Shown here piece by piece: positions 1-64,000 of a stretch of DNA of 64,000 nucleotides. The notes under the pieces are model-generated. The model was not told the origin of the DNA. It saw nothing but the letters and a program-made list of their open reading frames with translations, and searched no databases. Each line of letters starts with the position of its first letter. Position 1 is the stretch's first letter. The stretch is from the NCBI GenBank assembly GCA_047611805.1, contig JBLFWX010000014.1, positions 464 through 64,463 on the forward strand. Direction: 5' to 3'. Both the position numbers and the translations under genes were made by a program. Source of the DNA: Gammaproteobacteria bacterium. GTDB taxonomy: Bacteria; Pseudomonadota; Gammaproteobacteria; Ga0077536.

Positions 1-1
1 C

Positions 2-715
2 TGGGGCAAGCTACCGATCCTCGGCGACACTGGCTTCTTTGTCGAACGCATCACTATCCCACAGGAACGTTTCAACTACGCGGCTGGTACTGAAGATAAA
101 CACGGCTCGGCAGCCGTGTTCCCATTGGAGCCGTGTTCCACGTTTGGTTATTGGGGGGCTTATCGCGATCGACTCCCGGCATCGGCAACGGATCAATTTG
201 AAAGTCGGATTGCAACAGTATCGATCACGGACAACAAACAAACGCGCGGGCAACGCTTGAGCGTGAAGATACCGGACAACCTGTGCTACATCCGTGAGGG
301 CCAAGGCTGGGGTAACTGTGACGTCGAAGAGCGAAAGATCTGGGACGAGCACATGAATCCAGTTATCGACACCTGGGTAGAGCGGCTGCGCAGTAATCCC
401 GTTGCAACGGGCTGCCTGAGTGTGCGCGATTGCGCCGAATTCGATGCGACGAGCGGCGAAGCCATAGACCGTCGCACACAGATCGCGTTTCTCCAATCCT
501 TAGGCTATATCGAACAAGCGGCGCGCACTGATCCCGCACACCTCGCCGTGCATGGTGCGTTTGTCAAAATGTATCGCGAACCGCGCTTCACGCCGCAGAT
601 GCATGTGTGGGTTGAAGTGGGTGTAATGAAAGAGGACGACATCGAGACGGAGTATCTAAATTGCCATCCGAATACTGGATTGCTGCCATACTTTGAGCAT
701 CAAATTAAAGCGTAA
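2..715 (+). CDS. hypothetical protein, 5' end cut by window edge
   Basis: Frame 2 is open from base 2 to TAA at 713-715; the listed ORF 116..715 only begins at an internal GTG. Composition is protein-like (DEHMNPVIDTWVERLRSNP). No family recognised. The antisense ORF 11..496 is judged a shadow. Confidence 0.5.
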   Translation, partial: WGKLPILGDTGFFVERITIPQERFNYAAGTEDKHGSAAVFPLEPCSTFGYWGAYRDRLPASATDQFESRIATVSITDNKQTRGQRLSVKIPDNLCYIREGQGWGNCDVEERKIWDEHMNPVIDTWVERLRSNPVATGCLSVRDCAEFDATSGEAIDRRTQIAFLQSLGYIEQAARTDPAHLAVHGAFVKMYREPRFTPQMHVWVEVGVMKEDDIETEYLNCHPNTGLLPYFEHQIKA

Positions 716-770
716 CTCGTTTTCTTGGGAAAATGTCCGTAACAACTTCGTCTAGATCCGTTTTCCTTCG

Positions 771-1817
771 CTAATCACCGACCACGCGTTCACCGGCCAC
801 TTGATGAGTGAGCGGCGTATTAAGCCCAACGCGATGCTGCTGTGCGACCTCGTAGGCTGCGCGATTGATGGCATGCGCGGCGTCTATCATCCCGTATATA
901 TTTTTAATCCAATAGCACAATCGCCATTCGACCGCGTGGTCGCCGGGGTTCTTGAGCTTCGTGATCGGCGGGCGCTCGTGATTGATGTTGCTGTCTCGTT
1001 CGCATGCCAACTCCCAGATCGACAAGAACAGTTGATCAACGACCGCGCTATCCAAACCGTACGCGAGCTTAAAATCTGCAAATTGCATTAATCCTTTGCT
1101 CGAGGTCTTTGTCAGGATTTCGATCTTAGAACTACGTAACTTTGCATTCGGTACAACAACAATATGTCAGGTCGCGAGATCGCGCAGACGTGTTTGAGAC
1201 ATACTCGTTTGAATAACGATGCCAAGCAGATCGAGTTCTGCCACGCGGATCACCGAACCAGGTTCTATGTCACCGTTGTACAACAAAATCAAGCCGTTGA
1301 TATTGTCCGGAACCCACACGTCCTTGGTCGAGAATAGGAGAATAGCGAGACCACCAAGTACGCTCGTTGCCTGCAGCCAATCGTTCATACCCCAAATGTT
1401 CACAATGATAAGAATCACCGCTGCTATGACGACAAATTTAGCCAGCAACGCGAAGATTTCTGACTGATAAGTCTCGGTGCGGTACTCGACGTCGTCTATC
1501 GTTCGGGTTCTTCCATAGCGACGTAAAATGACAGTGTCGAGAAAGAGTGTTGCGAGTACGGCAAGCAATAAGGTAAGCCCAGTCTCGTAGAGCTCGATAC
1601 TGACTTCTTCAAACTGGTTGGTACCGAAGTACAAGACCGGAAAAATCACGTTCGCAACACGCAAAGTGTAGACACGACCAGCGACCGCCGTTGAATCCAT
1701 GGCTGATCCAATGCGTCGCACTATCGCCGGGGCAAACGCGAACATGACGATGTTGAGCATAAGAACGGTGGTATCAAATCGATCAAATATTGGCAGATTA
1801 TCTAGTAAGTCTTCCAT
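771..1817 (-). pseudogene. MscS-family mechanosensitive channel interrupted by one in-frame TGA (1167-1169)
   Basis: ORFs 1167..1817 and 771..1088 share a frame. The only interruption is TGA at 1167-1169, and the bridging codons read HIVVVPNAKLRSSKIEILTKTSSKGL. The N-terminal part is TM-rich (GGLAILLFSTKD pore-helix-like), followed by the T.LR....x.IVVVPN beta-domain block typical of MscS. Confidence 0.7.
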
Positions 1818-2115
1818 TCATACGGGCTACAGATTGGGTAGCCGACGAGGGTACCGGAACCGATCTATGTTCGGCAACATACGCACGTTGTATGAAACTA
1901 TCTCGTTGGCGCCCCTCAGCATCAGGCGGCGGGGCAAGGTTGCGTCATAAACTCGTTCGGCGGACCGCATTACCCGGGCCTGTTAGGATAGCGGGACAAG
2001 CATTTCCAATTATTCAAATAGATCGGGTTAGCCCTCTGTTTCACATTGTCGCGAACGTGGCGATGCCGAGAAGCCTGTATCTGACTCCCATTCACTACCT
2101 CCAGGAGACTTTTCG

Positions 2116-2781
2116 ATGCCCGCTGATCTTGATTTAGAAACTTGTGACAAGCTCTTAACTACGACACGTTCCGTTCGTCTTCGATTCGACCTCGAGCGCC
2201 CGGTCGAACCAGAAATGATCGAGCAATGTCTCGAAGTTGCGTTACAGGCGCCGTCGCAAACGAATACGCAGCAGTGGCATTTCGTCGTCGTTACTGATGC
2301 AGCGAAACGCGCGGCACTCGCAGACATCTATCGCCGTTCTTTTGAAAGTTACTGGGCAGCGTCCATAGCGAAGACCCCTGAAGCTTTTGAGAACCCGTCT
2401 AAATCTGTGCAAAAGATGATCGAGTCGGCCGAATTTCTGACTGCGAACCTCCAGCACGTACCCGTCCACGTGCTGTTTTGCAGCCGCGGAGATCTCGTTA
2501 ATCTTCCACTTTTTGAGCAAGCTTCGGCCTACGGTTCGATTATTCCAGCCGCATGGTCGTTCATGTTAGCGGCACGTGCACGAGGCATCGGTTGTTGTTG
2601 GACGACTGTGCATTTAATGGATGCGGGCGCGGCAGCTGATGTTTTAGGTTTACCGAGCGACCTAACCCAAGCGGCGCTATTACCTGTTGCCTACTACAAA
2701 GGATCCGATTTCAAACTCGCAGATCGACTGCCGCTCAGTGACGTTATGCACTGGAATGCTTGGGGCGGGCAGCGTACTTAG
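2116..2781 (+). CDS. nitroreductase family protein
   Basis: 221 aa. Has the TTRSVRLRF N-terminal nitroreductase signature, QQWHFVVV and C-terminal LLPVAYY. AGGAGA lies 7 nt upstream of the ATG. Confidence 0.8.
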   Translation: MPADLDLETCDKLLTTTRSVRLRFDLERPVEPEMIEQCLEVALQAPSQTNTQQWHFVVVTDAAKRAALADIYRRSFESYWAASIAKTPEAFENPSKSVQKMIESAEFLTANLQHVPVHVLFCSRGDLVNLPLFEQASAYGSIIPAAWSFMLAARARGIGCCWTTVHLMDAGAAADVLGLPSDLTQAALLPVAYYKGSDFKLADRLPLSDVMHWNAWGGQRT

Positions 2782-2873
2782 TACTTAATCGATGGACCAG
2801 AAGGACGCGTCCCCGTTGGGGACGTTAGTAGATAACGTCGGCTAGACAACACGAACCACACAGCACGTCGACT

Positions 2874-4748
2874 CTACTTCCTGCGGATCTGCGTAACAAA
2901 TACGGGTGGGACTGGCGGGACGAGACCCGTCTCGCGCTCGCAGCGCGAGACGATCTCATCGATCGTTCCGCCGAAATTAAACAGTTCTGGAACTTTCTCC
3001 GGGCTCGCTAGGCTTGCGCGAAGCTTCGTCGTGGCATCGCGATCTACGCTAAAGCCGTCGTCGGCGATGACCGCGCCGAATCGCCTAGCCCCTTCTTTCG
3101 TGATAAGTCCACTTTCGAGGTCGTACTCGATGGCTGCGATCTCACGTTCCATGGGATCCCCGAGGCCGCCCCCACCCCACGTATCGAAAATGAGATAGTC
3201 ACCCGGCTCAACTTTGATGTTGTCGATCTTGTTCTTCAAAATCTCGCGGCTACCGTCCACTCTTTCGATCGTCTTACGGCACCTACGTCCCGGCTCGGCG
3301 CCTTTCACTCCCCAGGGATACGTCAACCACCGATCGTCGTGAATTGATATTTTCCCTGACGCCAAAAATCGATAGCCGATACGCATGCCATTGCCGCCGC
3401 GAAAGCGCCCTGCCCCGCCACTGTCCGGGATCGATTCATAGGCTTCCATGCGCACGGGAAAATAACTTTCTAAATACTCGCTCGGGACATTCGTGAATTT
3501 CGGCCACAGGGAATGCCCGTCGAGCCCGTCTCCCATTGGTCGGGCCGGCACACCACCGAAACCGATCTGGAACAGCAGGAACCATTTGTCGTGGTCATCA
3601 ATGCCCGAGTACATAAAGTGAGGACTGGACGAGAACCCGGCGCCGCACAAATAGCTTGGGTTCGATTTCCCAAATAGCGCGCTGATAATATCAAAGATCC
3701 GACCCATCGCATGAGTGCGGCCATTCACTGCGGCTGGTTTGCGCGGGGCGAGCAACGAGCCTTGTGGAATGCGCACCTCGATGAGATCGAAAAACCCATC
3801 GTTCAGAAGGATATCTGGATCGAACATCATTACCATGAACTGCGCACAGAACATCTTGTACATTTGCTCGCTCATGAGAAAATTGATGTTGCTCTGCGAT
3901 TGAGGATCCGTGCCGCCGTAATCGAAGATTATCTTTTCGCCTTCGCGCCACATATCGCAGGCTATTTTATACGGACCCATACCAATGCCGTCGTCACAAA
4001 TATAATCTTCGAACGATATCTTCTCGTTCGGGATCGTATTCTGAATTAAGGTCGCCATGGCACGACGATTACGCGCAAGCAATTCATCAAGCGCGGATGT
4101 AAACAAGTCGTCGCCGAAACGCTCTGCCATCTCTAAGCAACGCGCGTGCCCGATCCGGGCTGATGCGATCAGCGCGTTCATGTCGCTACGATTCCATTCT
4201 GGGATCCGGCAATTGTGCAAGATCACTTTCAACACATCGGTTTGCAATACACCGGCGCGGATGATCTTGATCGGCGGAATGCAGATCCCTTCTTCGAATT
4301 GGTCAAGCGCATCGGTTGGCATGCTGCCCGGAACTTTGCCGCCAATGTCGGACATGTGCCCAAACATTGCCGACCACGCAAGCAAGCGCCCGCCTCTAAA
4401 CACGGGCAGGCAAATGAGCCAGTCGTTCGCGTGGCTAATAGCACCTCGGCAGGAGTACGGATCCGAGGTTAGGAATACGTCGCCTTCTTCAACGGTCTCG
4501 TCGAGATGATCAATGAAGCCTGATACAGGTGAACCGAATTGGCCGGCGACAAGTCGACCTGAGCGATCCGTCAGCACGGGGAAGCCGTCGCGTTGTTCGC
4601 GAATGATCGGCGACATGGCCGTGCGGAATAACAGCGCATCCATCTGCGTGCGTGCGTTAATCAGACCGTTCTCGACGAGATCGAGTGTGATCCGATCAAC
4701 GACAACCGAGTTAAACGGAGCGGGGTTCGTTTCAATTAAACGGGCCAT
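2874..4748 (-). CDS. hydantoinase B/oxoprolinase family protein (ATP-dependent lactamase/carboxylase beta-type subunit)
   Basis: 624 aa. Hydantoinase_B-like blocks SDPY..G..H.ND and FDTWGGGGLGDP. Starts 3 nt after the stop of the hydantoinase A gene. Confidence 0.85.
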   Translation of the reverse strand: MARLIETNPAPFNSVVVDRITLDLVENGLINARTQMDALLFRTAMSPIIREQRDGFPVLTDRSGRLVAGQFGSPVSGFIDHLDETVEEGDVFLTSDPYSCRGAISHANDWLICLPVFRGGRLLAWSAMFGHMSDIGGKVPGSMPTDALDQFEEGICIPPIKIIRAGVLQTDVLKVILHNCRIPEWNRSDMNALIASARIGHARCLEMAERFGDDLFTSALDELLARNRRAMATLIQNTIPNEKISFEDYICDDGIGMGPYKIACDMWREGEKIIFDYGGTDPQSQSNINFLMSEQMYKMFCAQFMVMMFDPDILLNDGFFDLIEVRIPQGSLLAPRKPAAVNGRTHAMGRIFDIISALFGKSNPSYLCGAGFSSSPHFMYSGIDDHDKWFLLFQIGFGGVPARPMGDGLDGHSLWPKFTNVPSEYLESYFPVRMEAYESIPDSGGAGRFRGGNGMRIGYRFLASGKISIHDDRWLTYPWGVKGAEPGRRCRKTIERVDGSREILKNKIDNIKVEPGDYLIFDTWGGGGLGDPMEREIAAIEYDLESGLITKEGARRFGAVIADDGFSVDRDATTKLRASLASPEKVPELFNFGGTIDEIVSRCERETGLVPPVPPVFVTQIRRK

Positions 4749-4751
4749 GAT

Positions 4752-6809
4752 TTAGCTCTCCGTCGGACGGATAAGAATATTACCGAAGCGATCGACCGCA
4801 CCGACATGATGCGGAAGAATCAAGGTGGTAGAGTCCATTTCAGTCAAAATAGCAGGCCCGTTGATCTGATTTCCGGCCACCAGCCGTGATCGATCGTAAA
4901 GCTGGGCGACGTGCTCTGCGCCGTCGACGAATATCGTTTGCTCACCGACCTTCGCGGCACTGGGATCGATATCACCCGCTGCGATTTCTTGGGCGCGAGC
5001 GAACGTAGCGCGGCTGGTAGCAACGGCGCGAAGGTTGATTAATTCTTTTTCACCTTCGAGCTTGAACGTATAGAGTTGTTCATGCGTCTCGTCGAATCGT
5101 TGCTCAATTGCAGCGAAGCTACCAGTAGCGATTTCTTCTAAAGTGACATCGAGCGTGATCTGCATAGATTGCCCGCTGTATCGCATATCAAATTGATACA
5201 CCACATCCCGATCGGATGAGTAGATATGCTCGTTCTCCAGTACCTCGACCGCTTTCTTTTCGATATCCGAGAGTAAGCTCATTACCTCTGTCGTGGTTAG
5301 CTCACAGAAACGGCGAATAAAAGTACGTGACGCTTCGTTCCGCATGCGGGTCGTTGCGTCGCCGTAAGCGCACAGAACGCCAGGCCCACGCGGAATGATC
5401 GCAGGCCACGCGCCCGTTAAACGCGCTAACGCATTAGCGTGCAATGGCCCCGCGCCGCCGAACCCCATCAAGGCGAAATCACGCGGGTCGTAACCTTGCT
5501 CAACCGAGATTAGGCGCAGTGCGCCGAACATGTTCTCATTCACGATATCGATAATACCGGCTGCGGCCTGCATGAGACCTAGCCCCGTCGCGTCGGCAAT
5601 TTTCTGCACGGCGATCTCCGCGCGTGCCCTGTCTATTGGCATGTCCCCGCCTAACAACGAACTGTCAGGTAAATAACCCAGCACGACATTCGCATCCGTC
5701 ACCGTCGGCAACTCGCCACCCTTCGCGTACGCAGCGGGGCCTGGCACGGCACCCGCGCTTGCCGGTCCTACTCGCAACGCACCAGTGAGTTCGGGGACGT
5801 GCGCAATGGAGCCGCCGCCCGCGCCGACGGTACGCACATCGACGGATGAGGCGCGCACGATCACATCGCCAACTGAGGTTTCGCGACGCAAATGCGCAAC
5901 GCCGCCTTCAACCAAAGCGACATCTGTCGACGTGCCACCCATATCGAACGTCATGATGTTCTCAAAGCCTGCTTGAACGGCTGCCCATAACGCGCCGGAG
6001 ACTCCCCCTGCAGGGCCGCTCATTAACAGATTGACCGGACAGTCCGCTGCCGCGCGCGATGCGGCTAATCCGCCGTCGGACTTTAAAATACTGAGCTTCA
6101 CGCCGCTCATCGTGCGATCGAGCTCGGTCTGCAAATTGTCGATGTAACGGCCGACTACCGGACGCACGTAAGAATTAACGACCGTGGTGATCGCGCGTTC
6201 GTACTCCTGCATCTCTGGAATGACTTCCGATGAAATTGACACGGGTATGCCTGGTAAAACCTCGGCGAGGAGCTCGGCGATTCTGCGCTCATGGACGCCG
6301 TTAGTATACGCGTTGATAAGGCACACGGTGACAGCTTCGACGCCTGCCTCTCGCAAGATAGACATTTTCCTAACAAGTGCGTCTTCGTCCAACGCAGTGA
6401 CGATTTCGCCGCGCGCGCTGATCCTCTCGTGCGCCTCGATCGTCCACTTCAACGGCGCTAACGGTCGGGTCTTGTTATAAATAACCCAGCCGCCGAGGCC
6501 GCCAGGAACGAACGATCGCCCGATGTGTAATATTTGACGATAGCCTTGCGTCGTTATGAGGCCGACTTTCGCACCACTGCCAGTTAACACGGCGTTCGTT
6601 GCAACGGTCGTGCCGTGCATCACGTGCGTGATCTCACGTCGTTCAATATTCGATTGGCTACAAATGCGCTCGATGCCGTGAAATACGGCGCGCGACGGAT
6701 CTTCCGGAGTCGAGGGAACTTTGGCAGTGAACACCTGACCATCCGCCTCGCGGATCACGATCAGATCAGTGAACGTACCGCCAACATCGGCGCCTAGTCG
6801 GAATGCCAT
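4752..6809 (-). CDS. hydantoinase A/oxoprolinase family protein
   Basis: 685 aa. N-terminal GADVGGTFTD and internal FDMGGTSTDV sugar-kinase/actin-fold motifs typical of hydantoinase A. Sits directly upstream of the B-type gene. Confidence 0.85.
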   Translation of the reverse strand: MAFRLGADVGGTFTDLIVIREADGQVFTAKVPSTPEDPSRAVFHGIERICSQSNIERREITHVMHGTTVATNAVLTGSGAKVGLITTQGYRQILHIGRSFVPGGLGGWVIYNKTRPLAPLKWTIEAHERISARGEIVTALDEDALVRKMSILREAGVEAVTVCLINAYTNGVHERRIAELLAEVLPGIPVSISSEVIPEMQEYERAITTVVNSYVRPVVGRYIDNLQTELDRTMSGVKLSILKSDGGLAASRAAADCPVNLLMSGPAGGVSGALWAAVQAGFENIMTFDMGGTSTDVALVEGGVAHLRRETSVGDVIVRASSVDVRTVGAGGGSIAHVPELTGALRVGPASAGAVPGPAAYAKGGELPTVTDANVVLGYLPDSSLLGGDMPIDRARAEIAVQKIADATGLGLMQAAAGIIDIVNENMFGALRLISVEQGYDPRDFALMGFGGAGPLHANALARLTGAWPAIIPRGPGVLCAYGDATTRMRNEASRTFIRRFCELTTTEVMSLLSDIEKKAVEVLENEHIYSSDRDVVYQFDMRYSGQSMQITLDVTLEEIATGSFAAIEQRFDETHEQLYTFKLEGEKELINLRAVATSRATFARAQEIAAGDIDPSAAKVGEQTIFVDGAEHVAQLYDRSRLVAGNQINGPAILTEMDSTTLILPHHVGAVDRFGNILIRPTES

Positions 6810-7579
6810 CGGGACTCCCTTTTAGTGAGGCCGAACGCTCCTTCGTCGAAGCCATCCGGCGCGGTGACGATGCAGGTATGCGCTATCGGATTCTGCCGTC
6901 TACCGGAGCAGTGTAATCGTATTTTGATATCGGTCGCGACAGCTAGGACATTACCAGTACATTTAGCCAGGTCGTTAAAGTCGCCAATATAACCAATTGT
7001 TAGAAAGGCTGACTTGATTGAACGACCGACCTCATTCGATAACATTTCCCGCGGGCGCACGGAATCACTCAATTTTCTTCACTGAGACGAATACCGTCAG
7101 ACAAGTTCTAGCATTACCGCCGCAATCATTGGCCTCGGGGCGCGCGAGATAGCCGCGCTGAATTTCGCTTGCGGTCGTTACGCCTACGCTGCTCGCCGCG
7201 TGTGTTCTCGCTTTGCTGGCTTCTTCTAACAGGGATGTCGTGACCGATTTCCGTGCGCGAATTGGACTGATCACGACACACCGACGCGTAGCTAATTGCA
7301 GAAGAACTGAACAAATCAGCGGGTCAAAAGTCACCGCGGTAGCGCCTCTCACCATGAGCGAGTTGGGCTATCAAACGCTCGCGTCGATAGTCGGAGATCG
7401 ATAATCGGGCGTGACCGCAACGCAGATCGCAATTTCTCCGTGCTACTGAAGGTGTCCCTCTGCGCAGATCCCGGTGGCCCACTGCGGCGCTCGATCACGA
7501 AGCCTATGGCCGCTATCCTGTACCCCAACGACCAACCTACCGATCACTCGTAGCAGAATCGTGTGCGCGAAAGTCCGGT

Positions 7580-8779
7580 ATGCCGGATGGCGATCGACAC
7601 ACGCAAAGAGAAAGCATGATGGCGGCAATAGAACCTCAGCGGCTTAAAGCCCACGAATTGATCCAGCAAGGCATTGAGACTTCGATACGACAATGCGGCG
7701 AGCTCGGTTTGCAAGTCGCGGTGTACCACGAGGGCGAACTTGTAGTCGATGCCTGGGGCGGGATCGCGGATGAGACCACTGGGCGACTGGTCGATCGCGA
7801 CACCTTATTTCCGGTCTTCTCCGTCGTCAAAGGCGTCACGGCCTTGGCGTTACACATTCAAGCCGAGCGCGGTCTAATCGATTATGACCAGACCATTGCA
7901 CACTATTGGCCTGAGTTCGCGGCGGCCGGAAAAGGACAGGCAACCATTCGCGATGCTCTAAGTCATCGACTTGGCATTGCACAGATGCCGGACGGGGTCA
8001 CCCCGGAGCTGATGGCTAACTATGATTGGATGGTTGACCAATTAGCGCGCATGCCCCCGCGCTTCGTCCCTGGAACTGACAACGCTTATATGTGTTACAC
8101 GTTTGGTTGGGTGATCGCAGAATGTGTGCGCCGAACCGATCCAAAGCAGCGCCCGTTCGGCACCTTCGTGCAAGACGAAATCTGCGCGCCGCTTGGCATC
8201 ACCGATCTCTGGCTCGGCATCCCAGAGCATGTGACGCCACGAGTCGCGCGAATAAAGAATTCAATCCCGAGACCCCTACCACCGGACTTGCCAATATTCG
8301 CTGCGATTCCACCCAGCGTAGCGACGGTTGAAGAAGTGTTCGGCCGCAGCGACGTACGCGCCGCGTGCATTCCTGGCGCGAATGGAATCATGAGCGCGCG
8401 CGCGGCCGCAAGAGTTTATGCGCTGCTCGCAAACAACGGTGAGCTTGACGGCGTTCGCTTGTTATCTGAACAAAGAGTGCAGGGTTTTAGTATTCCACGT
8501 CGCGACACTGATCAAGCCGACACCATTCTTGGCTTCCCCGTGAAGGTCGGAACATCCGGCTATTGGTTGGGCGGCGAATTCGATCACGACTACCCTTATC
8601 GACTCGTGGGGCGAAATCCACGCACACTCCACCATCCGGGTGCGGGCGGTTCCATCGCGTGGGCTGATCCCGATTCGAAACTGGCGGTTGCCATATGCCA
8701 CAACCGTATGACTCATGCGCCGAGCGATGCGTTTGCGCCGATCCGAGACGCACTCGACCAAATCTTCGGTGTCGCGTGA
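7580..8779 (+). CDS. serine hydrolase, beta-lactamase/esterase (class C-related) family
   Basis: 399 aa. S-x-x-K nucleophile motif FSVVKG with family-typical flanks. An alternative start is the ATG ATG at 7616. Stop is TGA at 8777-8779. Confidence 0.75.
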   Translation: MPDGDRHTQRESMMAAIEPQRLKAHELIQQGIETSIRQCGELGLQVAVYHEGELVVDAWGGIADETTGRLVDRDTLFPVFSVVKGVTALALHIQAERGLIDYDQTIAHYWPEFAAAGKGQATIRDALSHRLGIAQMPDGVTPELMANYDWMVDQLARMPPRFVPGTDNAYMCYTFGWVIAECVRRTDPKQRPFGTFVQDEICAPLGITDLWLGIPEHVTPRVARIKNSIPRPLPPDLPIFAAIPPSVATVEEVFGRSDVRAACIPGANGIMSARAAARVYALLANNGELDGVRLLSEQRVQGFSIPRRDTDQADTILGFPVKVGTSGYWLGGEFDHDYPYRLVGRNPRTLHHPGAGGSIAWADPDSKLAVAICHNRMTHAPSDAFAPIRDALDQIFGVA

Positions 8780-8856
8780 ATACGGTGATCAAACACCCTA
8801 ACTAAGACAATAAATCTACGGCGCAAAAAATACAGCGCGAAAAAAAGGAGAATTGG

Positions 8857-9276
8857 ATGGCGAGCATTGTTACGGGAGGTTGTCGATGCACAAAGGTGCG
8901 CTACCAATGCACAGCCGATCCCGTTGCAGTGACCTTGTGCTACTGCCAGGATTGCCAATCCTGGTCCGGCGGTGCGTGCGGTCACTACGCCATCATGCCG
9001 TCCTCGAGCATGACTATCGTGGGTGACGTCGCGGGCTATGAGCTGCAAACCGAAAGCGATCGAACTATACGGCGCGAATACTGTTGCGAGTGCGGATCGC
9101 CATTGTTTGCGAGGACTACGCATTTGCTCGCCATTACGGTCGCGAGCTTCGACGATCCAGCGCCGTACCACCCGACCATGGCAATCTGGCTGGATAGCGC
9201 GCAACCATGGGCGATGATTCCAGATGAGATCCCACGCTTTGCACGTAATCCACCGCTATCTTCCGGCACACCATGA
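8857..9276 (+). CDS. GFA (glutathione-dependent formaldehyde-activating / CENP-V-like) family protein
   Basis: 139 aa. Cys pattern GGCRC...CYCQDCQ...CCECG. AGGAGA lies upstream of the ATG. Confidence 0.8.
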   Translation: MASIVTGGCRCTKVRYQCTADPVAVTLCYCQDCQSWSGGACGHYAIMPSSSMTIVGDVAGYELQTESDRTIRREYCCECGSPLFARTTHLLAITVASFDDPAPYHPTMAIWLDSAQPWAMIPDEIPRFARNPPLSSGTP

Positions 9277-9386
9277 GAATTCGTCCACTACGGCGAAATA
9301 AGGTTGAGCTACGCGCAGTTTAGGTGCCAGACAAACCTAGCGAACGGTTGACCCTTAACTTTTGAAATTGAATTGCGGAGAAATCG

Positions 9387-9803
9387 ATGACAACACTGAC
9401 TGGCGGCTGCCGTTGTGGAAAAATTCGCTACACGTGTGAGGCGGCCCCGATAACCGTATCCTTTTGCTATTGCACGGATTGCCAGAAAGCCTCAGGCGGC
9501 CCATTCTGCAACTACGCAGTCGTACCGTTCGACGCCGTCACTATTAACCAGGGCGAGACCGCGCACTACGCCGTCGAGGCAAGTACTAGTAATACCGTGA
9601 AGCGGGAATTTTGCGCACACTGCGGCGCACCGCTATTCGCTAGTACTAACAACGTCTTTGTAATTACCGTTGGTAGCTTGGATGATCCGAGCGCGGTGCC
9701 GCCGGCAATTGCTATCTGGCTCGATAGTGCACAACCGTGGGCCCCGATCCCAGACGATGTGGAACGATTTCCCCAGAACCCGCCCATTACCTTGGGCGCT
9801 TAA
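9387..9803 (+). CDS. GFA family protein (tandem paralogue)
   Basis: 138 aa. Cys pattern GGCRCGKIRY...CYCTDCQ...CAHCG. Shares AIWLDSAQPWA.IPD with the upstream paralogue. Confidence 0.8.
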   Translation: MTTLTGGCRCGKIRYTCEAAPITVSFCYCTDCQKASGGPFCNYAVVPFDAVTINQGETAHYAVEASTSNTVKREFCAHCGAPLFASTNNVFVITVGSLDDPSAVPPAIAIWLDSAQPWAPIPDDVERFPQNPPITLGA

Positions 9804-9984
9804 GTTATTCTTTGACTCCCAGTCTGGGACCGGCGCTCTGGAACCGGCGTTGTCGCCGATACGGAACTGCCTAATTAATCGGATGCGACCTCACTATTGT
9901 TCGCGACCGCACCTAACTACAACTACTAATATTGGCGACCCACGCGGTCCCTGATGATTTGTCGACTGCGACTAGGAGCACGAA

Positions 9985-10875
9985 ATGATTGAAGAACGAT
10001 GGGTAACGTTTTACAGCGAAGGATCGCGCATCGTTGGCAATCTGTTTTTGCCCGACGGCATCCGCGATGCGAAACCGGGACCTGGCATCGTTCTCTGCCA
10101 CGGCTTTACTGGCGTGCGGCAATTGTCATTGCGCGACTACGCGGAGCGTTTTGCTGCGGCAGGTTACGTTGCGCTGATCTTCGATTATCGCGGCTTCGGC
10201 GATAGCGAAGGACCTAAGTGGCGATTGATTCCGCTCGAGCAAGTCGACGATATTAGAAACGCCATTACATGGCTCGGCGCACAGCCGGAAGTGGATACGG
10301 AACAAATCGGCTTGTGGGGCACGAGTTTCGGCGGCGCCCATGTGCCCTACGTCGCCGGCGTTGATACGCGGGTCAAGGCCGCAGTTGCGCAAGTTGGATT
10401 CGATACCGGTGACCGTTTTTTGCTGAGCGTGCGCAACGATGTCGAGCGCGCCGAGCTTCAAACACAACTCGAGGCCGATCGTCGTCTACGAGTAACGCAA
10501 GGCAAGGGTATCGATATCGACCCGTTCGAACGTGCCTTAGCTAATCCAGAAGCGAGCGGTTTCATCGGCAGAGCTTTGCAAGCGCATCCACACATGCGCT
10601 GTCTGCTGTCGTGGCAGACCTGGGAGAAAACACTCGAATATCGCCCGCTCGATGTCGTCGACAAGATCGCACCACGCGCCTTGCTGTTAATAGCGGCAGA
10701 GCAAGACACGGTTTGCCCGCCTGCGGGTTATAAGGAACTGTATGAGCGTGCCGCCGAACCGAAAAAATTAATCAATCTACCCATCAGTCACTATGAGATC
10801 TACGAAGGCGAGTGGTTAGAAGAATCCGCGACGCAAGCCGTGCAGTGGTTCGACACCTATCTGCACTCCAAGTAA
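9985..10875 (+). CDS. alpha/beta hydrolase (dienelactone-hydrolase/peptidase S15-like)
   Basis: 296 aa. Has HGFTG, the nucleophile elbow GTSFGG and a C-terminal His region (ISHYE). Confidence 0.7.
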   Translation: MIEERWVTFYSEGSRIVGNLFLPDGIRDAKPGPGIVLCHGFTGVRQLSLRDYAERFAAAGYVALIFDYRGFGDSEGPKWRLIPLEQVDDIRNAITWLGAQPEVDTEQIGLWGTSFGGAHVPYVAGVDTRVKAAVAQVGFDTGDRFLLSVRNDVERAELQTQLEADRRLRVTQGKGIDIDPFERALANPEASGFIGRALQAHPHMRCLLSWQTWEKTLEYRPLDVVDKIAPRALLLIAAEQDTVCPPAGYKELYERAAEPKKLINLPISHYEIYEGEWLEESATQAVQWFDTYLHSK

Positions 10876-11091
10876 GGATTCGAGATGTTAGCTGCTATGT
10901 ACCACCCGGATACAGCACCGCTCGCCACCACAGAAGGCTCGCAAGTTCGCCGTCTCCTGTGATCGGTGATTCTGGCGCGACGTTTTCGCCAAGACCGAAT
11001 GCGTCGACCGCGACAGCAGCGTCCGTCGATGATTAAATAGGACGCGGCCGATGGCCCGTTGTAAAACCATTGCAACACACTAGGGAGACCG

Positions 11092-11793
11092 ATGAGTAAT
11101 AAACCGGGTCCGGACGAAATTCTAGATTACATCGCCAAAGAATCGCTAGCGGCGGCTCGTCATTGGCCCTGGGTAGTAGCACCGCTAACCCGCGCTACCG
11201 GCCGTGCCTATATTCTGCAACACGTGCTGCGCAATCGCTTTTTCAGCTCTGTCATGCGTCCGGCATGGATGAGCCGTTGCCCGGATCTGGCTATCGTGCG
11301 CAAAACGATCTCGCAAATGCATGAAGAGCTCGTACTCGATCCTGCCATCGGTGCTGCGCATACGAAAATACTGTTTGAAATGGGTCGCAATACCGGCCTC
11401 ACGGACGATCAGATGAACAACGTTGTCGCGGAAACGTCCACTGCTGCCTCATTCGCAATTCAAGAAAAGTTAGCAAGGCAATCGCATTGGACCGTCGGCT
11501 GGCTAGGTTCATCGATCGACGAGTTCGTACTAACCCAGTTGCCGGGACACAATTTTGAACCACGCCATTGGCAAGATGCGTTTGGCTTATCAATTGAACA
11601 AGTGTTCTTTTTTGACTATCACCTTAAAGCCGATCTAGAACACGCGGGAACCTCTAGCTGGTCGATGATGCAGCCGCATGTGACTCAAGCAGTCTGTACG
11701 GAGATCGTCGAGACATTACCGCTTATCTTGGAATCCCATCGCTTATTCTATGTCGGTGTCGAGGCACATACGGCGCGGATGATCGAGGCATAA
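11092..11793 (+). CDS. iron-containing redox enzyme family protein (heme-oxygenase-like fold, TenA/PqqC-like)
   Basis: 233 aa and all-helical in appearance. His/Glu-bearing helices (QMHEEL, AAHTKILFEMG, DYHLKADLEHAG) resemble the Haem_oxygenase_2-type family. GGGAGA lies upstream of the ATG. Confidence 0.5.
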   Translation: MSNKPGPDEILDYIAKESLAAARHWPWVVAPLTRATGRAYILQHVLRNRFFSSVMRPAWMSRCPDLAIVRKTISQMHEELVLDPAIGAAHTKILFEMGRNTGLTDDQMNNVVAETSTAASFAIQEKLARQSHWTVGWLGSSIDEFVLTQLPGHNFEPRHWQDAFGLSIEQVFFFDYHLKADLEHAGTSSWSMMQPHVTQAVCTEIVETLPLILESHRLFYVGVEAHTARMIEA

Positions 11794-11995
11794 ACACATC
11801 GTTAAGACAATGCGAGCGACATTTGAACTGACCGTTAGGAGACGACAGCTAAGCCCGTAATACGAGTTCGCATTGTCTCAAATCACGCAGTTATCTCGGG
11901 CGAGTTCATTCGAGGAGCCAGCGTTTGAATAAAAGTCATGGCTAGCGAGAGCCGCAAGCTGCTCGCCAGTCATCGTGCCAAAAAGGAGAAATCTG

Positions 11996-12763
11996 GTGAG
12001 CAATCTATTTGATCTAAATGGGCGAGTAGCGATGGTGACTGGCGCTGGTCAAGGGATCGGTCGCCGGTTCGCGCAAGCCTTTGCCGAGGCCGGTTGTGCC
12101 GTCGTCGTCGCGGAACTCAATGCCGAGAATGCACAACGAGTAGCAGCAGATATCCGCGCCACGGGCGCGCGCGCTTTAGGCTGCGCGACGGATGTCGGCA
12201 GCGCCGCTTCAGCGGAAGCCGCAGTGTCGGCGGCAGTCAAGGAATTTGGACGTCTGGATATCCTGGTCAATAACGCGGGAATTTTTTCGACTATCAAAAT
12301 GCAACCATTTACTGAGATACCACTTGATGATTGGGAACAAATGCTGCGGGTCAACATCACGGGTCCATTCCTAATGGCACGCGCTGCGGCGCCGGTCATG
12401 CAAAAACAGAATTTCGGTCGCATTATCAATATGGGATCCGCGTCGGTTTCAATGGGACGCGCGAATTATTTGCATTACACCACCTCCAAGTCGTCGTTAG
12501 TTGGCATGTCGCGCAGCCTCGCGCGCGAGTTAGGCGCTTACGGGATTACGGTCAACACGATCTTGCCTGGTGCCGTCGAAACCGAAATAGAACGGGAAAC
12601 GGTCACGCCACAACAGCGCGAAGCCATGATCGCAATGCGTTGCGTCGCGCGCGCCCAAACACCCGACGACCTGCTTGGCACTATGCTATTTTTGTCCAGT
12701 GACGCGAGCGCTTTTCTAACCGGGCAATCGCTAACCGTCGATGGTGGATTGACGTTTCTTTAA
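11996..12763 (+). CDS. SDR family oxidoreductase (FabG-like)
   Basis: TGAGQGIG cofactor motif, NNAG and catalytic YTTSK. The start is placed at GTG 11996, 6 nt after AGGAGA and in frame with the listed ORF 11975. Confidence 0.85.
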   Translation: MSNLFDLNGRVAMVTGAGQGIGRRFAQAFAEAGCAVVVAELNAENAQRVAADIRATGARALGCATDVGSAASAEAAVSAAVKEFGRLDILVNNAGIFSTIKMQPFTEIPLDDWEQMLRVNITGPFLMARAAAPVMQKQNFGRIINMGSASVSMGRANYLHYTTSKSSLVGMSRSLARELGAYGITVNTILPGAVETEIERETVTPQQREAMIAMRCVARAQTPDDLLGTMLFLSSDASAFLTGQSLTVDGGLTFL

Positions 12764-12796
12764 TTTTACGGCGGGCGACTTCGATAGGATTAGCGC

Positions 12797-14284
12797 ATGA
12801 CGAAGAAAAAACAATCAAGAGACGCCACCGCGCGCTATGACGTATTGCCGCAACGCCGCGACCTTTTCTATGGCAATGCCTGGCATGCGCCGCGTGGCGG
12901 TTACGTGCCGACCTTCAACCCGGCTAACCAAGATAATCTCGGTGACACAGCATCTGCCAATGCCACCGATGTCGACTCGGCCGTGCAAAGTGCACATGGT
13001 GCGTTCCACGAATGGCGCACAACGCCGCCAATCGAGCGCGCCAATTCAATGCGCCGACTCGCCGCGCTAGTTCGTGAGTCGGCGGAAGAATTTGCGATGA
13101 TCGACGCCATCAATTGCGGCAACCCGGTGCGCGAAATGATCAGGGACGCAACGATAGCCGCTGCGCAGATCGATTATTTCGCCGGTCTCGTGCACGAGCT
13201 AAAAGGCGACACCTTGCCGATGGGCCCCGATTCTCTAAATTACTCAGTGCGCGAACCGCTCGGCGTCACGGCGCGGATCGTGGCGTACAACCATCCCATG
13301 TTGTTTCTAGCTGGAAAATTAGCACCGGCAGTTGCAGCCGGTAACACCGTAGTAATGAAACCGCCTGAACAAGCGCCGTTATCGTCTTACCGTCTTGCTG
13401 ACATGATCGCCGCGAGCTTGCCCCCCGGCGTAGTTAACATCGTGAGCGGCGGCAGCGAATGTGGTGAAGCGCTCGTGAAACATCCGCTCGTGCAAAAAGT
13501 CGCGTTGATCGGATCGGTGCCGACAGGATCAAAAATTCTCCATCTTGCAGCTGACAAAATCATGCCGGTCACTTTGGAGCTCGGAGGCAAAAACCCACTG
13601 ATTATTTGCCCCGACGCCGATCTCGAGCGAGCGATTGGCGGCGCTGTCGGCGGCATGAATTTTACCTGGGCCGGCCAGTCTTGCGGGTCCACGTCGCGTT
13701 GCTTTGTGCATCGTTCCGTCTACGACGAGGTGTGCGCCGGAATCGTCGCGTTGATCCCAACAAAACATCAATGTGGCGATCCTACTGACATGAATACAAC
13801 TATGGGCAGTTTGATCTCAGAAGCACAGTTCAACAAAGTGATCAATATGATCAACACGGCGAAAAATGACGGCGCGCGACTGCTGTTCGGCGGCAAGCGT
13901 CCGGCAGATCCGATGCTCGCGAACGGCTGGTTTGTTGAACCCACGGTGTTTGCGGATGTCACTCCGGCGATGCAGTTGTTTCGCGAAGAAGTATTCGGGC
14001 CAGTGCTCGCAATTATCCCGTGGGATGACGAAGAAGAACTGCTCGCGGAAGTGAATAGCGTCGACTATGGGCTGACAGCCTCAGTATGGACGCGCGACCT
14101 AGCGCGCGCTCATCGACTCGCCGCGCGGATCGAATCTGGCTACATTTGGATAAACCACATTAGCAGCCATTTCATTGGCACGGAATTTGGCGGCTTCAAA
14201 AAATCCGGACTCGGCCGTGAAGAGGGTCTGTCGGAGTTACTGTCCTACACGCAAATAAAGAACGTACACGTTCGGATCGCCTAA
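12797..14284 (+). CDS. NAD(P)-dependent aldehyde dehydrogenase
   Basis: 495 aa. Catalytic Glu block LELGGKNP and Cys block AGQSCGSTSR. Has a typical ALDH C-terminus. Confidence 0.9.
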   Translation: MTKKKQSRDATARYDVLPQRRDLFYGNAWHAPRGGYVPTFNPANQDNLGDTASANATDVDSAVQSAHGAFHEWRTTPPIERANSMRRLAALVRESAEEFAMIDAINCGNPVREMIRDATIAAAQIDYFAGLVHELKGDTLPMGPDSLNYSVREPLGVTARIVAYNHPMLFLAGKLAPAVAAGNTVVMKPPEQAPLSSYRLADMIAASLPPGVVNIVSGGSECGEALVKHPLVQKVALIGSVPTGSKILHLAADKIMPVTLELGGKNPLIICPDADLERAIGGAVGGMNFTWAGQSCGSTSRCFVHRSVYDEVCAGIVALIPTKHQCGDPTDMNTTMGSLISEAQFNKVINMINTAKNDGARLLFGGKRPADPMLANGWFVEPTVFADVTPAMQLFREEVFGPVLAIIPWDDEEELLAEVNSVDYGLTASVWTRDLARAHRLAARIESGYIWINHISSHFIGTEFGGFKKSGLGREEGLSELLSYTQIKNVHVRIA

Positions 14285-14385
14285 CAATACGGATCATCGC
14301 GCAAGGACATGCTTATCTAACAAGCGCACGGTGTTGTGCGTCGGCCAGATCGAACAACGGCGCGCTTTCTATAGATTGAAGTGAC

Positions 14386-14706
14386 TTATCGCCTCTATTA
14401 TCGGTGTCGATACGGGTGGAACTTTCACGGATGGTTTCGTGGCCGACGAGTCCGGCAAATTTTTCGCCGCAAAACCGCCCTCCACACCGACTGACTTTTC
14501 GCTGGGTTTCCTGAACGTCATTGACGAACTTGCCGTTGGGCTCGCCACAAGCGGACACAGAGTTACCAGCGAACACACGTTATATCGTTCACGGGACGAC
14601 CTCAACGTTGAACACGCTCGTCACAGTCGACGTACCGATAGTCGGCTTTTTAACGACCAGAGATCACGCTGATTCCATCGCTATTATGAATGTCGAAGGC
14701 CGGAAA
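14386..14706 (+). pseudogene. hydantoinase A N-terminal remnant (no start codon, one frameshift, truncated)
   Basis: Reads SIIGVDTGGTFTDGFVADESGKFFAAKPPSTPTDF... The frame then shifts to ...YIVHGTTSTLNTLVT..VGFLTTRDHADSIAIMNVEGR. This parallels the intact HyuA N-terminus (GADVGGTFTD...HGTTVATNAVLT...GLITTQGYRQILHIGR). An in-frame TGA lies 4 codons upstream, and homology stops at the inverted repeat. Confidence 0.75.
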
Positions 14707-14786
14707 TTTCGGGGACAGTATATTTAATTCGCTTCCATGAACGGTCTATCCGCTATTTCTTAGAATAAAATATACTGTCCCCGAAA
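14707..14786. repeat. 19-bp perfect inverted repeat (tttcggggacagtatattt / aaatatactgtccccgaaa) with a 42-nt spacer
   Basis: Arms at 14707-14725 and 14768-14786 are exact reverse complements. The repeat lies exactly where the hydantoinase A remnant loses homology. No flanking direct duplication seen. Confidence 0.9.
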
Positions 14787-15835
14787 CCCTGTCCTTTGGC
14801 GAAACATTTTAGCCGCGAATCCCAGAAGCTGGTTACGAACGAGCGTCCAAATCATTTCACGATCGACTACACGCGAAACAATGGGTGAGAAACGGGCGAC
14901 AAAAACTCAAACGCTGCCACGAGAGTCGTTTGCTGTACTCTTGCGATCGAAGCGCTTGGCTACGAAATTGACCAACAAGAAAGCTCCGATAACAAAAGCC
15001 TAAATTCGTCAGCGCTGCGCATTGATCGAGTGAAGATCGACCGCCGTTGACGAACTTCCGCCGCCGAGAAGCCCCGTGGGAAAATTACTTGATTCGCGGT
15101 CACAAACGGTCCGCTGGCTACTAAATTCTAAATTAAGTAGCCAGTCTCCGAATCCGCGACACGCCCAAATTTAACTATCGGAATAGTGTGGATCGGTGAT
15201 TGCGTCAAATGCATCCTGGACGAAGTCGCCCATTTCTAGCGCATCATCAGGATTCAGATGTGCTTCGATATTGGAGAGTTCGAAGAAGCCGCTGTCATCA
15301 AATAATGTCCCTGTCGGTTCATCGTTTTCATTTTAAAATTGCGAATCGCTTGGTTCGTAGTGGTGCAGTTCCATAGTCTTGCTCCATTACGCGTTGCTCG
15401 AAACTGACTTCAAACTACTCCCCTTAGCGACGAATAATTGTGATGTAGGTCGCGCGCAATTGTGACAAGTTGTCAACATTGATTCGAATGATTAAAACAC
15501 TCAGCGGTGCTGCTCCGCCGAAACAAAATGTTCCATTTTTGACGTAACAATAAGGATAAAGACATCACGCTTTGCCGTTGCTATTGGGAATTTCTGGCCA
15601 TCTATATGAGTCAACGAAGCAGGACGGTCCATGCGACGGTGACGCGAAGACATCGCCAAACCAGCGCTCGCGACGTTTTCCGGAAAAACAATATACTTAG
15701 CTTGCGTACACAACCGGCTGCGGGGTATTAAAATCTAGACGAGGTAGACTGCCCTGAGACCCTGCGCAGCACGCCGATTACGAATATTCGATCAGGCGAG
15801 TGAAGCTCGCTTAATCCCTTCAACGGAGAATTAAA

Positions 15836-16660
15836 ATGTTAGTCAGCACCAATCTTAGAAACTGGGGTACGAGTTCCGAGCCAGACACGATGGTCGAGTG
15901 CGCGTTGTTCGCCGAGACAGCAGGTATTGACACGATCTGGGTTAACGAGCGCCTGCACACACCCGCCGGAATGGGTTGGAACGCGGATGACGGCGGTCGT
16001 TATCTCGATTGCCTTATGGCGCTGACTTTTATCGCCGCGCGCACCCAACGCATTCAACTCGGTACCGGTGTCTTGAACGTGCCTTATAGACTGCCGTTTC
16101 AATTGGTCAAACAGGTTGCAACGTTGCAAGAATTATCTGGCAACCGTTTTCGTTTCGGGATCGGAACAGGTTGGAACGAGACGGAGTTCGAAGTACTTGG
16201 CGTGCCCTATAAGCGCCGCGGCAAACTCACGAACGAGGCACTGAGACTGTTTCATGCTGCGTTTGAAAACGACACCGTGAACGCCAACGGTGTAGAGTTT
16301 CCGGTATTACCGAGGCCCGCTCGCCCCCTGGTTTACGTCGGTGGCGGCAGCGATGCGGCGTTACAACGCACGGTACGCTATGGCGACGGCTGGATAGCAG
16401 CCGGCAAAACTCCAGACGAAATCACAGCGCCGAAACAACGGCTATTTGAGCTCGCCCAAGCAGCCGGAAAACCTCTACCCCGAATTATTGCGATGAAGAC
16501 CTTACCGCTCGACGACATTGGGGCGGCTGTCGCAATGGCGCTAGATTTCGCCGCTGCTGGTTGCGATGAATTCGTGCACGCCGGTGCCTATGCTGATAGG
16601 GCTGCGTACAAGAAACGCATTGAAACCATAGCAGAGCGGATTATTCCGGCCGTCGCATAA
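15836..16660 (+). CDS. LLM-class (luciferase-like) flavin/F420-dependent oxidoreductase
   Basis: 274 aa. Blocks RFRFGIGTGW, YVGGGSDAALQRTVRYGDGW are typical of the short LLM class. GGAGAA lies upstream of the ATG. Confidence 0.75.
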   Translation: MLVSTNLRNWGTSSEPDTMVECALFAETAGIDTIWVNERLHTPAGMGWNADDGGRYLDCLMALTFIAARTQRIQLGTGVLNVPYRLPFQLVKQVATLQELSGNRFRFGIGTGWNETEFEVLGVPYKRRGKLTNEALRLFHAAFENDTVNANGVEFPVLPRPARPLVYVGGGSDAALQRTVRYGDGWIAAGKTPDEITAPKQRLFELAQAAGKPLPRIIAMKTLPLDDIGAAVAMALDFAAAGCDEFVHAGAYADRAAYKKRIETIAERIIPAVA

Positions 16661-17805
16661 TGGTGTGACAAGGTGCTAGAGCGCGAGCATTGGGCGCCGC
16701 CGAATAATTCGACGGGTTCTAGTGGGGATTTGTCGGAGTTTGCGTTGGGAAATTCGTAAGGCAATGCGTGATTGTTTGATGCCATACCTTCCGTCATCAT
16801 TCGAACCTCAGAGGTAAATCCGAGGAGAGGTAAAGCGCAGGGATACCCACTAAAGATCAAAGTAACCTGGTGCCAACGCGCGACACCGTACGAAAGAATA
16901 ATGCGGCGCAATTCGTTGTTGCTGATTTCGACGCTTGCGATCATCGTACGAAGACCGGTACGTGAATTGTTGTCGCGTTTCTTAGTTTGCGCATTCAATA
17001 TTACGACGATGCCGCGTTAGATAGTTAAGACAAGTCAGGTGATTGCATGGGTTAGCGATGGCGACAATCGATCAGAAACCAAGATGTCGTGCTTACCGCA
17101 CTCCCTGGTTTTTGGCGGCGGGTTTTATCTAATTCAAACTACGTTTAACGCTATCGCCCTTGTGAGCGACGCCAATGAACCCGCGAGCGCATCCTGTTGA
17201 GAGCAGCCTTAATCGTTCGCACATCAACTATCCCGTTGGTGCACACCATACGGTGACAAATAGCGTCGCACACCAAACTCGAAGTATGACGATTCGGATT
17301 TCCGCACGTAATCCAAATAACTAAACGAGGGCGAATTCGGTGCTCGATTCAGAAAAATTATCGCCACGAGGCTGCTCGATAGCCTCCAGGAATCTGAAAG
17401 TCTTGTCTAAGACACCAATCAGTTAATCTAGCTGATTATTCACCGCCGCCGTGTCCCCATTTTTATTTCGTGTCGGCCCCGAGCCAGAATCTCTCCGACG
17501 CAATTAATACCATTAAATTATTGATTATATAGAATAATTATAATTACTCGAGTCGACTAGATGTCACGATACGGCATGATTAACCATGCTGTGTGCATTA
17601 CTATTTAGTAATGTTAGAGTGAAAGGGTTACATGCTTTAGCGCCGCGAGGCTCACCAGCGTGGGGGAAACTCACTTCCGGAACCTAGTCCGGATTCCCGA
17701 TTAGTTCTCGAGACACACCGGGTTGCGGGAGCAAACCTAATCAACAGTAATGTCCACCGGTACAACTTCCATTAGCGGACCCTGACAGGTCCAAGGAGAT
17801 CGGTT

Positions 17806-19185
17806 ATGGCGCACATTAGGAAATACGACTTTGACTACAGTCGTCGTCACTTTATGGAGAAGACGGCGAAAGGCTTCGGCGCAGCCGGGGTCCTCGGTTC
17901 ACTGTGGCCGATTATGGCTAAGACCGGGGAGATCAATATGGCCTACCCCGATGAGTTACTCAGTATCGAAGCTTACACAAAGGGTCGGATAAATACGGGT
18001 GACTGGATAACTGCAGACAATATCGATGACGTGAAGGATCTCGTTGATGCGGGTCTCTATCACGAAGTGAAGCAGCAAGGCCGAAAGTTTCTGATTCAAG
18101 CCTCCACCACAGACATCACGAAGATGTTCCCGCACGAGTTTATGGAAGCGACATTGACCAATGCGGGCCGCGCGGAATTCGACGATGTGGGCAACGTTTG
18201 GACAGATGATGGTAGCCAATGGATCGGCGGGCTCCCATTCCCGAATGCAAAAACGGGCTTAGAAGTTATTGCAAACATGACGCTGAGCTGGGGCCGTCAC
18301 GACGAATCAACCTACGCGATGATCGCTGACGCGGTGAACGCGCAAGGCGAAGTCGCATACAAATATTCGATGATTTGGGCCGAACAAGCTGCATCCGGCA
18401 GACTGAAAGGACCGTCGATGATGTCGGAAGGTCGCGGCGAAGGAAAAATGCGCTATCAATCGACTTGGTTCAGCGCACCGAACGATGTTAAGGGAACGGC
18501 GTTTATTAATATCTGGCCTTACGATCAACGTGAGTTTCCAGATCTATTCGGCTATCTACCCGCGTTTAAACGCGTTCGCCGTTTTCCGACGAACCAGCGA
18601 TTCGAACCGCTAGTCGCAGGGCTAAATTTTTATCTTTCCGATGCATGGGCCGCGGGCGATCCGTATCTGACCTGGGGAAACTATAAAATTGTCGGACGCG
18701 GCCCGTTCCTTGGCAGCTCGCAGGGCGGGTGGATGGGAGACCTACCTGGATGGAGACCCGAAACGCACGGCGGACCTAAAGACGAGACATTCTTTACCGT
18801 GACGAAGGAGCTCATTCCCGAAGTCATCATATTGGAAGCCGAACCAACTGGATTCCCGCGTTCGCCGTATAGCAAAAAGCGGTGTTATGTCGATGCTAGA
18901 AACATGATTTTCCCGACGTTTTTGAGCTATGACCGTCGTGGTGATTTGTTCAAGGTCGGCGAACCAGGCTTTGGTCAATACAAGACTGAAAACAACGTCA
19001 AAATGGACGGTGACCATCCCGCATGGAGTTGGACGTGGTACCACAGCCACGACATGCAAGGCGACACGATGTCGCGCATCCAGCAGTCCGATGAAGTGCA
19101 AGGCGGATATAAATCGGTCTATAACGAAGGGGATCTTTACGATAAATATATGACTAAGGCCGCAATGCGCCGCCTTGGCACCTAA
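17806..19185 (+). CDS. DUF1329 family protein with Tat-like signal peptide
   Basis: 459 aa. SRRHFMEKTAKGFGAAGVLGSL is a twin-arginine-type leader. Blocks GLPFPNAKTGLEVIAN, FKRVRRFPTNQRFEP and RCYVDARN...YDRRGDLFKV resemble DUF1329. AAGGAGA lies 7 nt upstream of the ATG. Confidence 0.7.
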   Translation: MAHIRKYDFDYSRRHFMEKTAKGFGAAGVLGSLWPIMAKTGEINMAYPDELLSIEAYTKGRINTGDWITADNIDDVKDLVDAGLYHEVKQQGRKFLIQASTTDITKMFPHEFMEATLTNAGRAEFDDVGNVWTDDGSQWIGGLPFPNAKTGLEVIANMTLSWGRHDESTYAMIADAVNAQGEVAYKYSMIWAEQAASGRLKGPSMMSEGRGEGKMRYQSTWFSAPNDVKGTAFINIWPYDQREFPDLFGYLPAFKRVRRFPTNQRFEPLVAGLNFYLSDAWAAGDPYLTWGNYKIVGRGPFLGSSQGGWMGDLPGWRPETHGGPKDETFFTVTKELIPEVIILEAEPTGFPRSPYSKKRCYVDARNMIFPTFLSYDRRGDLFKVGEPGFGQYKTENNVKMDGDHPAWSWTWYHSHDMQGDTMSRIQQSDEVQGGYKSVYNEGDLYDKYMTKAAMRRLGT

Positions 19186-19210
19186 TAACAACACCACGTA
19201 AGACTACCTA

Positions 19211-19256
19211 CTCATGCTCTAATGCGGCGCCCCGCATTAGGGCATGAGGATTTTTC
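19211..19256 (+). terminator. rho-independent terminator of the DUF1329 gene
   Basis: 17-bp stem ctcatgctctaatgcgg / ccgcattagggcatgag (one G.U pair) with loop cgcc, followed by gattttt. Confidence 0.8.
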
Positions 19257-19797
19257 GGCGAGACGCTACGAGAAACGCGACGATGTGAAGTCGTATTTGG
19301 ATAGCATCGTCGACAGCAACTACGAGCGCGCGAGCAGTTCGCTCTTCCTCGTGATCCCGCAAACGCACTGCCGCTGACCTTAAAACCAGCTCTCCAGGTA
19401 ATGGAACCGAGGAGCAACGGGTTGTCCCCTGCTCGCTAATGTAGAGGCAACTGAATCTTGAATCGGGAGCTAGAGAGTCAATTAAGCTTCGCCTCGGTAA
19501 CTCGCGCACGCTAAACAAAAGTACCGAACCCTGGATCTATTAGGGTTGTGCCGCCACAACGTTACTCGCCACAAGCAATGCCGCCATTAGAAATATCGCC
19601 ACGCGAGCGCACTCATTGAATCGTGTCGTCACCACGTTCATTCCATTCATTAAGGTTTCCGACATAATCGCGTAATCCGAGCGAGAGGCAGCGTTTGAAT
19701 GACAGCAATCACTCTCTAAAATTTCCCAAGACATGGTGAGTCATTGCAAGCATGTACGAGCTCGCAGAAAGCGTCGAACACCACGACATCTCGACGT

Positions 19798-20985
19798 TCA
19801 GCCGACGAAGCTCCCTAAGGCGTCCAGGTCGTCGATGGCGGTAGTCATTCGGCCGATGAATACGAGCGAACTATCGCGCGGTTGCATCGCAGGTGCGTTC
19901 GGTGGTCGTCCCAAGGTCCCAGCCCACCGAGCTAGTGCACCGAACAGTTGTTGACGATAAATCGTCCACGCATCATCGAAGCCGATCTTTGCTACACCGT
20001 GTTCGGCAAGGCATTCCAAATAAAGGTGAATGAGATCGCGCTCCCAGGCACGACGATCGTCCACCGCAAGCCCAGAGGACAACGCGTAAGCTAAATCCCG
20101 GCCCCAGTGACCGCGCACCACACATTGCCAATCGTTCAAGCCCATCGAACCATCACTCGCGATGTACCCGTTCTTCAAGTACGGATCGGAATGTATCACT
20201 GAGTGCGGCAAGTGCTGATGGCGTTCGGCAGATCGTTCCGTTGCCGGCCATATCTCTGCTTCGTGTTGAAAGAGACGCGAAGGAATTGCTGCTTGTGCCA
20301 TGGTAAATCCACGTAGACGCGCTTCGCGGAAACCGTTCGCGGCGGTCGCAGAGAATGTATCGTCCCACGTACGTAAGAATGGATATGCCGCGCGCACAGC
20401 CTCTGTGCCATGGTGTTTCGCGTGAAGTCTCGCCAGCAAGCGTATCTGATTTTCTACCCGAGTGCGCGTGAGCTGCGTGTCGTGACTGCAAGATTCCACC
20501 GAGTCGCCGATGTCTTTCAAAATCACAATTGAGTTGAATGTATGTGCGTTGAAATTAGCGAATAAACACTCTGGCGCTTCAATCTCAAATTCCGGGCGAA
20601 GCTGGTTATAGAATCGTACTTCGCCTTCGACAAAGCCACCGGGTCCGAGCTGGTGTCGACTCTTGAGTGTACAAGTCGATTTACAAAATACACTAGCCGG
20701 AAGTCCGGCGTTTTTCCCAATCGCGTTCCATGCAAGATAAATCCGTTGCCGACTTGATGTGCCTTCGTCAGCTGGCCCGAGTCTGCAAGTCAAGACTTCG
20801 GATCCGCCAACTTCTTGACCTAGAACCAAGGTCAACCACGCAGGGGTAATAGACTCGTAACTGGTTGGTAGGTCGTCGACCGTTACAGGGACTGGATGGT
20901 CGCGCTGTTCTTGTTCGAAGCGCGGCTTGAGCATCTCGTAGTTTGCGTCCACAGCTCGTCCTAGAATTCGAATGAGCAACGACAT
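19798..20985 (-). CDS. phosphotransferase (APH/choline-kinase-like) family protein
   Basis: 395 aa. Catalytic-loop block VIHSDPYLKNGYI....GLNDWQCVVRGHWGRDLAY matches the H.D....N...DW signature of aminoglycoside-phosphotransferase-fold kinases. Confidence 0.75.
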   Translation of the reverse strand: MSLLIRILGRAVDANYEMLKPRFEQEQRDHPVPVTVDDLPTSYESITPAWLTLVLGQEVGGSEVLTCRLGPADEGTSSRQRIYLAWNAIGKNAGLPASVFCKSTCTLKSRHQLGPGGFVEGEVRFYNQLRPEFEIEAPECLFANFNAHTFNSIVILKDIGDSVESCSHDTQLTRTRVENQIRLLARLHAKHHGTEAVRAAYPFLRTWDDTFSATAANGFREARLRGFTMAQAAIPSRLFQHEAEIWPATERSAERHQHLPHSVIHSDPYLKNGYIASDGSMGLNDWQCVVRGHWGRDLAYALSSGLAVDDRRAWERDLIHLYLECLAEHGVAKIGFDDAWTIYRQQLFGALARWAGTLGRPPNAPAMQPRDSSLVFIGRMTTAIDDLDALGSFVG

Positions 20986-21343
20986 TAGACGGGCAAGTCA
21001 CAAGCTGCAACTTGCCCGGGCGCCGAGGACTACCGAATTAAACGCGGCGTGACGGCGCGAATGGTTAGCTTGAAGCATTCATTGATCGATAGTGGGCTAG
21101 CCTTCAGAGACGGTCTGCCTCACCCCAGTAACGAGCCGCGGGATGTCCGAGTGCTCCGCCGACAACTAATGGAAGTAGCGATAGAAGATCCGAGTTCATC
21201 GCTCTGATTCTCACCATACCCAGCTGCTGCTTAGCCATACACGTTACGCCCGAGCGCTACCCAAGGGAGGTATCTGTCACAACCTTGCGGATAATTTTCG
21301 TTCAGCCTTTGAACCCGCCGTCTTTGGTATCCGCGCAACTGTA

Positions 21344-23014
21344 TTAGCTAACGAGTGTGCCGACGCAAAAATGCTTCATGTGGCGCTCCGCCATCTTGCT
21401 GTGATAGTCGCCGAACTCACCCGTTGCATCTTTGCCAGCGTGCATCCGTGCGACGAAGGGGCCGCCCGGGTGATGGTCTTTCCATTCACTAATATCGTAG
21501 ACCTTACCGCGAATAATCACCCAGCAATCATCAAACGAGCCATGCTCGGCCACCTCGGCCCGCGTGATCTTGCGATCCCCGGCGAGTGAAACAGCCGGCT
21601 TCCAGAGATTCCCCATCACCTCGCGACGTGCGTCGATCGCCGTGGTGCGCGACCGGAAATCCCACGGGCCTAATTTTTTCTGCGGCAGCTTGTCACCGAT
21701 CACCCGAGCATCAAACGCGTAAATCCAAGAGTCGTCATCGCCAGCGCGTTGCTCGTGATCGAAAACCGGGTAGTCCCGCTCATTCAGTGCTTTCAAAATC
21801 TGACGGCGTTGCGGCGAATCTTCCGGTTCGAGGTGCTTGAACAAAAATTTCGAGGCGAACTGGAACCGGGTCGCGCGATAATGACGCACTCTTTCGTAGT
21901 GCAGCAGCGCGCTATAAACATCGTTCCCGTGCAACTTAAAGCAGCTGCTCAACGCCGCGCCATCTTCCATCGCCTGAGCCGCGCCCTGACCAAATGTTGG
22001 CAACATCGCATGAGCCGCATCACCTAATAGGCAGATCCGGCCATCCTGCCAGAATTCAAACGCATCGCGATCGTACAAACCCCATTTCGAGGGTTTCTCG
22101 ACCGCTGCTGCCATCGCAAGCACGTCGTCCAAGCGCACATCGTCTTTGAACGCTTCTCCCATGTTTCGCTTAATCTCGCCGTGATCGACCGGGAACCAAT
22201 CGCCCTCGTCGGTCTCGAACTCGGCCGAGTTCGGCTCGTAGTACGCCATCCAAACATTGAGCAGTTCACCACCTCGCACCCAGTAGGTAATTACATAACC
22301 CTTCAGGGTTTTACGCGCGTCCATGCTGAAGGAATCAATAGGATTGCAGTCCATTGGCGTGCCATCGGCTTTCTTCAACAGTTTTACCTTTTCGCGCGCA
22401 ATAAGTCCTCGATAGCACGTCACCTCGGTCCATCGTCTTGGCGGTGTGTCCGGCCACAGCAGTCGCAACGTTTTAGAGTTGATGCCGTCTGCACCAACAA
22501 CTAATTCGCCTTGCGCTGTAGTGCCATCCGTAAATGTCGCCGTTGCAGATCGCTCATCCTGTCTCAACGCGGATAAGTGCTTTCCCATGTGCACTTGTAT
22601 CGGACAATCGACGCCCGATTCAGGTCCTAATTCGTATGCTCGCTTGTATAAACACATCAACAAGTCGAGGCGATGCATGTGATGAAATCCGGCTCCATCA
22701 CCCGCAGCAGTATTGTGGTCGATAGGATTAGTCGACACGCTACCGTCCGGCATAATGCCGCGCGTGCTATCAAGGATCGCGGCGCGACCGCCGTCTACCG
22801 TGCCGTGCGCACCTTTAGGATCGCCTCCGTCTAGATCCACAGCTAGCCACTTACACAGACGTGCGGCATTTGGCGGGATATTGAGACCAGCACCTGCCGT
22901 GCTCGGCTCTTGGGTCTGTTCATAGACGTCTATCGATTCGAATTGCTTGGATTCGCGCAGCGCGATTGCCGCAAACAATCCACCCATTCCCGCGCCAATG
23001 ATAACTGCGTGCAT
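21344..23014 (-). CDS. FAD-dependent monooxygenase (salicylate-hydroxylase-like) fused to a C-terminal cytochrome b5 domain
   Basis: 556 aa. N-terminal IIGAGMGG, LLGDAAHAMLPTFGQGAAQAMED. The last ~75 aa read ITRAEVAEH...CWVIIRGKVYDISEWKDHHPGGP....GKDATGEFGDYHS, with the HPGG and second His heme ligands. Confidence 0.8.
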   Translation of the reverse strand: MHAVIIGAGMGGLFAAIALRESKQFESIDVYEQTQEPSTAGAGLNIPPNAARLCKWLAVDLDGGDPKGAHGTVDGGRAAILDSTRGIMPDGSVSTNPIDHNTAAGDGAGFHHMHRLDLLMCLYKRAYELGPESGVDCPIQVHMGKHLSALRQDERSATATFTDGTTAQGELVVGADGINSKTLRLLWPDTPPRRWTEVTCYRGLIAREKVKLLKKADGTPMDCNPIDSFSMDARKTLKGYVITYWVRGGELLNVWMAYYEPNSAEFETDEGDWFPVDHGEIKRNMGEAFKDDVRLDDVLAMAAAVEKPSKWGLYDRDAFEFWQDGRICLLGDAAHAMLPTFGQGAAQAMEDGAALSSCFKLHGNDVYSALLHYERVRHYRATRFQFASKFLFKHLEPEDSPQRRQILKALNERDYPVFDHEQRAGDDDSWIYAFDARVIGDKLPQKKLGPWDFRSRTTAIDARREVMGNLWKPAVSLAGDRKITRAEVAEHGSFDDCWVIIRGKVYDISEWKDHHPGGPFVARMHAGKDATGEFGDYHSKMAERHMKHFCVGTLVS

Positions 23015-23164
23015 ATTCCTAGCCTCGTTCGGGTAGGGAGATCGCCCGTACCCGTGAATCTTTGATCAACGCGTAATCGTTCTCGCCCGCAGTGGTTATG
23101 GACAAGGCCCTCTTTTTCACCAAGGCATTCAAAACTCTCACGCCCTCAACGTACATTCGTCCGG

Positions 23165-23515
23165 TTACTCAATCGCGATAAATATCGAGTGGCGCATCTT
23201 TCCCCCGACCGATTTCGATAAGTGACCTTTACCGTGCGTGTCTTCAACCAGGATAACTTCACCAGCGCCGATGATCCGACTGTCGCCGTCGCTCGCCGTA
23301 ATATTGACTGCGGCATCTAGGTTCACGATGTATTGCCGACGCGGCGCTGGATGCCAATCTAGATCGTAGTCGCCGGATGTCTCGCGAAAGATCACACCAG
23401 TCGCCGGTAGCATCGCCGAGTATTTCGAAAAATCACCCTCTGAATCCCACTCAATGTCGATGTCACGGAAATGGGTTTCGCCCTCGTCGTCGACATAGAT
23501 GTTGTGAATGCGCAT
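23165..23515 (-). CDS. small cupin-like protein
   Basis: 116 aa counted from ATG 23515, which has AGGAG 7 nt upstream. Blocks WHPAPRRQYIV.L and GEVILVEDTHGKGHLS resemble a small cupin family. The listed ORF extends 9 codons further upstream. Confidence 0.55.
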   Translation of the reverse strand: MRIHNIYVDDEGETHFRDIDIEWDSEGDFSKYSAMLPATGVIFRETSGDYDLDWHPAPRRQYIVNLDAAVNITASDGDSRIIGAGEVILVEDTHGKGHLSKSVGGKMRHSIFIAIE

Positions 23516-23726
23516 ATCTTCTCTCCTAACATAAAACTTCATTTACCTAAATCCAGAGCACCGGGTTCAGTACCTTTTAATCTCAATTCGCGGCGAAACC
23601 GTTCTCGTACACAGAAGTTAAAGGGCACTAAACCCTTCAGTACTTACGACTTCGCAGAAACAACACTCGGCGTTCGCTTCAACCACCACTCGATCCCCCG
23701 TTACGGAGTTTATCGCCGCAACGAAA

Positions 23727-25373
23727 CTAAGCTAATGCGTAGCCCGCGTAACCGTTTGCTCTGCAATCGTTGAGGATGTCTAAGTAGGCAGGTACGCCGC
23801 CAGCGTACATGAGCATCTCGCGTACCTTGCCGGGCACGTTAGCCGCCATGTACCAGGAATCCGCTTGCGGAAAAAGCGTTGGTGCGGCCAACTCTTGGCA
23901 CAACTTGCTCCAGCCGTCCTCTGCTTCGTGAGTCGCTTCGATACGTGTGTGCCCGTGTTCGCGCAATGTCTTGAGCGTGTGCACAATGAAATCACCTTGC
24001 AATTCGGCGCATGTCGGTCCGTTGATAAATGCGGGCGGCGCTTGCGGGCCATAGGTCATAAATAAATTGGGGTAGCCCGCATTCGTTAAGCCTTGATAAG
24101 TGCGCACACCCTTCGCCCACTTTTCCCGCAAGGTCACACCAGCGCTATCGCGAATATCGATTTGAGTGAGCCCACCGGTCACGGCGTCGAAGCCCGTGGC
24201 GAGTACCAGCACGTCTAGTGGGATCTCGCGACCATCGACCTGCACGCCGCTTTCCGTCACTCGCTCAATAGGTGTTTGTTTAATATCGATGAGTTCCACG
24301 TTGTCCTGATTGAACAGATCGAAATACCATTGCTCCAGCGATACACGCTTTGTTCCGAACGGATGCGGCGGGTTGCGCGGCGCGAGTTTTTCCGCGACAC
24401 CCGGATCGGTGATGCGTTCGCGCACTTTGTCCCGCCAGAAATCGTAGGTCACCCGATTCACGGTTGCGTTCATGAGCACGTCGGCGTAGTTACCGATCCA
24501 ATACCTAAAGCCACCGGCTTGCCACAAGGCTTCGAAATGCGCCGTGCGTTCGGCGACTGAGACTTCTGTTGATAGCTTTGCGTCGATGTCATATTCGATG
24601 CCACCCCATGTTTGCAAACCCGTGCGAAATAGTTCCGGATAGGTTCCTCGCGCTCGCTCGTTGTCTGCTCGATCGAGTTTACGCTGCCGCATGGGCAGGC
24701 ACAGATTCGGGGTTCGTTGAAAGACGGTTAGATCCGAAGCCTCGCGCGATGCCTCTTGTGCTAGTTGCACACCACTCGCCCCGGTCCCGATAATACCGAC
24801 CCGTTTGCCTTTGAACTGAACGCCGGATTGCGGCCACAACGCACTGTGATGGCACGGACCACGAAAGGAATCGAGACCGTCGATTTGAGGAATATGTACC
24901 TTGGACGAAGAACCCGTGCACATCACAACGTAACGCGCACGGAATGCAATTGGTTGCCCGTTTCGGTCCGCGCCGGCAACCTGCCACTCGCGACGCTCTT
25001 CTTCGAAGTCCGCCGTCTGCATCCATGTTTCGAAATAGATATCCCGTGACAGATCAAGTTTGGAATCGACGTATTGAAAATAAGCGCGAATTTCTTCATA
25101 GCCCGGATACAACTCAGACCAATTCCATTCGCGCCACAACGACTCGTGTGGGAACTGGTAGATCCAACAAGCAGAGTCGACTCTCGCGCCAGGATAACAA
25201 TTCCAATGCCACACACCGCCGAGTACTGCGCCCGCGTCGATAATTTTCACGTGAAACCCAGCTCCGCGCAGACGATCGAGTAGATAAAGCCCGCAGAACC
25301 CTGCCCCAACGATGAGTACGTCAAGCGCTTCATCATCTTTCGAGTGTGTGGCACTAGTTGCTCGATCACTCAT
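23727..25373 (-). CDS. Baeyer-Villiger monooxygenase (type I, FAD/NADPH)
   Basis: 548 aa. Two Rossmann motifs, GAGFCG and GTGASG. The BVMO fingerprint F-x-G-x-x-x-H-x-x-x-W-P is present as FRGPCHHSALWP. Confidence 0.9.
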   Translation of the reverse strand: MSDRATSATHSKDDEALDVLIVGAGFCGLYLLDRLRGAGFHVKIIDAGAVLGGVWHWNCYPGARVDSACWIYQFPHESLWREWNWSELYPGYEEIRAYFQYVDSKLDLSRDIYFETWMQTADFEEERREWQVAGADRNGQPIAFRARYVVMCTGSSSKVHIPQIDGLDSFRGPCHHSALWPQSGVQFKGKRVGIIGTGASGVQLAQEASREASDLTVFQRTPNLCLPMRQRKLDRADNERARGTYPELFRTGLQTWGGIEYDIDAKLSTEVSVAERTAHFEALWQAGGFRYWIGNYADVLMNATVNRVTYDFWRDKVRERITDPGVAEKLAPRNPPHPFGTKRVSLEQWYFDLFNQDNVELIDIKQTPIERVTESGVQVDGREIPLDVLVLATGFDAVTGGLTQIDIRDSAGVTLREKWAKGVRTYQGLTNAGYPNLFMTYGPQAPPAFINGPTCAELQGDFIVHTLKTLREHGHTRIEATHEAEDGWSKLCQELAAPTLFPQADSWYMAANVPGKVREMLMYAGGVPAYLDILNDCRANGYAGYALA

Positions 25374-25468
25374 AACAACCCCTCACAGTTTTCGTAAGAT
25401 CCATTTCGAGAGCGCGCCACAAAGGGCTGCGCCCGCTACTCGATTCATATAAGTATCGGTGTGTTTGC

Positions 25469-26325
25469 TTAGCTCAATAGTTTCTTTTGAATTTTTTGCG
25501 CTGCCTGATTAAGGCTTTCGACTGATTCCCCGACACCGAGTATGTCGACAACGGTGCGCAGAGGGCGCGTACCCGGCGACATCTCGACGAGTTCCAACAG
25601 CGCTTGGGCGACAAGCCCTGGATCGGGATTCTTACTCGTCATGTTTTCCATGAACGGTCCCCAAAAATCGTTCGCCCGTTCAGCCAGCACGCCGTAACTT
25701 TCAACGCGCGGCGCATCGGCAGGGCCTTCGAGCTTCTCAATAAGCTCGGTTGGAAATGCCCCTGGCTGGAGGATCGCCACATCAACACCTGTGTCAGCGA
25801 GTTCGTAATGCAAACTCTCAATCAATCCTTCAATGGCAAATTTCGTCGCCGTGTAGGGTCCGGCATAAGGAAATACCACGCGGCCCATCGTGCTGCCGAG
25901 GTGAACTAACAAACCCTGCTTAGCCGCGCGCATACCCGGTAGCACCGCACGGTTCACCCGGTGCACGCCGATCACGTTAGTATCGAACGGGTCAATTGTT
26001 CCGCGGTAAAGGCTTCCTCGATACCCAGTGGGGCGATTCCTGCGTTGTTCACTGCGACGTCGAGGCCGCCATGAATCTGCTCGATGGATCGAACCGCCGC
26101 GGCCACGGATGCGTCGCTGGTGACGTTGAGCTCCATCAACGACAATTGGCCCGGAGAATTCGCGGCCAATTCTTCGAGTAACGCGGCGCTTGCGCAATTG
26201 CGCCCCTCAATATCGCGCATCGTGGCGATTACCGTGTGCCCCGAGCTGAGTAGGCGCAGCGCAGCGGCGCGTCCGAACCCAGAGCCGGTTCCTGTGATAA
26301 GAATCCGTTGCGCCTTTTGCATCAT
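25469..26325 (-). pseudogene. SDR family oxidoreductase with a -1 frameshift near 25986
   Basis: The N-terminal part (ORF 25972..26325) carries ITGTGSGFG and NNAG. The C-terminal part lies in another frame (inside ORF 25469..26197) and carries FDTNVIGVHRVNRAVLPGM and catalytic YTATK. Adding one T to the TT at 25986-25987 (minus strand) restores ...AEQLTRFDTNV.... Confidence 0.75.
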
Positions 26326-26404
26326 AGTCTCCGTTACTTAATTAGTGATCGAGGACCGAGTATCCAGGCCAGCAGATAATCTAGCGAGCCGAACGCATGA
26401 CTCT

Positions 26405-26612
26405 GCTTTGAGCGCGAATTGATAATAGTTGCTCTGCCTATCCACTCGCGCGCCGGGATAGCAGTTCCAATGCCAGATCCCGCTAACCTCGCTCGCTAGT
26501 TCATGTGCTTTAACCCTGAAACCTTCGTCTCTCAGACGATCAAGAAGATAGAGCCGGCGAACCCCGCACCGACGAACAGCGCATCGATGAATTCATCTGT
26601 TGCCTTCACCAT
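26405..26612 (-). pseudogene. BVMO N-terminal remnant (frameshifted, truncated)
   Basis: Reads MVKATDEFIDALFVGAGFAG, then after a frameshift YLLDRLRDEGFRVKAHELASEVSGIWHWNCYPGARVDRQSNYYQFA. This parallels the N-terminus of the BVMO at 23727..25373 (LIVGAGFCGLYLLDRLRGAGFHVK...GGVWHWNCYPGARVD). Homology then ends. Confidence 0.7.
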
Positions 26613-26857
26613 GAACTTCGCCTCAGGTTCTTCATTGCGCCAAGGTGGCACATGCATCCGATAATTGAAAAGCCTTTCGAACTTGTCTCTAACGCTGGTA
26701 GGTGCTGGGGATCAGCTGACCCATTATGATAACGATGAATTCCCCGTGCCTGAAAGTATAGGAATGCACCATTGCTACCAACCGACGCGCTAATGGAATA
26801 CCCGTCCCATGTCCCAACCAGTCAATGAACTGGCTAGCTAAGCAGTATTGAAAATCT

Positions 26858-28255
26858 ATGAGCGACCTGCACTACCTCAACCTATCGGAACTCGCTCGAT
26901 TGATCGAAAAGCGCGATCTATCGAGCGTCGAAGTCACCCAAGCGCAGCTCGACAGGATCTCATCGCTCGATAGGGATCTTAACGCCTATGCGTTAGTTAC
27001 CGGCTCGCAAGCCCTAGCCGATGCACGCGAAGCCGACGCCGCGATTTCCCGAGGGCAATATCTGGGCCCGCTCCACGGCGTACCGATCGCAGTAAAAGAT
27101 CTTTGCTATACGCGCGGGATCGCGACGAAAGCTGGCACAGCCGTGCACGAGAATTTCCTACCCGATTACGATGCAACCGTAGTCACCAAGCTCCGCGCGG
27201 CAGGCGCTGTATTGCTCGGCAAGCTCAATCTCGCCGAAGGCGCAATGGCTGCATACAATCCGAAATTCGACGCGCCTTACAACCCCTGGAAACGCTCTAT
27301 CGCGCCGGGGGGGTCATCAAGCGGCTCTGGGGTCGCAACAGCTGCAGGCATGTGTTTCGGATCGCTCGGTACCGACACGGGTGGTTCGATTCGTTTTCCT
27401 GCAAGCATGTGCGGTGTCGTTGGAGTGAAACCGACTTGGGGCCGAGTGAGCCGCCATGGCGTGTTCGATTTAGCGCCGTCCATGGATCACGTTGGTACCT
27501 TAACCCGCAGTGTCGTCGATGGAGCGATCATGCTGGATGTGATCGCCGGCCTCGACCCAAACGATCCCACCACCTTGCCAACAATGTTGTCGCGGCTCGA
27601 CAAGCAGATTGACTACGGCGTGGCGGACTTACGCATTGGTTACGCCGAACGCTATGCGACCGACGACGTCGATATTGAAACCGTAAGCGCCGTCGAAGCA
27701 GCGCTCGCGACACTCTCATCGCTCGGTGCAAGCATCGTTGACACCGAGATCCCTAACCTAGATGAATACGTGATCTCATGGCGCGTGCTGTGCACGGTGG
27801 ATGCTTACATTACGCATCAGCAGTTCTTCCCCGCGCGTAGCGCAGAATACGGCCCGTGGTTTCGATCCTGGCTAGAACATGGCGCCGCGTGTAGTGGCTC
27901 GGATTACGCGCGCGCCCACTTACAGCGTCTAAAGTGCAATGTAGCGATAGCCCGCGCATTTAGCGATATTGATGTTTTGCTATGCCCCGCGATGGCTCAA
28001 CCAGAACAGCGCAAAACAGACGCACAAAATTTTCTGGAACCGATGGGGGATTTCAACACCCAGCGTCAGCGCTTCACGATCCCGTATAACTTTAACGGCG
28101 CACCAACTATCACGGTTCCCGTAGGGCTGAATTCACGGGGTGAACCAATCAGCGTCCAATGCGTGGGTAGACCAGGTCAAGAAAATTTCGTTTTTAGAGC
28201 GGCGTACGCGATTGAGCAAAGCACGGGTGATGTCGACAGGCATCCAGCTTTGTAA
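26858..28255 (+). CDS. amidase (amidase-signature family)
   Basis: 465 aa. Has the AS motif GGSSSGSGVATAAG and the upstream catalytic Lys block PIAVKDL. Confidence 0.9.
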   Translation: MSDLHYLNLSELARLIEKRDLSSVEVTQAQLDRISSLDRDLNAYALVTGSQALADAREADAAISRGQYLGPLHGVPIAVKDLCYTRGIATKAGTAVHENFLPDYDATVVTKLRAAGAVLLGKLNLAEGAMAAYNPKFDAPYNPWKRSIAPGGSSSGSGVATAAGMCFGSLGTDTGGSIRFPASMCGVVGVKPTWGRVSRHGVFDLAPSMDHVGTLTRSVVDGAIMLDVIAGLDPNDPTTLPTMLSRLDKQIDYGVADLRIGYAERYATDDVDIETVSAVEAALATLSSLGASIVDTEIPNLDEYVISWRVLCTVDAYITHQQFFPARSAEYGPWFRSWLEHGAACSGSDYARAHLQRLKCNVAIARAFSDIDVLLCPAMAQPEQRKTDAQNFLEPMGDFNTQRQRFTIPYNFNGAPTITVPVGLNSRGEPISVQCVGRPGQENFVFRAAYAIEQSTGDVDRHPAL

Positions 28256-28259
28256 CCGA

Positions 28260-28288
28260 CGAAGAGGTGGGCGCCCTTCGATTTTTCT
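28260..28288 (+). terminator. rho-independent terminator of the amidase gene
   Basis: Stem cgaag(a)gg / cccttcg with loop tgggcg, followed by atttttctc. It begins 5 nt after the stop codon. Confidence 0.65.
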
Positions 28289-28676
28289 CAATGAGCAGTT
28301 TTACAAGTTTAGTCACAATTCGATTTCCTAAACTTAGACATCATCCTGCGAATTACGATCGGAGTTCAGAACGACTCTTACGACAAGAAAAACGGTTGTT
28401 GCACGGAAGCGCGTACAGGACCGTTGCCGGTCTTCTACTGTGAATGGTCTTTGAAAGCTGCCGAATTTACGGCATCGATCTGTCGCAACGAACAAAGGTC
28501 TCTCGTCTCGCTGGGAAATAGAAAGATTGCGTGAGACTACACAAAATTATAATTTAGAGACCGCCTAAAAAGAGCGTATTTGTTTCTCGAAATTCAGTGC
28601 ACGATCCCAAGCATATCGTGCGACGCGGCAACTGAACCTATGCTGCAGAAAAATAAGTGCAGCTTCTTTTCCCTAT

Positions 28677-29357
28677 CTAAAATTTCTCAACCCACGGACG
28701 GAGTTCGATCTCCCATGTCCATGCGCTACGATGTTGTCGGTGAATATCGAGATAGCTTTGGGCGACGGCGTCAGGATCGAGCTGTTTATCGTCCCCGGGA
28801 GTTGCATTTTGGTTCCGAATTCCACCATCGATAACGAAATGTGCGACGTGAATGCCGCGCGGGGCGAGTTCCCTCGCCGAGGATTGTGCCAAACCGCGCA
28901 AGCCGAATTTACCCATAGCAAAAGACGATGAGTTAGCGAATCCTTTCACGCTGCCGGACGCACCTGTCAGCAACAGGCTGCCAGACCCGCGGACGAGCAT
29001 GCGCTTAGCCGCTTCTTGCGTTACCAAAAAGCCGCCGTAGCAGGTCACCAATAGTGCATCGCGTACCGCGTGGGCGTCTATCTCGTTCACAGGTCCGCGA
29101 ACTCGGGCGCTGGGGTTGTATACAACGACGTTCGGGGTCCCGATCTTGCTGTCGGCAGTTTCGAACATTTTTTGCACGGCTACTGGATCGCATGCATCGC
29201 ATGCAACGGTCATCGCCTCAGTTTCATTCGCCAACGCTTCAAGCTTGTCGATGTTGCGCGTGGCGAGCATAACGCGCATGCCATTCGCCCGAAATAACCG
29301 GGCCAGTGACGCGCTCAAGCCATCGCCGACCCCTACGATTAATGCTGTCTCATTCAT
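28677..29357 (-). CDS. SDR family oxidoreductase (short, atypical F..GKF variant)
   Basis: 226 aa. N-terminal ALIVGVGDGLSASLARLF Rossmann region. The catalytic region reads SSFAMGKFGLRGLAQSSAREL. Confidence 0.7.
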   Translation of the reverse strand: MNETALIVGVGDGLSASLARLFRANGMRVMLATRNIDKLEALANETEAMTVACDACDPVAVQKMFETADSKIGTPNVVVYNPSARVRGPVNEIDAHAVRDALLVTCYGGFLVTQEAAKRMLVRGSGSLLLTGASGSVKGFANSSSFAMGKFGLRGLAQSSARELAPRGIHVAHFVIDGGIRNQNATPGDDKQLDPDAVAQSYLDIHRQHRSAWTWEIELRPWVEKF

Positions 29358-29444
29358 AATCTGCTCCTGAAGGTTACTTTTACGGGGATACGTCGTACCT
29401 AAAACGGACCCGAATTAGATTCCAGGTCAACGTTCCTTTCGGTA

Positions 29445-29987
29445 TCACATCTCACGCGCATTCAACTTCAACGTAAATTTTTCGCCCTCAGCCGTCTCGA
29501 CTTCGATATGAAACTGGTCGGTCTCAGGTCTAGTGTACTTGAGGTTCTTCAAGCCGCCTTCGCCTGTGGTGGCGAAACTCACACTGTTGTCCGTTTGATC
29601 GACCAACTTCATCGTTTGCGGCATCGGGGTCCGCGGCTTGTATCCCGCGTCCCACTGCTGGAGGCGCAGCACAAGGGAATCGTTCTCTTCCTCAACAATA
29701 ATCAGTTCCACCATGCTGGTCTTGCCGTTGCCTGTAATTCGAACTAGAGAGGCAATTGAGCCATCGGCAGGTTCAATCCAGTTTTCTTCAAGCGTCGCAT
29801 CTGGGCCGGCAGGTCCCGCCCAATGGCCGGTCATCCATGCAAGGCTGGCGACACTGAGGGCCCCGTGATGGTCGGCCTGTGCGCTCGAAGAAATCGTTAG
29901 TGCCAGCGCGAGCGCTGCCCAAAGGAGCATTCGTGTTGAACTGGATTGATAAGTCATACTGTGTTTCTCGATTATTTTTAGGTTCAT
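29445..29987 (-). CDS. secreted protein, DUF6265-like
   Basis: Signal-peptide-like STRMLLWAALALALTISSSAQA, then LAWMTGHWAG.....LEENW, as in DUF6265. The start may instead be ATG 29957. Confidence 0.5.
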   Translation of the reverse strand: MNLKIIEKHSMTYQSSSTRMLLWAALALALTISSSAQADHHGALSVASLAWMTGHWAGPAGPDATLEENWIEPADGSIASLVRITGNGKTSMVELIIVEEENDSLVLRLQQWDAGYKPRTPMPQTMKLVDQTDNSVSFATTGEGGLKNLKYTRPETDQFHIEVETAEGEKFTLKLNAREM

Positions 29988-30381
29988 CCCATCATTTCAG
30001 AGTACGAACAGATTTGATACATCGAGTCGCCATGGAGCCCTCTTAGTCAAAGCGAGAAAAGCAGTGTCGGGGTTTTTTTTTCGATCCTTATCCTGTTTAT
30101 CTGAACTCCTTGTTCTGCCAGGAGCGCCATTTCTAGCAACCCGCGTGTCTCGGCACTCTCTTTTTTGCTGCCCGCAACTGGTCGCTTCGTACTCACTGTT
30201 GTTAGTAGTACCACCGTCCGCTAATCAGATTTAAGCAGTCGATCGATCAAAAATCACGTACCCTCGTCAACAGCCGACGCTGTGCGAAGCGAAAATCGTC
30301 AACGGATCGTTCGTCTGAGATCACGGGATCGTAACGACCAAAGTGAATGTAGCAGATGGAGTGATTTGTCGAAGCCCATGA

Positions 30382-30715
30382 TCGGGATCAAAAGATCCGT
30401 TACCGAATTGTCTAGAGGATTTCTTGCCTGAAGATGACCAAGTACGCGTTTTTGACGTCTTCATCAATGGTCTCAATCCAGAGCTCTCACGTTCGGCCGC
30501 GTACCCTGCAGCGATGGTTAGACCGGGCTACCGCGCAGTGAGGCTACGGTAACTTCATCATATACGGTGACCTTAATCGGTTGCGGTCGAACTGTCGCCT
30601 GGAGCACCGCGTAACCTAGAGTTGATGTGGTTACTACGGCGCTTGGCTGCCGATTTCAACTCCGCCGTTCATTTCGGCGAGAACAACGGACTGGAAATTC
30701 ACAAGTTTTTATTAC
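30382..30715 (+). mobile_element. degraded IS5/IS1182-type transposase N-terminal fragment (DUF772-like region)
   Basis: Three frames together read LPNCLEDFLPEDDQVRVFDVFINGLNPELSRSAAYPAAMVRPGY / IIYGDLNRLRSNCRLEHRVT / LELMWLLRRLAADFNSAVHFGENNGLEIHKF. These match the conserved LP..L.D.LPEDH.VR, GRPGY, YGYL..IRSSRKLE and MWL....PDF.TI..FR blocks. There are several stops and frameshifts, no catalytic DDE part and no terminal repeats. Confidence 0.65.
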
Positions 30716-31056
30716 GAACTTTAATCCCTCAATGTCGTCCCCTGTTCCGTAGTTCTCTGTCTTCTTTTCCGAAGATTCTCTACGGTCCGACCGGGAAATC
30801 GGTCGCTAGATTCACAATGATCAGTTCTTCACCGAATCCACACGTCGGGTGCTCAAAGCTATTGGCTGTAGGCGGGTCGTTGAGTATCAAATTATCGTTC
30901 GTGAAACCGTCACCTACGCCGCCAGGAATGTTGTCTAGGCCCAACGCATCGCGGACTCTCCACGCGATGATGTGATCAGTGCACGAGTCGTTCAAGGACG
31001 GCGCCTGCAAGGATGCGTCTAAGTTCTTAGCATGAAACGAACTTTGCTCGCTAAAA

Positions 31057-32049
31057 CTAGGCGCTCAATAAAAAGCTCGCTACAACGTCGAATAGTGCGT
31101 GCCGATTGCGCTCTAGCAACAAGGTATGTGTTCCACCGCCAACCACCGTCATGCGTTTCTCTGTCGCGCGGCTAAGCTTGCTAAATACGGCGGTCGCTTG
31201 CTCCGGGGTCGTCTCTTGATCAAACTCAGCGACAACGATCTGCGTCGGCGCCTTAATCAATCCGGGGTCGTACCACGGTTCGCCGCTAGTAGAGCAGTGC
31301 GTGTAGTCCTTCAGCACACCACTGGGTGCGCGCAATGCAGGCGGATCGGTGTCGTTTGCTTTGGGATCACATTGCACCACATCTTCACACCACTGCTTGA
31401 CGAATTCGGGTGCGACGATAAGGTCGATTTCGTCTTGGCTTAAGCCGATGCCCCATCGCTGCGCCGCGCTTTTCGCTTGAACCGTGCGATACGCCCCGAT
31501 TTCGACACTGATGCCGCGCGGTGCATTACCTTGCTCCACCCACAGCGCGCCGCTTAACACGAGACGTGATACTTTGTGTGGAGATTGCCCGGCATATGCA
31601 CCGCAAATGGCCGTTCCCCAGCTATAACCGATGAGACTGAGTTGATCCAATTCGGACTCACTCAGAATAAAACTAATCGCGCCCTCAATTTCTGCAACCG
31701 CATGCCGCGTATCGACCAGCGGCGCATTTTTCTCTGGCTGATCTTCCATTTCTCGTGGCCGATCTGATCCTCCATAGCCTAGGAGATCAATACACCACAC
31801 ATTAAAGCCGCTCAAGGCCATCCAATCCATCCACGAATATCCATCGACGGCATAATCAAACGTATAAGTCGAACCATAGGTCGCACCGTGCACAAACAAC
31901 ACGGTGTTTTGCGGTGTGCTGCCATCGAAATCGGTTGCGACTTTATTCCTGAGCAGTATTTCGTAGCCGGCTGTTGTACTAGCAATGCGATGATCGTGCT
32001 TAATAATTGCCGGGGTCTCGGCAGAGCTTTGCGTTTCGGTATTCGACAT
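31057..32049 (-). CDS. alpha/beta hydrolase
   Basis: 330 aa. Has HGATYGS and the nucleophile elbow GYSWGT. Overlaps the upstream formamidase stop by 1 nt. Confidence 0.75.
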   Translation of the reverse strand: MSNTETQSSAETPAIIKHDHRIASTTAGYEILLRNKVATDFDGSTPQNTVLFVHGATYGSTYTFDYAVDGYSWMDWMALSGFNVWCIDLLGYGGSDRPREMEDQPEKNAPLVDTRHAVAEIEGAISFILSESELDQLSLIGYSWGTAICGAYAGQSPHKVSRLVLSGALWVEQGNAPRGISVEIGAYRTVQAKSAAQRWGIGLSQDEIDLIVAPEFVKQWCEDVVQCDPKANDTDPPALRAPSGVLKDYTHCSTSGEPWYDPGLIKAPTQIVVAEFDQETTPEQATAVFSKLSRATEKRMTVVGGGTHTLLLERNRHALFDVVASFLLSA

Positions 32050-32987
32050 TATTCAAACACGACTGTCGGGAAATAGAAGGACACGATCCAGTTCGGCATG
32101 TCTACGATCTCGCTAATGCGGAGATCGGCACACACTGAACACAAGAGATAGGCGTCAATCGGACTCATTTGGTAACGCGCGGCCAATAGTTCAAGCATGT
32201 CGGCTACGGCCTGCTGTGCCGCACTCATGAGATCGGGACCAATACCCGTTGTTACCTCGTAACCTGCCGCATCGAGATGGCGACTCACGGGGCCCGGTGT
32301 CGTGAAGCGCGGGAACGCTAAGTTCGCGTTCTTGATCAATTCGAATTTCGCGGCGACGGCGATAGGACTCTCGATCGCAGTACCACAAATCTCACCGTCG
32401 CCTTGCGCCGCGTGGGTGTCACCGAGGCTGAACAAGGCGCCTGCCACTTCTACGGGTAGATAAAGTTCAGTGCCGAGTGCGATGTCACGAATATCCATAT
32501 TGCCGCCAACGCGGCGTGGCGGAATGATCGAATGCGGGCCCGATTCGGCGGGTGCCACGCCAATCGTGCCGCACATCGGTTTAAGCGGGACTCTCCCGCC
32601 AGGTCCGTAAAGCGCCGGGGCGATTGCGTCAGCGTCATACTTCCAGATATGTAAATGCGGATCGGGAAATTGATCCGCCAACAAACCAAAACCCGGGATA
32701 TTCGCAGTCCAACCAAACCCCGACGGCGTAAAGTCGAGTAAGGTCACCTTGAGCGCGTCGCCCGGTTCTGCACCATCGATCACAACCGGACCAACAACCG
32801 GATTCACTTGATCGAAATCAAGGGTCATGATGTCGGCAGCGCTCGAGTCGACGGTGATTTGTCCGTTGGAAGCGTCATGGGGGTGAAACTCAATGGTTTC
32901 CCCTGGAGCAACGGTAAGAACTGGCGGGTTGGCATTATCCCAACCGTAATGACCTTGATGACGATGGATTGTGTGTGCACATTTCAT
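32049..32987 (-). CDS. acetamidase/formamidase family protein
   Basis: FmdA/AmdA-like blocks: HYGWDNANPPVLTVAPGETIEF, GGNMDIRD, GDTHAAQGDGEICGTAIE. The start is set at ATG 32987; the listed ORF extends to 33074 from a weaker start. Confidence 0.8.
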   Translation of the reverse strand: MKCAHTIHRHQGHYGWDNANPPVLTVAPGETIEFHPHDASNGQITVDSSAADIMTLDFDQVNPVVGPVVIDGAEPGDALKVTLLDFTPSGFGWTANIPGFGLLADQFPDPHLHIWKYDADAIAPALYGPGGRVPLKPMCGTIGVAPAESGPHSIIPPRRVGGNMDIRDIALGTELYLPVEVAGALFSLGDTHAAQGDGEICGTAIESPIAVAAKFELIKNANLAFPRFTTPGPVSRHLDAAGYEVTTGIGPDLMSAAQQAVADMLELLAARYQMSPIDAYLLCSVCADLRISEIVDMPNWIVSFYFPTVVFE

Positions 32988-33206
32988 GCTTGGACGATGA
33001 ACGGGCGAGATAGAACTGTCAATCCTCGGCGCATTACTTTGTTCTCGATATCTGGTATCGGTGATAAGTTGCAATGAGGCGATTACAACTTTGTAGCGTT
33101 GCGATCGGGCGCATCGCTAAATAACGTTCTACCTACGGTCCTCACGATATTGGACCACAGTTGCGACGCGCCCTATGCTTCGCTCACTCACTTCGCGGAG
33201 AAGATT

Positions 33207-33722
33207 ATGAAAGTATTGCGCTGGATTGGCTATGGTCTCGTTGGCCTCATTGTTCTGGTTGGGGTCCTTATAATTGGGGCACGCTTCGCCGACGGCCCCG
33301 TCGAAATCATTGCCGGCGGCCCATTTAGATCGGGCGAGATGGTCACGGGCGCCGAACCCGATTGGCAGTTCATTCGCGACGTAGACACTGTCGAACTACA
33401 GTTGCACTCACCTGCCCGTTCGCGAACCACTTGGATCATTGAACACGACGGTAAGATCTATATTCCCTGCGGCTACATGAACACCGCCTGGGGAAAATTG
33501 TGGAAGAAGTGGCCAATCGAAGCAGAGAAAAACGGGCGCGCAATCCTACGAGTGGACGGTAAGCTTTACGAACGTCGTTTAGTCCGACTGAAAACCGGCG
33601 ACGCCTTAGAAGCTGTCGTGAGCGCGCTCGGCGACAAGTACCAGGTGCCCGCGACAGTGGCCGCCGTGAACAATAATTCTTTGTGGATATTTGGCTTGGA
33701 GCCCGTATCACAAGGCACTTGA
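33207..33722 (+). CDS. membrane-anchored hypothetical protein
   Basis: The start is set at ATG 33207, after GGAGAAG. The N-terminal TM helix is WIGYGLVGLIVLVGVLIIG. The soluble part (TTWIIEHDGKIYIPCGY...ILRVDGKLYERRLV) is faintly split-barrel/DUF385-like. Confidence 0.5.
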   Translation: MKVLRWIGYGLVGLIVLVGVLIIGARFADGPVEIIAGGPFRSGEMVTGAEPDWQFIRDVDTVELQLHSPARSRTTWIIEHDGKIYIPCGYMNTAWGKLWKKWPIEAEKNGRAILRVDGKLYERRLVRLKTGDALEAVVSALGDKYQVPATVAAVNNNSLWIFGLEPVSQGT

Positions 33723-33811
33723 ATCCCAGTCGGGTGAGCGATGGTGCCTGCCCCCATTGCTCCCGCATTGTTCGTCGAGTCAATTGGTGCAGACACCATT
33801 GACTCGCTCAG

Positions 33812-35098
33812 TCAGTCGAACAGTTTCTTGCCAGTAGCGAACAGCAAGAACACGGCCGCACCAAAAATAAATATTCCGGCCGCCAAAGCGAAGGCAACGT
33901 CGAAACTGCCTGTTTGCTCGACCAAATACCCCGTGATGAATACCCCAATAATACCGGGAATGGTGCCAGCCGTATTCGTAATGCCGAGCAGCACATCTGC
34001 GTAGCGCGGCGCGACGTCCAAATGGTTGGTCGCAAATCCTGACAACACAAACGACAGTAGGCCGAGCGAGCAACACATGTAGACGATCGCGAGCGTAGCC
34101 TGTCCGGGTTCGAGACCACGCACCAAGTATAGAAAAATTGCCGCACCGACCAGCCCGATCGTCTGTTGCTGTTTACGCACGTAGGTCACGGAGATACCGC
34201 GTCTGATCTGCGCATCAGCGATCCAGGCGCCAACGTTGGTCATAATGAACATTGATAACCAAGGTGCGGCAGATGCCAAACCTGCGCCGGTGAGCGACAT
34301 TCCCCATGCGGTTTTAAAATAGCTCGGCAACCAGGCCAATAGGACGTAGAAACCCCAGTTCGCGCAAAAATGATTAATGATAATCGCCCAAATGGCGAGC
34401 GATGAAAAAAGACCTTTCCACGGTATGTGATCGGCTTTCTCTGCTGGCCCGGTGCTCGCTTCAATGAGTGCGAGCTCTGCTGCACTTATCGTCGGATGCG
34501 TTTGTGGTGTATTCGTTACCAACCGTTGCCAGAAAAAGAACCAGACGATACCGAGGACGCCGAAAATATAAAATACCGACGGCCATCCGAAGCGTTCGAT
34601 GATCGGACCGGTGAGCACTAACGCCGACAAGGTACCTAGCGAGATTCCGCTGAACGTGACGGCAACAACGCGCGATTTTTCTGCTGCGGGGATCCAACGA
34701 CCGAACAAGTTGTACATCGACGGAAAGGCCATGCCTTCACCAATGCCCATCAATATTCGGGTGACGATCAAAATCCCTAGCGAGAAGGCCGCTGCAGGTG
34801 GTGTGAGGATCGTAAAAACTGACCACCACAGTACCGCGAAGCCGAGCACGAGCTTACCGCCGAGACGGTTAGCAAGTGCCCCCCCGGCAACTTGCGTCGC
34901 CATGTAGCCGATGAAGAATGACGAAAGTACGTAACCCTTGGTGGTATCCGACCAGCCGTATTGGTCTTGCATCGCTATCGCAGCGAGTGAGATGTTCACT
35001 CGATCGATGTAACAAATGAATGTTCCGAAAAAGCACAACCCAGCTAGGGTATAACGACGCGGCCATCGTGCGTCGTGTGTGACAGCGTCTGAAACCAT
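33812..35098 (-). CDS. MFS transporter (anion:cation symporter ACS-like)
   Basis: 428 aa and polytopic. Blocks CYIDRVNISLA and GGALANRLGGK are typical of ACS-type MFS proteins. Confidence 0.85.
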   Translation of the reverse strand: MVSDAVTHDARWPRRYTLAGLCFFGTFICYIDRVNISLAAIAMQDQYGWSDTTKGYVLSSFFIGYMATQVAGGALANRLGGKLVLGFAVLWWSVFTILTPPAAAFSLGILIVTRILMGIGEGMAFPSMYNLFGRWIPAAEKSRVVAVTFSGISLGTLSALVLTGPIIERFGWPSVFYIFGVLGIVWFFFWQRLVTNTPQTHPTISAAELALIEASTGPAEKADHIPWKGLFSSLAIWAIIINHFCANWGFYVLLAWLPSYFKTAWGMSLTGAGLASAAPWLSMFIMTNVGAWIADAQIRRGISVTYVRKQQQTIGLVGAAIFLYLVRGLEPGQATLAIVYMCCSLGLLSFVLSGFATNHLDVAPRYADVLLGITNTAGTIPGIIGVFITGYLVEQTGSFDVAFALAAGIFIFGAAVFLLFATGKKLFD

Positions 35099-35381
35099 AC
35101 GTCCCCCGTAGGCAGCCCGCAGGTTGCAGGCGGCGGTAGTCTACAATTCTACGCTGGCATTCTGATCAATTGATAGCCTTGTTGTACGTAGAAGGCTCCG
35201 AACCTTAGGGATTCCTGCGAGATCCGCAAAAATCAACGAGAGCTTGGCAGCCGAGACTGTCCAATTCGAGGATGATTTTGCGTCCCCGCGCAAACCTTAA
35301 TCGTGTTGTCCCATCAGCGACGATCATTAAGTCGATAACGAGTAACGACACCACATTGTTTTGTCACGTGGTATGTGAAAA

Positions 35382-36293
35382 CTAAAGCGTACTCGTACCG
35401 TTACTGGCGAGTCCAAGCATCGCAGCCGCTTGCAAGCGCGTCGCGATCGGACGCCCAAGCTGGCCACATAAATCAATCGCAGCCGTCAGTAATTCGAGGT
35501 TGCTTGGTTTACTACTGCCGGCATAGTCTTCTAGTCCAAGGCGTAAATGCCCGCCCGCTTCTAATGCCCAACGTGCCATGCCGCTTTCGATCACATCGCC
35601 ACCTAACACCGCGACAGCCCACGGCAATGAGCTTCCTTCCAATAATTCGAGATAAGCATCAAGAGCAGACTTCATTGGTGGGAAACCGAACGTCAGCCGA
35701 TCGCTGAAGTACAGCTTTATAAAAGCACCACGCGGCAAGGAGCCAGCCTTTTCGTGCGCGAGTGCATTGCGCAAAAAACCAGGTTCAAAGATCGCCATGT
35801 TCGGTGCGAGATTCCGCCGCCGACAATGATCAAACATCCATTCAATGTCAGCGACGCTATGCGAATAAACCATGCTCGATTCGACCTTTGGTCGCCCATC
35901 CCCCGCGAAGCCGCCGAGATTAACCGACCCCGGATCGACAAAAGCCATGCGCAGTAACTTTGCGTCGGAGAGTATTAATTGATGCGACCAACGCGCTTCG
36001 ATGTCGCCTGGCCAATTAGATGTCGGATACAACAAGGCATCGTCGACTTCTGCGTAAACGGCTCGATAAAATTCCGCGGCCTTGTCAGCCATCACTTGCG
36101 GCGACGCACCGCCTAGTTCACCCGGTTTACCTAAATCGTCGTGTTGATGAATGATCTGTGCACCCGCGCGCAAGCACTCGAGCGCGTCCGTGGTCAGTTC
36201 GTTGATCGATATCGGCACGTTGGGATTGCGAGATTTTCGTGTGGCACCATTCAGCGCGACCTCGATAATGACTGGTTTGTTTTGATGCTCCAT
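35382..36293 (-). CDS. 3-keto-5-aminohexanoate cleavage enzyme family (BKACE/DUF849) protein
   Basis: 303 aa. The N-terminus PVIIEVALNGATRKSRNPNVPISINELTTDALECLRAGAQIIHQH matches the BKACE signature. Confidence 0.8.
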   Translation of the reverse strand: MEHQNKPVIIEVALNGATRKSRNPNVPISINELTTDALECLRAGAQIIHQHDDLGKPGELGGASPQVMADKAAEFYRAVYAEVDDALLYPTSNWPGDIEARWSHQLILSDAKLLRMAFVDPGSVNLGGFAGDGRPKVESSMVYSHSVADIEWMFDHCRRRNLAPNMAIFEPGFLRNALAHEKAGSLPRGAFIKLYFSDRLTFGFPPMKSALDAYLELLEGSSLPWAVAVLGGDVIESGMARWALEAGGHLRLGLEDYAGSSKPSNLELLTAAIDLCGQLGRPIATRLQAAAMLGLASNGTSTL

Positions 36294-36420
36294 TCGCGTT
36301 CTCCCGAAGAATCGTTATCAACATTAGAAAAATGAGGCCGTCCTTTTAAACTCCTTCTGACGAGAACGATTACGTGATCCATGAGGATTAACTGGGTGCA
36401 GACCTATTCAATGAAAAAAG

Positions 36421-37140
36421 CTAGTTTGCCGCGCCACTACGAAACGCCTGTGCAGACAATCCTTGAGCTGTACCACTCGCATAGCTCGTGTACAGCGGCA
36501 AAAAATAATCAGCATCATGAGCAGTAAGACTAACGGATGGATGTTCAGCGACCACCTCGAACCAACGTAATAGACGCTTGCACTGGATCGGTATCTCAAG
36601 TCCTCGATAATAACTGAAAACGGCTTTTATACGTTCGAAAAATGGCCACATCGCCGCGTCGGCAAGTGACATTGTTGTTCCCATCCAATACGGCCCTGCC
36701 CCTTGGATTTCGCCGAGACGATGTTCCAAGAAGTTCAATCCCTCAATATTTTTCTCGCGCAAGACTTGCTGAGAGACAGCATCTTGTTCAAACAACAACT
36801 TGTACAACGTCGCAAGAAACACGCTATCGAAGTGTCGAATCTCGTTGCGCATGACCGCGCGTCCGCGTTCGTCGTTCGGACGCAACACCGCGCTGTCGAA
36901 ACTCGCGTCGAGATATTCATTCACGGTCGCCGATTCCCACAACAAAAAATCATCATGTCGAATGATCGGGACACGTTGGGTTGGTGAGAGGGCAACAAAC
37001 CAGTCTGGTTTGTTGTCGAGATCGATCTCAACAACATCGTGTTCGATCGCTTTCGCCCCGAGTACGATCCGCGTACGTTGGGCATAAGGGCAAATTTCGG
37101 AGGTATACAACGTTAGCTGTGTCATATGCTGCTCGATCAA
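36421..37140 (-). CDS. glutathione S-transferase family protein (Cys-type, omega/Grx2-like)
   Basis: LTLYTSEICPYAQRTRIVL...RVPIIRHDDFLLWESATVNEYL shows a thioredoxin-fold GST N-domain with a CPYA active site. Confidence 0.8.
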   Translation of the reverse strand: MIEQHMTQLTLYTSEICPYAQRTRIVLGAKAIEHDVVEIDLDNKPDWFVALSPTQRVPIIRHDDFLLWESATVNEYLDASFDSAVLRPNDERGRAVMRNEIRHFDSVFLATLYKLLFEQDAVSQQVLREKNIEGLNFLEHRLGEIQGAGPYWMGTTMSLADAAMWPFFERIKAVFSYYRGLEIPIQCKRLLRWFEVVAEHPSVSLTAHDADYFLPLYTSYASGTAQGLSAQAFRSGAAN

Positions 37141-37611
37141 TTTGTTCGTGGGCAGAAACTAGCATCTGCGAGGCCTAATTTATACAAACACGGAAGAACG
37201 GTTGCTCTGTGACTTCTGCTAACGAGCATTATCGATTGTTGCGCGAAGACTTAAGAGGTAGCAACTCCTTCAACGCGCCGAAGCGGTCGGTGCGATGCAT
37301 GAGATGTCGTTCGCCAGAGATAAACCGCTATGCGAGCCGTCAGCTGGCACCATAAGAGGCATTACAGCGTCACGAAAAAACGCGTTATTTGCCGAGTTCC
37401 TCGCGGGTCTGGTGAACGGCATGCGAATAACTACCAGAAAACTATGTCCCGACCAGCTTTCCTCCAAGGATAACTTTAAGACCCCTCTATCGAACGAACT
37501 TATGGCCTGCTCAACTATGCAGATCTTGACCGACGAAGGAGCAATAAATCGAGTCTGAATTCGTGGCACAATGGCGCGGCGTCTAGCTAACATCACGATG
37601 AGGTAACGTTC

Positions 37612-39228
37612 ATGAACGAATCGACGTCAAACGACATTGAACATTTCGATGCCATTGTTATTGGAGCGGGTGTCTCAGGGTTATATTTTCATTATCGGCT
37701 GCGCGAATTGGGTCTCAAGGTACGCGGTTTCGAAGCGGGCAGTGGGGTCGGTGGCACGTGGTACTGGAATCGTTACCCCGGCGCACGCTTCGACTCCGAG
37801 AGCTACAGCTATGGTTACTCGTTTTCGCAAGAGTTACTCGACGAATGGGAATGGAGCGAACACTTCTCGGGGCAACCTGAAAATGAGCGTTACCTTAATT
37901 ACGTCGCGGATAAGTTCGACCTCCGCCGCGACATTCAATTCAGCACGCGAGTCGCATCTGCTGCTTTTAATACTGCCGACCGAACTTGGTTGGTGAAAAC
38001 GGAAAACGGCCAGGCCGCAAGCGCGCGTTTTCTGATTCAAGCGACCGGCGTGCTATCGGCACCGTACGTTCCGACGATCGAAGGCGCGGATATTTACCAA
38101 GGGGAAACCTGGCATACATCCACTTGGCCGCGCGACCCGGTGGATTTAAGCGACAAGCGAGTCGGTGTAATCGGCACTGGTGCGACCGCGGTCCAAATGA
38201 TCACGGAAATTTCAAAAAACATCAGCGACCTAACTGTCTTTCAGCGCACTCCAAATTACGCGAAACCGCTGTTCAATAGCAAAATAACGCCGGAGGAACA
38301 GATCAAGATAAAGGCCAGCTATCCAGAAATTTTTGCGCGGTGCAATAGCACATTTGGTGGTTTCCTGCACGATTTCGACGAACGTTTAACCTTCGATGTA
38401 AGCGAAGAAGAGCGGCTCGAGTTCTACGAAAGAACGTGGAACGAAAAAGGCTTCGCGTTTTGGTTAGGATGCTTTTCCGATATCTTAACGGACCCAGCAG
38501 CGAACGAGCCGGTCGCTGAATTTGTTCGCAACAAAATTCGCGAACGAGTTAACGACCCTGAGGTCGCAGAATTACTGGCACCTAAATGCCATCCCTTCGG
38601 AACCAAACGCCAACCCATGGAAAGCGGCTACTACGAGGCCTACAACCGCGACAATGTACATCTCATTGATCTACATAAAACACCGATCGAACGCTTCACT
38701 AAAAAAGGCCTTGCAACGAGCGACAAAGAATATGAATTCGATATAGTCATCTATGCGACCGGGTTCGATGCCGTCACAGGTGCCTTAACGCGCATCGACA
38801 TTCGTGGAGAAAATGGTGTCGTATTAAAAGACCGTTGGCACGAATCACCGAGCGCTTATCTCGGTATGAGCACGGTCGGTTTTCCGAATATGTTTATCAC
38901 CGGGGGGCCGCACAATTCATCCAGTTTCTGTAATATCCCACGTTGTCTCGAACAAAACGTTGAATGGATCACGGATTGCATCGCCTACATGCGCGAGCAC
39001 GGACACACACGGATCGAAGCGAACCAGGACGCCGAAGATGCTTGGACCGATTTCGTGTTGAAGTCGGCCGACGAGACGCTCTTAACCAACGTGGACAACT
39101 GGTTTATGGGCTCGAACATTCCCGGCAAAAAGCGAATATTTCTGAACTATGTGGGCGGCGTGCCGCTGTTTCGCGAGCGCTGTGACGAATCTGCGGCGAA
39201 TGGTTATTCCGGGTTTACGCTCGCCTGA
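37612..39228 (+). CDS. Baeyer-Villiger monooxygenase (type I)
   Basis: 538 aa. Rossmann motifs GAGVSG and GTGATA. The fingerprint is present as YQGETWHTSTWP. About half of the residues look identical to the other BVMO by eye. Confidence 0.9.
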   Translation: MNESTSNDIEHFDAIVIGAGVSGLYFHYRLRELGLKVRGFEAGSGVGGTWYWNRYPGARFDSESYSYGYSFSQELLDEWEWSEHFSGQPENERYLNYVADKFDLRRDIQFSTRVASAAFNTADRTWLVKTENGQAASARFLIQATGVLSAPYVPTIEGADIYQGETWHTSTWPRDPVDLSDKRVGVIGTGATAVQMITEISKNISDLTVFQRTPNYAKPLFNSKITPEEQIKIKASYPEIFARCNSTFGGFLHDFDERLTFDVSEEERLEFYERTWNEKGFAFWLGCFSDILTDPAANEPVAEFVRNKIRERVNDPEVAELLAPKCHPFGTKRQPMESGYYEAYNRDNVHLIDLHKTPIERFTKKGLATSDKEYEFDIVIYATGFDAVTGALTRIDIRGENGVVLKDRWHESPSAYLGMSTVGFPNMFITGGPHNSSSFCNIPRCLEQNVEWITDCIAYMREHGHTRIEANQDAEDAWTDFVLKSADETLLTNVDNWFMGSNIPGKKRIFLNYVGGVPLFRERCDESAANGYSGFTLA

Positions 39229-39281
39229 GCTAGCGTGATCGTCAAGAACCCTCAGCAGAACCTGAGCACCGCGTACCGCCG

Positions 39282-39848
39282 TTAAGCACGTCGCGGTTGG
39301 AAGCGACGGACGACCCAAACGCCTGAGACGAACAACAACCACGCTCCCGGGATTGGAACCGGAGAGTAGACGTAGGTGAGCGAAGTGATCTCGGCTGATT
39401 GGCCTAATTGCTCGAATCCGTCGTTAATGTCGAAGAACACATCAAGCGCCGCAAAAGCGATATTGGTCTGCAACGAGAAATCGGCACTACCCGGAACGAA
39501 CAGACCGATCGACAGGCTTGTTACTTCTTCACCGGCGCCGATAAAATCATCAAGTAGTGCGAAGCTGGCGAGTGATTGTGAACCGGTCAGTTCTCCATTT
39601 CCAGATGACTGTACATCCGCTGAACCGTCGCAAGAAAATTCACCCGGGAATCCGCTGCAACTTGCTTCTATATTGATCTGATCGGCGAATACAGAGTGTA
39701 GTGTCGTGACGGTTGGATCGACTTTGACATAAAAGATTCCGAGCTCACCTTCGATGAAGGTTAGGACGTCGAATGCTTCGTCCACGTCATCTTGGTCGGC
39801 CGTAATATCGCCGTCGATGGAATAGAACACTGGGCTAGAAATATCCAC
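39282..39848 (-). CDS. acidic protein with VPLPA/PEP-CTERM-like C-terminal sorting signal; N-terminus probably missing or disrupted
   Basis: The C-terminus VPIPGAWLLFVSGVWVVRRFQPRRA has motif, TM helix and Arg cluster. The body is D/E/S/G-rich. The only start is GTG 39848 and there is no signal peptide. The frame stays open 53 codons further upstream with no ATG/GTG/TTG. Confidence 0.5.
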   Translation of the reverse strand: MDISSPVFYSIDGDITADQDDVDEAFDVLTFIEGELGIFYVKVDPTVTTLHSVFADQINIEASCSGFPGEFSCDGSADVQSSGNGELTGSQSLASFALLDDFIGAGEEVTSLSIGLFVPGSADFSLQTNIAFAALDVFFDINDGFEQLGQSAEITSLTYVYSPVPIPGAWLLFVSGVWVVRRFQPRRA

Positions 39849-40091
39849 AGTGACACGTACATCCGTTAACGTTCCGAGTGACGGATCGAACTTTGCAACG
39901 CCATTAACTGGGTTATCTAACAGTACGTCGGAATTTGGATCGAACGGATCATCACTCGTGTACGAATTACCTTCACCTGAGAAAAGTATCGAAATGTCCC
40001 GTGACCGTCATTTCGGCGGCGTCCGCGTTCGCAACCACCGTGAATACAATGGCATCGCGTTCGCGGACAACTCGATAGGCAGCTTGCGGTC

Positions 40092-40337
40092 ATGAGCTTT
40101 GTGCTTGGGGTCGAGGTGGGCGAGAACGCAATCGCGTACGCATTGGACGATGTGCGCATGCAATCCGTCAACGAAGATTATGTAGGCGCTAATGCTCTCG
40201 TTTTAATTCACGACAAAACCCGTGACGTAGCACAGGGGTTCAATCGCCGCTTGGATGATGAGCAACTGCATTTTCGTGTCGATTCATTCGAACGCGCTCC
40301 AACGAGCGCAATCACGCTATCGAGTCGCGTATATTAG
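40092..40337 (+). pseudogene. possible DUF3179-like fragment
   Basis: SFVLGVEVGENAIAYALDDV....VNEDYVGANALVLIHD......FNRRLDDEQLHFRVD resembles, from memory, the V.GV...G.A.AYP......VND.VGG.P....FDR.VDG..L.F core of DUF3179. Only ~80 aa are present and it ends 8 nt before the MATE gene. Confidence 0.3.
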
Positions 40338-40345
40338 CCCCCACG

Positions 40346-41746
40346 ATGGCGACCCAAATTCCAACAACAGGCACCGGCTTTAGCGACAAAATTAAAGAAA
40401 TGCGCGCCTACGTAATCTCGATGCTGCGCCTGGCGCTACCCATCGTAATGGCCCGTGCGGGTTGGATGTTCATGAGTTTCGTCGACATTCTCATGGTCGG
40501 CCGCTTCAATACTGTTGAACTCGCTTATATGAGTCTCGCGACGATCCTGATTTCTGTTGCTTATGTAACGATGATGGGCATGTTACTCGGCACCTTAGTC
40601 ACCACGTCAAATTTGTTCGGACAACGCCTTTACTCTGAGATTGGTGCCGTGTGGCGGCGGTCCTTGCCCTACGCCTTTACGCTCGGCGTAATCGTCCTCG
40701 TGATGGCGATTTTCGCCGAACCCATTCTATTAATGGCCGGCCAAGAACCGTCTGTGGCGCATAACACAGGACAAATAATGCGGATTTACGGTTACGGCAT
40801 GCCACTCGGCGGATTGGTGTATGTAACGAGTCAATATTTCCTGGAGGGGATAAAGCGTCCGATTCCCGCGATGCTCCTAATGCTCGTCGCGAACGTGATT
40901 AACGTGGGCCTCAATTGGGTCCTAATTTTCGGTCATCTAGGTTTTGATCCGCTCGGTGCGGCGGGTTCGGCGTGGGCCACGAGCATCATTCGCACATTTC
41001 TCACGGCCGGACTCGTCATCTATATTCTCACGATGCCAGGCGCCCGCATTTTTGGCGTGCGCCTGGCATATAAAGGCGGTTTCCGCGCCTGGGCTGAACA
41101 GCGCCGGATCGGGTATGCCGCGGGTTTAAGTTTTTGCATCGAACACATGGCATTTGTCATGTTGTTCGTGTTTGCAGGCTTACTCGGTACGCTCGAACTC
41201 GCCGCGGTGACGATTGTGTTCAATGCCTTCGGTTTATGTTTCATGGTCGCAAACGGAATCGCCAACGCGGCGGCGGTTCACGTCGGTATCGCCTATGGCC
41301 AACAGAACAGTCGCGCTATCGCATTGGCCGGATGGACGGGCTGCGGCTTGCAGTTAGCCGTGTTGCTACTGCCGGCCATATTAATGATTACCATGCCCCA
41401 TTGGTTCGCCCAGATCTACTCGACCGATCCGGCACTGATTCAACTGGCAATGCCTATCTATGTCTTGGGCGGCGTCGCGCTGCTGCTCGACACCACCCAG
41501 ACACTGTGGTCGAACGTGCTCCGTGCGCGCCACGATAAATGGTTTGCCACGGCCTCGCACTTCGTTTGCTATATGTTGCTCATGGTCCCACTGGCTTGGT
41601 ATTTCACATTCACGATCGATCACCGCAGCGAAGGCTTGTTTGAAGCTTTAGTTATCGCGAGCGTTCTTTCGGTAACCTTATTAACGTGGCGATTTGCCGC
41701 GCTGTGCAGGCGGGACCGGCTGGGGACGTCCGCTTCCGTTGTCTAA
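40346..41746 (+). CDS. MATE family efflux transporter
   Basis: 466 aa with ~12 hydrophobic segments. The N-terminus LRLALPIVMARAGWMFMSFVDILMVGR is typical of NorM/DinF-type MATE proteins. Confidence 0.85.
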   Translation: MATQIPTTGTGFSDKIKEMRAYVISMLRLALPIVMARAGWMFMSFVDILMVGRFNTVELAYMSLATILISVAYVTMMGMLLGTLVTTSNLFGQRLYSEIGAVWRRSLPYAFTLGVIVLVMAIFAEPILLMAGQEPSVAHNTGQIMRIYGYGMPLGGLVYVTSQYFLEGIKRPIPAMLLMLVANVINVGLNWVLIFGHLGFDPLGAAGSAWATSIIRTFLTAGLVIYILTMPGARIFGVRLAYKGGFRAWAEQRRIGYAAGLSFCIEHMAFVMLFVFAGLLGTLELAAVTIVFNAFGLCFMVANGIANAAAVHVGIAYGQQNSRAIALAGWTGCGLQLAVLLLPAILMITMPHWFAQIYSTDPALIQLAMPIYVLGGVALLLDTTQTLWSNVLRARHDKWFATASHFVCYMLLMVPLAWYFTFTIDHRSEGLFEALVIASVLSVTLLTWRFAALCRRDRLGTSASVV

Positions 41747-42094
41747 ATGCGGTGTTGATTGCCATATTGTAGAAAGCGGATGCCGGCCCAGTGCACGCCT
41801 GAACCAGACGGCGTCTCGAACGCGTGATTCCCGTGCCGAGCCGCAATAAGGGCCAATAAGTCTGCTCCAAACGCCATAACGACACGTCGAGCAGACCCTA
41901 GCGATCCTCCCTGGCAGAATCCACCTCGGCATTCCGCTCACCGTGGCGGAGGTTCAATTTACTCTTGGCACCGCATCGAGGCGGCGGCGTGCCCGCCATG
42001 TCTTGAACTCGTTGAGGATTCTGCTTTCCGCACCGGGAGGAAAATTTCGCTACCCCGTCGGATTTTCCCTTAGCAGGGCTCAATCAATCTGGAA

Positions 42095-42379
42095 TTGGTA
42101 ACTTGTCGTCCGTCCTCGATAGCATGGACGATGAGGATTTCGAAGATTAACGCTCGATTGCCGGCAAGCGTTAGAGCGCTGCCTGCCACTCACCCAAGTC
42201 CGTTTTTGCTGTTAAGGATCCTTGCCTTAGTCGGGACATACGTCATCTTTGAGCGTGCCGTGAGTCGCTTCAGCCGCCTCGCCGTCGATGCGTACTTCGA
42301 ATCTTCCATCGTTGTGGAGCTGCTCCGAGCGTTTTCTCCCTATTTACTGATCTGCATTGTCCTTGGCGTGTTCCTATAA
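42095..42379 (+). CDS. possible small membrane protein
   Basis: Two hydrophobic segments (FLLLRILALVGTYVIF, YLLICIVLGVFL). It is in the same frame as the next ORF, separated by TAA plus 12 codons. Coding status is uncertain. Confidence 0.3.
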   Translation: MVTCRPSSIAWTMRISKINARLPASVRALPATHPSPFLLLRILALVGTYVIFERAVSRFSRLAVDAYFESSIVVELLRAFSPYLLICIVLGVFL

Positions 42380-42415
42380 TGGCGATACGGAACGCTTAGG
42401 AGTAGCTGGCAGACA

Positions 42416-43618
42416 TTGGAACCCGGTAACCAGCTACGCTGGTTCGTTTGTTTATTGGCCTTGGGGACAGCTTGGCCGTTGACCCCCTTCGATTACAACT
42501 ACTACTTCGGGCAAGCATACGTTCTCGACCGTATTCTCCTCGGTGCGCTGGTTGTCTTACTCTGGCTTAGACCTCTATTTATCTATCCGTTTCTGCTTTT
42601 GGCGTTCGCGATCTTGTCGCAGCTTGCGCTTGTCGAATTGAGTGGTTCGATCTTGGCGCACAAGCTGCAGGTTTTGCACGTCCTTAACTTGTTCGGCGCA
42701 ACATTCCTCATCCACGCAATAACCAGGTCGCCCCGCACCCAAAATTTTGGGTTCCTGACGTGTTGCTTAGTTGCATCCGCATACTGCGTAGCGGCAATGG
42801 CGAAGTTGGACGTTGATTGGTTTGCGCAAGGTCATTTGCTGTTAATCCTCCCTGCCGCCTACGCGCACGGTTGGCTCGGCCAACTCGATCCCAATTCGAT
42901 CGTCGAGCTAACGAATCTAATTGCGCCGTTTGATCTACTCATTCGCGTAATGGTTGTCGCCGTTGAAGGCGCTTGCCTAATCTTCCTCTGGAACCGCCGG
43001 TGGTCGATGATCTTGTTGGCGGGCGTGATGTTGTTCCATGTAGCCGTGTTTGCCCTTTATGGATTTTTGTTTTGGACGTGGGTCCTCGTCGATAGCGCGC
43101 TGCTAGTCGTTCTGTTCCGCTACCGCGCGACGCGCGAACTCGGCTTTTACACACGCACCTACGCGCTCGCATCGATCGTTCTCATTACCGTCGCAAGCTC
43201 GTGGGCGATGCCGCCGCAACTCGGATGGCTTGATATGTGGGTGACTTATAGTTTCCAAATCGAAGCGATAGATACTGACGGCAATCAATATACGTTGGCG
43301 CCGCGGTATTTCGCGCCATACGAAGACTATTTCACGATGGCGAGTTTCGGATATCTGGTTCACGACCGAAGAATGCCATCGGGTCCTTATGGCGTGTCGA
43401 AATCGCCGGCACAAGCGCAGTTATTATTCGGCATCCGGAACGCCCAAGACTTGTTCGATCTCGAGTCGGACCAAGGCGCAGTGCGTTACAAACAAGATAA
43501 AGTCGAGCAATTTCGCTCATTCGTAGAACGTTTCGCTGCCGCCAAAAATAATCTAGCAAGCAGCAATATGAGCCGACGGTGGTGGCGCGCACTGCGGCAA
43601 TTCTGGAGCCATCCGTGA
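42416..43618 (+). CDS. polytopic integral membrane protein, unknown function
   Basis: 400 aa with ~8 hydrophobic helices, then a ~130-aa soluble tail. The only available start is TTG 42416, with AGGAG 13 nt upstream. No family recognised. Confidence 0.55.
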   Translation: MEPGNQLRWFVCLLALGTAWPLTPFDYNYYFGQAYVLDRILLGALVVLLWLRPLFIYPFLLLAFAILSQLALVELSGSILAHKLQVLHVLNLFGATFLIHAITRSPRTQNFGFLTCCLVASAYCVAAMAKLDVDWFAQGHLLLILPAAYAHGWLGQLDPNSIVELTNLIAPFDLLIRVMVVAVEGACLIFLWNRRWSMILLAGVMLFHVAVFALYGFLFWTWVLVDSALLVVLFRYRATRELGFYTRTYALASIVLITVASSWAMPPQLGWLDMWVTYSFQIEAIDTDGNQYTLAPRYFAPYEDYFTMASFGYLVHDRRMPSGPYGVSKSPAQAQLLFGIRNAQDLFDLESDQGAVRYKQDKVEQFRSFVERFAAAKNNLASSNMSRRWWRALRQFWSHP

Positions 43619-43829
43619 TGGCGCGCCCTCGCATACGGCCGGCAGGATAAGTGAAGTTATCGTCTTTGAGCGGACATCCCTATTCAACGATGCGAGCATT
43701 GAACACATTCGAACAAGGGAAGTACTGCGGATCCCGATCAAAAATTCGCTTACCGGAAAATAATGCGCCAACGCCCAGGATCTTCCAACGGACACGAGCA
43801 ACTTCGGCAGCGTGGAAGTAGTTCTATAC

Positions 43830-44531
43830 TCAGCGGGGCTGGTACTGTTGTTCACCAAACATATTCTTGTAGGCCTCATCCGTTGGGTTTCCGACTTTCA
43901 TATCGTTCACCATTAGCGTGACACCACGCTTTACCGCCGGACGTTCGGCGACGATCGCGTTCCATCGTTTTACGTTCGGGTAATCATCAATATCGATGCG
44001 GTGTAGTTCCCATTGCTGCGGCATCGTCCAAGGATAAGTGGCGATGTCGGCAAGCGAATAGTCTCCGCCTGCGAGATAATCTTGGGTACTCAGCCGTTTA
44101 TCCATCACACCGTAAAGCCGCTTCGTCTCATTGTGATAGCGGGCTTTCGCGAACGGCACGTCCTCGGGGCAGTATCCTTGGAAATAGCCGTTCTGCCCGA
44201 ACATTGGTCCCACGCCACCCATCTGGAACATCAGCCACTGGATCATGTCGTAGCGTAGAGCCATATCGGTGGGCCAGAATTTTCCGGTTTTCTCGGCCAG
44301 ATAGAGCAGAATCGCGCCCGATTCGAAAACTTGATATGGGGAGCCATGAGGCCCTTCGGTATCAATGATCGCCGGCACCCGATTGTTCGGGTTCACGGCA
44401 AGAAAAGTCGGTTCGAATTGTTCCCCAGCGAGTATATTCACCGCAATGGTTTCGTATTCGAGCGCTACTTCTTCGAGCATGATGCTCGCTTTAAACCCGT
44501 TTGGCGTCGGCCAAAAATAGAGCCGGATCAT
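43830..44531 (-). CDS. yfcG: Nu-class glutathione S-transferase / GSH-disulfide reductase, YfcG-like
   Basis: Collinear with E. coli YfcG as I remember it: LYFWPTPNG.K, SPNN(R/K)(V/I)PAI(I/V)D, FESGAILLYLAEKTG, QW(L)(M/F).Q.GG.GPM.GQN, E(T)(K/Q)RLY.V(M/L).KRL, Y(S)(L/I)ADIA..PW. Confidence 0.8.
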   Translation of the reverse strand: MIRLYFWPTPNGFKASIMLEEVALEYETIAVNILAGEQFEPTFLAVNPNNRVPAIIDTEGPHGSPYQVFESGAILLYLAEKTGKFWPTDMALRYDMIQWLMFQMGGVGPMFGQNGYFQGYCPEDVPFAKARYHNETKRLYGVMDKRLSTQDYLAGGDYSLADIATYPWTMPQQWELHRIDIDDYPNVKRWNAIVAERPAVKRGVTLMVNDMKVGNPTDEAYKNMFGEQQYQPR

Positions 44532-45268
44532 AAGGTGCCGTTCTCCTGCTGCAGGGCTAACACGGCCTTCACGTTGTCCTGGCAGTACTTAGCGCTGTCG
44601 TCACCGCTAAAATCGATGTTGTAGTGCGACGTCACCGACGGTCGTTGGATCGCATCAATCCACCAAGCTTTTAGATTCGGGCGTGTGTCGAAGCAATCGA
44701 AATCGGGATAGAGGGGATCTTTCGCGTCATAGAACTTGGCACGAAAATCCATGTAACTAATCGCGTGGAGCATCGCGGCGTGTCCGATGTCGAATTGATT
44801 GAACCCACGTTTGCAGTACGCCTCAAGTTGATCAAGACCACGAATCGTTTTCGGCCAAATCCATTCGAAAAAAGCGATCCGTTGTTCCGACTCACTGTGC
44901 CAACCTTCCATCACCATTTGCACCGTCGTCTCGAACAGCGTGTCGGCGAGGGCCAAGCGGCTCACGGCTTCCCATCGATCCGGACCAGCAATCGGATACA
45001 AAGGTTTGCCCGACTTATTCAGCGCATCGAGACATTCGACGACGGCCTGTGATCCGAACACTACCTGCCCATCATCGAGTGCTAAGGTCGGAACTTTATC
45101 GAGTGGATTCAACGCAGCGATCGAATAAGCATCGCCTTGATCCTCACCGGCGCCGTTTTTAAACGGATAAGTCGCGACAAATATCATGTCGTCCCATAGT
45201 CCAGCTTCATGAACTGTGACGAGAACTTTATGGATGAAGGTGTGGAACGGCGAATAGAACAAACGCAT
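44528..45268 (-). CDS. GST-like protein
   Basis: 246 aa. The N-domain is GST-type (KVPTLALDDGQVVFGSQAVVECL) with a helical C-domain. Its stop overlaps the yfcG-like start by 4 nt. Confidence 0.65.
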   Translation of the reverse strand: MRLFYSPFHTFIHKVLVTVHEAGLWDDMIFVATYPFKNGAGEDQGDAYSIAALNPLDKVPTLALDDGQVVFGSQAVVECLDALNKSGKPLYPIAGPDRWEAVSRLALADTLFETTVQMVMEGWHSESEQRIAFFEWIWPKTIRGLDQLEAYCKRGFNQFDIGHAAMLHAISYMDFRAKFYDAKDPLYPDFDCFDTRPNLKAWWIDAIQRPSVTSHYNIDFSGDDSAKYCQDNVKAVLALQQENGTL

Positions 45269-45693
45269 TATTTCGTCCTCGTGACGTAGAGTTCGAAGGC
45301 ACTCAAGAACTGAGCCTGCAACAATTGTATCGCCCCCACTCTAATCGAATTTCAATCCTTCGTCGTGCATTCGAGGTTTAAGATGCCGATCGAGAACTAG
45401 CGAAAAGAGGCGGCACAGCGCGACTAATCTGATGATTCATCGCCGATTGCGTTCTGCTGCATTGGGACTGAGCCTCATCTTCGAACCCGTAGAAAACGCA
45501 TCTTGATTCAAGACCGGTGTGCGGTTCACTGATGGAATCATCTAGTGATGTGGTATCTCAACTCGTCGTTGGTCGCGCAAGCGAGCGGAACACAACAGCG
45601 TTAACAGTGCACCCGCCCGGCTGTTTTAAGGACACTGGCGCTACATCGATCGTTCTTGAAGTTCGCTTTCATAGGGAACTCTCGGGCAAATGT

Positions 45694-47334
45694 TCAATTA
45701 TCCATCTCGTCACGCAACTCATTGCGGCACACACAAGCGGAAAATGCCACGGCCAAGGTTCGCATGTGATCTTCAACATTGGCTTGGCTTCGAAAACCGA
45801 CGTGGCCATCAGGACGGATGAGTACCGCACCATCCTCCTCGATGCCATAGATCTCCAGCCAATCGGCACCGACCAGCGGAGAGTCTGCTGCGTTAACTGC
45901 GAACGCGGTAAGCGGAATGTCGAATTTTTCTCCCAACACCCGCGCCGCGCTGATCCATTGCCCGCCTCGTTTGCCAGCGAGTAAGCAAAATCCTTGGTCG
46001 AACAGATCCAGACTCGATAGTTTTCTACCGCTAAGGCTAAGCCACACATGGGGGGCGCGCACACCAGGCGCGGCCGAGTGGTCGTAAACTTCGCTGGTCT
46101 GATCTAGCGACGTTGGCTGCGTTCCGTCGCTGCAAAACGCACCATCGGCATAGCGCAGGCCTAGATCCAGGCCTGCGAAACGCCCGTAAGATTCTGCTTG
46201 GTGTAACGCGCTCACGACATCCCCACCGGACCGGTAAGCGTCACCAATAGCGCCGAAATTTACACTGTTGCGGAAACTCGACTGGGCACTAATTTCCGTC
46301 ACCAAGCGACGTTCTTGATCGTAGGTTTCGAGTAACTGATTCCCCGCCCACCCCTGGATCACACCGGCCAATTTCCACATTAAGTTATGCACTGCATGTA
46401 AGCCGGAGTTCAAACCGAGTCCTCCGGTCGGAGGTAGCACATGGGCGGCATCGCCTAGTAGAAAAGCACGGCCAACTTTGAAGTTATCCGCCATGATCGA
46501 ATGCATCGTCCAAGGACGAATACTTCTAACTCGCACATCCAGAGTTTCGTCGCCGGCCGTGCCACGGATCCAGTTCGCAGCCTCGTTTGCGCCAAATCCG
46601 TCGGCAGCACCAAATATCTGGCATCGCCACTCGGATTTTCCGTCAATGGGTTGATACACACCGACTCCTGCGTCAGAGGCGACAAACAGTAACGGTGCGA
46701 TGCGTTGTTGAACTTGCTCCGTTAAACCATCCACATCGAAATGGACGTCTAATACCGTCGCGATGTCGTGCGTACCGCGCATCCGCACGCCGAGCCATTG
46801 TCGCGCAGGGCTGCTGGCGCCGTCGGCAAACAACGCGTATTCGCTGGTGAGCTTTTCACGACCGCCATTCGCGTTGCTGACCAGAAGTTCACAAGCCTGG
46901 TCAGTTTGCGTTATCCCTTCAACAGTCGTGCTAACTCTGAAATCGATTAACTCGCATTCCTCGGCCAGATCCCGCAGCACCAGTTCGTATTTCTCTTGCG
47001 AGCTCATGTGAGGCATCGACGGGCTGTCCGCGATCGGCACACTCGTGAAATCCGGACAGCGCACGCGCCCGATTTCCGGTCCCGTCAAGGTCGTGGTGTA
47101 CACCAATACGTGAGTCCACGAAGCCGGTAACGAAATCGCATCCATGTGTTCGTCCGTGACACCGAGCCCACGCATCACTTCCATCGTCCGTCGGCTGACG
47201 CTCCGCGATTTCGGATGCGGATTAATCGTTGCGCGGCGCTCGAGCACGATCGATCGAACACCCTGCTTAGCCAGCAATAGGGCCGCAAATGTTCCGACAG
47301 GACCGCCGCCGGCGATGAGCACAGGTGCATTCAT
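45694..47334 (-). CDS. FAD-dependent aromatic-ring hydroxylase (PheA/TfdB-like, with C-terminal thioredoxin-like domain)
   Basis: 546 aa. Has LIAGGGPVGTFAALLLAKQG and FLLGDAAHVLPPTGGLGLNSGLHAVHNLMWKL. The ~170-aa C-terminal extension is typical of phenol-hydroxylase-type enzymes. Confidence 0.8.
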   Translation of the reverse strand: MNAPVLIAGGGPVGTFAALLLAKQGVRSIVLERRATINPHPKSRSVSRRTMEVMRGLGVTDEHMDAISLPASWTHVLVYTTTLTGPEIGRVRCPDFTSVPIADSPSMPHMSSQEKYELVLRDLAEECELIDFRVSTTVEGITQTDQACELLVSNANGGREKLTSEYALFADGASSPARQWLGVRMRGTHDIATVLDVHFDVDGLTEQVQQRIAPLLFVASDAGVGVYQPIDGKSEWRCQIFGAADGFGANEAANWIRGTAGDETLDVRVRSIRPWTMHSIMADNFKVGRAFLLGDAAHVLPPTGGLGLNSGLHAVHNLMWKLAGVIQGWAGNQLLETYDQERRLVTEISAQSSFRNSVNFGAIGDAYRSGGDVVSALHQAESYGRFAGLDLGLRYADGAFCSDGTQPTSLDQTSEVYDHSAAPGVRAPHVWLSLSGRKLSSLDLFDQGFCLLAGKRGGQWISAARVLGEKFDIPLTAFAVNAADSPLVGADWLEIYGIEEDGAVLIRPDGHVGFRSQANVEDHMRTLAVAFSACVCRNELRDEMDN

Positions 47335-47697
47335 ACTGTTGATTTCTCAATGCGGGTTATTCAGTGGACTGCCAGCGCCATCTCCTTATAACGCTGACAC
47401 TAGTTTGCCACTAGTGCTGGTGAAAATGCGAAGACTAGCGCCATCGTGTTCATTCGAGATTGAACTAGGTTCGAAGATAGAGTCCCTTAGGCTAGGTAAT
47501 TCCTAGAATGGACTACGCTACGGGCCGGCGTCGCAAGACGATTGCCTTTCGTTGATCGACCCAGAACTCATCCCATTTCGCTCTGATATCGTACAATGGG
47601 ACCGAATTGAAGGGGTCCGTACCGTTGGTAGTGACCCCTGTATTTCAACGAGACGCCCTTCGGTCTTTCAGCATTTAAACTCCAAGGACTCCGTGAT

Positions 47698-50436
47698 ATG
47701 ACTTTTATTGTTCGCTTTACTGAATCCGACGCTGAACAACACGATTTAGTCGGCGGAAAAGCTACTAATCTGGGTCATTTAGTGAAGGCTGGATTCGCAG
47801 TGCCCGCCGGCTTCACGGTCACGACTTTGGCCTACGCTCAATTTATGAATACGAGCGGACTCCAGCGCGACGTGAACGAAATCGTCAACGCGATCGACTA
47901 TGGAGATGTAACGGGACTCGAAACGCACACGATCCGGATCCGGTCAATGATGCTCGACACGGATTTGCCAACCGAGGTCGCAGCAGACATCAGCCAAGCA
48001 TATCGCGAACTCGGCGAAGAATTACAAACCGATGCACGAAACTTATGCGCGGTGCGCTCCTCAGGAACCGCCGAAGATCTAGCCGACTCTTCTTTTGCCG
48101 GGTTGCATGATACCTACCTCGACATTGGCGGCATTGAGGAGATCCTTGCTGCCGTTAAACGTTGCTGGTCGTCGTTGTGGACTGCTCGCGCTACGGCTTA
48201 TCGGCATGATCGCGGCTTTGCGCATAACGATGCTCGCCTCGCGGTTGTTATTCAGAGCATGGTGGATGCCGATGTCGCTGGTGTCATGTTTACGGCGAAC
48301 CCCGTCACTGCCGCCGTTAATGAAATCGTCGTCAACGCGAGTTGGGGACTAGGCGAGAGCGTTGTATCCGGGATTGTCACGCCAGATGAATATGTGATTG
48401 CGCGCGGCAGTTTAAACATTAAGCAATGCCGTATCGGTAGCAAAGCATTGCGCATCGTGCGCGACGGCGTCCGCGGACAGGGGACAATCGAAGAAGCGGT
48501 TCCGACCAGCGAACGCGAAAAACTGACACTATCGGATCGCCAAGTGACGGAACTTGCTCACTTAGGCCAAAGAGTCGCGGCGCACTTCGGCGACCTCCCA
48601 CAGGATATTGAATGGGCGTTAGCTGACGACTCCTTTTATCTGCTCCAAGCGCGCCCAGTGACTGGCGTGGAATTTTCCTGGGACGAAGATCTCGAGTATT
48701 GGCAATTTCAGAACGAGGCCGACGATACGATCTACACACGCGCGTGGGCGGATGAATATTGGAATGGTCCCATTACGCCGCTGCACTACTCCTATCGCGC
48801 TAAAGAACTCAGCGATTGCCATCACACAGCGCAGACCTTGTACGGTAATCCCGACATCGCCAACATGCGCACCTGGAAGTACTACAAAAGTGAAGCCTAC
48901 TTCGCCTCGAACATGGAACGGGAATGGGCGGTCCAATCTCTGCCGCAGAATCTGCGTATTCCAGGGTCGCTGAACAAACTACCTCCGAGTTGGTGGCCGG
49001 CCGTTCAACGCGAGCCGTTCTCGTGGTTTAGATACGCGTGGATTTTCGCTCGAATAAAAATTTTAAACGACCGCTCAGCGCCGTTCAAGTTCTTCCGCGT
49101 GTTCGACGATCGAATCGAAAACCGCAGAGACGAAGCCAACGGAATGAGCAATGACGCACTGCGAGTGCTCCCGGACAACGAATTTAAGGCGCACATTTTA
49201 GATCGCCTAGAGATTTTCAAACAGGCGGATGACGATCTATGGGGCGCGTTTTTTATCTACGCACCGTTTGCTCTAGGGCTTTTGGGCGATCTTTTGGGTC
49301 GCTGGTACGATGGTGACGCGGCATGGGCATTCGCCGATTTATGCTCTGGGCTGCCAGATCAAACCATCACCTTGAAAGAGAACCATGAGCTCTGGAAGTT
49401 CGGTGAACGTCTGAAAGCATCACCGGCATTGCGACAGTTGGTCGATGAACACCAGGGCGTCGAATTTTTTAACGCGCTAGAGAAGCATGAAGAAGGGCGC
49501 GCTTTTCTAGCCGATTACCGACCCTGGTTGGCGCGGCGCGGTCATCGCGGGCACGCGGATCGGGACGGCTGGTTTCCGCGCCGCGGCGACGATCCTATGA
49601 TCGATTACAACGCTTTCAAGGCGCTGGTCTCGGCACGCGAAAGTGTCGACCCGCTGCGCATGGAAGAAAACCTGAAAAACAAAAGAGTTACGCGCGAGGC
49701 GGAAGTGCACCTCAGTATACGCAAACAAACGTTCGGTCTCGCCAAACTAAAACTATTCAAGCTCGTGCATGCTTACTCGCTAGAGTTTCTGAAATTTCGT
49801 GATAACGAACGAGAATATCTCGACAACCTAACTTATACGCAACGACGATGCTTCCTTGAACTCGGCCGTCGCCTGCACGAGCGTAAACTGATCGCAGACA
49901 GTGGTGATGTGTGGTTCCTTGGGGTAGAAGAAAATTTCGCCTTGCTCGATGCGAGCGCGAAGCTGCCACTCACGGAAGCTAAAATTGCCGGTCGCAAACG
50001 CAACTTCTTTCGCTTCCGCAATCGCGAAGTAAACTTACCCAATTATCTAAATCCAAACGCGACACCGGCACTGCCTGGTGAGCAGATAGGTGTGCCCTGC
50101 GCTGCTGAAGATGATTCACTTGTCCTAGCCGGCGCAGGCACGAGTCAAGGAAACGTTACTGGTCGGGCAAGAGTGATAAAAAACCTTGAGGAGATCGGCT
50201 CGCTTGTGCCCGGTGACATACTCGTTTGCAACAGCACGGATCCTGGCTGGACCCCGGCATTTCTGGTCATCAGCGGACTCGTTTTAGAAACCGGCGGCAT
50301 GCTGTCGCACGGTGCTTGCTTATCGCGAGAGTACGGTCTGCCGGCCGCCGCAGTCCCGCAGGCGATGAGCCGCATCGTCGATGGCTCGACGATCACAGTC
50401 GACGGCACCTTGGGACTCGTGCGGCTAGCAGTTTGA
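47698..50436 (+). CDS. PEP-utilising dikinase with rifampin-phosphotransferase-like architecture
   Basis: 912 aa. The N-terminal ATP-grasp PPDK_N blocks are VGGKATNLGHL and VRSSGTAEDL. The extreme C-terminus carries the swivel phosphohistidine domain TDPGWTP...ETGGMLSHGACLSREYGLPA. No PEP/pyruvate TIM-barrel domain is present. Confidence 0.75.
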   Translation: MTFIVRFTESDAEQHDLVGGKATNLGHLVKAGFAVPAGFTVTTLAYAQFMNTSGLQRDVNEIVNAIDYGDVTGLETHTIRIRSMMLDTDLPTEVAADISQAYRELGEELQTDARNLCAVRSSGTAEDLADSSFAGLHDTYLDIGGIEEILAAVKRCWSSLWTARATAYRHDRGFAHNDARLAVVIQSMVDADVAGVMFTANPVTAAVNEIVVNASWGLGESVVSGIVTPDEYVIARGSLNIKQCRIGSKALRIVRDGVRGQGTIEEAVPTSEREKLTLSDRQVTELAHLGQRVAAHFGDLPQDIEWALADDSFYLLQARPVTGVEFSWDEDLEYWQFQNEADDTIYTRAWADEYWNGPITPLHYSYRAKELSDCHHTAQTLYGNPDIANMRTWKYYKSEAYFASNMEREWAVQSLPQNLRIPGSLNKLPPSWWPAVQREPFSWFRYAWIFARIKILNDRSAPFKFFRVFDDRIENRRDEANGMSNDALRVLPDNEFKAHILDRLEIFKQADDDLWGAFFIYAPFALGLLGDLLGRWYDGDAAWAFADLCSGLPDQTITLKENHELWKFGERLKASPALRQLVDEHQGVEFFNALEKHEEGRAFLADYRPWLARRGHRGHADRDGWFPRRGDDPMIDYNAFKALVSARESVDPLRMEENLKNKRVTREAEVHLSIRKQTFGLAKLKLFKLVHAYSLEFLKFRDNEREYLDNLTYTQRRCFLELGRRLHERKLIADSGDVWFLGVEENFALLDASAKLPLTEAKIAGRKRNFFRFRNREVNLPNYLNPNATPALPGEQIGVPCAAEDDSLVLAGAGTSQGNVTGRARVIKNLEEIGSLVPGDILVCNSTDPGWTPAFLVISGLVLETGGMLSHGACLSREYGLPAAAVPQAMSRIVDGSTITVDGTLGLVRLAV

Positions 50437-50531
50437 AAAAGAAGAATGGCCTTCGGACCGCAAGGCTCCTTCTACCTATAAGCGGTATAGATTTCTACGG
50501 CTAATCTTCGATATTCGTGTAAGTAATGTAA

Positions 50532-51503
50532 TTAGCCCTCCGCGATGCGCCGCAGTAGCTGCCGGGCGACTTCAGCACCATGAGTGTTTTGCAAGAAATG
50601 GCCTGCGCCCGCGATCGGATCAAACGACGTAGCGTTCATCTGTTTGCACCACGTGCGTCCCCATTGTTCCGTAAACACATCGTCGGTAACGCCCCAAATG
50701 AAGTGCGCTGGTTTATTCCACTTCAACAGAACTTCGTAGTGATGCGCTTGAGCGACGGCGTTGCCGTCGTGTCCTTCGTCTAGGGGAATGGACAACGGAA
50801 ATCGGCGTAGTCCGTTGTACGCCGAATCGTCGAGACCCTTGAACGGCGCTGCGAACCCCGCGTACATGCGCGCAGCTTCCCCTTCAAGATTGTCAGGCGC
50901 TAGTCCAGAGACAAATGCTTTAACCATCGTCTCGCGATCGATGTAGCCTGAGCTGCGCAGGAACAACGCGGCGATGTTCGGCGTTGGACGGCAGAACATG
51001 CCGCCGTCGTGCCAATGACGATGCCACGTTCGAATCCCTTCGGAGTATTCGAACTCACGATGATGAAGCCAGGTATTCATGATCACGAGACGCTCGAAAC
51101 GATCCGACATCATTGCTGCTTGCGCCAATCCAGTCGGCCCGCCCCAATCCTGGCACATCAACGTGATGCGCTGCAGGTCGAGGGTTGTGATGAGCGACGT
51201 GAGAACCTCAGTGTGGCGTGCGATCGTGTACCAATGAATATCGGTCGGCTTATCCGACTTCCCAAAACCGAGATGATCTGGCGCGATGCAGCGAAACCCG
51301 GCCGCGACTAGCGGCGGCATGACGTTGCGGTACAGGTAGCTCCAGGCCGGCATTCCATGCAGCATGAGCACGACCGGACCATCGACTGGTCCGACGTCGA
51401 GATAGTGCATGCGTAGATCTTGCCAATGATGGTAGTGAGGCGGATACGGGAAATCATCCAAGGCAGCGAAATTTTCGTCTGGGGTCCGGACAAAGTCGGT
51501 CAT
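50532..51503 (-). CDS. haloalkane dehalogenase (HLD-I, DhlA-like)
   Basis: 323 aa. RTPDENFAALDDFPY.PHY, HGMPAWSYLYR and APDHLGFGKSDKP run collinear with Xanthobacter DhlA as I recall it. QDWGG supplies the nucleophile Asp and halide-binding Trp. GAGHFLQ supplies the catalytic His. Confidence 0.8.
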   Translation of the reverse strand: MTDFVRTPDENFAALDDFPYPPHYHHWQDLRMHYLDVGPVDGPVVLMLHGMPAWSYLYRNVMPPLVAAGFRCIAPDHLGFGKSDKPTDIHWYTIARHTEVLTSLITTLDLQRITLMCQDWGGPTGLAQAAMMSDRFERLVIMNTWLHHREFEYSEGIRTWHRHWHDGGMFCRPTPNIAALFLRSSGYIDRETMVKAFVSGLAPDNLEGEAARMYAGFAAPFKGLDDSAYNGLRRFPLSIPLDEGHDGNAVAQAHHYEVLLKWNKPAHFIWGVTDDVFTEQWGRTWCKQMNATSFDPIAGAGHFLQNTHGAEVARQLLRRIAEG

Positions 51504-51607
51504 AAAGTTCCCTTAGTCTACTTCAAGGTTTGCGATGCCAACGAGGCGCGCTGCGCTTTGTAGTCGGCACCCGAACCGCGAGGTCCGGCGTACCGCAACA
51601 TTTTTCC

Positions 51608-52825
51608 CTATGCCGCAAGTGGCTGCTGTCTAACTAACGGCACGACTAGAAAGCCGGCAGTTTTCATTGCTTGCAGATCTTGGGCCATACACACGGCGCG
51701 TAGTTGGTGGAATACCTGAGCGGTTTTCGTTTCGTTCCAAAACCAATCATCTAGCTCCCCAGGAGTTGGGTTTCCGGGCTGCGCAGAAGCGCTTTCAAGC
51801 ATAAATGCCTTGAGATCTTCAGCGCGTAGGCGCACGGCATCGGCGAGTGACCGATCGGCGTCGGGACTGTCAGGAAGTTCGTCGCCGAACATACTCGCGA
51901 TGAATGCCGCGATCTGTTCGAGAGATTCCGCCACATCACTGACCGTCGTCCGACCACGCGCTTCGACTGCCCGCTCGTACCAGGGTTTCATCGCCAATAT
52001 TTCGTCGATTAAGGTTCGCTCTACTGCAGCCGCGCCGGTTAAGGTTTCTTCCGATCGTGCGAAACTAATCGGGCAACTCCACAGCTCTTGCACCATGGCA
52101 GCTTGTGGCTCGTCGTCCGGAAAATCTTCGAGAACGGGGCCTTCGTCAGACTCGAGCAAGGACAAGGCTTGGTGCACAACCCTCCTCTGGAACGCAGGAT
52201 CGTTAGGCGCACCACACGGTCGGCCTAAATCAAACGGCACCCACAACGCACGCGGCGGTGCGATCTTTTCGGCGTGCAATCGGATTAAAGTGATTGCTGT
52301 TGTCGCGATGCCTTGTTTTTCGAACAAATGTCCAAGCCCGCACACGGCGCGCGTACAGAAGGGTCACACCGGCGCCAAGAGTAACGCGGTCACTGCATCT
52401 TTCTTTAGCAACGGTGCGAGGCGTTCGACGCTCGGTGCAAGTAAGGTCGGATCGGTGGAACCCATTAACGAGTAATGGAAATCGGCAACGGATCCGATAA
52501 CGCCTTCGTCCGCGAGTTCGCGTAAGCGATCGATTGGAAACACAACATTCAAATCTTGTTGGAAACCGGTGCGATCGTAGTTCGGCGAAACGTGGCTCAT
52601 AACAAGATCACCAGCGGCCGTATCGCCTGGGATCACTCGGTAATCGGACGCGCCAATTTCGAATGCTTGGTCGCCGCGTTTAAACAACGCGGCAGTTGAA
52701 ATTATTGCAACCCGACGCTCACTGAGTGGGCCACCTTTAACGAACGCCGGATCGTCGAAAACCGGACACTCAAGCGCTTCCAAGGGTTTGCGTAAACTGT
52801 CGTCTAATGATTCTAAACGCGCCAT
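51608..52825 (-). CDS. PrdB/GrdB-family (glycine/sarcosine/betaine/D-proline reductase selenoprotein B-like) protein with in-frame UGA, candidate selenoprotein
   Basis: ORFs 52364..52825 and 51608..52345 are in frame. One TGA (52364-52366) lies in LLAPV-U-PFCTRAVCG. Family blocks are LVMSHVSPNYD, VFPIDRLRELADEGVIG and HYSLMG. A hairpin sits at 52337-52359. Confidence 0.65.
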
Positions 52826-53101
52826 ATCGGCCTCCGTTATTAAAATTATTTTCGTTCTAAGCGCAGCATACGACTAATGATATCGCGGTTTCTTCTCAAG
52901 ATGGACGTGGTAAAAACTGCTCATCACCGGCGACTCCGGTAACTATCGAGGCGCTGAATAATTCACGCACAAGACCGCCGAAGTAGACGAATCGTAATGC
53001 GGGTTAGCGCATGCAGCCAATCGGCAATTATTTGATCGTTTTGTGTCCTGCTTTGAAGCAGCTATTTGCGCGCTCCAACCTTCGACGCTGTCGGTATCGG
53101 C

Positions 53102-53692
53102 TCACCGGGGTCGAGCTCGCTGACGTGCCGCGCCTGTAGCCGCTGCTTGCTGGACAGCGGCTACGATCCCCTCGGCATCACTGAAATCTATGACCAAATC
53201 GTGAAATCGCACGACTTTCGTGTCGTAATTCAGGATGGCGGGCAGCACTGGGACGTTCGCGGATTGAGCGATTAGCGCAAATCCGCTCCGCCACGCAGTG
53301 ACCTTGCTCCGCGTACCCTCTGGTGTGATACCGAGGACTAGTTGCGTCTCAGATTGAAAACGTTCTACGAGTTGCTCGACCAAACCTTGCGAAGAATGAC
53401 GATGCACCGCAATCCCGCCAAGGGCGGTCATCAGTGGACCTAGCGGGAAACGAAATAACGAATGTTTCGCGAGATAGGAGGCACGCAATCCTAATCCCCA
53501 AATAACCGCGACGGTTAAGGCAAAATCGATGTTCGACGAGTGCGGCGCCACGGCGACGATCATTTTCGGGTAATTCGGAATTTCGCCTTCAATTCGCCAA
53601 CCCATCGCACGCAGCGCCACGCGCCCTAACTTCATGGTGAGCCAATTTCCACCGGTCGGTACATTCGGACCGAGTTCCTGCCACGACGCCAT
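53102..53692 (-). CDS. lysophospholipid (1-acyl-sn-glycerol-3-phosphate-type) acyltransferase
   Basis: 196 aa. Has the H-x4-D motif APHSSNIDF and the PEGTRS block. Confidence 0.8.
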   Translation of the reverse strand: MASWQELGPNVPTGGNWLTMKLGRVALRAMGWRIEGEIPNYPKMIVAVAPHSSNIDFALTVAVIWGLGLRASYLAKHSLFRFPLGPLMTALGGIAVHRHSSQGLVEQLVERFQSETQLVLGITPEGTRSKVTAWRSGFALIAQSANVPVLPAILNYDTKVVRFHDLVIDFSDAEGIVAAVQQAAATGAARQRARPR

Positions 53693-53738
53693 TAATATGT
53701 ACCCAAATTTCGGTTACTCAATGTGTGTGATGCTCAAA

Positions 53739-54485
53739 CTAGCCGCGGCCAATATAGGGCATGTTTGTTGCCATCACTGTCATAAATTGAACGTTTGCAT
53801 CTAACGGCAGTTCGGCCATGTGGAGCACGGAGTTCGCCACATTCGCGACATCCATCGTCGCTTCCACTTTGATCGATCCGTCCGCCTGGCCTGTGCCAGC
53901 GGCCATGGGCGCGGCCATCTCAGTTAAAGCGTTGCCGATATCAATTTGGCCACAGGCGATATTAAACGGCCGCCCGTCCAGTGAGATCGTTTTTGTCAGA
54001 CCCGTTATCGCGTGCTTCGTGCTGGTATATGGTGCCGAACCCGGCCGCGGCACGTAGGCCGAAATGGAACCATTGTTGATTATCCGACCGCCTTGAGGTG
54101 ATTGTCGTCGCATTGCGCGAAACGCTTCACGCGCGCAGTAAAACGTACCGTTAACGTTGACGTCGACCACGGCGCGCCAATCGTCGAGACTGATCTCATC
54201 GATCGTGCCAGGCGGCCTTGCTTGCCCCGCATTATTGAACAACACATCCAATCGGCCCCAAGTTGTCAGCACTAATTGAAAAGCCGCCGCCACTGCGTTC
54301 GCTTGCGTGATATCACAAGGTATTGCGAGCGCGTTGGCATTACCAGATGCCACTTCTTTAAGCAGTTCCGCACGGCGGCCAAGGAGTCCGACTTTGTATC
54401 CGCGCCGCAAAAACAATTCGGCGCACGCGCGCCCGATGCCGGCCCCGGCACCCGTAATGATCGCAGTTTTGTTCGGCTCACTCAT
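53739..54485 (-). CDS. SDR family oxidoreductase
   Basis: 248 aa. Has TGAGAGIG, NNAG and the catalytic YTSTK. Confidence 0.85.
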   Translation of the reverse strand: MSEPNKTAIITGAGAGIGRACAELFLRRGYKVGLLGRRAELLKEVASGNANALAIPCDITQANAVAAAFQLVLTTWGRLDVLFNNAGQARPPGTIDEISLDDWRAVVDVNVNGTFYCAREAFRAMRRQSPQGGRIINNGSISAYVPRPGSAPYTSTKHAITGLTKTISLDGRPFNIACGQIDIGNALTEMAAPMAAGTGQADGSIKVEATMDVANVANSVLHMAELPLDANVQFMTVMATNMPYIGRG

Positions 54486-54660
54486 AACGTGTTCCTCAAT
54501 TCTCGGCTACCTAATTTGTTGTTAGTGTACTTCTAAGCGAACGTTCACCACGCCCATACCAACCCCGCAGCGCGTTTCGACAATCATTGTCACCGCTACG
54601 CTAGTCGCGCCGCAATCAAGCTGCCACAATCCGCACAACAAGCAAACCAGGAGAGACCCC

Positions 54661-54993
54661 ATGTTGATCGTTTCAGTCGTGTTTGAATTCGTACCAGGCG
54701 GATTCGAGCGCATCAAAGCGGACGTTTTGAATGCCATCGAGAACTCACGTAAGGAACCGGGCGCACAAGTCTATGATTGGGCAATCGACGTAACCGCGCC
54801 AAACCGGGCAACGATCTTTGAAGTCTGGGATGATCAAGCGGCGCTCGACGAACATTTCACTCACGCTTACATGGATCGCTTGGTCGAAGCATTAAGCGCC
54901 GCCAACATTCGCGGCGACATCACACATTACTCTGCCGATATCTACGACATTAGCGGCAAACGCGACATGGGGTTTACCTTGCCGACTAGCTAG
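54661..54993 (+). CDS. antibiotic-biosynthesis-monooxygenase (ABM) domain protein / putative quinol monooxygenase
   Basis: 110 aa. The ferredoxin-like ABM pattern reads EPG...Y.......P....IFEVWDDQAALDEHFTHAYM. AGGAGAG lies upstream of the ATG. Confidence 0.7.
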   Translation: MLIVSVVFEFVPGGFERIKADVLNAIENSRKEPGAQVYDWAIDVTAPNRATIFEVWDDQAALDEHFTHAYMDRLVEALSAANIRGDITHYSADIYDISGKRDMGFTLPTS

Positions 54994-55138
54994 CTCGATC
55001 CGTCGCCTGCCGGAATCGCGTTTATTAGCCAGTTATCCGACTACAACGAGACCCTGTTTGGTCTTCGATCACCGAACAGCATTCGAGGGTTACGTAACAA
55101 TACACGAGTGTCCCTTGCTGGCTAGCCTGATGCGTAAA

Positions 55139-56728
55139 TTAGTCCCGCGATTCCTGATTACAGGCGAGCGAATTAGCCCAGGCGCGACACAAACCTTCAA
55201 TTTCGCTCCACTGATCGCTCGTGCCAAAAACATAGTGATCGGGACGCACTAGCGCGGCGACGCACTGATGTTCTGCAAACCATGCGCGAAGGATCTGATC
55301 GACTTCGACGACACGATGTTCGTCGGCTTCGGCAGTGGGATCTCCGCCTCCTAGAACCATCAAAGACAGAGCCGATTTTCCGCATTCGGCCACAATCTGT
55401 GCCCAACATGCAGAAAGCTCGGGGGATTCACGAACGACTAAGAGCGCGTCACTGCCGCCTAGATCGTCTAGCCGTTCGTGTCGACCCAAAGTGTCAACCA
55501 AGGGTTGAGGGAACACCGAACCGGCCCCGTTGGTGTCAGTCAAAATGAGACCGCCGGTTAGATTGGGGATCAACGATTGGCGTGAACGAACGACTGGCGG
55601 ATCGCCAAAATCCGCAAGCATCTTCACGTCGCGCGCGCGGGCGGCAACCGGATCCAGCTCGCAAATTACGCGGCCTAGTCCTTTGGCAATTTCAGTTGTT
55701 GCGCGCACATGTGGCGCCCGTTCGGTCATGTAACTGTCGAGTAGTTTCTCTTGTGCGCGACCCGAAATAATCCGGTCTAATTTCCAGGCTAAATTCGCTG
55801 CATCACGAAAACCTTGAGTCATACCTTGGGCCATAAATGGCGGCGTCATGTGCGCGGCATCGCCAAGCAGTAAGACCCGAGATCTCCGCCATTCATCGGC
55901 AATGACCGCGTGAAACTCGTACGGCGCCCAACGCCAGAGTTCGCCGTCGTCAGGACTCAGCCAACGCGACAATAAATTCCATACGGCTTGTTCGTCATCG
56001 AAATCGCTCGCCTGCTCGCCGGCTAACAATCGAATCTCCCAGCGACGATGATTGCCTGTTCCAATCACATAAGTGGCCGGCCGTGCAGGATCGCAGTATT
56101 GAATAATTGTCGCTGGCAATCGCTTGAGCGCGGCATCCGAGCAAAATACATCGACAACCAACCAAGGTTCATCGAACTCGAGCGACGCCATCGTGATACC
56201 CAGTAAGCGCCGTACGGTACTTGCGCCGCCGTCAGCTGCGAGTAGATATTTTGCCGATGCGGATGCGTTCTCGTCTCCGTCCCGGAGGCTTAAGCAGACC
56301 TCAGTCTCTTCGATGATCAAATCGACGAGCTCACAAGGTGCGCGCACTTCAACGCACGGGAAACGATGTAAGCCGGCGCGCAATGCAGCTTCGAACGGCG
56401 GTTGCCTAAACACATAATTCGGCGACCAACTCAGTGGATACGGCGGTGGCGGGGTATCGAATCGACTAATGACTTTACCGTCCACGCCGCGGTATTCGCT
56501 TGGTGCGTAAGCGGCGATCAGCGGTTCGATCTTATTTGCGAGCCCGCAATTTTGCAGCGTCCGCATCGCTTCATGGTCGAAAGCAATCGCTCTCGGCAGC
56601 GGATGAATGTCTGGGTCTTTGTCGATGATCAGCGTGGACAGACCGCGGATACCAAGCAAATTGGCAGCGATAGCACCAACAGGTCCCATGCCGACGATTG
56701 CGACATCGAACGCGCTCACAGGCTTCAA
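55139..56728 (-). CDS. FAD-dependent hydroxylase, MhpA-like (3-(3-hydroxyphenyl)propionate hydroxylase family)
   Basis: 529 aa. Blocks FDVAIVGMGPVGAIAANLLG, PRAIAFDHEAMR and LLGDAAHMTPPFMAQGMTQGFRDA. Confidence 0.75.
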   Translation of the reverse strand: MKPVSAFDVAIVGMGPVGAIAANLLGIRGLSTLIIDKDPDIHPLPRAIAFDHEAMRTLQNCGLANKIEPLIAAYAPSEYRGVDGKVISRFDTPPPPYPLSWSPNYVFRQPPFEAALRAGLHRFPCVEVRAPCELVDLIIEETEVCLSLRDGDENASASAKYLLAADGGASTVRRLLGITMASLEFDEPWLVVDVFCSDAALKRLPATIIQYCDPARPATYVIGTGNHRRWEIRLLAGEQASDFDDEQAVWNLLSRWLSPDDGELWRWAPYEFHAVIADEWRRSRVLLLGDAAHMTPPFMAQGMTQGFRDAANLAWKLDRIISGRAQEKLLDSYMTERAPHVRATTEIAKGLGRVICELDPVAARARDVKMLADFGDPPVVRSRQSLIPNLTGGLILTDTNGAGSVFPQPLVDTLGRHERLDDLGGSDALLVVRESPELSACWAQIVAECGKSALSLMVLGGGDPTAEADEHRVVEVDQILRAWFAEHQCVAALVRPDHYVFGTSDQWSEIEGLCRAWANSLACNQESRD

Positions 56729-57276
56729 GCTCTAGTCGTCGCAATCCGTTCGCGTAAGCCCGTCTGCCATTGCTCTCGAGTCATGAAACCCGGACGTTGG
56801 CGGCACATCGATTCTGTACGCGCGAGTATTTCGCTTTCGCTATTGGTCAGGTCCAAAGGCTCACGGCACGGTTGCGGAGAGTAGAACGGCGTGTCGACGT
56901 AAAGCTCGATCGTGTTGCCTTCGGGATCCGGGAAATACACCGACCAAGCATTACCGTGATCGACTTGCGCGATATCAGACACACCGTGATCGGACAAAAT
57001 CGTAAGGTATCGCCTTAAGGTAGCAAGGTCGTCGAGCTTGCACGAGAACTGATTAATGGTATTAAACGAGACGTCATTCGGGCGACCGGCAATGAGGACT
57101 AGCTGGTGATGTTCTTCCACGTCTTGGGTGAGGAATGCGATCCGCGATCCGAACGATGCGACACCTTCGTCGCTCACGACAAACCCCATGACACGGCAGT
57201 AGAACTCCGTCATGAGATCGATGTCCGCGCAATTAATGCCCATGTGCTTGAATCGCACCGCAGGCAGGCTACTCAT
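56725..57276 (-). CDS. VOC (glyoxalase/extradiol dioxygenase) family protein
   Basis: 183 aa. FKHMGINCADIDLMTEFYCRVMGF and HHQLVLIAG are typical of the VOC fold. There is a 4-nt overlap with the downstream hydroxylase gene. Confidence 0.7.
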   Translation of the reverse strand: MSSLPAVRFKHMGINCADIDLMTEFYCRVMGFVVSDEGVASFGSRIAFLTQDVEEHHQLVLIAGRPNDVSFNTINQFSCKLDDLATLRRYLTILSDHGVSDIAQVDHGNAWSVYFPDPEGNTIELYVDTPFYSPQPCREPLDLTNSESEILARTESMCRQRPGFMTREQWQTGLRERIATTRA

Positions 57277-57291
57277 CGACGATGCTCCAAC

Positions 57292-58137
57292 TTATTCGTC
57301 AGCAACTGGGTTGACTAGACTACCCACTCCAGGAATTCTCACTTCGAATTGATCCCCCGCACGCAGAAACACCGGCGGTTCGCGTTTGAAACCGACACCG
57401 CTTGGAGTGCCTGTTGCGATGATGTCCCCGGGTCGCCAGGCCAACGCTTGACTGACATAAGCAATAATGTGCGGTATATCAAACGCGAGCTGATCGAGTT
57501 TGCCTTCCTGCATTTGCTCGCCGTTTAAAAAAGACCGTAACTCAAGTTTCCGATAGTCGGGGATTTCGTCCGCTGTCACGAGATAAGGACCGAGAGCGCC
57601 GGTGCTACGGAAGTTTTTCCCCATTCCGTATTGGTGAGTGTGGAACTGCCAATCTCTTAGACTCGCGTCATTGAAGCAGCAATAACCGGCAACATGATCC
57701 ATCGCATTTGCGGCATCGATATGACTACCGGCTTTGCCAATCACGACAGCGAGTTCACCTTCGAAATCGAATTGTTCTGACACCTTCGGGCGCAGTAAGG
57801 GTTGACCGTGACCGAGCAAAGTATCGGCATAGCGTTGGAAGATGACGGGGTGTTCACCAACTTTGCGACCTGCTTCTTTGGCGTGCGCAACATAATTGAT
57901 ACCCACGCAAATTATCTTCGAGGGATTTTGAACGACTGGCAGGAAGCTTAGTTCATCAAAATGATACTGCTGCCCTTCATCGCCAATCGCCGCCAGATCG
58001 GCGAGACGATCGTTGTCCAAAACTGCCTGTACACTGCCGACGCCCGATAGGCGTTCGGTTAGATCGATAACATGTTGATCCGCCGTTAGCTTGCCAAACC
58101 TGGCGACCCCATTGCGTTCGAACGAAACTAGTTTCAT
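57292..58137 (-). CDS. fumarylacetoacetate hydrolase (FAH) family protein
   Basis: FAH-fold blocks KIICVGINYVAHAKE, FDFEGELAVVIGK and DIIATGTPSGVG. The start is set at ATG 58137, after GGGGGA. Confidence 0.85.
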   Translation of the reverse strand: MKLVSFERNGVARFGKLTADQHVIDLTERLSGVGSVQAVLDNDRLADLAAIGDEGQQYHFDELSFLPVVQNPSKIICVGINYVAHAKEAGRKVGEHPVIFQRYADTLLGHGQPLLRPKVSEQFDFEGELAVVIGKAGSHIDAANAMDHVAGYCCFNDASLRDWQFHTHQYGMGKNFRSTGALGPYLVTADEIPDYRKLELRSFLNGEQMQEGKLDQLAFDIPHIIAYVSQALAWRPGDIIATGTPSGVGFKREPPVFLRAGDQFEVRIPGVGSLVNPVADE

Positions 58138-58160
58138 CAGTCCCCCCAAGACCTCACAAA

Positions 58161-59438
58161 TTAATCGCGCCAGCCGCGACCATTATATTCATCGCGTAAT
58201 TGTGGCGCCACTTGATGTAGCTCGATCCCCAATTTGGGCAGCACTTTTTCGACAAGTAGTTCATTACTTTTCAACAAGCCATCAATTGGCGCCGGGCCTG
58301 CCGCAATCCAAAGAACCAAAGTATCTGTTTTGAAATCATCGAGGACTTTTTCTAGTTGTCGAACGACGTTATCAACCGTGCCACAGATCGAGTAGCCTCG
58401 CTCGCGGATCGTTGACGGATGATTGCGGATCACGCCCTGCTCGCCTGGCCGGCGCAAGGCTTCGTTTAGGCCGAACCAGTCGTGCCACCGCGTCCAAATA
58501 AAGCCTAGGCCGCGTTCCATAATCGCAAACGCTTCAGCATCCGTATCGGCAACCACCACCTCGCGAAAGTGTCCGACGCTCTCCCCCCAGGCGATATCAC
58601 GTCCTGCCTCCTGTGCGGCCTTGTAATAGAGATCGATACACGCTTTAGCGTTCTCCACGATCGGCGTGAAAATAACCGGTGTGACATTTTCGCGCGCGGC
58701 CCACTCGATGGTCGCCGGGCTCGTCGTAAATGGCGTAAACGTTTCTACTGTTTCAGGCTTTTGCAGAGTGAGTGGCGCGATGCCAATTTGGCGCAAATTT
58801 CCGTTTGCATCGACCATTCCTGGCGCCATCGTTTGCGTTGCGGGATGATCCCAAACGATACCGTCCGGCGGTATCTGCCAATGTTTCCCCTCGTGGCGGA
58901 ACAGGGGCTCTGACCAGGCGCGTCGAATGATTTCGTAGTGCTCGTTGAACAGTTCGCGATTCTGCCTGTCGTGTTCAACAAATTCTGGATCGGTCGGCTG
59001 AGTCGAGTAGGCATTCAGCTTTTGCCCGACTGTCGCAACATGACGCGACTGATAGCCCCGCGCGAAGCCAGCAATCATGCGACCCTCGGAGAAATGATCC
59101 AGCATCGCAAGATCTTCAGCCAGCAGTAGAGGATTACGCGCAGGCAACACATTGCCCATCTGACCGATGCGTAAGCGGCGAGTTTGCATCGCTGCCCAAC
59201 TACCTAGCATTACTGGATTGTTCGATAGCTCGAGGCCTTCAACGTGGAAATGATGTTCAGAAAATGCAGCAAAATCGAAACCGAGATCCTCGATTTGACG
59301 TAATACGCGGGAGGTGTCGCGTAAGCCGGCTTGGTAGTAATTGGGATTTTGCCCGGCGAATCCTTCTTCGTATTGTTCGGGGCTTGCGCCCGCGCTCGGC
59401 AACAGAAACGCGCCAAGACGAAATTTACCACTCCCCAT
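58161..59438 (-). CDS. LLM-class flavin-dependent oxidoreductase
   Basis: About 425 aa counted from ATG 59438. Blocks LGFDFAAFSEHHF, LAEDLAMLDHFSEGRMIAGFARG. The 158 upstream codons of the listed ORF overlap the divergent promoter region and look non-coding. Confidence 0.75.
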   Translation of the reverse strand: MGSGKFRLGAFLLPSAGASPEQYEEGFAGQNPNYYQAGLRDTSRVLRQIEDLGFDFAAFSEHHFHVEGLELSNNPVMLGSWAAMQTRRLRIGQMGNVLPARNPLLLAEDLAMLDHFSEGRMIAGFARGYQSRHVATVGQKLNAYSTQPTDPEFVEHDRQNRELFNEHYEIIRRAWSEPLFRHEGKHWQIPPDGIVWDHPATQTMAPGMVDANGNLRQIGIAPLTLQKPETVETFTPFTTSPATIEWAARENVTPVIFTPIVENAKACIDLYYKAAQEAGRDIAWGESVGHFREVVVADTDAEAFAIMERGLGFIWTRWHDWFGLNEALRRPGEQGVIRNHPSTIRERGYSICGTVDNVVRQLEKVLDDFKTDTLVLWIAAGPAPIDGLLKSNELLVEKVLPKLGIELHQVAPQLRDEYNGRGWRD

Positions 59439-59774
59439 TCGTGAATTCCCAAGATTCTGTCGAAGCCACAGCATAGTCGAAGCAAGTCCGAGATCAAACC
59501 GAGGACAGGCAGTGCGCCTTGTCCTAGAATACATCGTGTTGCCAGTGGCTTCAGCTGTGATTCCGTCGAGCTTGCTGCCCGGCGGTCGGACGATGTGACG
59601 GGGCGCGATCCTTCGGCAATGGACAACTTTAAATCGTACCAAGCAGCCGTGCATCGATAGCGCGTTGCGGGAAGGAAAAGTGCCATTACATCTAGCCTGT
59701 CTGGCGAGAGACATGGCACGGCAATGATTTAACCAAGTGCGATCCTCGGTCGCATACTGAACAGGACAGCAACA

Positions 59775-60878
59775 ATGGAAATAGGACTGCAATTTATTTT
59801 TCAAAATACGCATCCAGGTCTCTCTGATGCGGACATGATGCGCCGGGAAACCGAAGTCGCACTCCTCGCCGAAGACGTCGGCATGGATTTTCTGCTGCTG
59901 CCGGAACACCATTTCGATCCGAACTATTCCATGATGCCGGACAATTTACAGTGGCTTTCCTATCTTGCCGGTAAAACTAACCGAATTAAGCTTGGCACTG
60001 GGGCAATTATTTTACCGTGGCACGACAACCCGACACGGCTGGCTGAAAAGATCGCCATGCTGCAAGTCGTACTCGGCGATCGTTTTATGCTTGGCTTTGG
60101 TCGTGGCTTGGCGCGCGAGGAGTATCGGGCGTTCGGCGTAGACATGAATACCGCACGCGAACGTTTTGATCAATCCGCTGAGATCATCTTGGACATTCTT
60201 GAAACCGGCATCGCCGAATACGACACGCCGCATTTCAAACAATCGCGCACCACCGTGACGCCGAAGCCACTGCATGGCTATCGCGACCGCGGTTTTCTGT
60301 CTGTCGCGATGACGCCAGACTCAGGCGTTGCAGCGGCCAATCTCGGTGCAACAATGATGTCGTTCGTACAGCTCCCATGGGCAGACCACAACGCGGCCGT
60401 GAACGCCTGGCGGACCCGCTTCAAAGAGCAGCATCCGAACAAAGTGCCTGGTGCGCCGGTCTTTTCCGATTTCACCTACTGCCACAAAGATGCCAAAGTT
60501 GCCGAGAAAGTAGCTCGCGAGTACCTCTCGAAATATTATATGAGTGTCATCCGGCATTACGATTTCGACGGTTCGCATTGGGGTGAAACCAAGGGTTATC
60601 AGGCTTACCAAGCAGCCGCGAGTGCGATAAAAGAAATTGGCCTCGACGCAGCGTGCGAGGGCTTTGTGCAAAACCAGGCATGGGGCACACCCGAACAAAT
60701 CATCGAAAAATGGTCGGCAAGGGTGGCCGTAACTGGCGAACTGCGGCCGGCGATGGCAGTGTCTTACGCCGGCATGCCGTTCGATTTAGTCAAAGACAGC
60801 CTGCGACTTATCGGCTCAGAAATTGTGCCTGTATTGCAGAAGCTCGGCGGCGGCGAAGCGCAAAGCGCGGTGGCTTGA
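59775..60878 (+). CDS. LLM-class flavin-dependent monooxygenase (luciferase-like)
   Basis: 367 aa. Blocks VGMDFLLLPEHHF, KLGTGAIILPWHDNPTRLAEKIAMLQ, LGFGRG. Confidence 0.8.
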   Translation: MEIGLQFIFQNTHPGLSDADMMRRETEVALLAEDVGMDFLLLPEHHFDPNYSMMPDNLQWLSYLAGKTNRIKLGTGAIILPWHDNPTRLAEKIAMLQVVLGDRFMLGFGRGLAREEYRAFGVDMNTARERFDQSAEIILDILETGIAEYDTPHFKQSRTTVTPKPLHGYRDRGFLSVAMTPDSGVAAANLGATMMSFVQLPWADHNAAVNAWRTRFKEQHPNKVPGAPVFSDFTYCHKDAKVAEKVAREYLSKYYMSVIRHYDFDGSHWGETKGYQAYQAAASAIKEIGLDAACEGFVQNQAWGTPEQIIEKWSARVAVTGELRPAMAVSYAGMPFDLVKDSLRLIGSEIVPVLQKLGGGEAQSAVA

Positions 60879-61201
60879 GCGTCTGCGCAAATGTCTTGAG
60901 GGTGAACCTCCGTTTAGTCGAGTCCTGCTCCTCTAAACGGCAGTGATCAATTTTGTTTAGATCCATAAGCGATCGATACCCGGCATGGTCAACCTCTGCC
61001 AGCCGGGCTGAGTAGGCTCCCGACCGGTAAGCTCCAAAGCCTTCGCGCCAACGACGTCACGATTCTCCACGACGCTGCAACTCTAGGGGTGGTTGCTGAA
61101 AATCATCCCCGAGCCGGCTACAAAATAAGCAAGCATGCCGATACGCCGATTCCAAAATTCAATGTGTTGGAACCGAGCAGAATTCACCGTCGCGAACTGC
61201 T

Positions 61202-61570
61202 TTGTTGACCACGCCTATTAGCGCCGGAATCGATTTCGTCGCGTGCGTCGCTCACACCACCGCTAGCGGTCTCCTGTTGAGAGCGGATTTTGTGAAGCAT
61301 ATTGAGAATACCTGGTCCGACGCGTCTATCGCCGGTTTCGATGAAATCGTTGGCGTGACGAACGCAGACGTGTCCCAATTAAGTTCGGCAGATTTAGCCC
61401 AGATCGTAGGCTCCGTAGTCAATTATGATCGCGGCAATAAGGCGCGGCTCGCGATATGTGTGAATTCCGAACTAGCTTACGGACTCGGTCGCATGTTTAG
61501 CATGATGCGAGAAACGCATTCGAATAATTCAAGGACAGTAAAAGTATTCAAGGATATTGACACGGCATAG
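61202..61570 (+). CDS. hypothetical protein
   Basis: 122 aa from a TTG start. The frame is open further upstream without a canonical start. No family recognised with confidence. Confidence 0.35.
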   Translation: MLTTPISAGIDFVACVAHTTASGLLLRADFVKHIENTWSDASIAGFDEIVGVTNADVSQLSSADLAQIVGSVVNYDRGNKARLAICVNSELAYGLGRMFSMMRETHSNNSRTVKVFKDIDTA

Positions 61571-61688
61571 GCGTGGATAGCTGAGCCGCGAGGCGTGAAA
61601 ATTGAGCGTCCGTCAGCCTAGCTTGCTGGGTTCTGTCCGTCATTTATCCGCATTCGGATAAAACGCCGAATAAGCCTCGCGCGCTCGG

Positions 61689-62333
61689 CTACGGGACGAT
61701 TGTCGGCTGGTCGCCTTCCCGCCATTTCGGATACTTCATCATCACCGAGGCAAACAATTGAGACGCGAGTAAGCCCGTCAACCACGTTTGCAATCTTGTG
61801 TAGTCCGTCGAATCAAACCACGCTCTGTCCGTGTTCGCAAACTGCCGGATAAACGGCATGATTGCAAAATCGGCCAGGCAAGGGCGATTGCCGAACAGAA
61901 ATTCGTGTTCGGCAAGCCGGTTATTCAAGTCCGCGATAAACCGCTCAGATTCTTGTCGATGATGTAGGGGGTCGACGTCGACGTAGCGGTTAGCGTATTT
62001 GTAACGGTCTAAATGTTCCTTGAACTCGCCATCGTTGATCGCGATGAGCGCGTGCATTTGCGCAACGCGCGCGGATGACGGGCTTAACCAGCTGTCTGGA
62101 TCGTTCTGGGTCAAGGCCCAGATCATCGCATCAAGGCTCTCGTCGATGACGGCCCCGGGGCCTAAAACGAGTACTGGTACGGAGGCCTTAGGCGAGTAGT
62201 TAAGCATGGAGATCGGTTTGTCTCGCAGCATGACTTCTCTCAGTTCGCACGTAATGCCGGCGCTCCATAGCGCTAGCCGGGTACGCATTGCGTACGGGCA
62301 TCGCCGAAAACTATAGAGCACGGGCAAGCTCAT
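61689..62333 (-). CDS. GST/glutaredoxin-2-like protein (CPYA active site)
   Basis: The start is set at ATG 62333, which overlaps the trhO stop as ATGA. The N-terminus reads LYSFRRCPYAMRTRLAL...SVPVLVL....IDESLDAM. Confidence 0.75.
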   Translation of the reverse strand: MSLPVLYSFRRCPYAMRTRLALWSAGITCELREVMLRDKPISMLNYSPKASVPVLVLGPGAVIDESLDAMIWALTQNDPDSWLSPSSARVAQMHALIAINDGEFKEHLDRYKYANRYVDVDPLHHRQESERFIADLNNRLAEHEFLFGNRPCLADFAIMPFIRQFANTDRAWFDSTDYTRLQTWLTGLLASQLFASVMMKYPKWREGDQPTIVP

Positions 62334-63271
62334 TTCTGATCGGGGTTCGGGCGCTTGCTTTTGGGCGACTGAAAGTGAGATTGATTTCGTCCCTTTGCTA
62401 GCTGAACTTGCTTTTGGCGTTCTGCAAATCCAGCTTTCTGTTCGTCTGTTGTACGTCCATGGCAATGAGCACAAGCGACTCCTTCGATATACAACGAGTC
62501 TTGTTTATCTTCTTTCCCGAGCGCCGTTCCGCACCCACGACACAGCTCAAATCGACCGGGTGCTAGATCGTGATTAACGGAAACTCGGTCGTCGAACACA
62601 TAACACTCGCCCGCCCATCGACTTTCTTCGACAGGGATCTCCTCAAGATATTTCAGGATCCCGCCTTCAAGCTGATAGACCTCTGAAAACCCTTGCTGCA
62701 AAAGGTACGCGCTCGCCTTCTCACAGCGGATCCCGCCCGTGCAAAACATTGCGATCCGTGTGTCCGCGGATAGGCCCTCAGCCCGAGAGAGCCATTGCGG
62801 AAACTCGCCAAATGATTCGAGGCGCGGATCAATCGAACCTTCGAAGGTACCCAGATCCGTCTCATAGGTATTTCTGGTATCGATTAACACCACATCCGGT
62901 TCATTTATCAGTGCGTTCCAATCAGACGGTTTCACATGAACGCCAGTTGCCTCACCAGGGGCGACATCGGGCACGCCCAAGGTGACGATCTCTTGTTTGA
63001 GACGAATTTTCAGTCGCACGAATGGAATTCTTTCGACCCAGCTTTCTTTGTGCTTGAGATCGAGGAAACGAGGATCACTGCGCAAAAATGTGAGCACGCT
63101 ACGCAGCCCATCTTCCAATCCGCATAGGGTTCCGTTGATACCTTCCGGCGCCAGTAATATCGTGCCTTGGATATCTTCCTCACGGCACTTTAACGTCAAG
63201 GCATCACGTAGCGCCTCTATCTCTAGAAGCGGCGTGAACTGATAAAAAGTTGCAACAAGGAAACGGGCCAT
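62330..63271 (-). CDS. trhO: rhodanese-domain tRNA uridine(34) hydroxylase TrhO (YceA/UPF0176)
   Basis: 313 aa. Has FYQFT, LAPEGINGT, the rhodanese loop CTGGIRCEKA and the C-terminal C..C....C.HC cluster. Confidence 0.85.
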   Translation of the reverse strand: MARFLVATFYQFTPLLEIEALRDALTLKCREEDIQGTILLAPEGINGTLCGLEDGLRSVLTFLRSDPRFLDLKHKESWVERIPFVRLKIRLKQEIVTLGVPDVAPGEATGVHVKPSDWNALINEPDVVLIDTRNTYETDLGTFEGSIDPRLESFGEFPQWLSRAEGLSADTRIAMFCTGGIRCEKASAYLLQQGFSEVYQLEGGILKYLEEIPVEESRWAGECYVFDDRVSVNHDLAPGRFELCRGCGTALGKEDKQDSLYIEGVACAHCHGRTTDEQKAGFAERQKQVQLAKGRNQSHFQSPKSKRPNPDQK

Positions 63272-63655
63272 GGTTCAGAAGATCGAGTAATTACAGTTCG
63301 TATTCATTTTAGTCGTGCAGCTCGTCAAGCCAGGCATTGCCTTCGTCACGTCCTGGCGGCGACGCTCTTCAAGAGCGCGATATTGGCTAGTGTTAGCTCT
63401 GAACGGCATTTGCTAATGATCGTCGTAAACAATTGCGGTTGTCTAGCGTCTAACCCTCGCCTACTCTCTTTCGACCCACCTTTAGTATTCGTGGCATCGG
63501 CAGTGCAACAAAGTGGTCGTGGATATCAGTATACTGCGGCCCGTTGGGATCGCGCTTCGCGTAAACGTGCTGTAGAGGATTTTCCAAACCAACAGCTACT
63601 CCGTCACCGATTGCGGCGTTCCTCTGTAGAAATGCAATGCAAAATTTAACTTCAA

Positions 63656-64000
63656 ATGACCTCTAGTACTGAGCACCGTTCGCCCGTTTTAACTTATCTA
63701 ACCTATCTCGTTTGGGCTTGGGCTGTCGCCGGGTTTACAGCGATATTAATTCTCGCGATGCTGCGCATGGTGCCCTATGCGATCGAGGCCTTGTCTAGCT
63801 CGCTATCAATCGTACACCTAAGTGTACTTATCGGTAACGTTCTGGCGATGGCGTACTACGAAGGCTATAAGGGCTTTCAACTTAGTTTCTCACCACGCTT
63901 CGCGGCCCGCGCACAAACCTTGGTGCACAAGCAATCTTGGTCGCGAGTTGTGTTCGCCCCGCTATTTTGTATGGGCTTTTTCGACGCACCCCGACGCCGT
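63656..64000 (+). CDS. membrane protein, 3' end cut by window edge
   Basis: From ATG 63656 the frame is open to the last base (115 codons). Hydrophobic segments are YLVWAWAVAGFTAILILAML and LSVLIGNVLAMAYY. Confidence 0.45.
   Translation, partial: MTSSTEHRSPVLTYLTYLVWAWAVAGFTAILILAMLRMVPYAIEALSSSLSIVHLSVLIGNVLAMAYYEGYKGFQLSFSPRFAARAQTLVHKQSWSRVVFAPLFCMGFFDAPRRR

Follow-up and report, generated by a model that had tools for sequence, protein, structure and literature searches.

Two minus-strand open reading frames (ORFs) of the window, the whole 64-kb stretch of DNA that was analysed, appear to be one gene, predicted to encode a 405-residue (~44 kDa) selenoprotein in which UGA codon 154 is recoded to selenocysteine (Sec). 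Judged from sequence comparisons, it is almost certainly a genuine gene that encodes selenocysteine; for the best explanation as a whole, taken jointly, we put the probability at roughly 0.8.

The reading frame and its UGA codon

The complete gene (51608..52825, minus strand) runs from an ATG at 52825..52823 to a TAG stop at 51610..51608 and comprises 405 codons including that for Sec154. Translation of this frame reveals a sole internal stop, the TGA at 52366..52364. The ORF listing splits the gene into 52364..52825 (153 aa) and 51608..52345 (245 aa, with a GTG start), and the arrangement reported in an earlier note on this DNA, two ORFs sharing a frame and parted by one TGA and the six sense codons that precede the GTG, is present as described. 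A Shine-Dalgarno-like GGAGG (52831..52835, minus strand), recognized by sequence inspection, lies 5 nt upstream of the ATG, and the N-terminus, MARLESL, fits the family consensus MVRLxDL in the alignment. The promoter and terminator scan found nothing above expectation. TGA also terminates 17 further predicted genes of the window and so is an ordinary stop there, as had been stated earlier; no other TGA-split gene with a redox-motif context was found in the window.

The UGA codon (52364..52366, minus strand) falls exactly opposite the annotated Sec in PrdB of Peptoclostridium acidaminophilum and opposite Cys in that of E. gilvus, so its proposed placement in the Sec/Cys column of a UxxC motif is borne out. 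Of 13 aligned homologues, 11 have Cys opposite the UGA and two are without the column (a gap in P0015, a fragment in P0039), and these Cys-containing homologues are continuous through it. Across Sec and Cys homologues the motif is PV-U/C-PxC. In the window protein it takes the form of a predicted U-P-F-C redox motif, Sec154 to Cys157 (52355..52366, minus strand), which in the AlphaFold model follows strand 147-151 and lies where helix 156-170 begins; P152, U154, P155 and C157 do not vary among 85 family sequences. The additional Cys that the earlier note had placed five residues on is present at position 162 but is no feature of the family, in which 69 of 78 copies have Gly there.

TGA occupies the same codon in all 80 related loci (85 copies), which span Gamma- and Alphaproteobacteria, Desulfobacterota and Dehalococcoidia. 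This recurrence, like the homology to PrdB given below, lies far beyond chance. The orthologues do not end at this codon: both halves are conserved in 80/80 loci. Independent assemblies with 70-85% DNA identity carry the same TGA together with an identical stretch of ~30 nt downstream of it.

The downstream hairpin and decoding of the UGA

Past the UGA the family conserves a predicted SECIS hairpin of 17 nt (52336..52352, minus strand) with the consensus GCGCGCC-GUN-GGCGSGC. It starts 11 nt past the UGA, with its loop 18 nt from that codon. The window version is GCGCGC-CGUGU-GCGGGC, its top pair being open because of the replacement of Gly by Cys162 (GGC to UGC). Five wobble positions of the stem are nearly frozen, at 0.2-0.5 bits versus 1.4-1.9 at flanking and loop codons; the freezing of synonymous sites is confined to stem codons, and the loop wobble is free. 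In the family alignment of the hairpin 87.9% of cells are paired, and compensatory changes from C-G to U-A and A-U occur at pair 22-36. Support from covariation is modest: doubly changed cells number 7 against 2.0 in shuffles, and 1 of 500 shuffles reaches 7, in a set whose variable sequences are few and mutually related and with shuffles that ignore relatedness. Among the first 78 sequences covariation was not significant in either register, because the sequence is near-invariant, and the signal emerged only once six loci with a substituted Arg codon were added. Distant Cys forms have lost the hairpin constraint; the nested Cys form P0004 keeps it, apparently as a fossil.

The earlier note had drawn a different hairpin, of 9-10 bp with four G.U pairs and the loop CGC/GCGCC (52337..52359, minus strand). 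That stem exists and is the minimum-free-energy structure, but the conserved SECIS lies in the other register, at 52352..52336; the two hairpins overlap and are mutually exclusive. Their energies in the window are -11.6 kcal/mol for the earlier stem and -7.9 kcal/mol for that of the family, a gap of 3.7, and the former is thermodynamically favoured in the window sequence only. Shuffled sequences average -21.6 kcal/mol, so that the minimum-free-energy structure, at -20.7 kcal/mol (z = 0.32), is no better than theirs, and thermodynamics alone is uninformative here. Only 6 of 84 sequences have the central A19-U31 pair of the earlier register, whose covariation does not exceed that of shuffles.

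Rfam searches, at the gathering threshold for the whole window and permissively for 52250-52420, returned no SECIS or other relevant family. The 18-nt UGA-to-loop spacing lies inside the range of 16-37 nt published for bacterial SECIS elements, and there is a GU in the loop (PMC10778597). Like those elements (E. coli fdhF and the bSECISearch consensus), the family hairpin lies within the ORF just past the UGA and has a small G-containing loop (PMC10778597, PMC1088965). Unlike them, it is very short (7 bp, often with a 1x1 mismatch), nearly pure G/C and fixed via codon choice in T-R-A-V-G-(G/A)-L, and it lacks an Rfam match. The gene thus combines the features expected of a selenoprotein gene: a UGA opposite Cys or Sec, conservation of the UGA and its flanks, and a hairpin at the right spacing. 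SelB and tRNA-Sec, recruited by a short GC-rich hairpin inside the coding sequence, would recode UGA-154 to Sec.

Genes of the Sec machinery lie close to several relatives. In 8 of 80 loci, sel genes or tRNA-Sec were found at most 10 kb from the gene (P about 1.5e-6): selA-selB-tRNA-Sec adjoin it in L005, L008, L011 and L046, and selD is near it in L002, where it is directly upstream, and in L003, L008, L042, L046 and L065. ARAGORN calls in L003 (98 nt, 'SeC|Leu') and L065 (a 95-nt 'tRNA-Ala') were without Rfam support and were taken as false positives. The position of the TGA, the conservation of orthologues and the linked Sec machinery genes of relatives together sustain the earlier proposal of a Sec-decoded PrdB/GrdB-like protein.

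No sel gene or tRNA-Sec is present within the 64-kb window itself, as would fit an organism without a Sec pathway in which UGA-154 is read through by, for example, near-cognate insertion of Trp, Cys or Arg. We consider this very improbable, as the SECIS-like nucleotides are perfectly kept in the window lineage, where decay would be expected without SelB, as the close relatives L002 and L003 have selD beside the gene, and as a lineage losing Sec would be expected to fix TGC or TGT, as P0004 has done. A true stop, whether in a pseudogene, between two separate genes or through a sequencing or assembly error, is effectively refuted: public gene callers do give two ORFs and the hairpin of the earlier note is no stabler than shuffled sequence, but the TGA recurs in independent assemblies and across phyla, purifying selection acts strongly on both halves, Cys-form homologues continue through it, the PrdB fold crosses it, and the GTG 'start' of the C-terminal half encodes an internal Val of a helix.

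Domain architecture, relatives and gene neighbourhood

AlphaFold produced a confident two-domain model. PDB searches for the protein, with a sequence profile and with Foldseek on this model, yielded nothing at E<=1e-3. The PrdB-like α/β domain (aa 26-225; 52151..52750, minus strand) matches TIGR04483, the PrdB model, with E = 1.2e-27, and this match crosses the TGA and covers model positions 18-219 of 238; its score is 96.8 bits versus an equivalog cutoff of 300. Alignment to Pfam GRDB (PF07355) gave 28.7 bits for aa 82-150, above the gathering score of 22, in keeping with the assignment made earlier, and the N-terminal halves of relatives bear precomputed PF07355 matches. Models of GrdB, GrdF and GrdH (TIGR01917, TIGR01918, NF040794, NF040795) scored 39.6-50.3 bits versus cutoffs of 65-800, with matches restricted to positions ~271-426.

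In clostridial D-proline reductase, PrdB is described as the selenoprotein subunit (Kabisch et al. 1999, cited in PMC1088965). The family and PrdB have in common a homologous α/β domain of ~200 residues, a Sec or Cys in the same U-x-x-C column, the motifs SH..(Y/F)D, FP(I/L)DR, PR and G.PN..Q, and the residues H78, D84, P97, R100, U154, C157, R192, G201, G205 and Q213. The family differs in its identity of ~30%, a two-residue insertion and the family-specific R85, in its occurrence in aerobes without the PrdA pyruvoyl proprotein or PrdC nearby, and in its length: PrdB is a single domain of ~240 aa, whereas the 405-aa protein has an added conserved helical domain of ~165 aa. The earlier estimate of ~250 aa for this extension was too high, because PrdB itself runs ~85 aa beyond its Sec. 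GrdB, GrdF and GrdH (PF07355, TIGR01917/01918) belong to the same superfamily and have the same UxxC Sec position. However, the match to GrdB is confined to positions 275-344 of the 347 of the Pfam model, the ~270-aa N-terminal domain of GrdB is absent, and grdA, grdE, grdC, grdD and trx are all missing from the vicinity of the gene.

The C-terminal domain (aa 230-405; 51611..52138, minus strand) is all-helical, with confidently modelled helices at 265-394. It has no matching Pfam or NCBIfam family. It is evidently restricted to this family and strongly conserved; E275, W282, D337, P350 and W361 are invariant in 85 family sequences. The best 150 of 479 phmmer matches to it (E<=1e-3) are 94-315 aa long, and in most of these 150 the domain spans about residues 70-240 of a ~245-aa protein, evidently the layout of post-TGA fragments. 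Every public record examined cuts this gene and those of its relatives in two at the TGA, giving a 'GRDB' fragment and a 'hypothetical protein' of ~245 aa that carries no annotation.

A Cys-form sister clade (P0011, P0014, P0016, P0020, P0022), named 'glycine/sarcosine/betaine reductase selenoprotein B family protein' by NCBI, carries the motif PV-C-PNC(T/S)R. Its members have the same two-domain architecture at 40-45% identity but differ in having Cys for Sec, a longer C-terminus and no SECIS constraint. A TauD-family dioxygenase adjoins the sister clade gene in 5/5 cases, often within a few bases; among the neighbours of the Sec clade TauD was seen only once in 148.

In the window the gene is located in an aerobic catabolic gene cluster, together with FAD aromatic-ring hydroxylases, a glyoxalase-fold dioxygenase, an FAA-family hydrolase and luciferase-like and ABM monooxygenases, as well as an SDR, an acyltransferase and an α/β-hydrolase. 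The surroundings are thus rich in O2-dependent oxygenases, as the earlier note had observed. It had also found no partner nearby, and indeed prdA, PrdC, grdA, grdE and thioredoxin are absent among the genes within 8 kb in the window. Likewise, not one of the 148 genes directly beside family members (74 upstream, 74 downstream) is PrdA, PrdC, GrdA or GrdE, in contrast to the positive control, the true prdB of E. gilvus, which lies in a prdC-prdA-prdB operon. The absence of a partner is a trait of a large family and is not peculiar to the window locus. Neither blastp clustering nor a Pfam census of immediate neighbours uncovered a conserved partner; the commonest neighbours were SDR (12 of 75 loci), a very common family, and a MEDS+HTH regulator (8 of 74, in Desulfobacterota), and Pyr_redox_2 occurred in 4 of 74, mostly in one alphaproteobacterial lineage. 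The downstream α/β-hydrolase was rejected as an operon partner, being common to L001 and L098 and not found in L094 and L096.

Possible function and the marine 'PrdB' family

By analogy with PrdB and GrdB chemistry, the protein may act as a self-contained selenol/thiol enzyme. The Sec154 selenolate would attack an electrophilic centre of a small substrate, probably at a carbon-heteroatom bond beside a carboxylate or carbonyl, the substrate being held by the invariant H78, D84, R85, R100 and R192. Cys157 would then resolve the adduct to give a selenenyl-sulfide, and a general cellular thiol system would re-reduce it. Both this catalytic cycle and the substrate class are inferred from the analogy. 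We tentatively suggest, as a possibility well short of even odds, a self-sufficient selenoenzyme whose PrdB-type Sec/Cys centre and family-specific helical domain would jointly perform reductive carbon-heteroatom cleavage without a pyruvoyl subunit, acting in aerobic catabolic pathways, with the Cys sister clade coupled to a TauD-family dioxygenase.

A different and rather unlikely role would be that of a small-molecule-independent redox or selenium-handling protein, such as a selenenyl-sulfide carrier supplying or shielding the Sec pathway, instead of a catabolic enzyme. In that case function would account for the linkage to selD and selAB; Sec-pathway genes are the only recurrent class of neighbours (8/80 loci); a UxxC at the N-terminus of a helix is also typical of thiol-disulfide oxidoreductases. 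Ninety per cent of the loci, however, have no sel linkage. Selenoprotein genes are often co-inherited with sel genes. Moreover, the invariant charged residues H78, D84, R100 and R192, common to PrdB, suggest substrate binding, and multiple paralogues, tandem pairs and the five copies described for the Olavius delta-1 symbiont (PMC1976440) fit an enzyme family diversified by substrate.

It is highly improbable that the protein serves as PrdB in a genuine D-proline (or glycine/betaine) reductase for which PrdA, GrdE or GrdA would be encoded elsewhere in the genome. PrdB is its best NCBIfam match and shares with it the Sec column and several motifs, and 'proline reductase' is the label given to such sequences in passages of the literature (PMC1088965, PMC2398784, PMC9402790). 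Nevertheless, with 96.8 bits versus 300, GrdB, GrdF and GrdH scores far under their cutoffs, PrdA, PrdC, GrdA and GrdE in 0/148 neighbours where true prdB sits in its operon, no conserved neighbour, an extra conserved 165-aa domain, and an occurrence in aerobic Alpha- and Gammaproteobacteria, here amid O2-dependent oxygenases, the family protein is evidently no D-proline reductase.

The family is very widespread and is not new. From its described features only, it appears to be the same as the marine 'PrdB' family of Zhang & Gladyshev, which passages of the surveys compared here (Sargasso Sea 2005, GOS 2008, Tara/GOS 2021 and Olavius symbionts 2007) portray as having UxxC, pfam07355, Sec and Cys forms and an abundance in the oxic surface ocean. 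These passages treat the family as proline reductase and are silent on the missing PrdA, the extra domain and the family-specific SECIS. From 2005 onwards 'proline reductase PrdB' appears in the survey passages concerned as one of the most abundant marine selenoproteins (PMC1088965, PMC2398784). A literature search on PrdB-like, GrdB-like and PF07355 proteins found no paper on a PrdA-less family; its 'GrdB-like' matches concern fluoroacetate reduction in Synergistota. Relatives are encoded by at least 589 loci in species-representative genomes, with TGA in all 80 examined, and include several paralogues per genome and tandem pairs; locus L009 is from the Olavius delta-1 symbiont.

The family rule PV-U-PxC plus the hairpin ACG-CGC-GCC-GUN-GGC-GSG-CU would repair the split annotations. 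In the survey passages the family makes up 6-7% of marine selenoprotein genes and is counted as 'proline reductase'; since it is without all other components of proline reductase, a substantial use of selenium in the ocean has been assigned to a function that is probably absent. With invariant residues, domain limits and a TauD-linked sister clade defined, a search for the real substrate is now feasible. If the proposed self-sufficient enzyme is real, it would constitute a new class of enzymes that arose from Stickland-type reductases.

Reading frame, homology and domain architecture

At the level of the family, we put the probability that this is a genuine selenoprotein gene, decoded with selenocysteine (Sec), at about 0.9; for the organism of the window our confidence is somewhat lower, because no sel genes are seen within the 64 kb (selA, selB and selD are absent there, as are tRNA genes). 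We found a single gene whose UGA lies in the catalytic Sec/Cys column, together with a recoding hairpin that is conserved and a family-level linkage to the Sec pathway. The gene runs on the minus strand from an ATG at 52825, preceded at 5 nt by GGAGG, to a TAG ending at 51608, that is, 405 codons by translation, with the TGA at 52366..52364 (codon 154) as the sole internal stop. The ORF listing breaks it into an N-terminal half of 153 aa (52364..52825, minus strand) and a C-terminal half of 245 aa with an internal GTG start (51608..52345, minus strand). The sequence at the stop, ...LLLAPV-[TGA]-PFCTRAVCGLGH..., agrees with the reading in the earlier note, as does the ordinary use of TGA as a stop in the window (G+C content 53.5%), since 18 of 48 greedy gene calls end in TGA, 20 in TAA and 10 in TAG. 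Nowhere else in the whole window does a TGA in a redox-like setting interrupt a gene.

With codon 154 set to Cys, the protein matched the NCBIfam PrdB model TIGR04483 (E = 1.2e-27) over residues 26–225 (model positions 18–219 of 238), so the similarity runs across the TGA. The score of 96.8 bits, against an equivalog cutoff of 300, places the protein outside PrdB, and the GrdB, GrdF and GrdH models gave 40–50 bits, far under their cutoffs; Pfam GRDB (PF07355) passed its gathering score of 22 with 28.7 bits, over the last ~70 model positions only. A MAFFT alignment with two annotated prdB genes put codon 154 exactly in the predicted Sec/Cys column, which is occupied by an in-frame TGA in Peptoclostridium acidaminophilum (..FTAG-U-GTCHRS..) and by Cys in Enterococcus gilvus (operon prdC-prdA-x-prdB). 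In this alignment the end of PrdB falls at about residue 240 of the window protein, and the C-terminal extension therefore measures ~165 residues rather than the ~250 aa first estimated. Full-length Cys homologues (369–436 aa, 40–60% identity) carry the motif PV-C-PxC(T/S)R; the column holds Cys in P0004, P0011–P0014, P0016, P0017, P0020, P0022, P0024 and P0041.

AlphaFold2, run on alignment A1, gave a confident model (mean pLDDT 83.8, pTM 0.81), in which an alpha/beta domain (residues 1–235) and an all-helical domain (265–394) are confidently predicted, with Sec154 at the N-terminus of helix 156–170, after strand 147–151. Neither a sequence profile nor Foldseek gave a PDB match at E≤1e-3. At E≤1e-3, a phmmer search with the C-terminal domain (aa 230–405) against 1.84 billion representatives returned 479 proteins, of which the best 150 are 94–315 aa long and mostly have the domain at ~70–240 of ~245-aa proteins, the layout of a post-TGA fragment, so the domain is found in no other architecture among them. 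Residues invariant in 85 family sequences are H78, D84, R85, G87, P97, R100, L150, P152, U154, P155, C157 and A160, followed by P191, R192, L194, G201, P203, G205, Q213, L223, P230, E275, W282, D337, P350 and W361; genuine PrdB also has H78, D84, P97, R100, U154, C157, R192, G201, G205 and Q213.

Conservation of the TGA and the recoding hairpin

A protein search yielded 815 relatives, the best 120 of which are mostly ~245-aa proteins corresponding to the post-TGA half; gene callers thus end at the same TGA in many genomes. In every public TGA-bearing record of relatives examined, the gene is likewise called in two pieces, the N-terminal half annotated as PF07355 and the C-terminal half without annotation. 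Scanning one genome per species gave at least 589 confirmed loci, and in the best 80 (L001–L080; Gamma- and Alphaproteobacteria, Desulfobacterota, Dehalococcoidia and others) the TGA occupies the PV-[ ]-PxC column in 80 of 80, counting 85 copies. Several genomes have at least two family copies, and four loci carry tandem Sec paralogues, with TGAs at 10460 and 11697 (L047), 10460 and 11689 (L054 and L062) or 10460 and 11691 (L074). Sequencing error at the TGA is ruled out by independent metagenome assemblies of closer relatives: at 85% and ~70% DNA identity, they show this TGA and, after it, an identical stretch of ~30 nt.

The 9-bp stem proposed in the earlier note (52359..52337) is present as the minimum-free-energy fold; its stability does not exceed that of shuffled sequence (z = 0.32), and the comparative data point to a different, overlapping hairpin. 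The post-UGA consensus in the family is CCN NNN UGY ACG CGC GCC GUN GGC GSG CUN, which contains the 17-nt hairpin GCGCGCC-GUN-GGCGSGC, beginning 11 nt 3' of the UGA (52352..52336, minus strand, in the window). Third-base entropy at stem codons +4, +5, +6, +8 and +9 is 0.41, 0.34, 0.52, 0.39 and 0.20 bits, as opposed to 1.54 bits at the loop Val codon (+7) and 1.4–1.9 bits outside the stem at fourfold-degenerate residues of equal conservation. These frozen codons are not those preferred by the genes (mean probability of the observed codon under own usage, 0.25–0.41). The family register pairs each frozen wobble with an amino-acid-constrained base (G21-C37, Y24-G34, C27-G31, Y33-G25 and G36-C22), whereas the originally proposed register leaves the freezing of G21, Y24 and G36 unexplained.

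Of the cells in the family hairpin, 87.9% are paired across the 84 sequences compared. Pair 22-36 is C-G in 77, U-A in 3 and A-U in 1, the U-A form combining a synonymous Ala change (G36->A) with a matching Arg->Cys codon change; C-G and U-G are further forms seen at pair 23-35, as is A-U at pair 21-37. Doubly changed cells number 7 against 2.0 expected, a value reached in 1 of 500 shuffles on a measure that relatedness can inflate. Covariation in the alternative register is no better than in shuffles, and its central A-U pair is present in 6 of the 84 sequences. In the distant Cys-form clade, the Thr (ACC, TCG, TCT) and Arg (CGA, CGG, CGC) codons vary and 1–5 of the 7 pairs form. P0004 (L085, 6001–7110), a Cys form (TGC) nested in the Sec clade, keeps the full motif ACG CGC GCC GTG GGC GGG CTG, as if it had recently changed from Sec to Cys and retained its SECIS as a fossil.

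With 18 nt from UGA to loop and GU in the loop, the family hairpin fits the bacterial SECIS criterion of a 16–37 nt distance and a small G-containing apical loop, as described in PMC10778597 and PMC1088965; the other loop lies 13–14 nt from the UGA. In the window, the UGC codon (vs GGC) of Cys162, a position that is Gly in 69 of 78 family copies, opens the top pair into a CGUGU pentaloop and stabilises the originally proposed register (-11.6 vs -7.9 kcal/mol for the family register). L045 has the same UGC codon, and there the family register alone can form, with two compensatory pairs; in the window lineage either fold may be used, the family register being the better supported. Rfam holds no family matching this hairpin. 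The second tandem copies in L054, L062 and L074 have a different hairpin, GCGCGCGGUC-GGU-GCGGCYGCGC, a few nucleotides 3' of the family position.

Sec machinery and genomic neighbourhood

The family gene adjoins selA-selB and tRNA-Sec at L005 (6312–9877), L008 (3201–7797), L011 (12175–15703) and L046 (6381–9799), where ARAGORN calls of tRNA-Sec were confirmed by Rfam RF01852 at 70–80 bits. A selD gene is found directly upstream at L002 (8851–9912) and nearby at L003, L008, L042, L046 and L065. Linkage to Sec machinery amounts to 8 of the best 80 of at least 589 loci (P ~1.5e-6 under a generous 1% chance expectation), and L002 and L003 rank second and third in closeness to the window protein among the genome-derived relatives listed. 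Such clusters look like co-inherited modules of Sec trait plus selenoprotein. Two further ARAGORN calls at selD-carrying loci, a 98-nt 'tRNA-?(SeC|Leu)' (L003, 816–913, minus strand) and a 95-nt 'tRNA-Ala(tgc)' (L065, 16454–16548, minus strand), are probably false positives, because Rfam finds no tRNA there.

As the earlier note had remarked, the neighbourhood is rich in O2-dependent oxygenases, and the gene shares its strand with a run of aerobic catabolic genes. Upstream are a luciferase-like monooxygenase, an FAA-family hydrolase, a glyoxalase-fold protein, an FAD aromatic-ring hydroxylase, an SDR and an acyltransferase, downstream an alpha/beta-hydrolase, and further out three GSTs, BKACE, a flavin monooxygenase and transporters. 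The upstream block is common to the window and L094 (88% identity); flanking genes vary even between close relatives. Clustering of neighbours by blastp found nothing in more than 12 of 75 loci, and Pfam annotation of the immediate neighbours, 74 on the upstream and 74 on the downstream side (82 and 73 families, respectively), revealed no PrdA, PrdC, GrdA, GrdE or thioredoxin.

Several neighbours merit separate mention. The three glutathione S-transferase genes (36421–37140, 43830–44531 and 44528–45268, all minus strand) lie within 16 kb of the selenoprotein gene, and GSTs are seen again close to Cys-form sister-clade genes (L087, L091, L093) and at the margins of L094 and L096. Between the alpha/beta-hydrolase and the FAD hydroxylase, on the opposite strand (47698–50436, plus), is a 912-aa protein that pairs an ATP-binding PPDK_N domain with a mobile PEP-utilising domain at its C-terminus; no central or catalytic domain is recognised in it. 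The luciferase-like ORF (58161–59912, minus strand) is 583 aa long with the Pfam domain at residues 190–520 only; as the L094 orthologue is called as 425 aa, the start of the window ORF may be placed too far upstream, or the protein may carry additional N-terminal sequence. The UPF0176 plus rhodanese protein at 62330–63271 (minus strand) is TrhO/YceA-like and unrelated to selenouridine synthase despite its rhodanese domain. All five Cys-form sister-clade genes examined (P0011, P0014, P0016, P0020, P0022) lie next to a TauD-family Fe(II)/2-oxoglutarate dioxygenase (L087 7306–8160, L091 3569–4423, L092 3414–4265, L093 7286–8143, L089 196–1062, L090 4307–5275), with a gap of 2–13 nt or an overlap in the first four and one VTT-domain gene between in P0022; GSTs, sulfatases and enoyl-CoA hydratases are also nearby. 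A conserved two-enzyme module of TauD and the Cys form is possible and offers a functional lead.

Family identity and probable function

In the Sargasso Sea and GOS surveys, 'proline reductase PrdB' (UxxC, pfam07355) is described among the most abundant selenoprotein families of the oxic surface ocean, with 42 Sec genes in the former, 235 in the latter and 110 Cys homologues in GOS (PMC1088965, PMC2398784); a later survey puts the share of the family at 6.4% of the selenoprotein genes in the sea (PMC9402790). L009 comes from the Olavius delta-1 symbiont, which is reported to have five 'proline reductase' selenoproteins but neither GrdA nor GrdB (PMC1976440). Reviews of 2022 and 2026 list D-proline reductase alone, and a full-text literature search found no paper on a PrdA-less family. 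Matching by description, not by sequences, we infer that the window family is this marine family, which would add the gene, as a new member, to a selenoprotein family already known from computational prediction. The present analysis adds that the family falls outside PrdB and GrdB proper, that its second domain is conserved and family-specific, that it has no partner, that its SECIS can be defined, and that its gene is systematically split in public records.

The window protein may work alone as a selenol/thiol enzyme, in which Sec154 would be the nucleophile and Cys157 would resolve the adduct to a selenenyl-sulfide, to be re-reduced by a general thiol system, and a carboxylate-type substrate could be held by the conserved His, Asp and Arg residues that the protein has in common with PrdB. 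PrdB/GrdB chemistry serves as the analogy for the most likely reaction, in which a bond alpha to a carboxylate or carbonyl would be cleaved reductively. Linkage of the family gene to selD keeps alive a selenium-handling role as a rival to this catabolic reading. A housekeeping redox carrier fits less well: the multi-copy, context-variable distribution of the family better suits a substrate-diversified catabolic enzyme.
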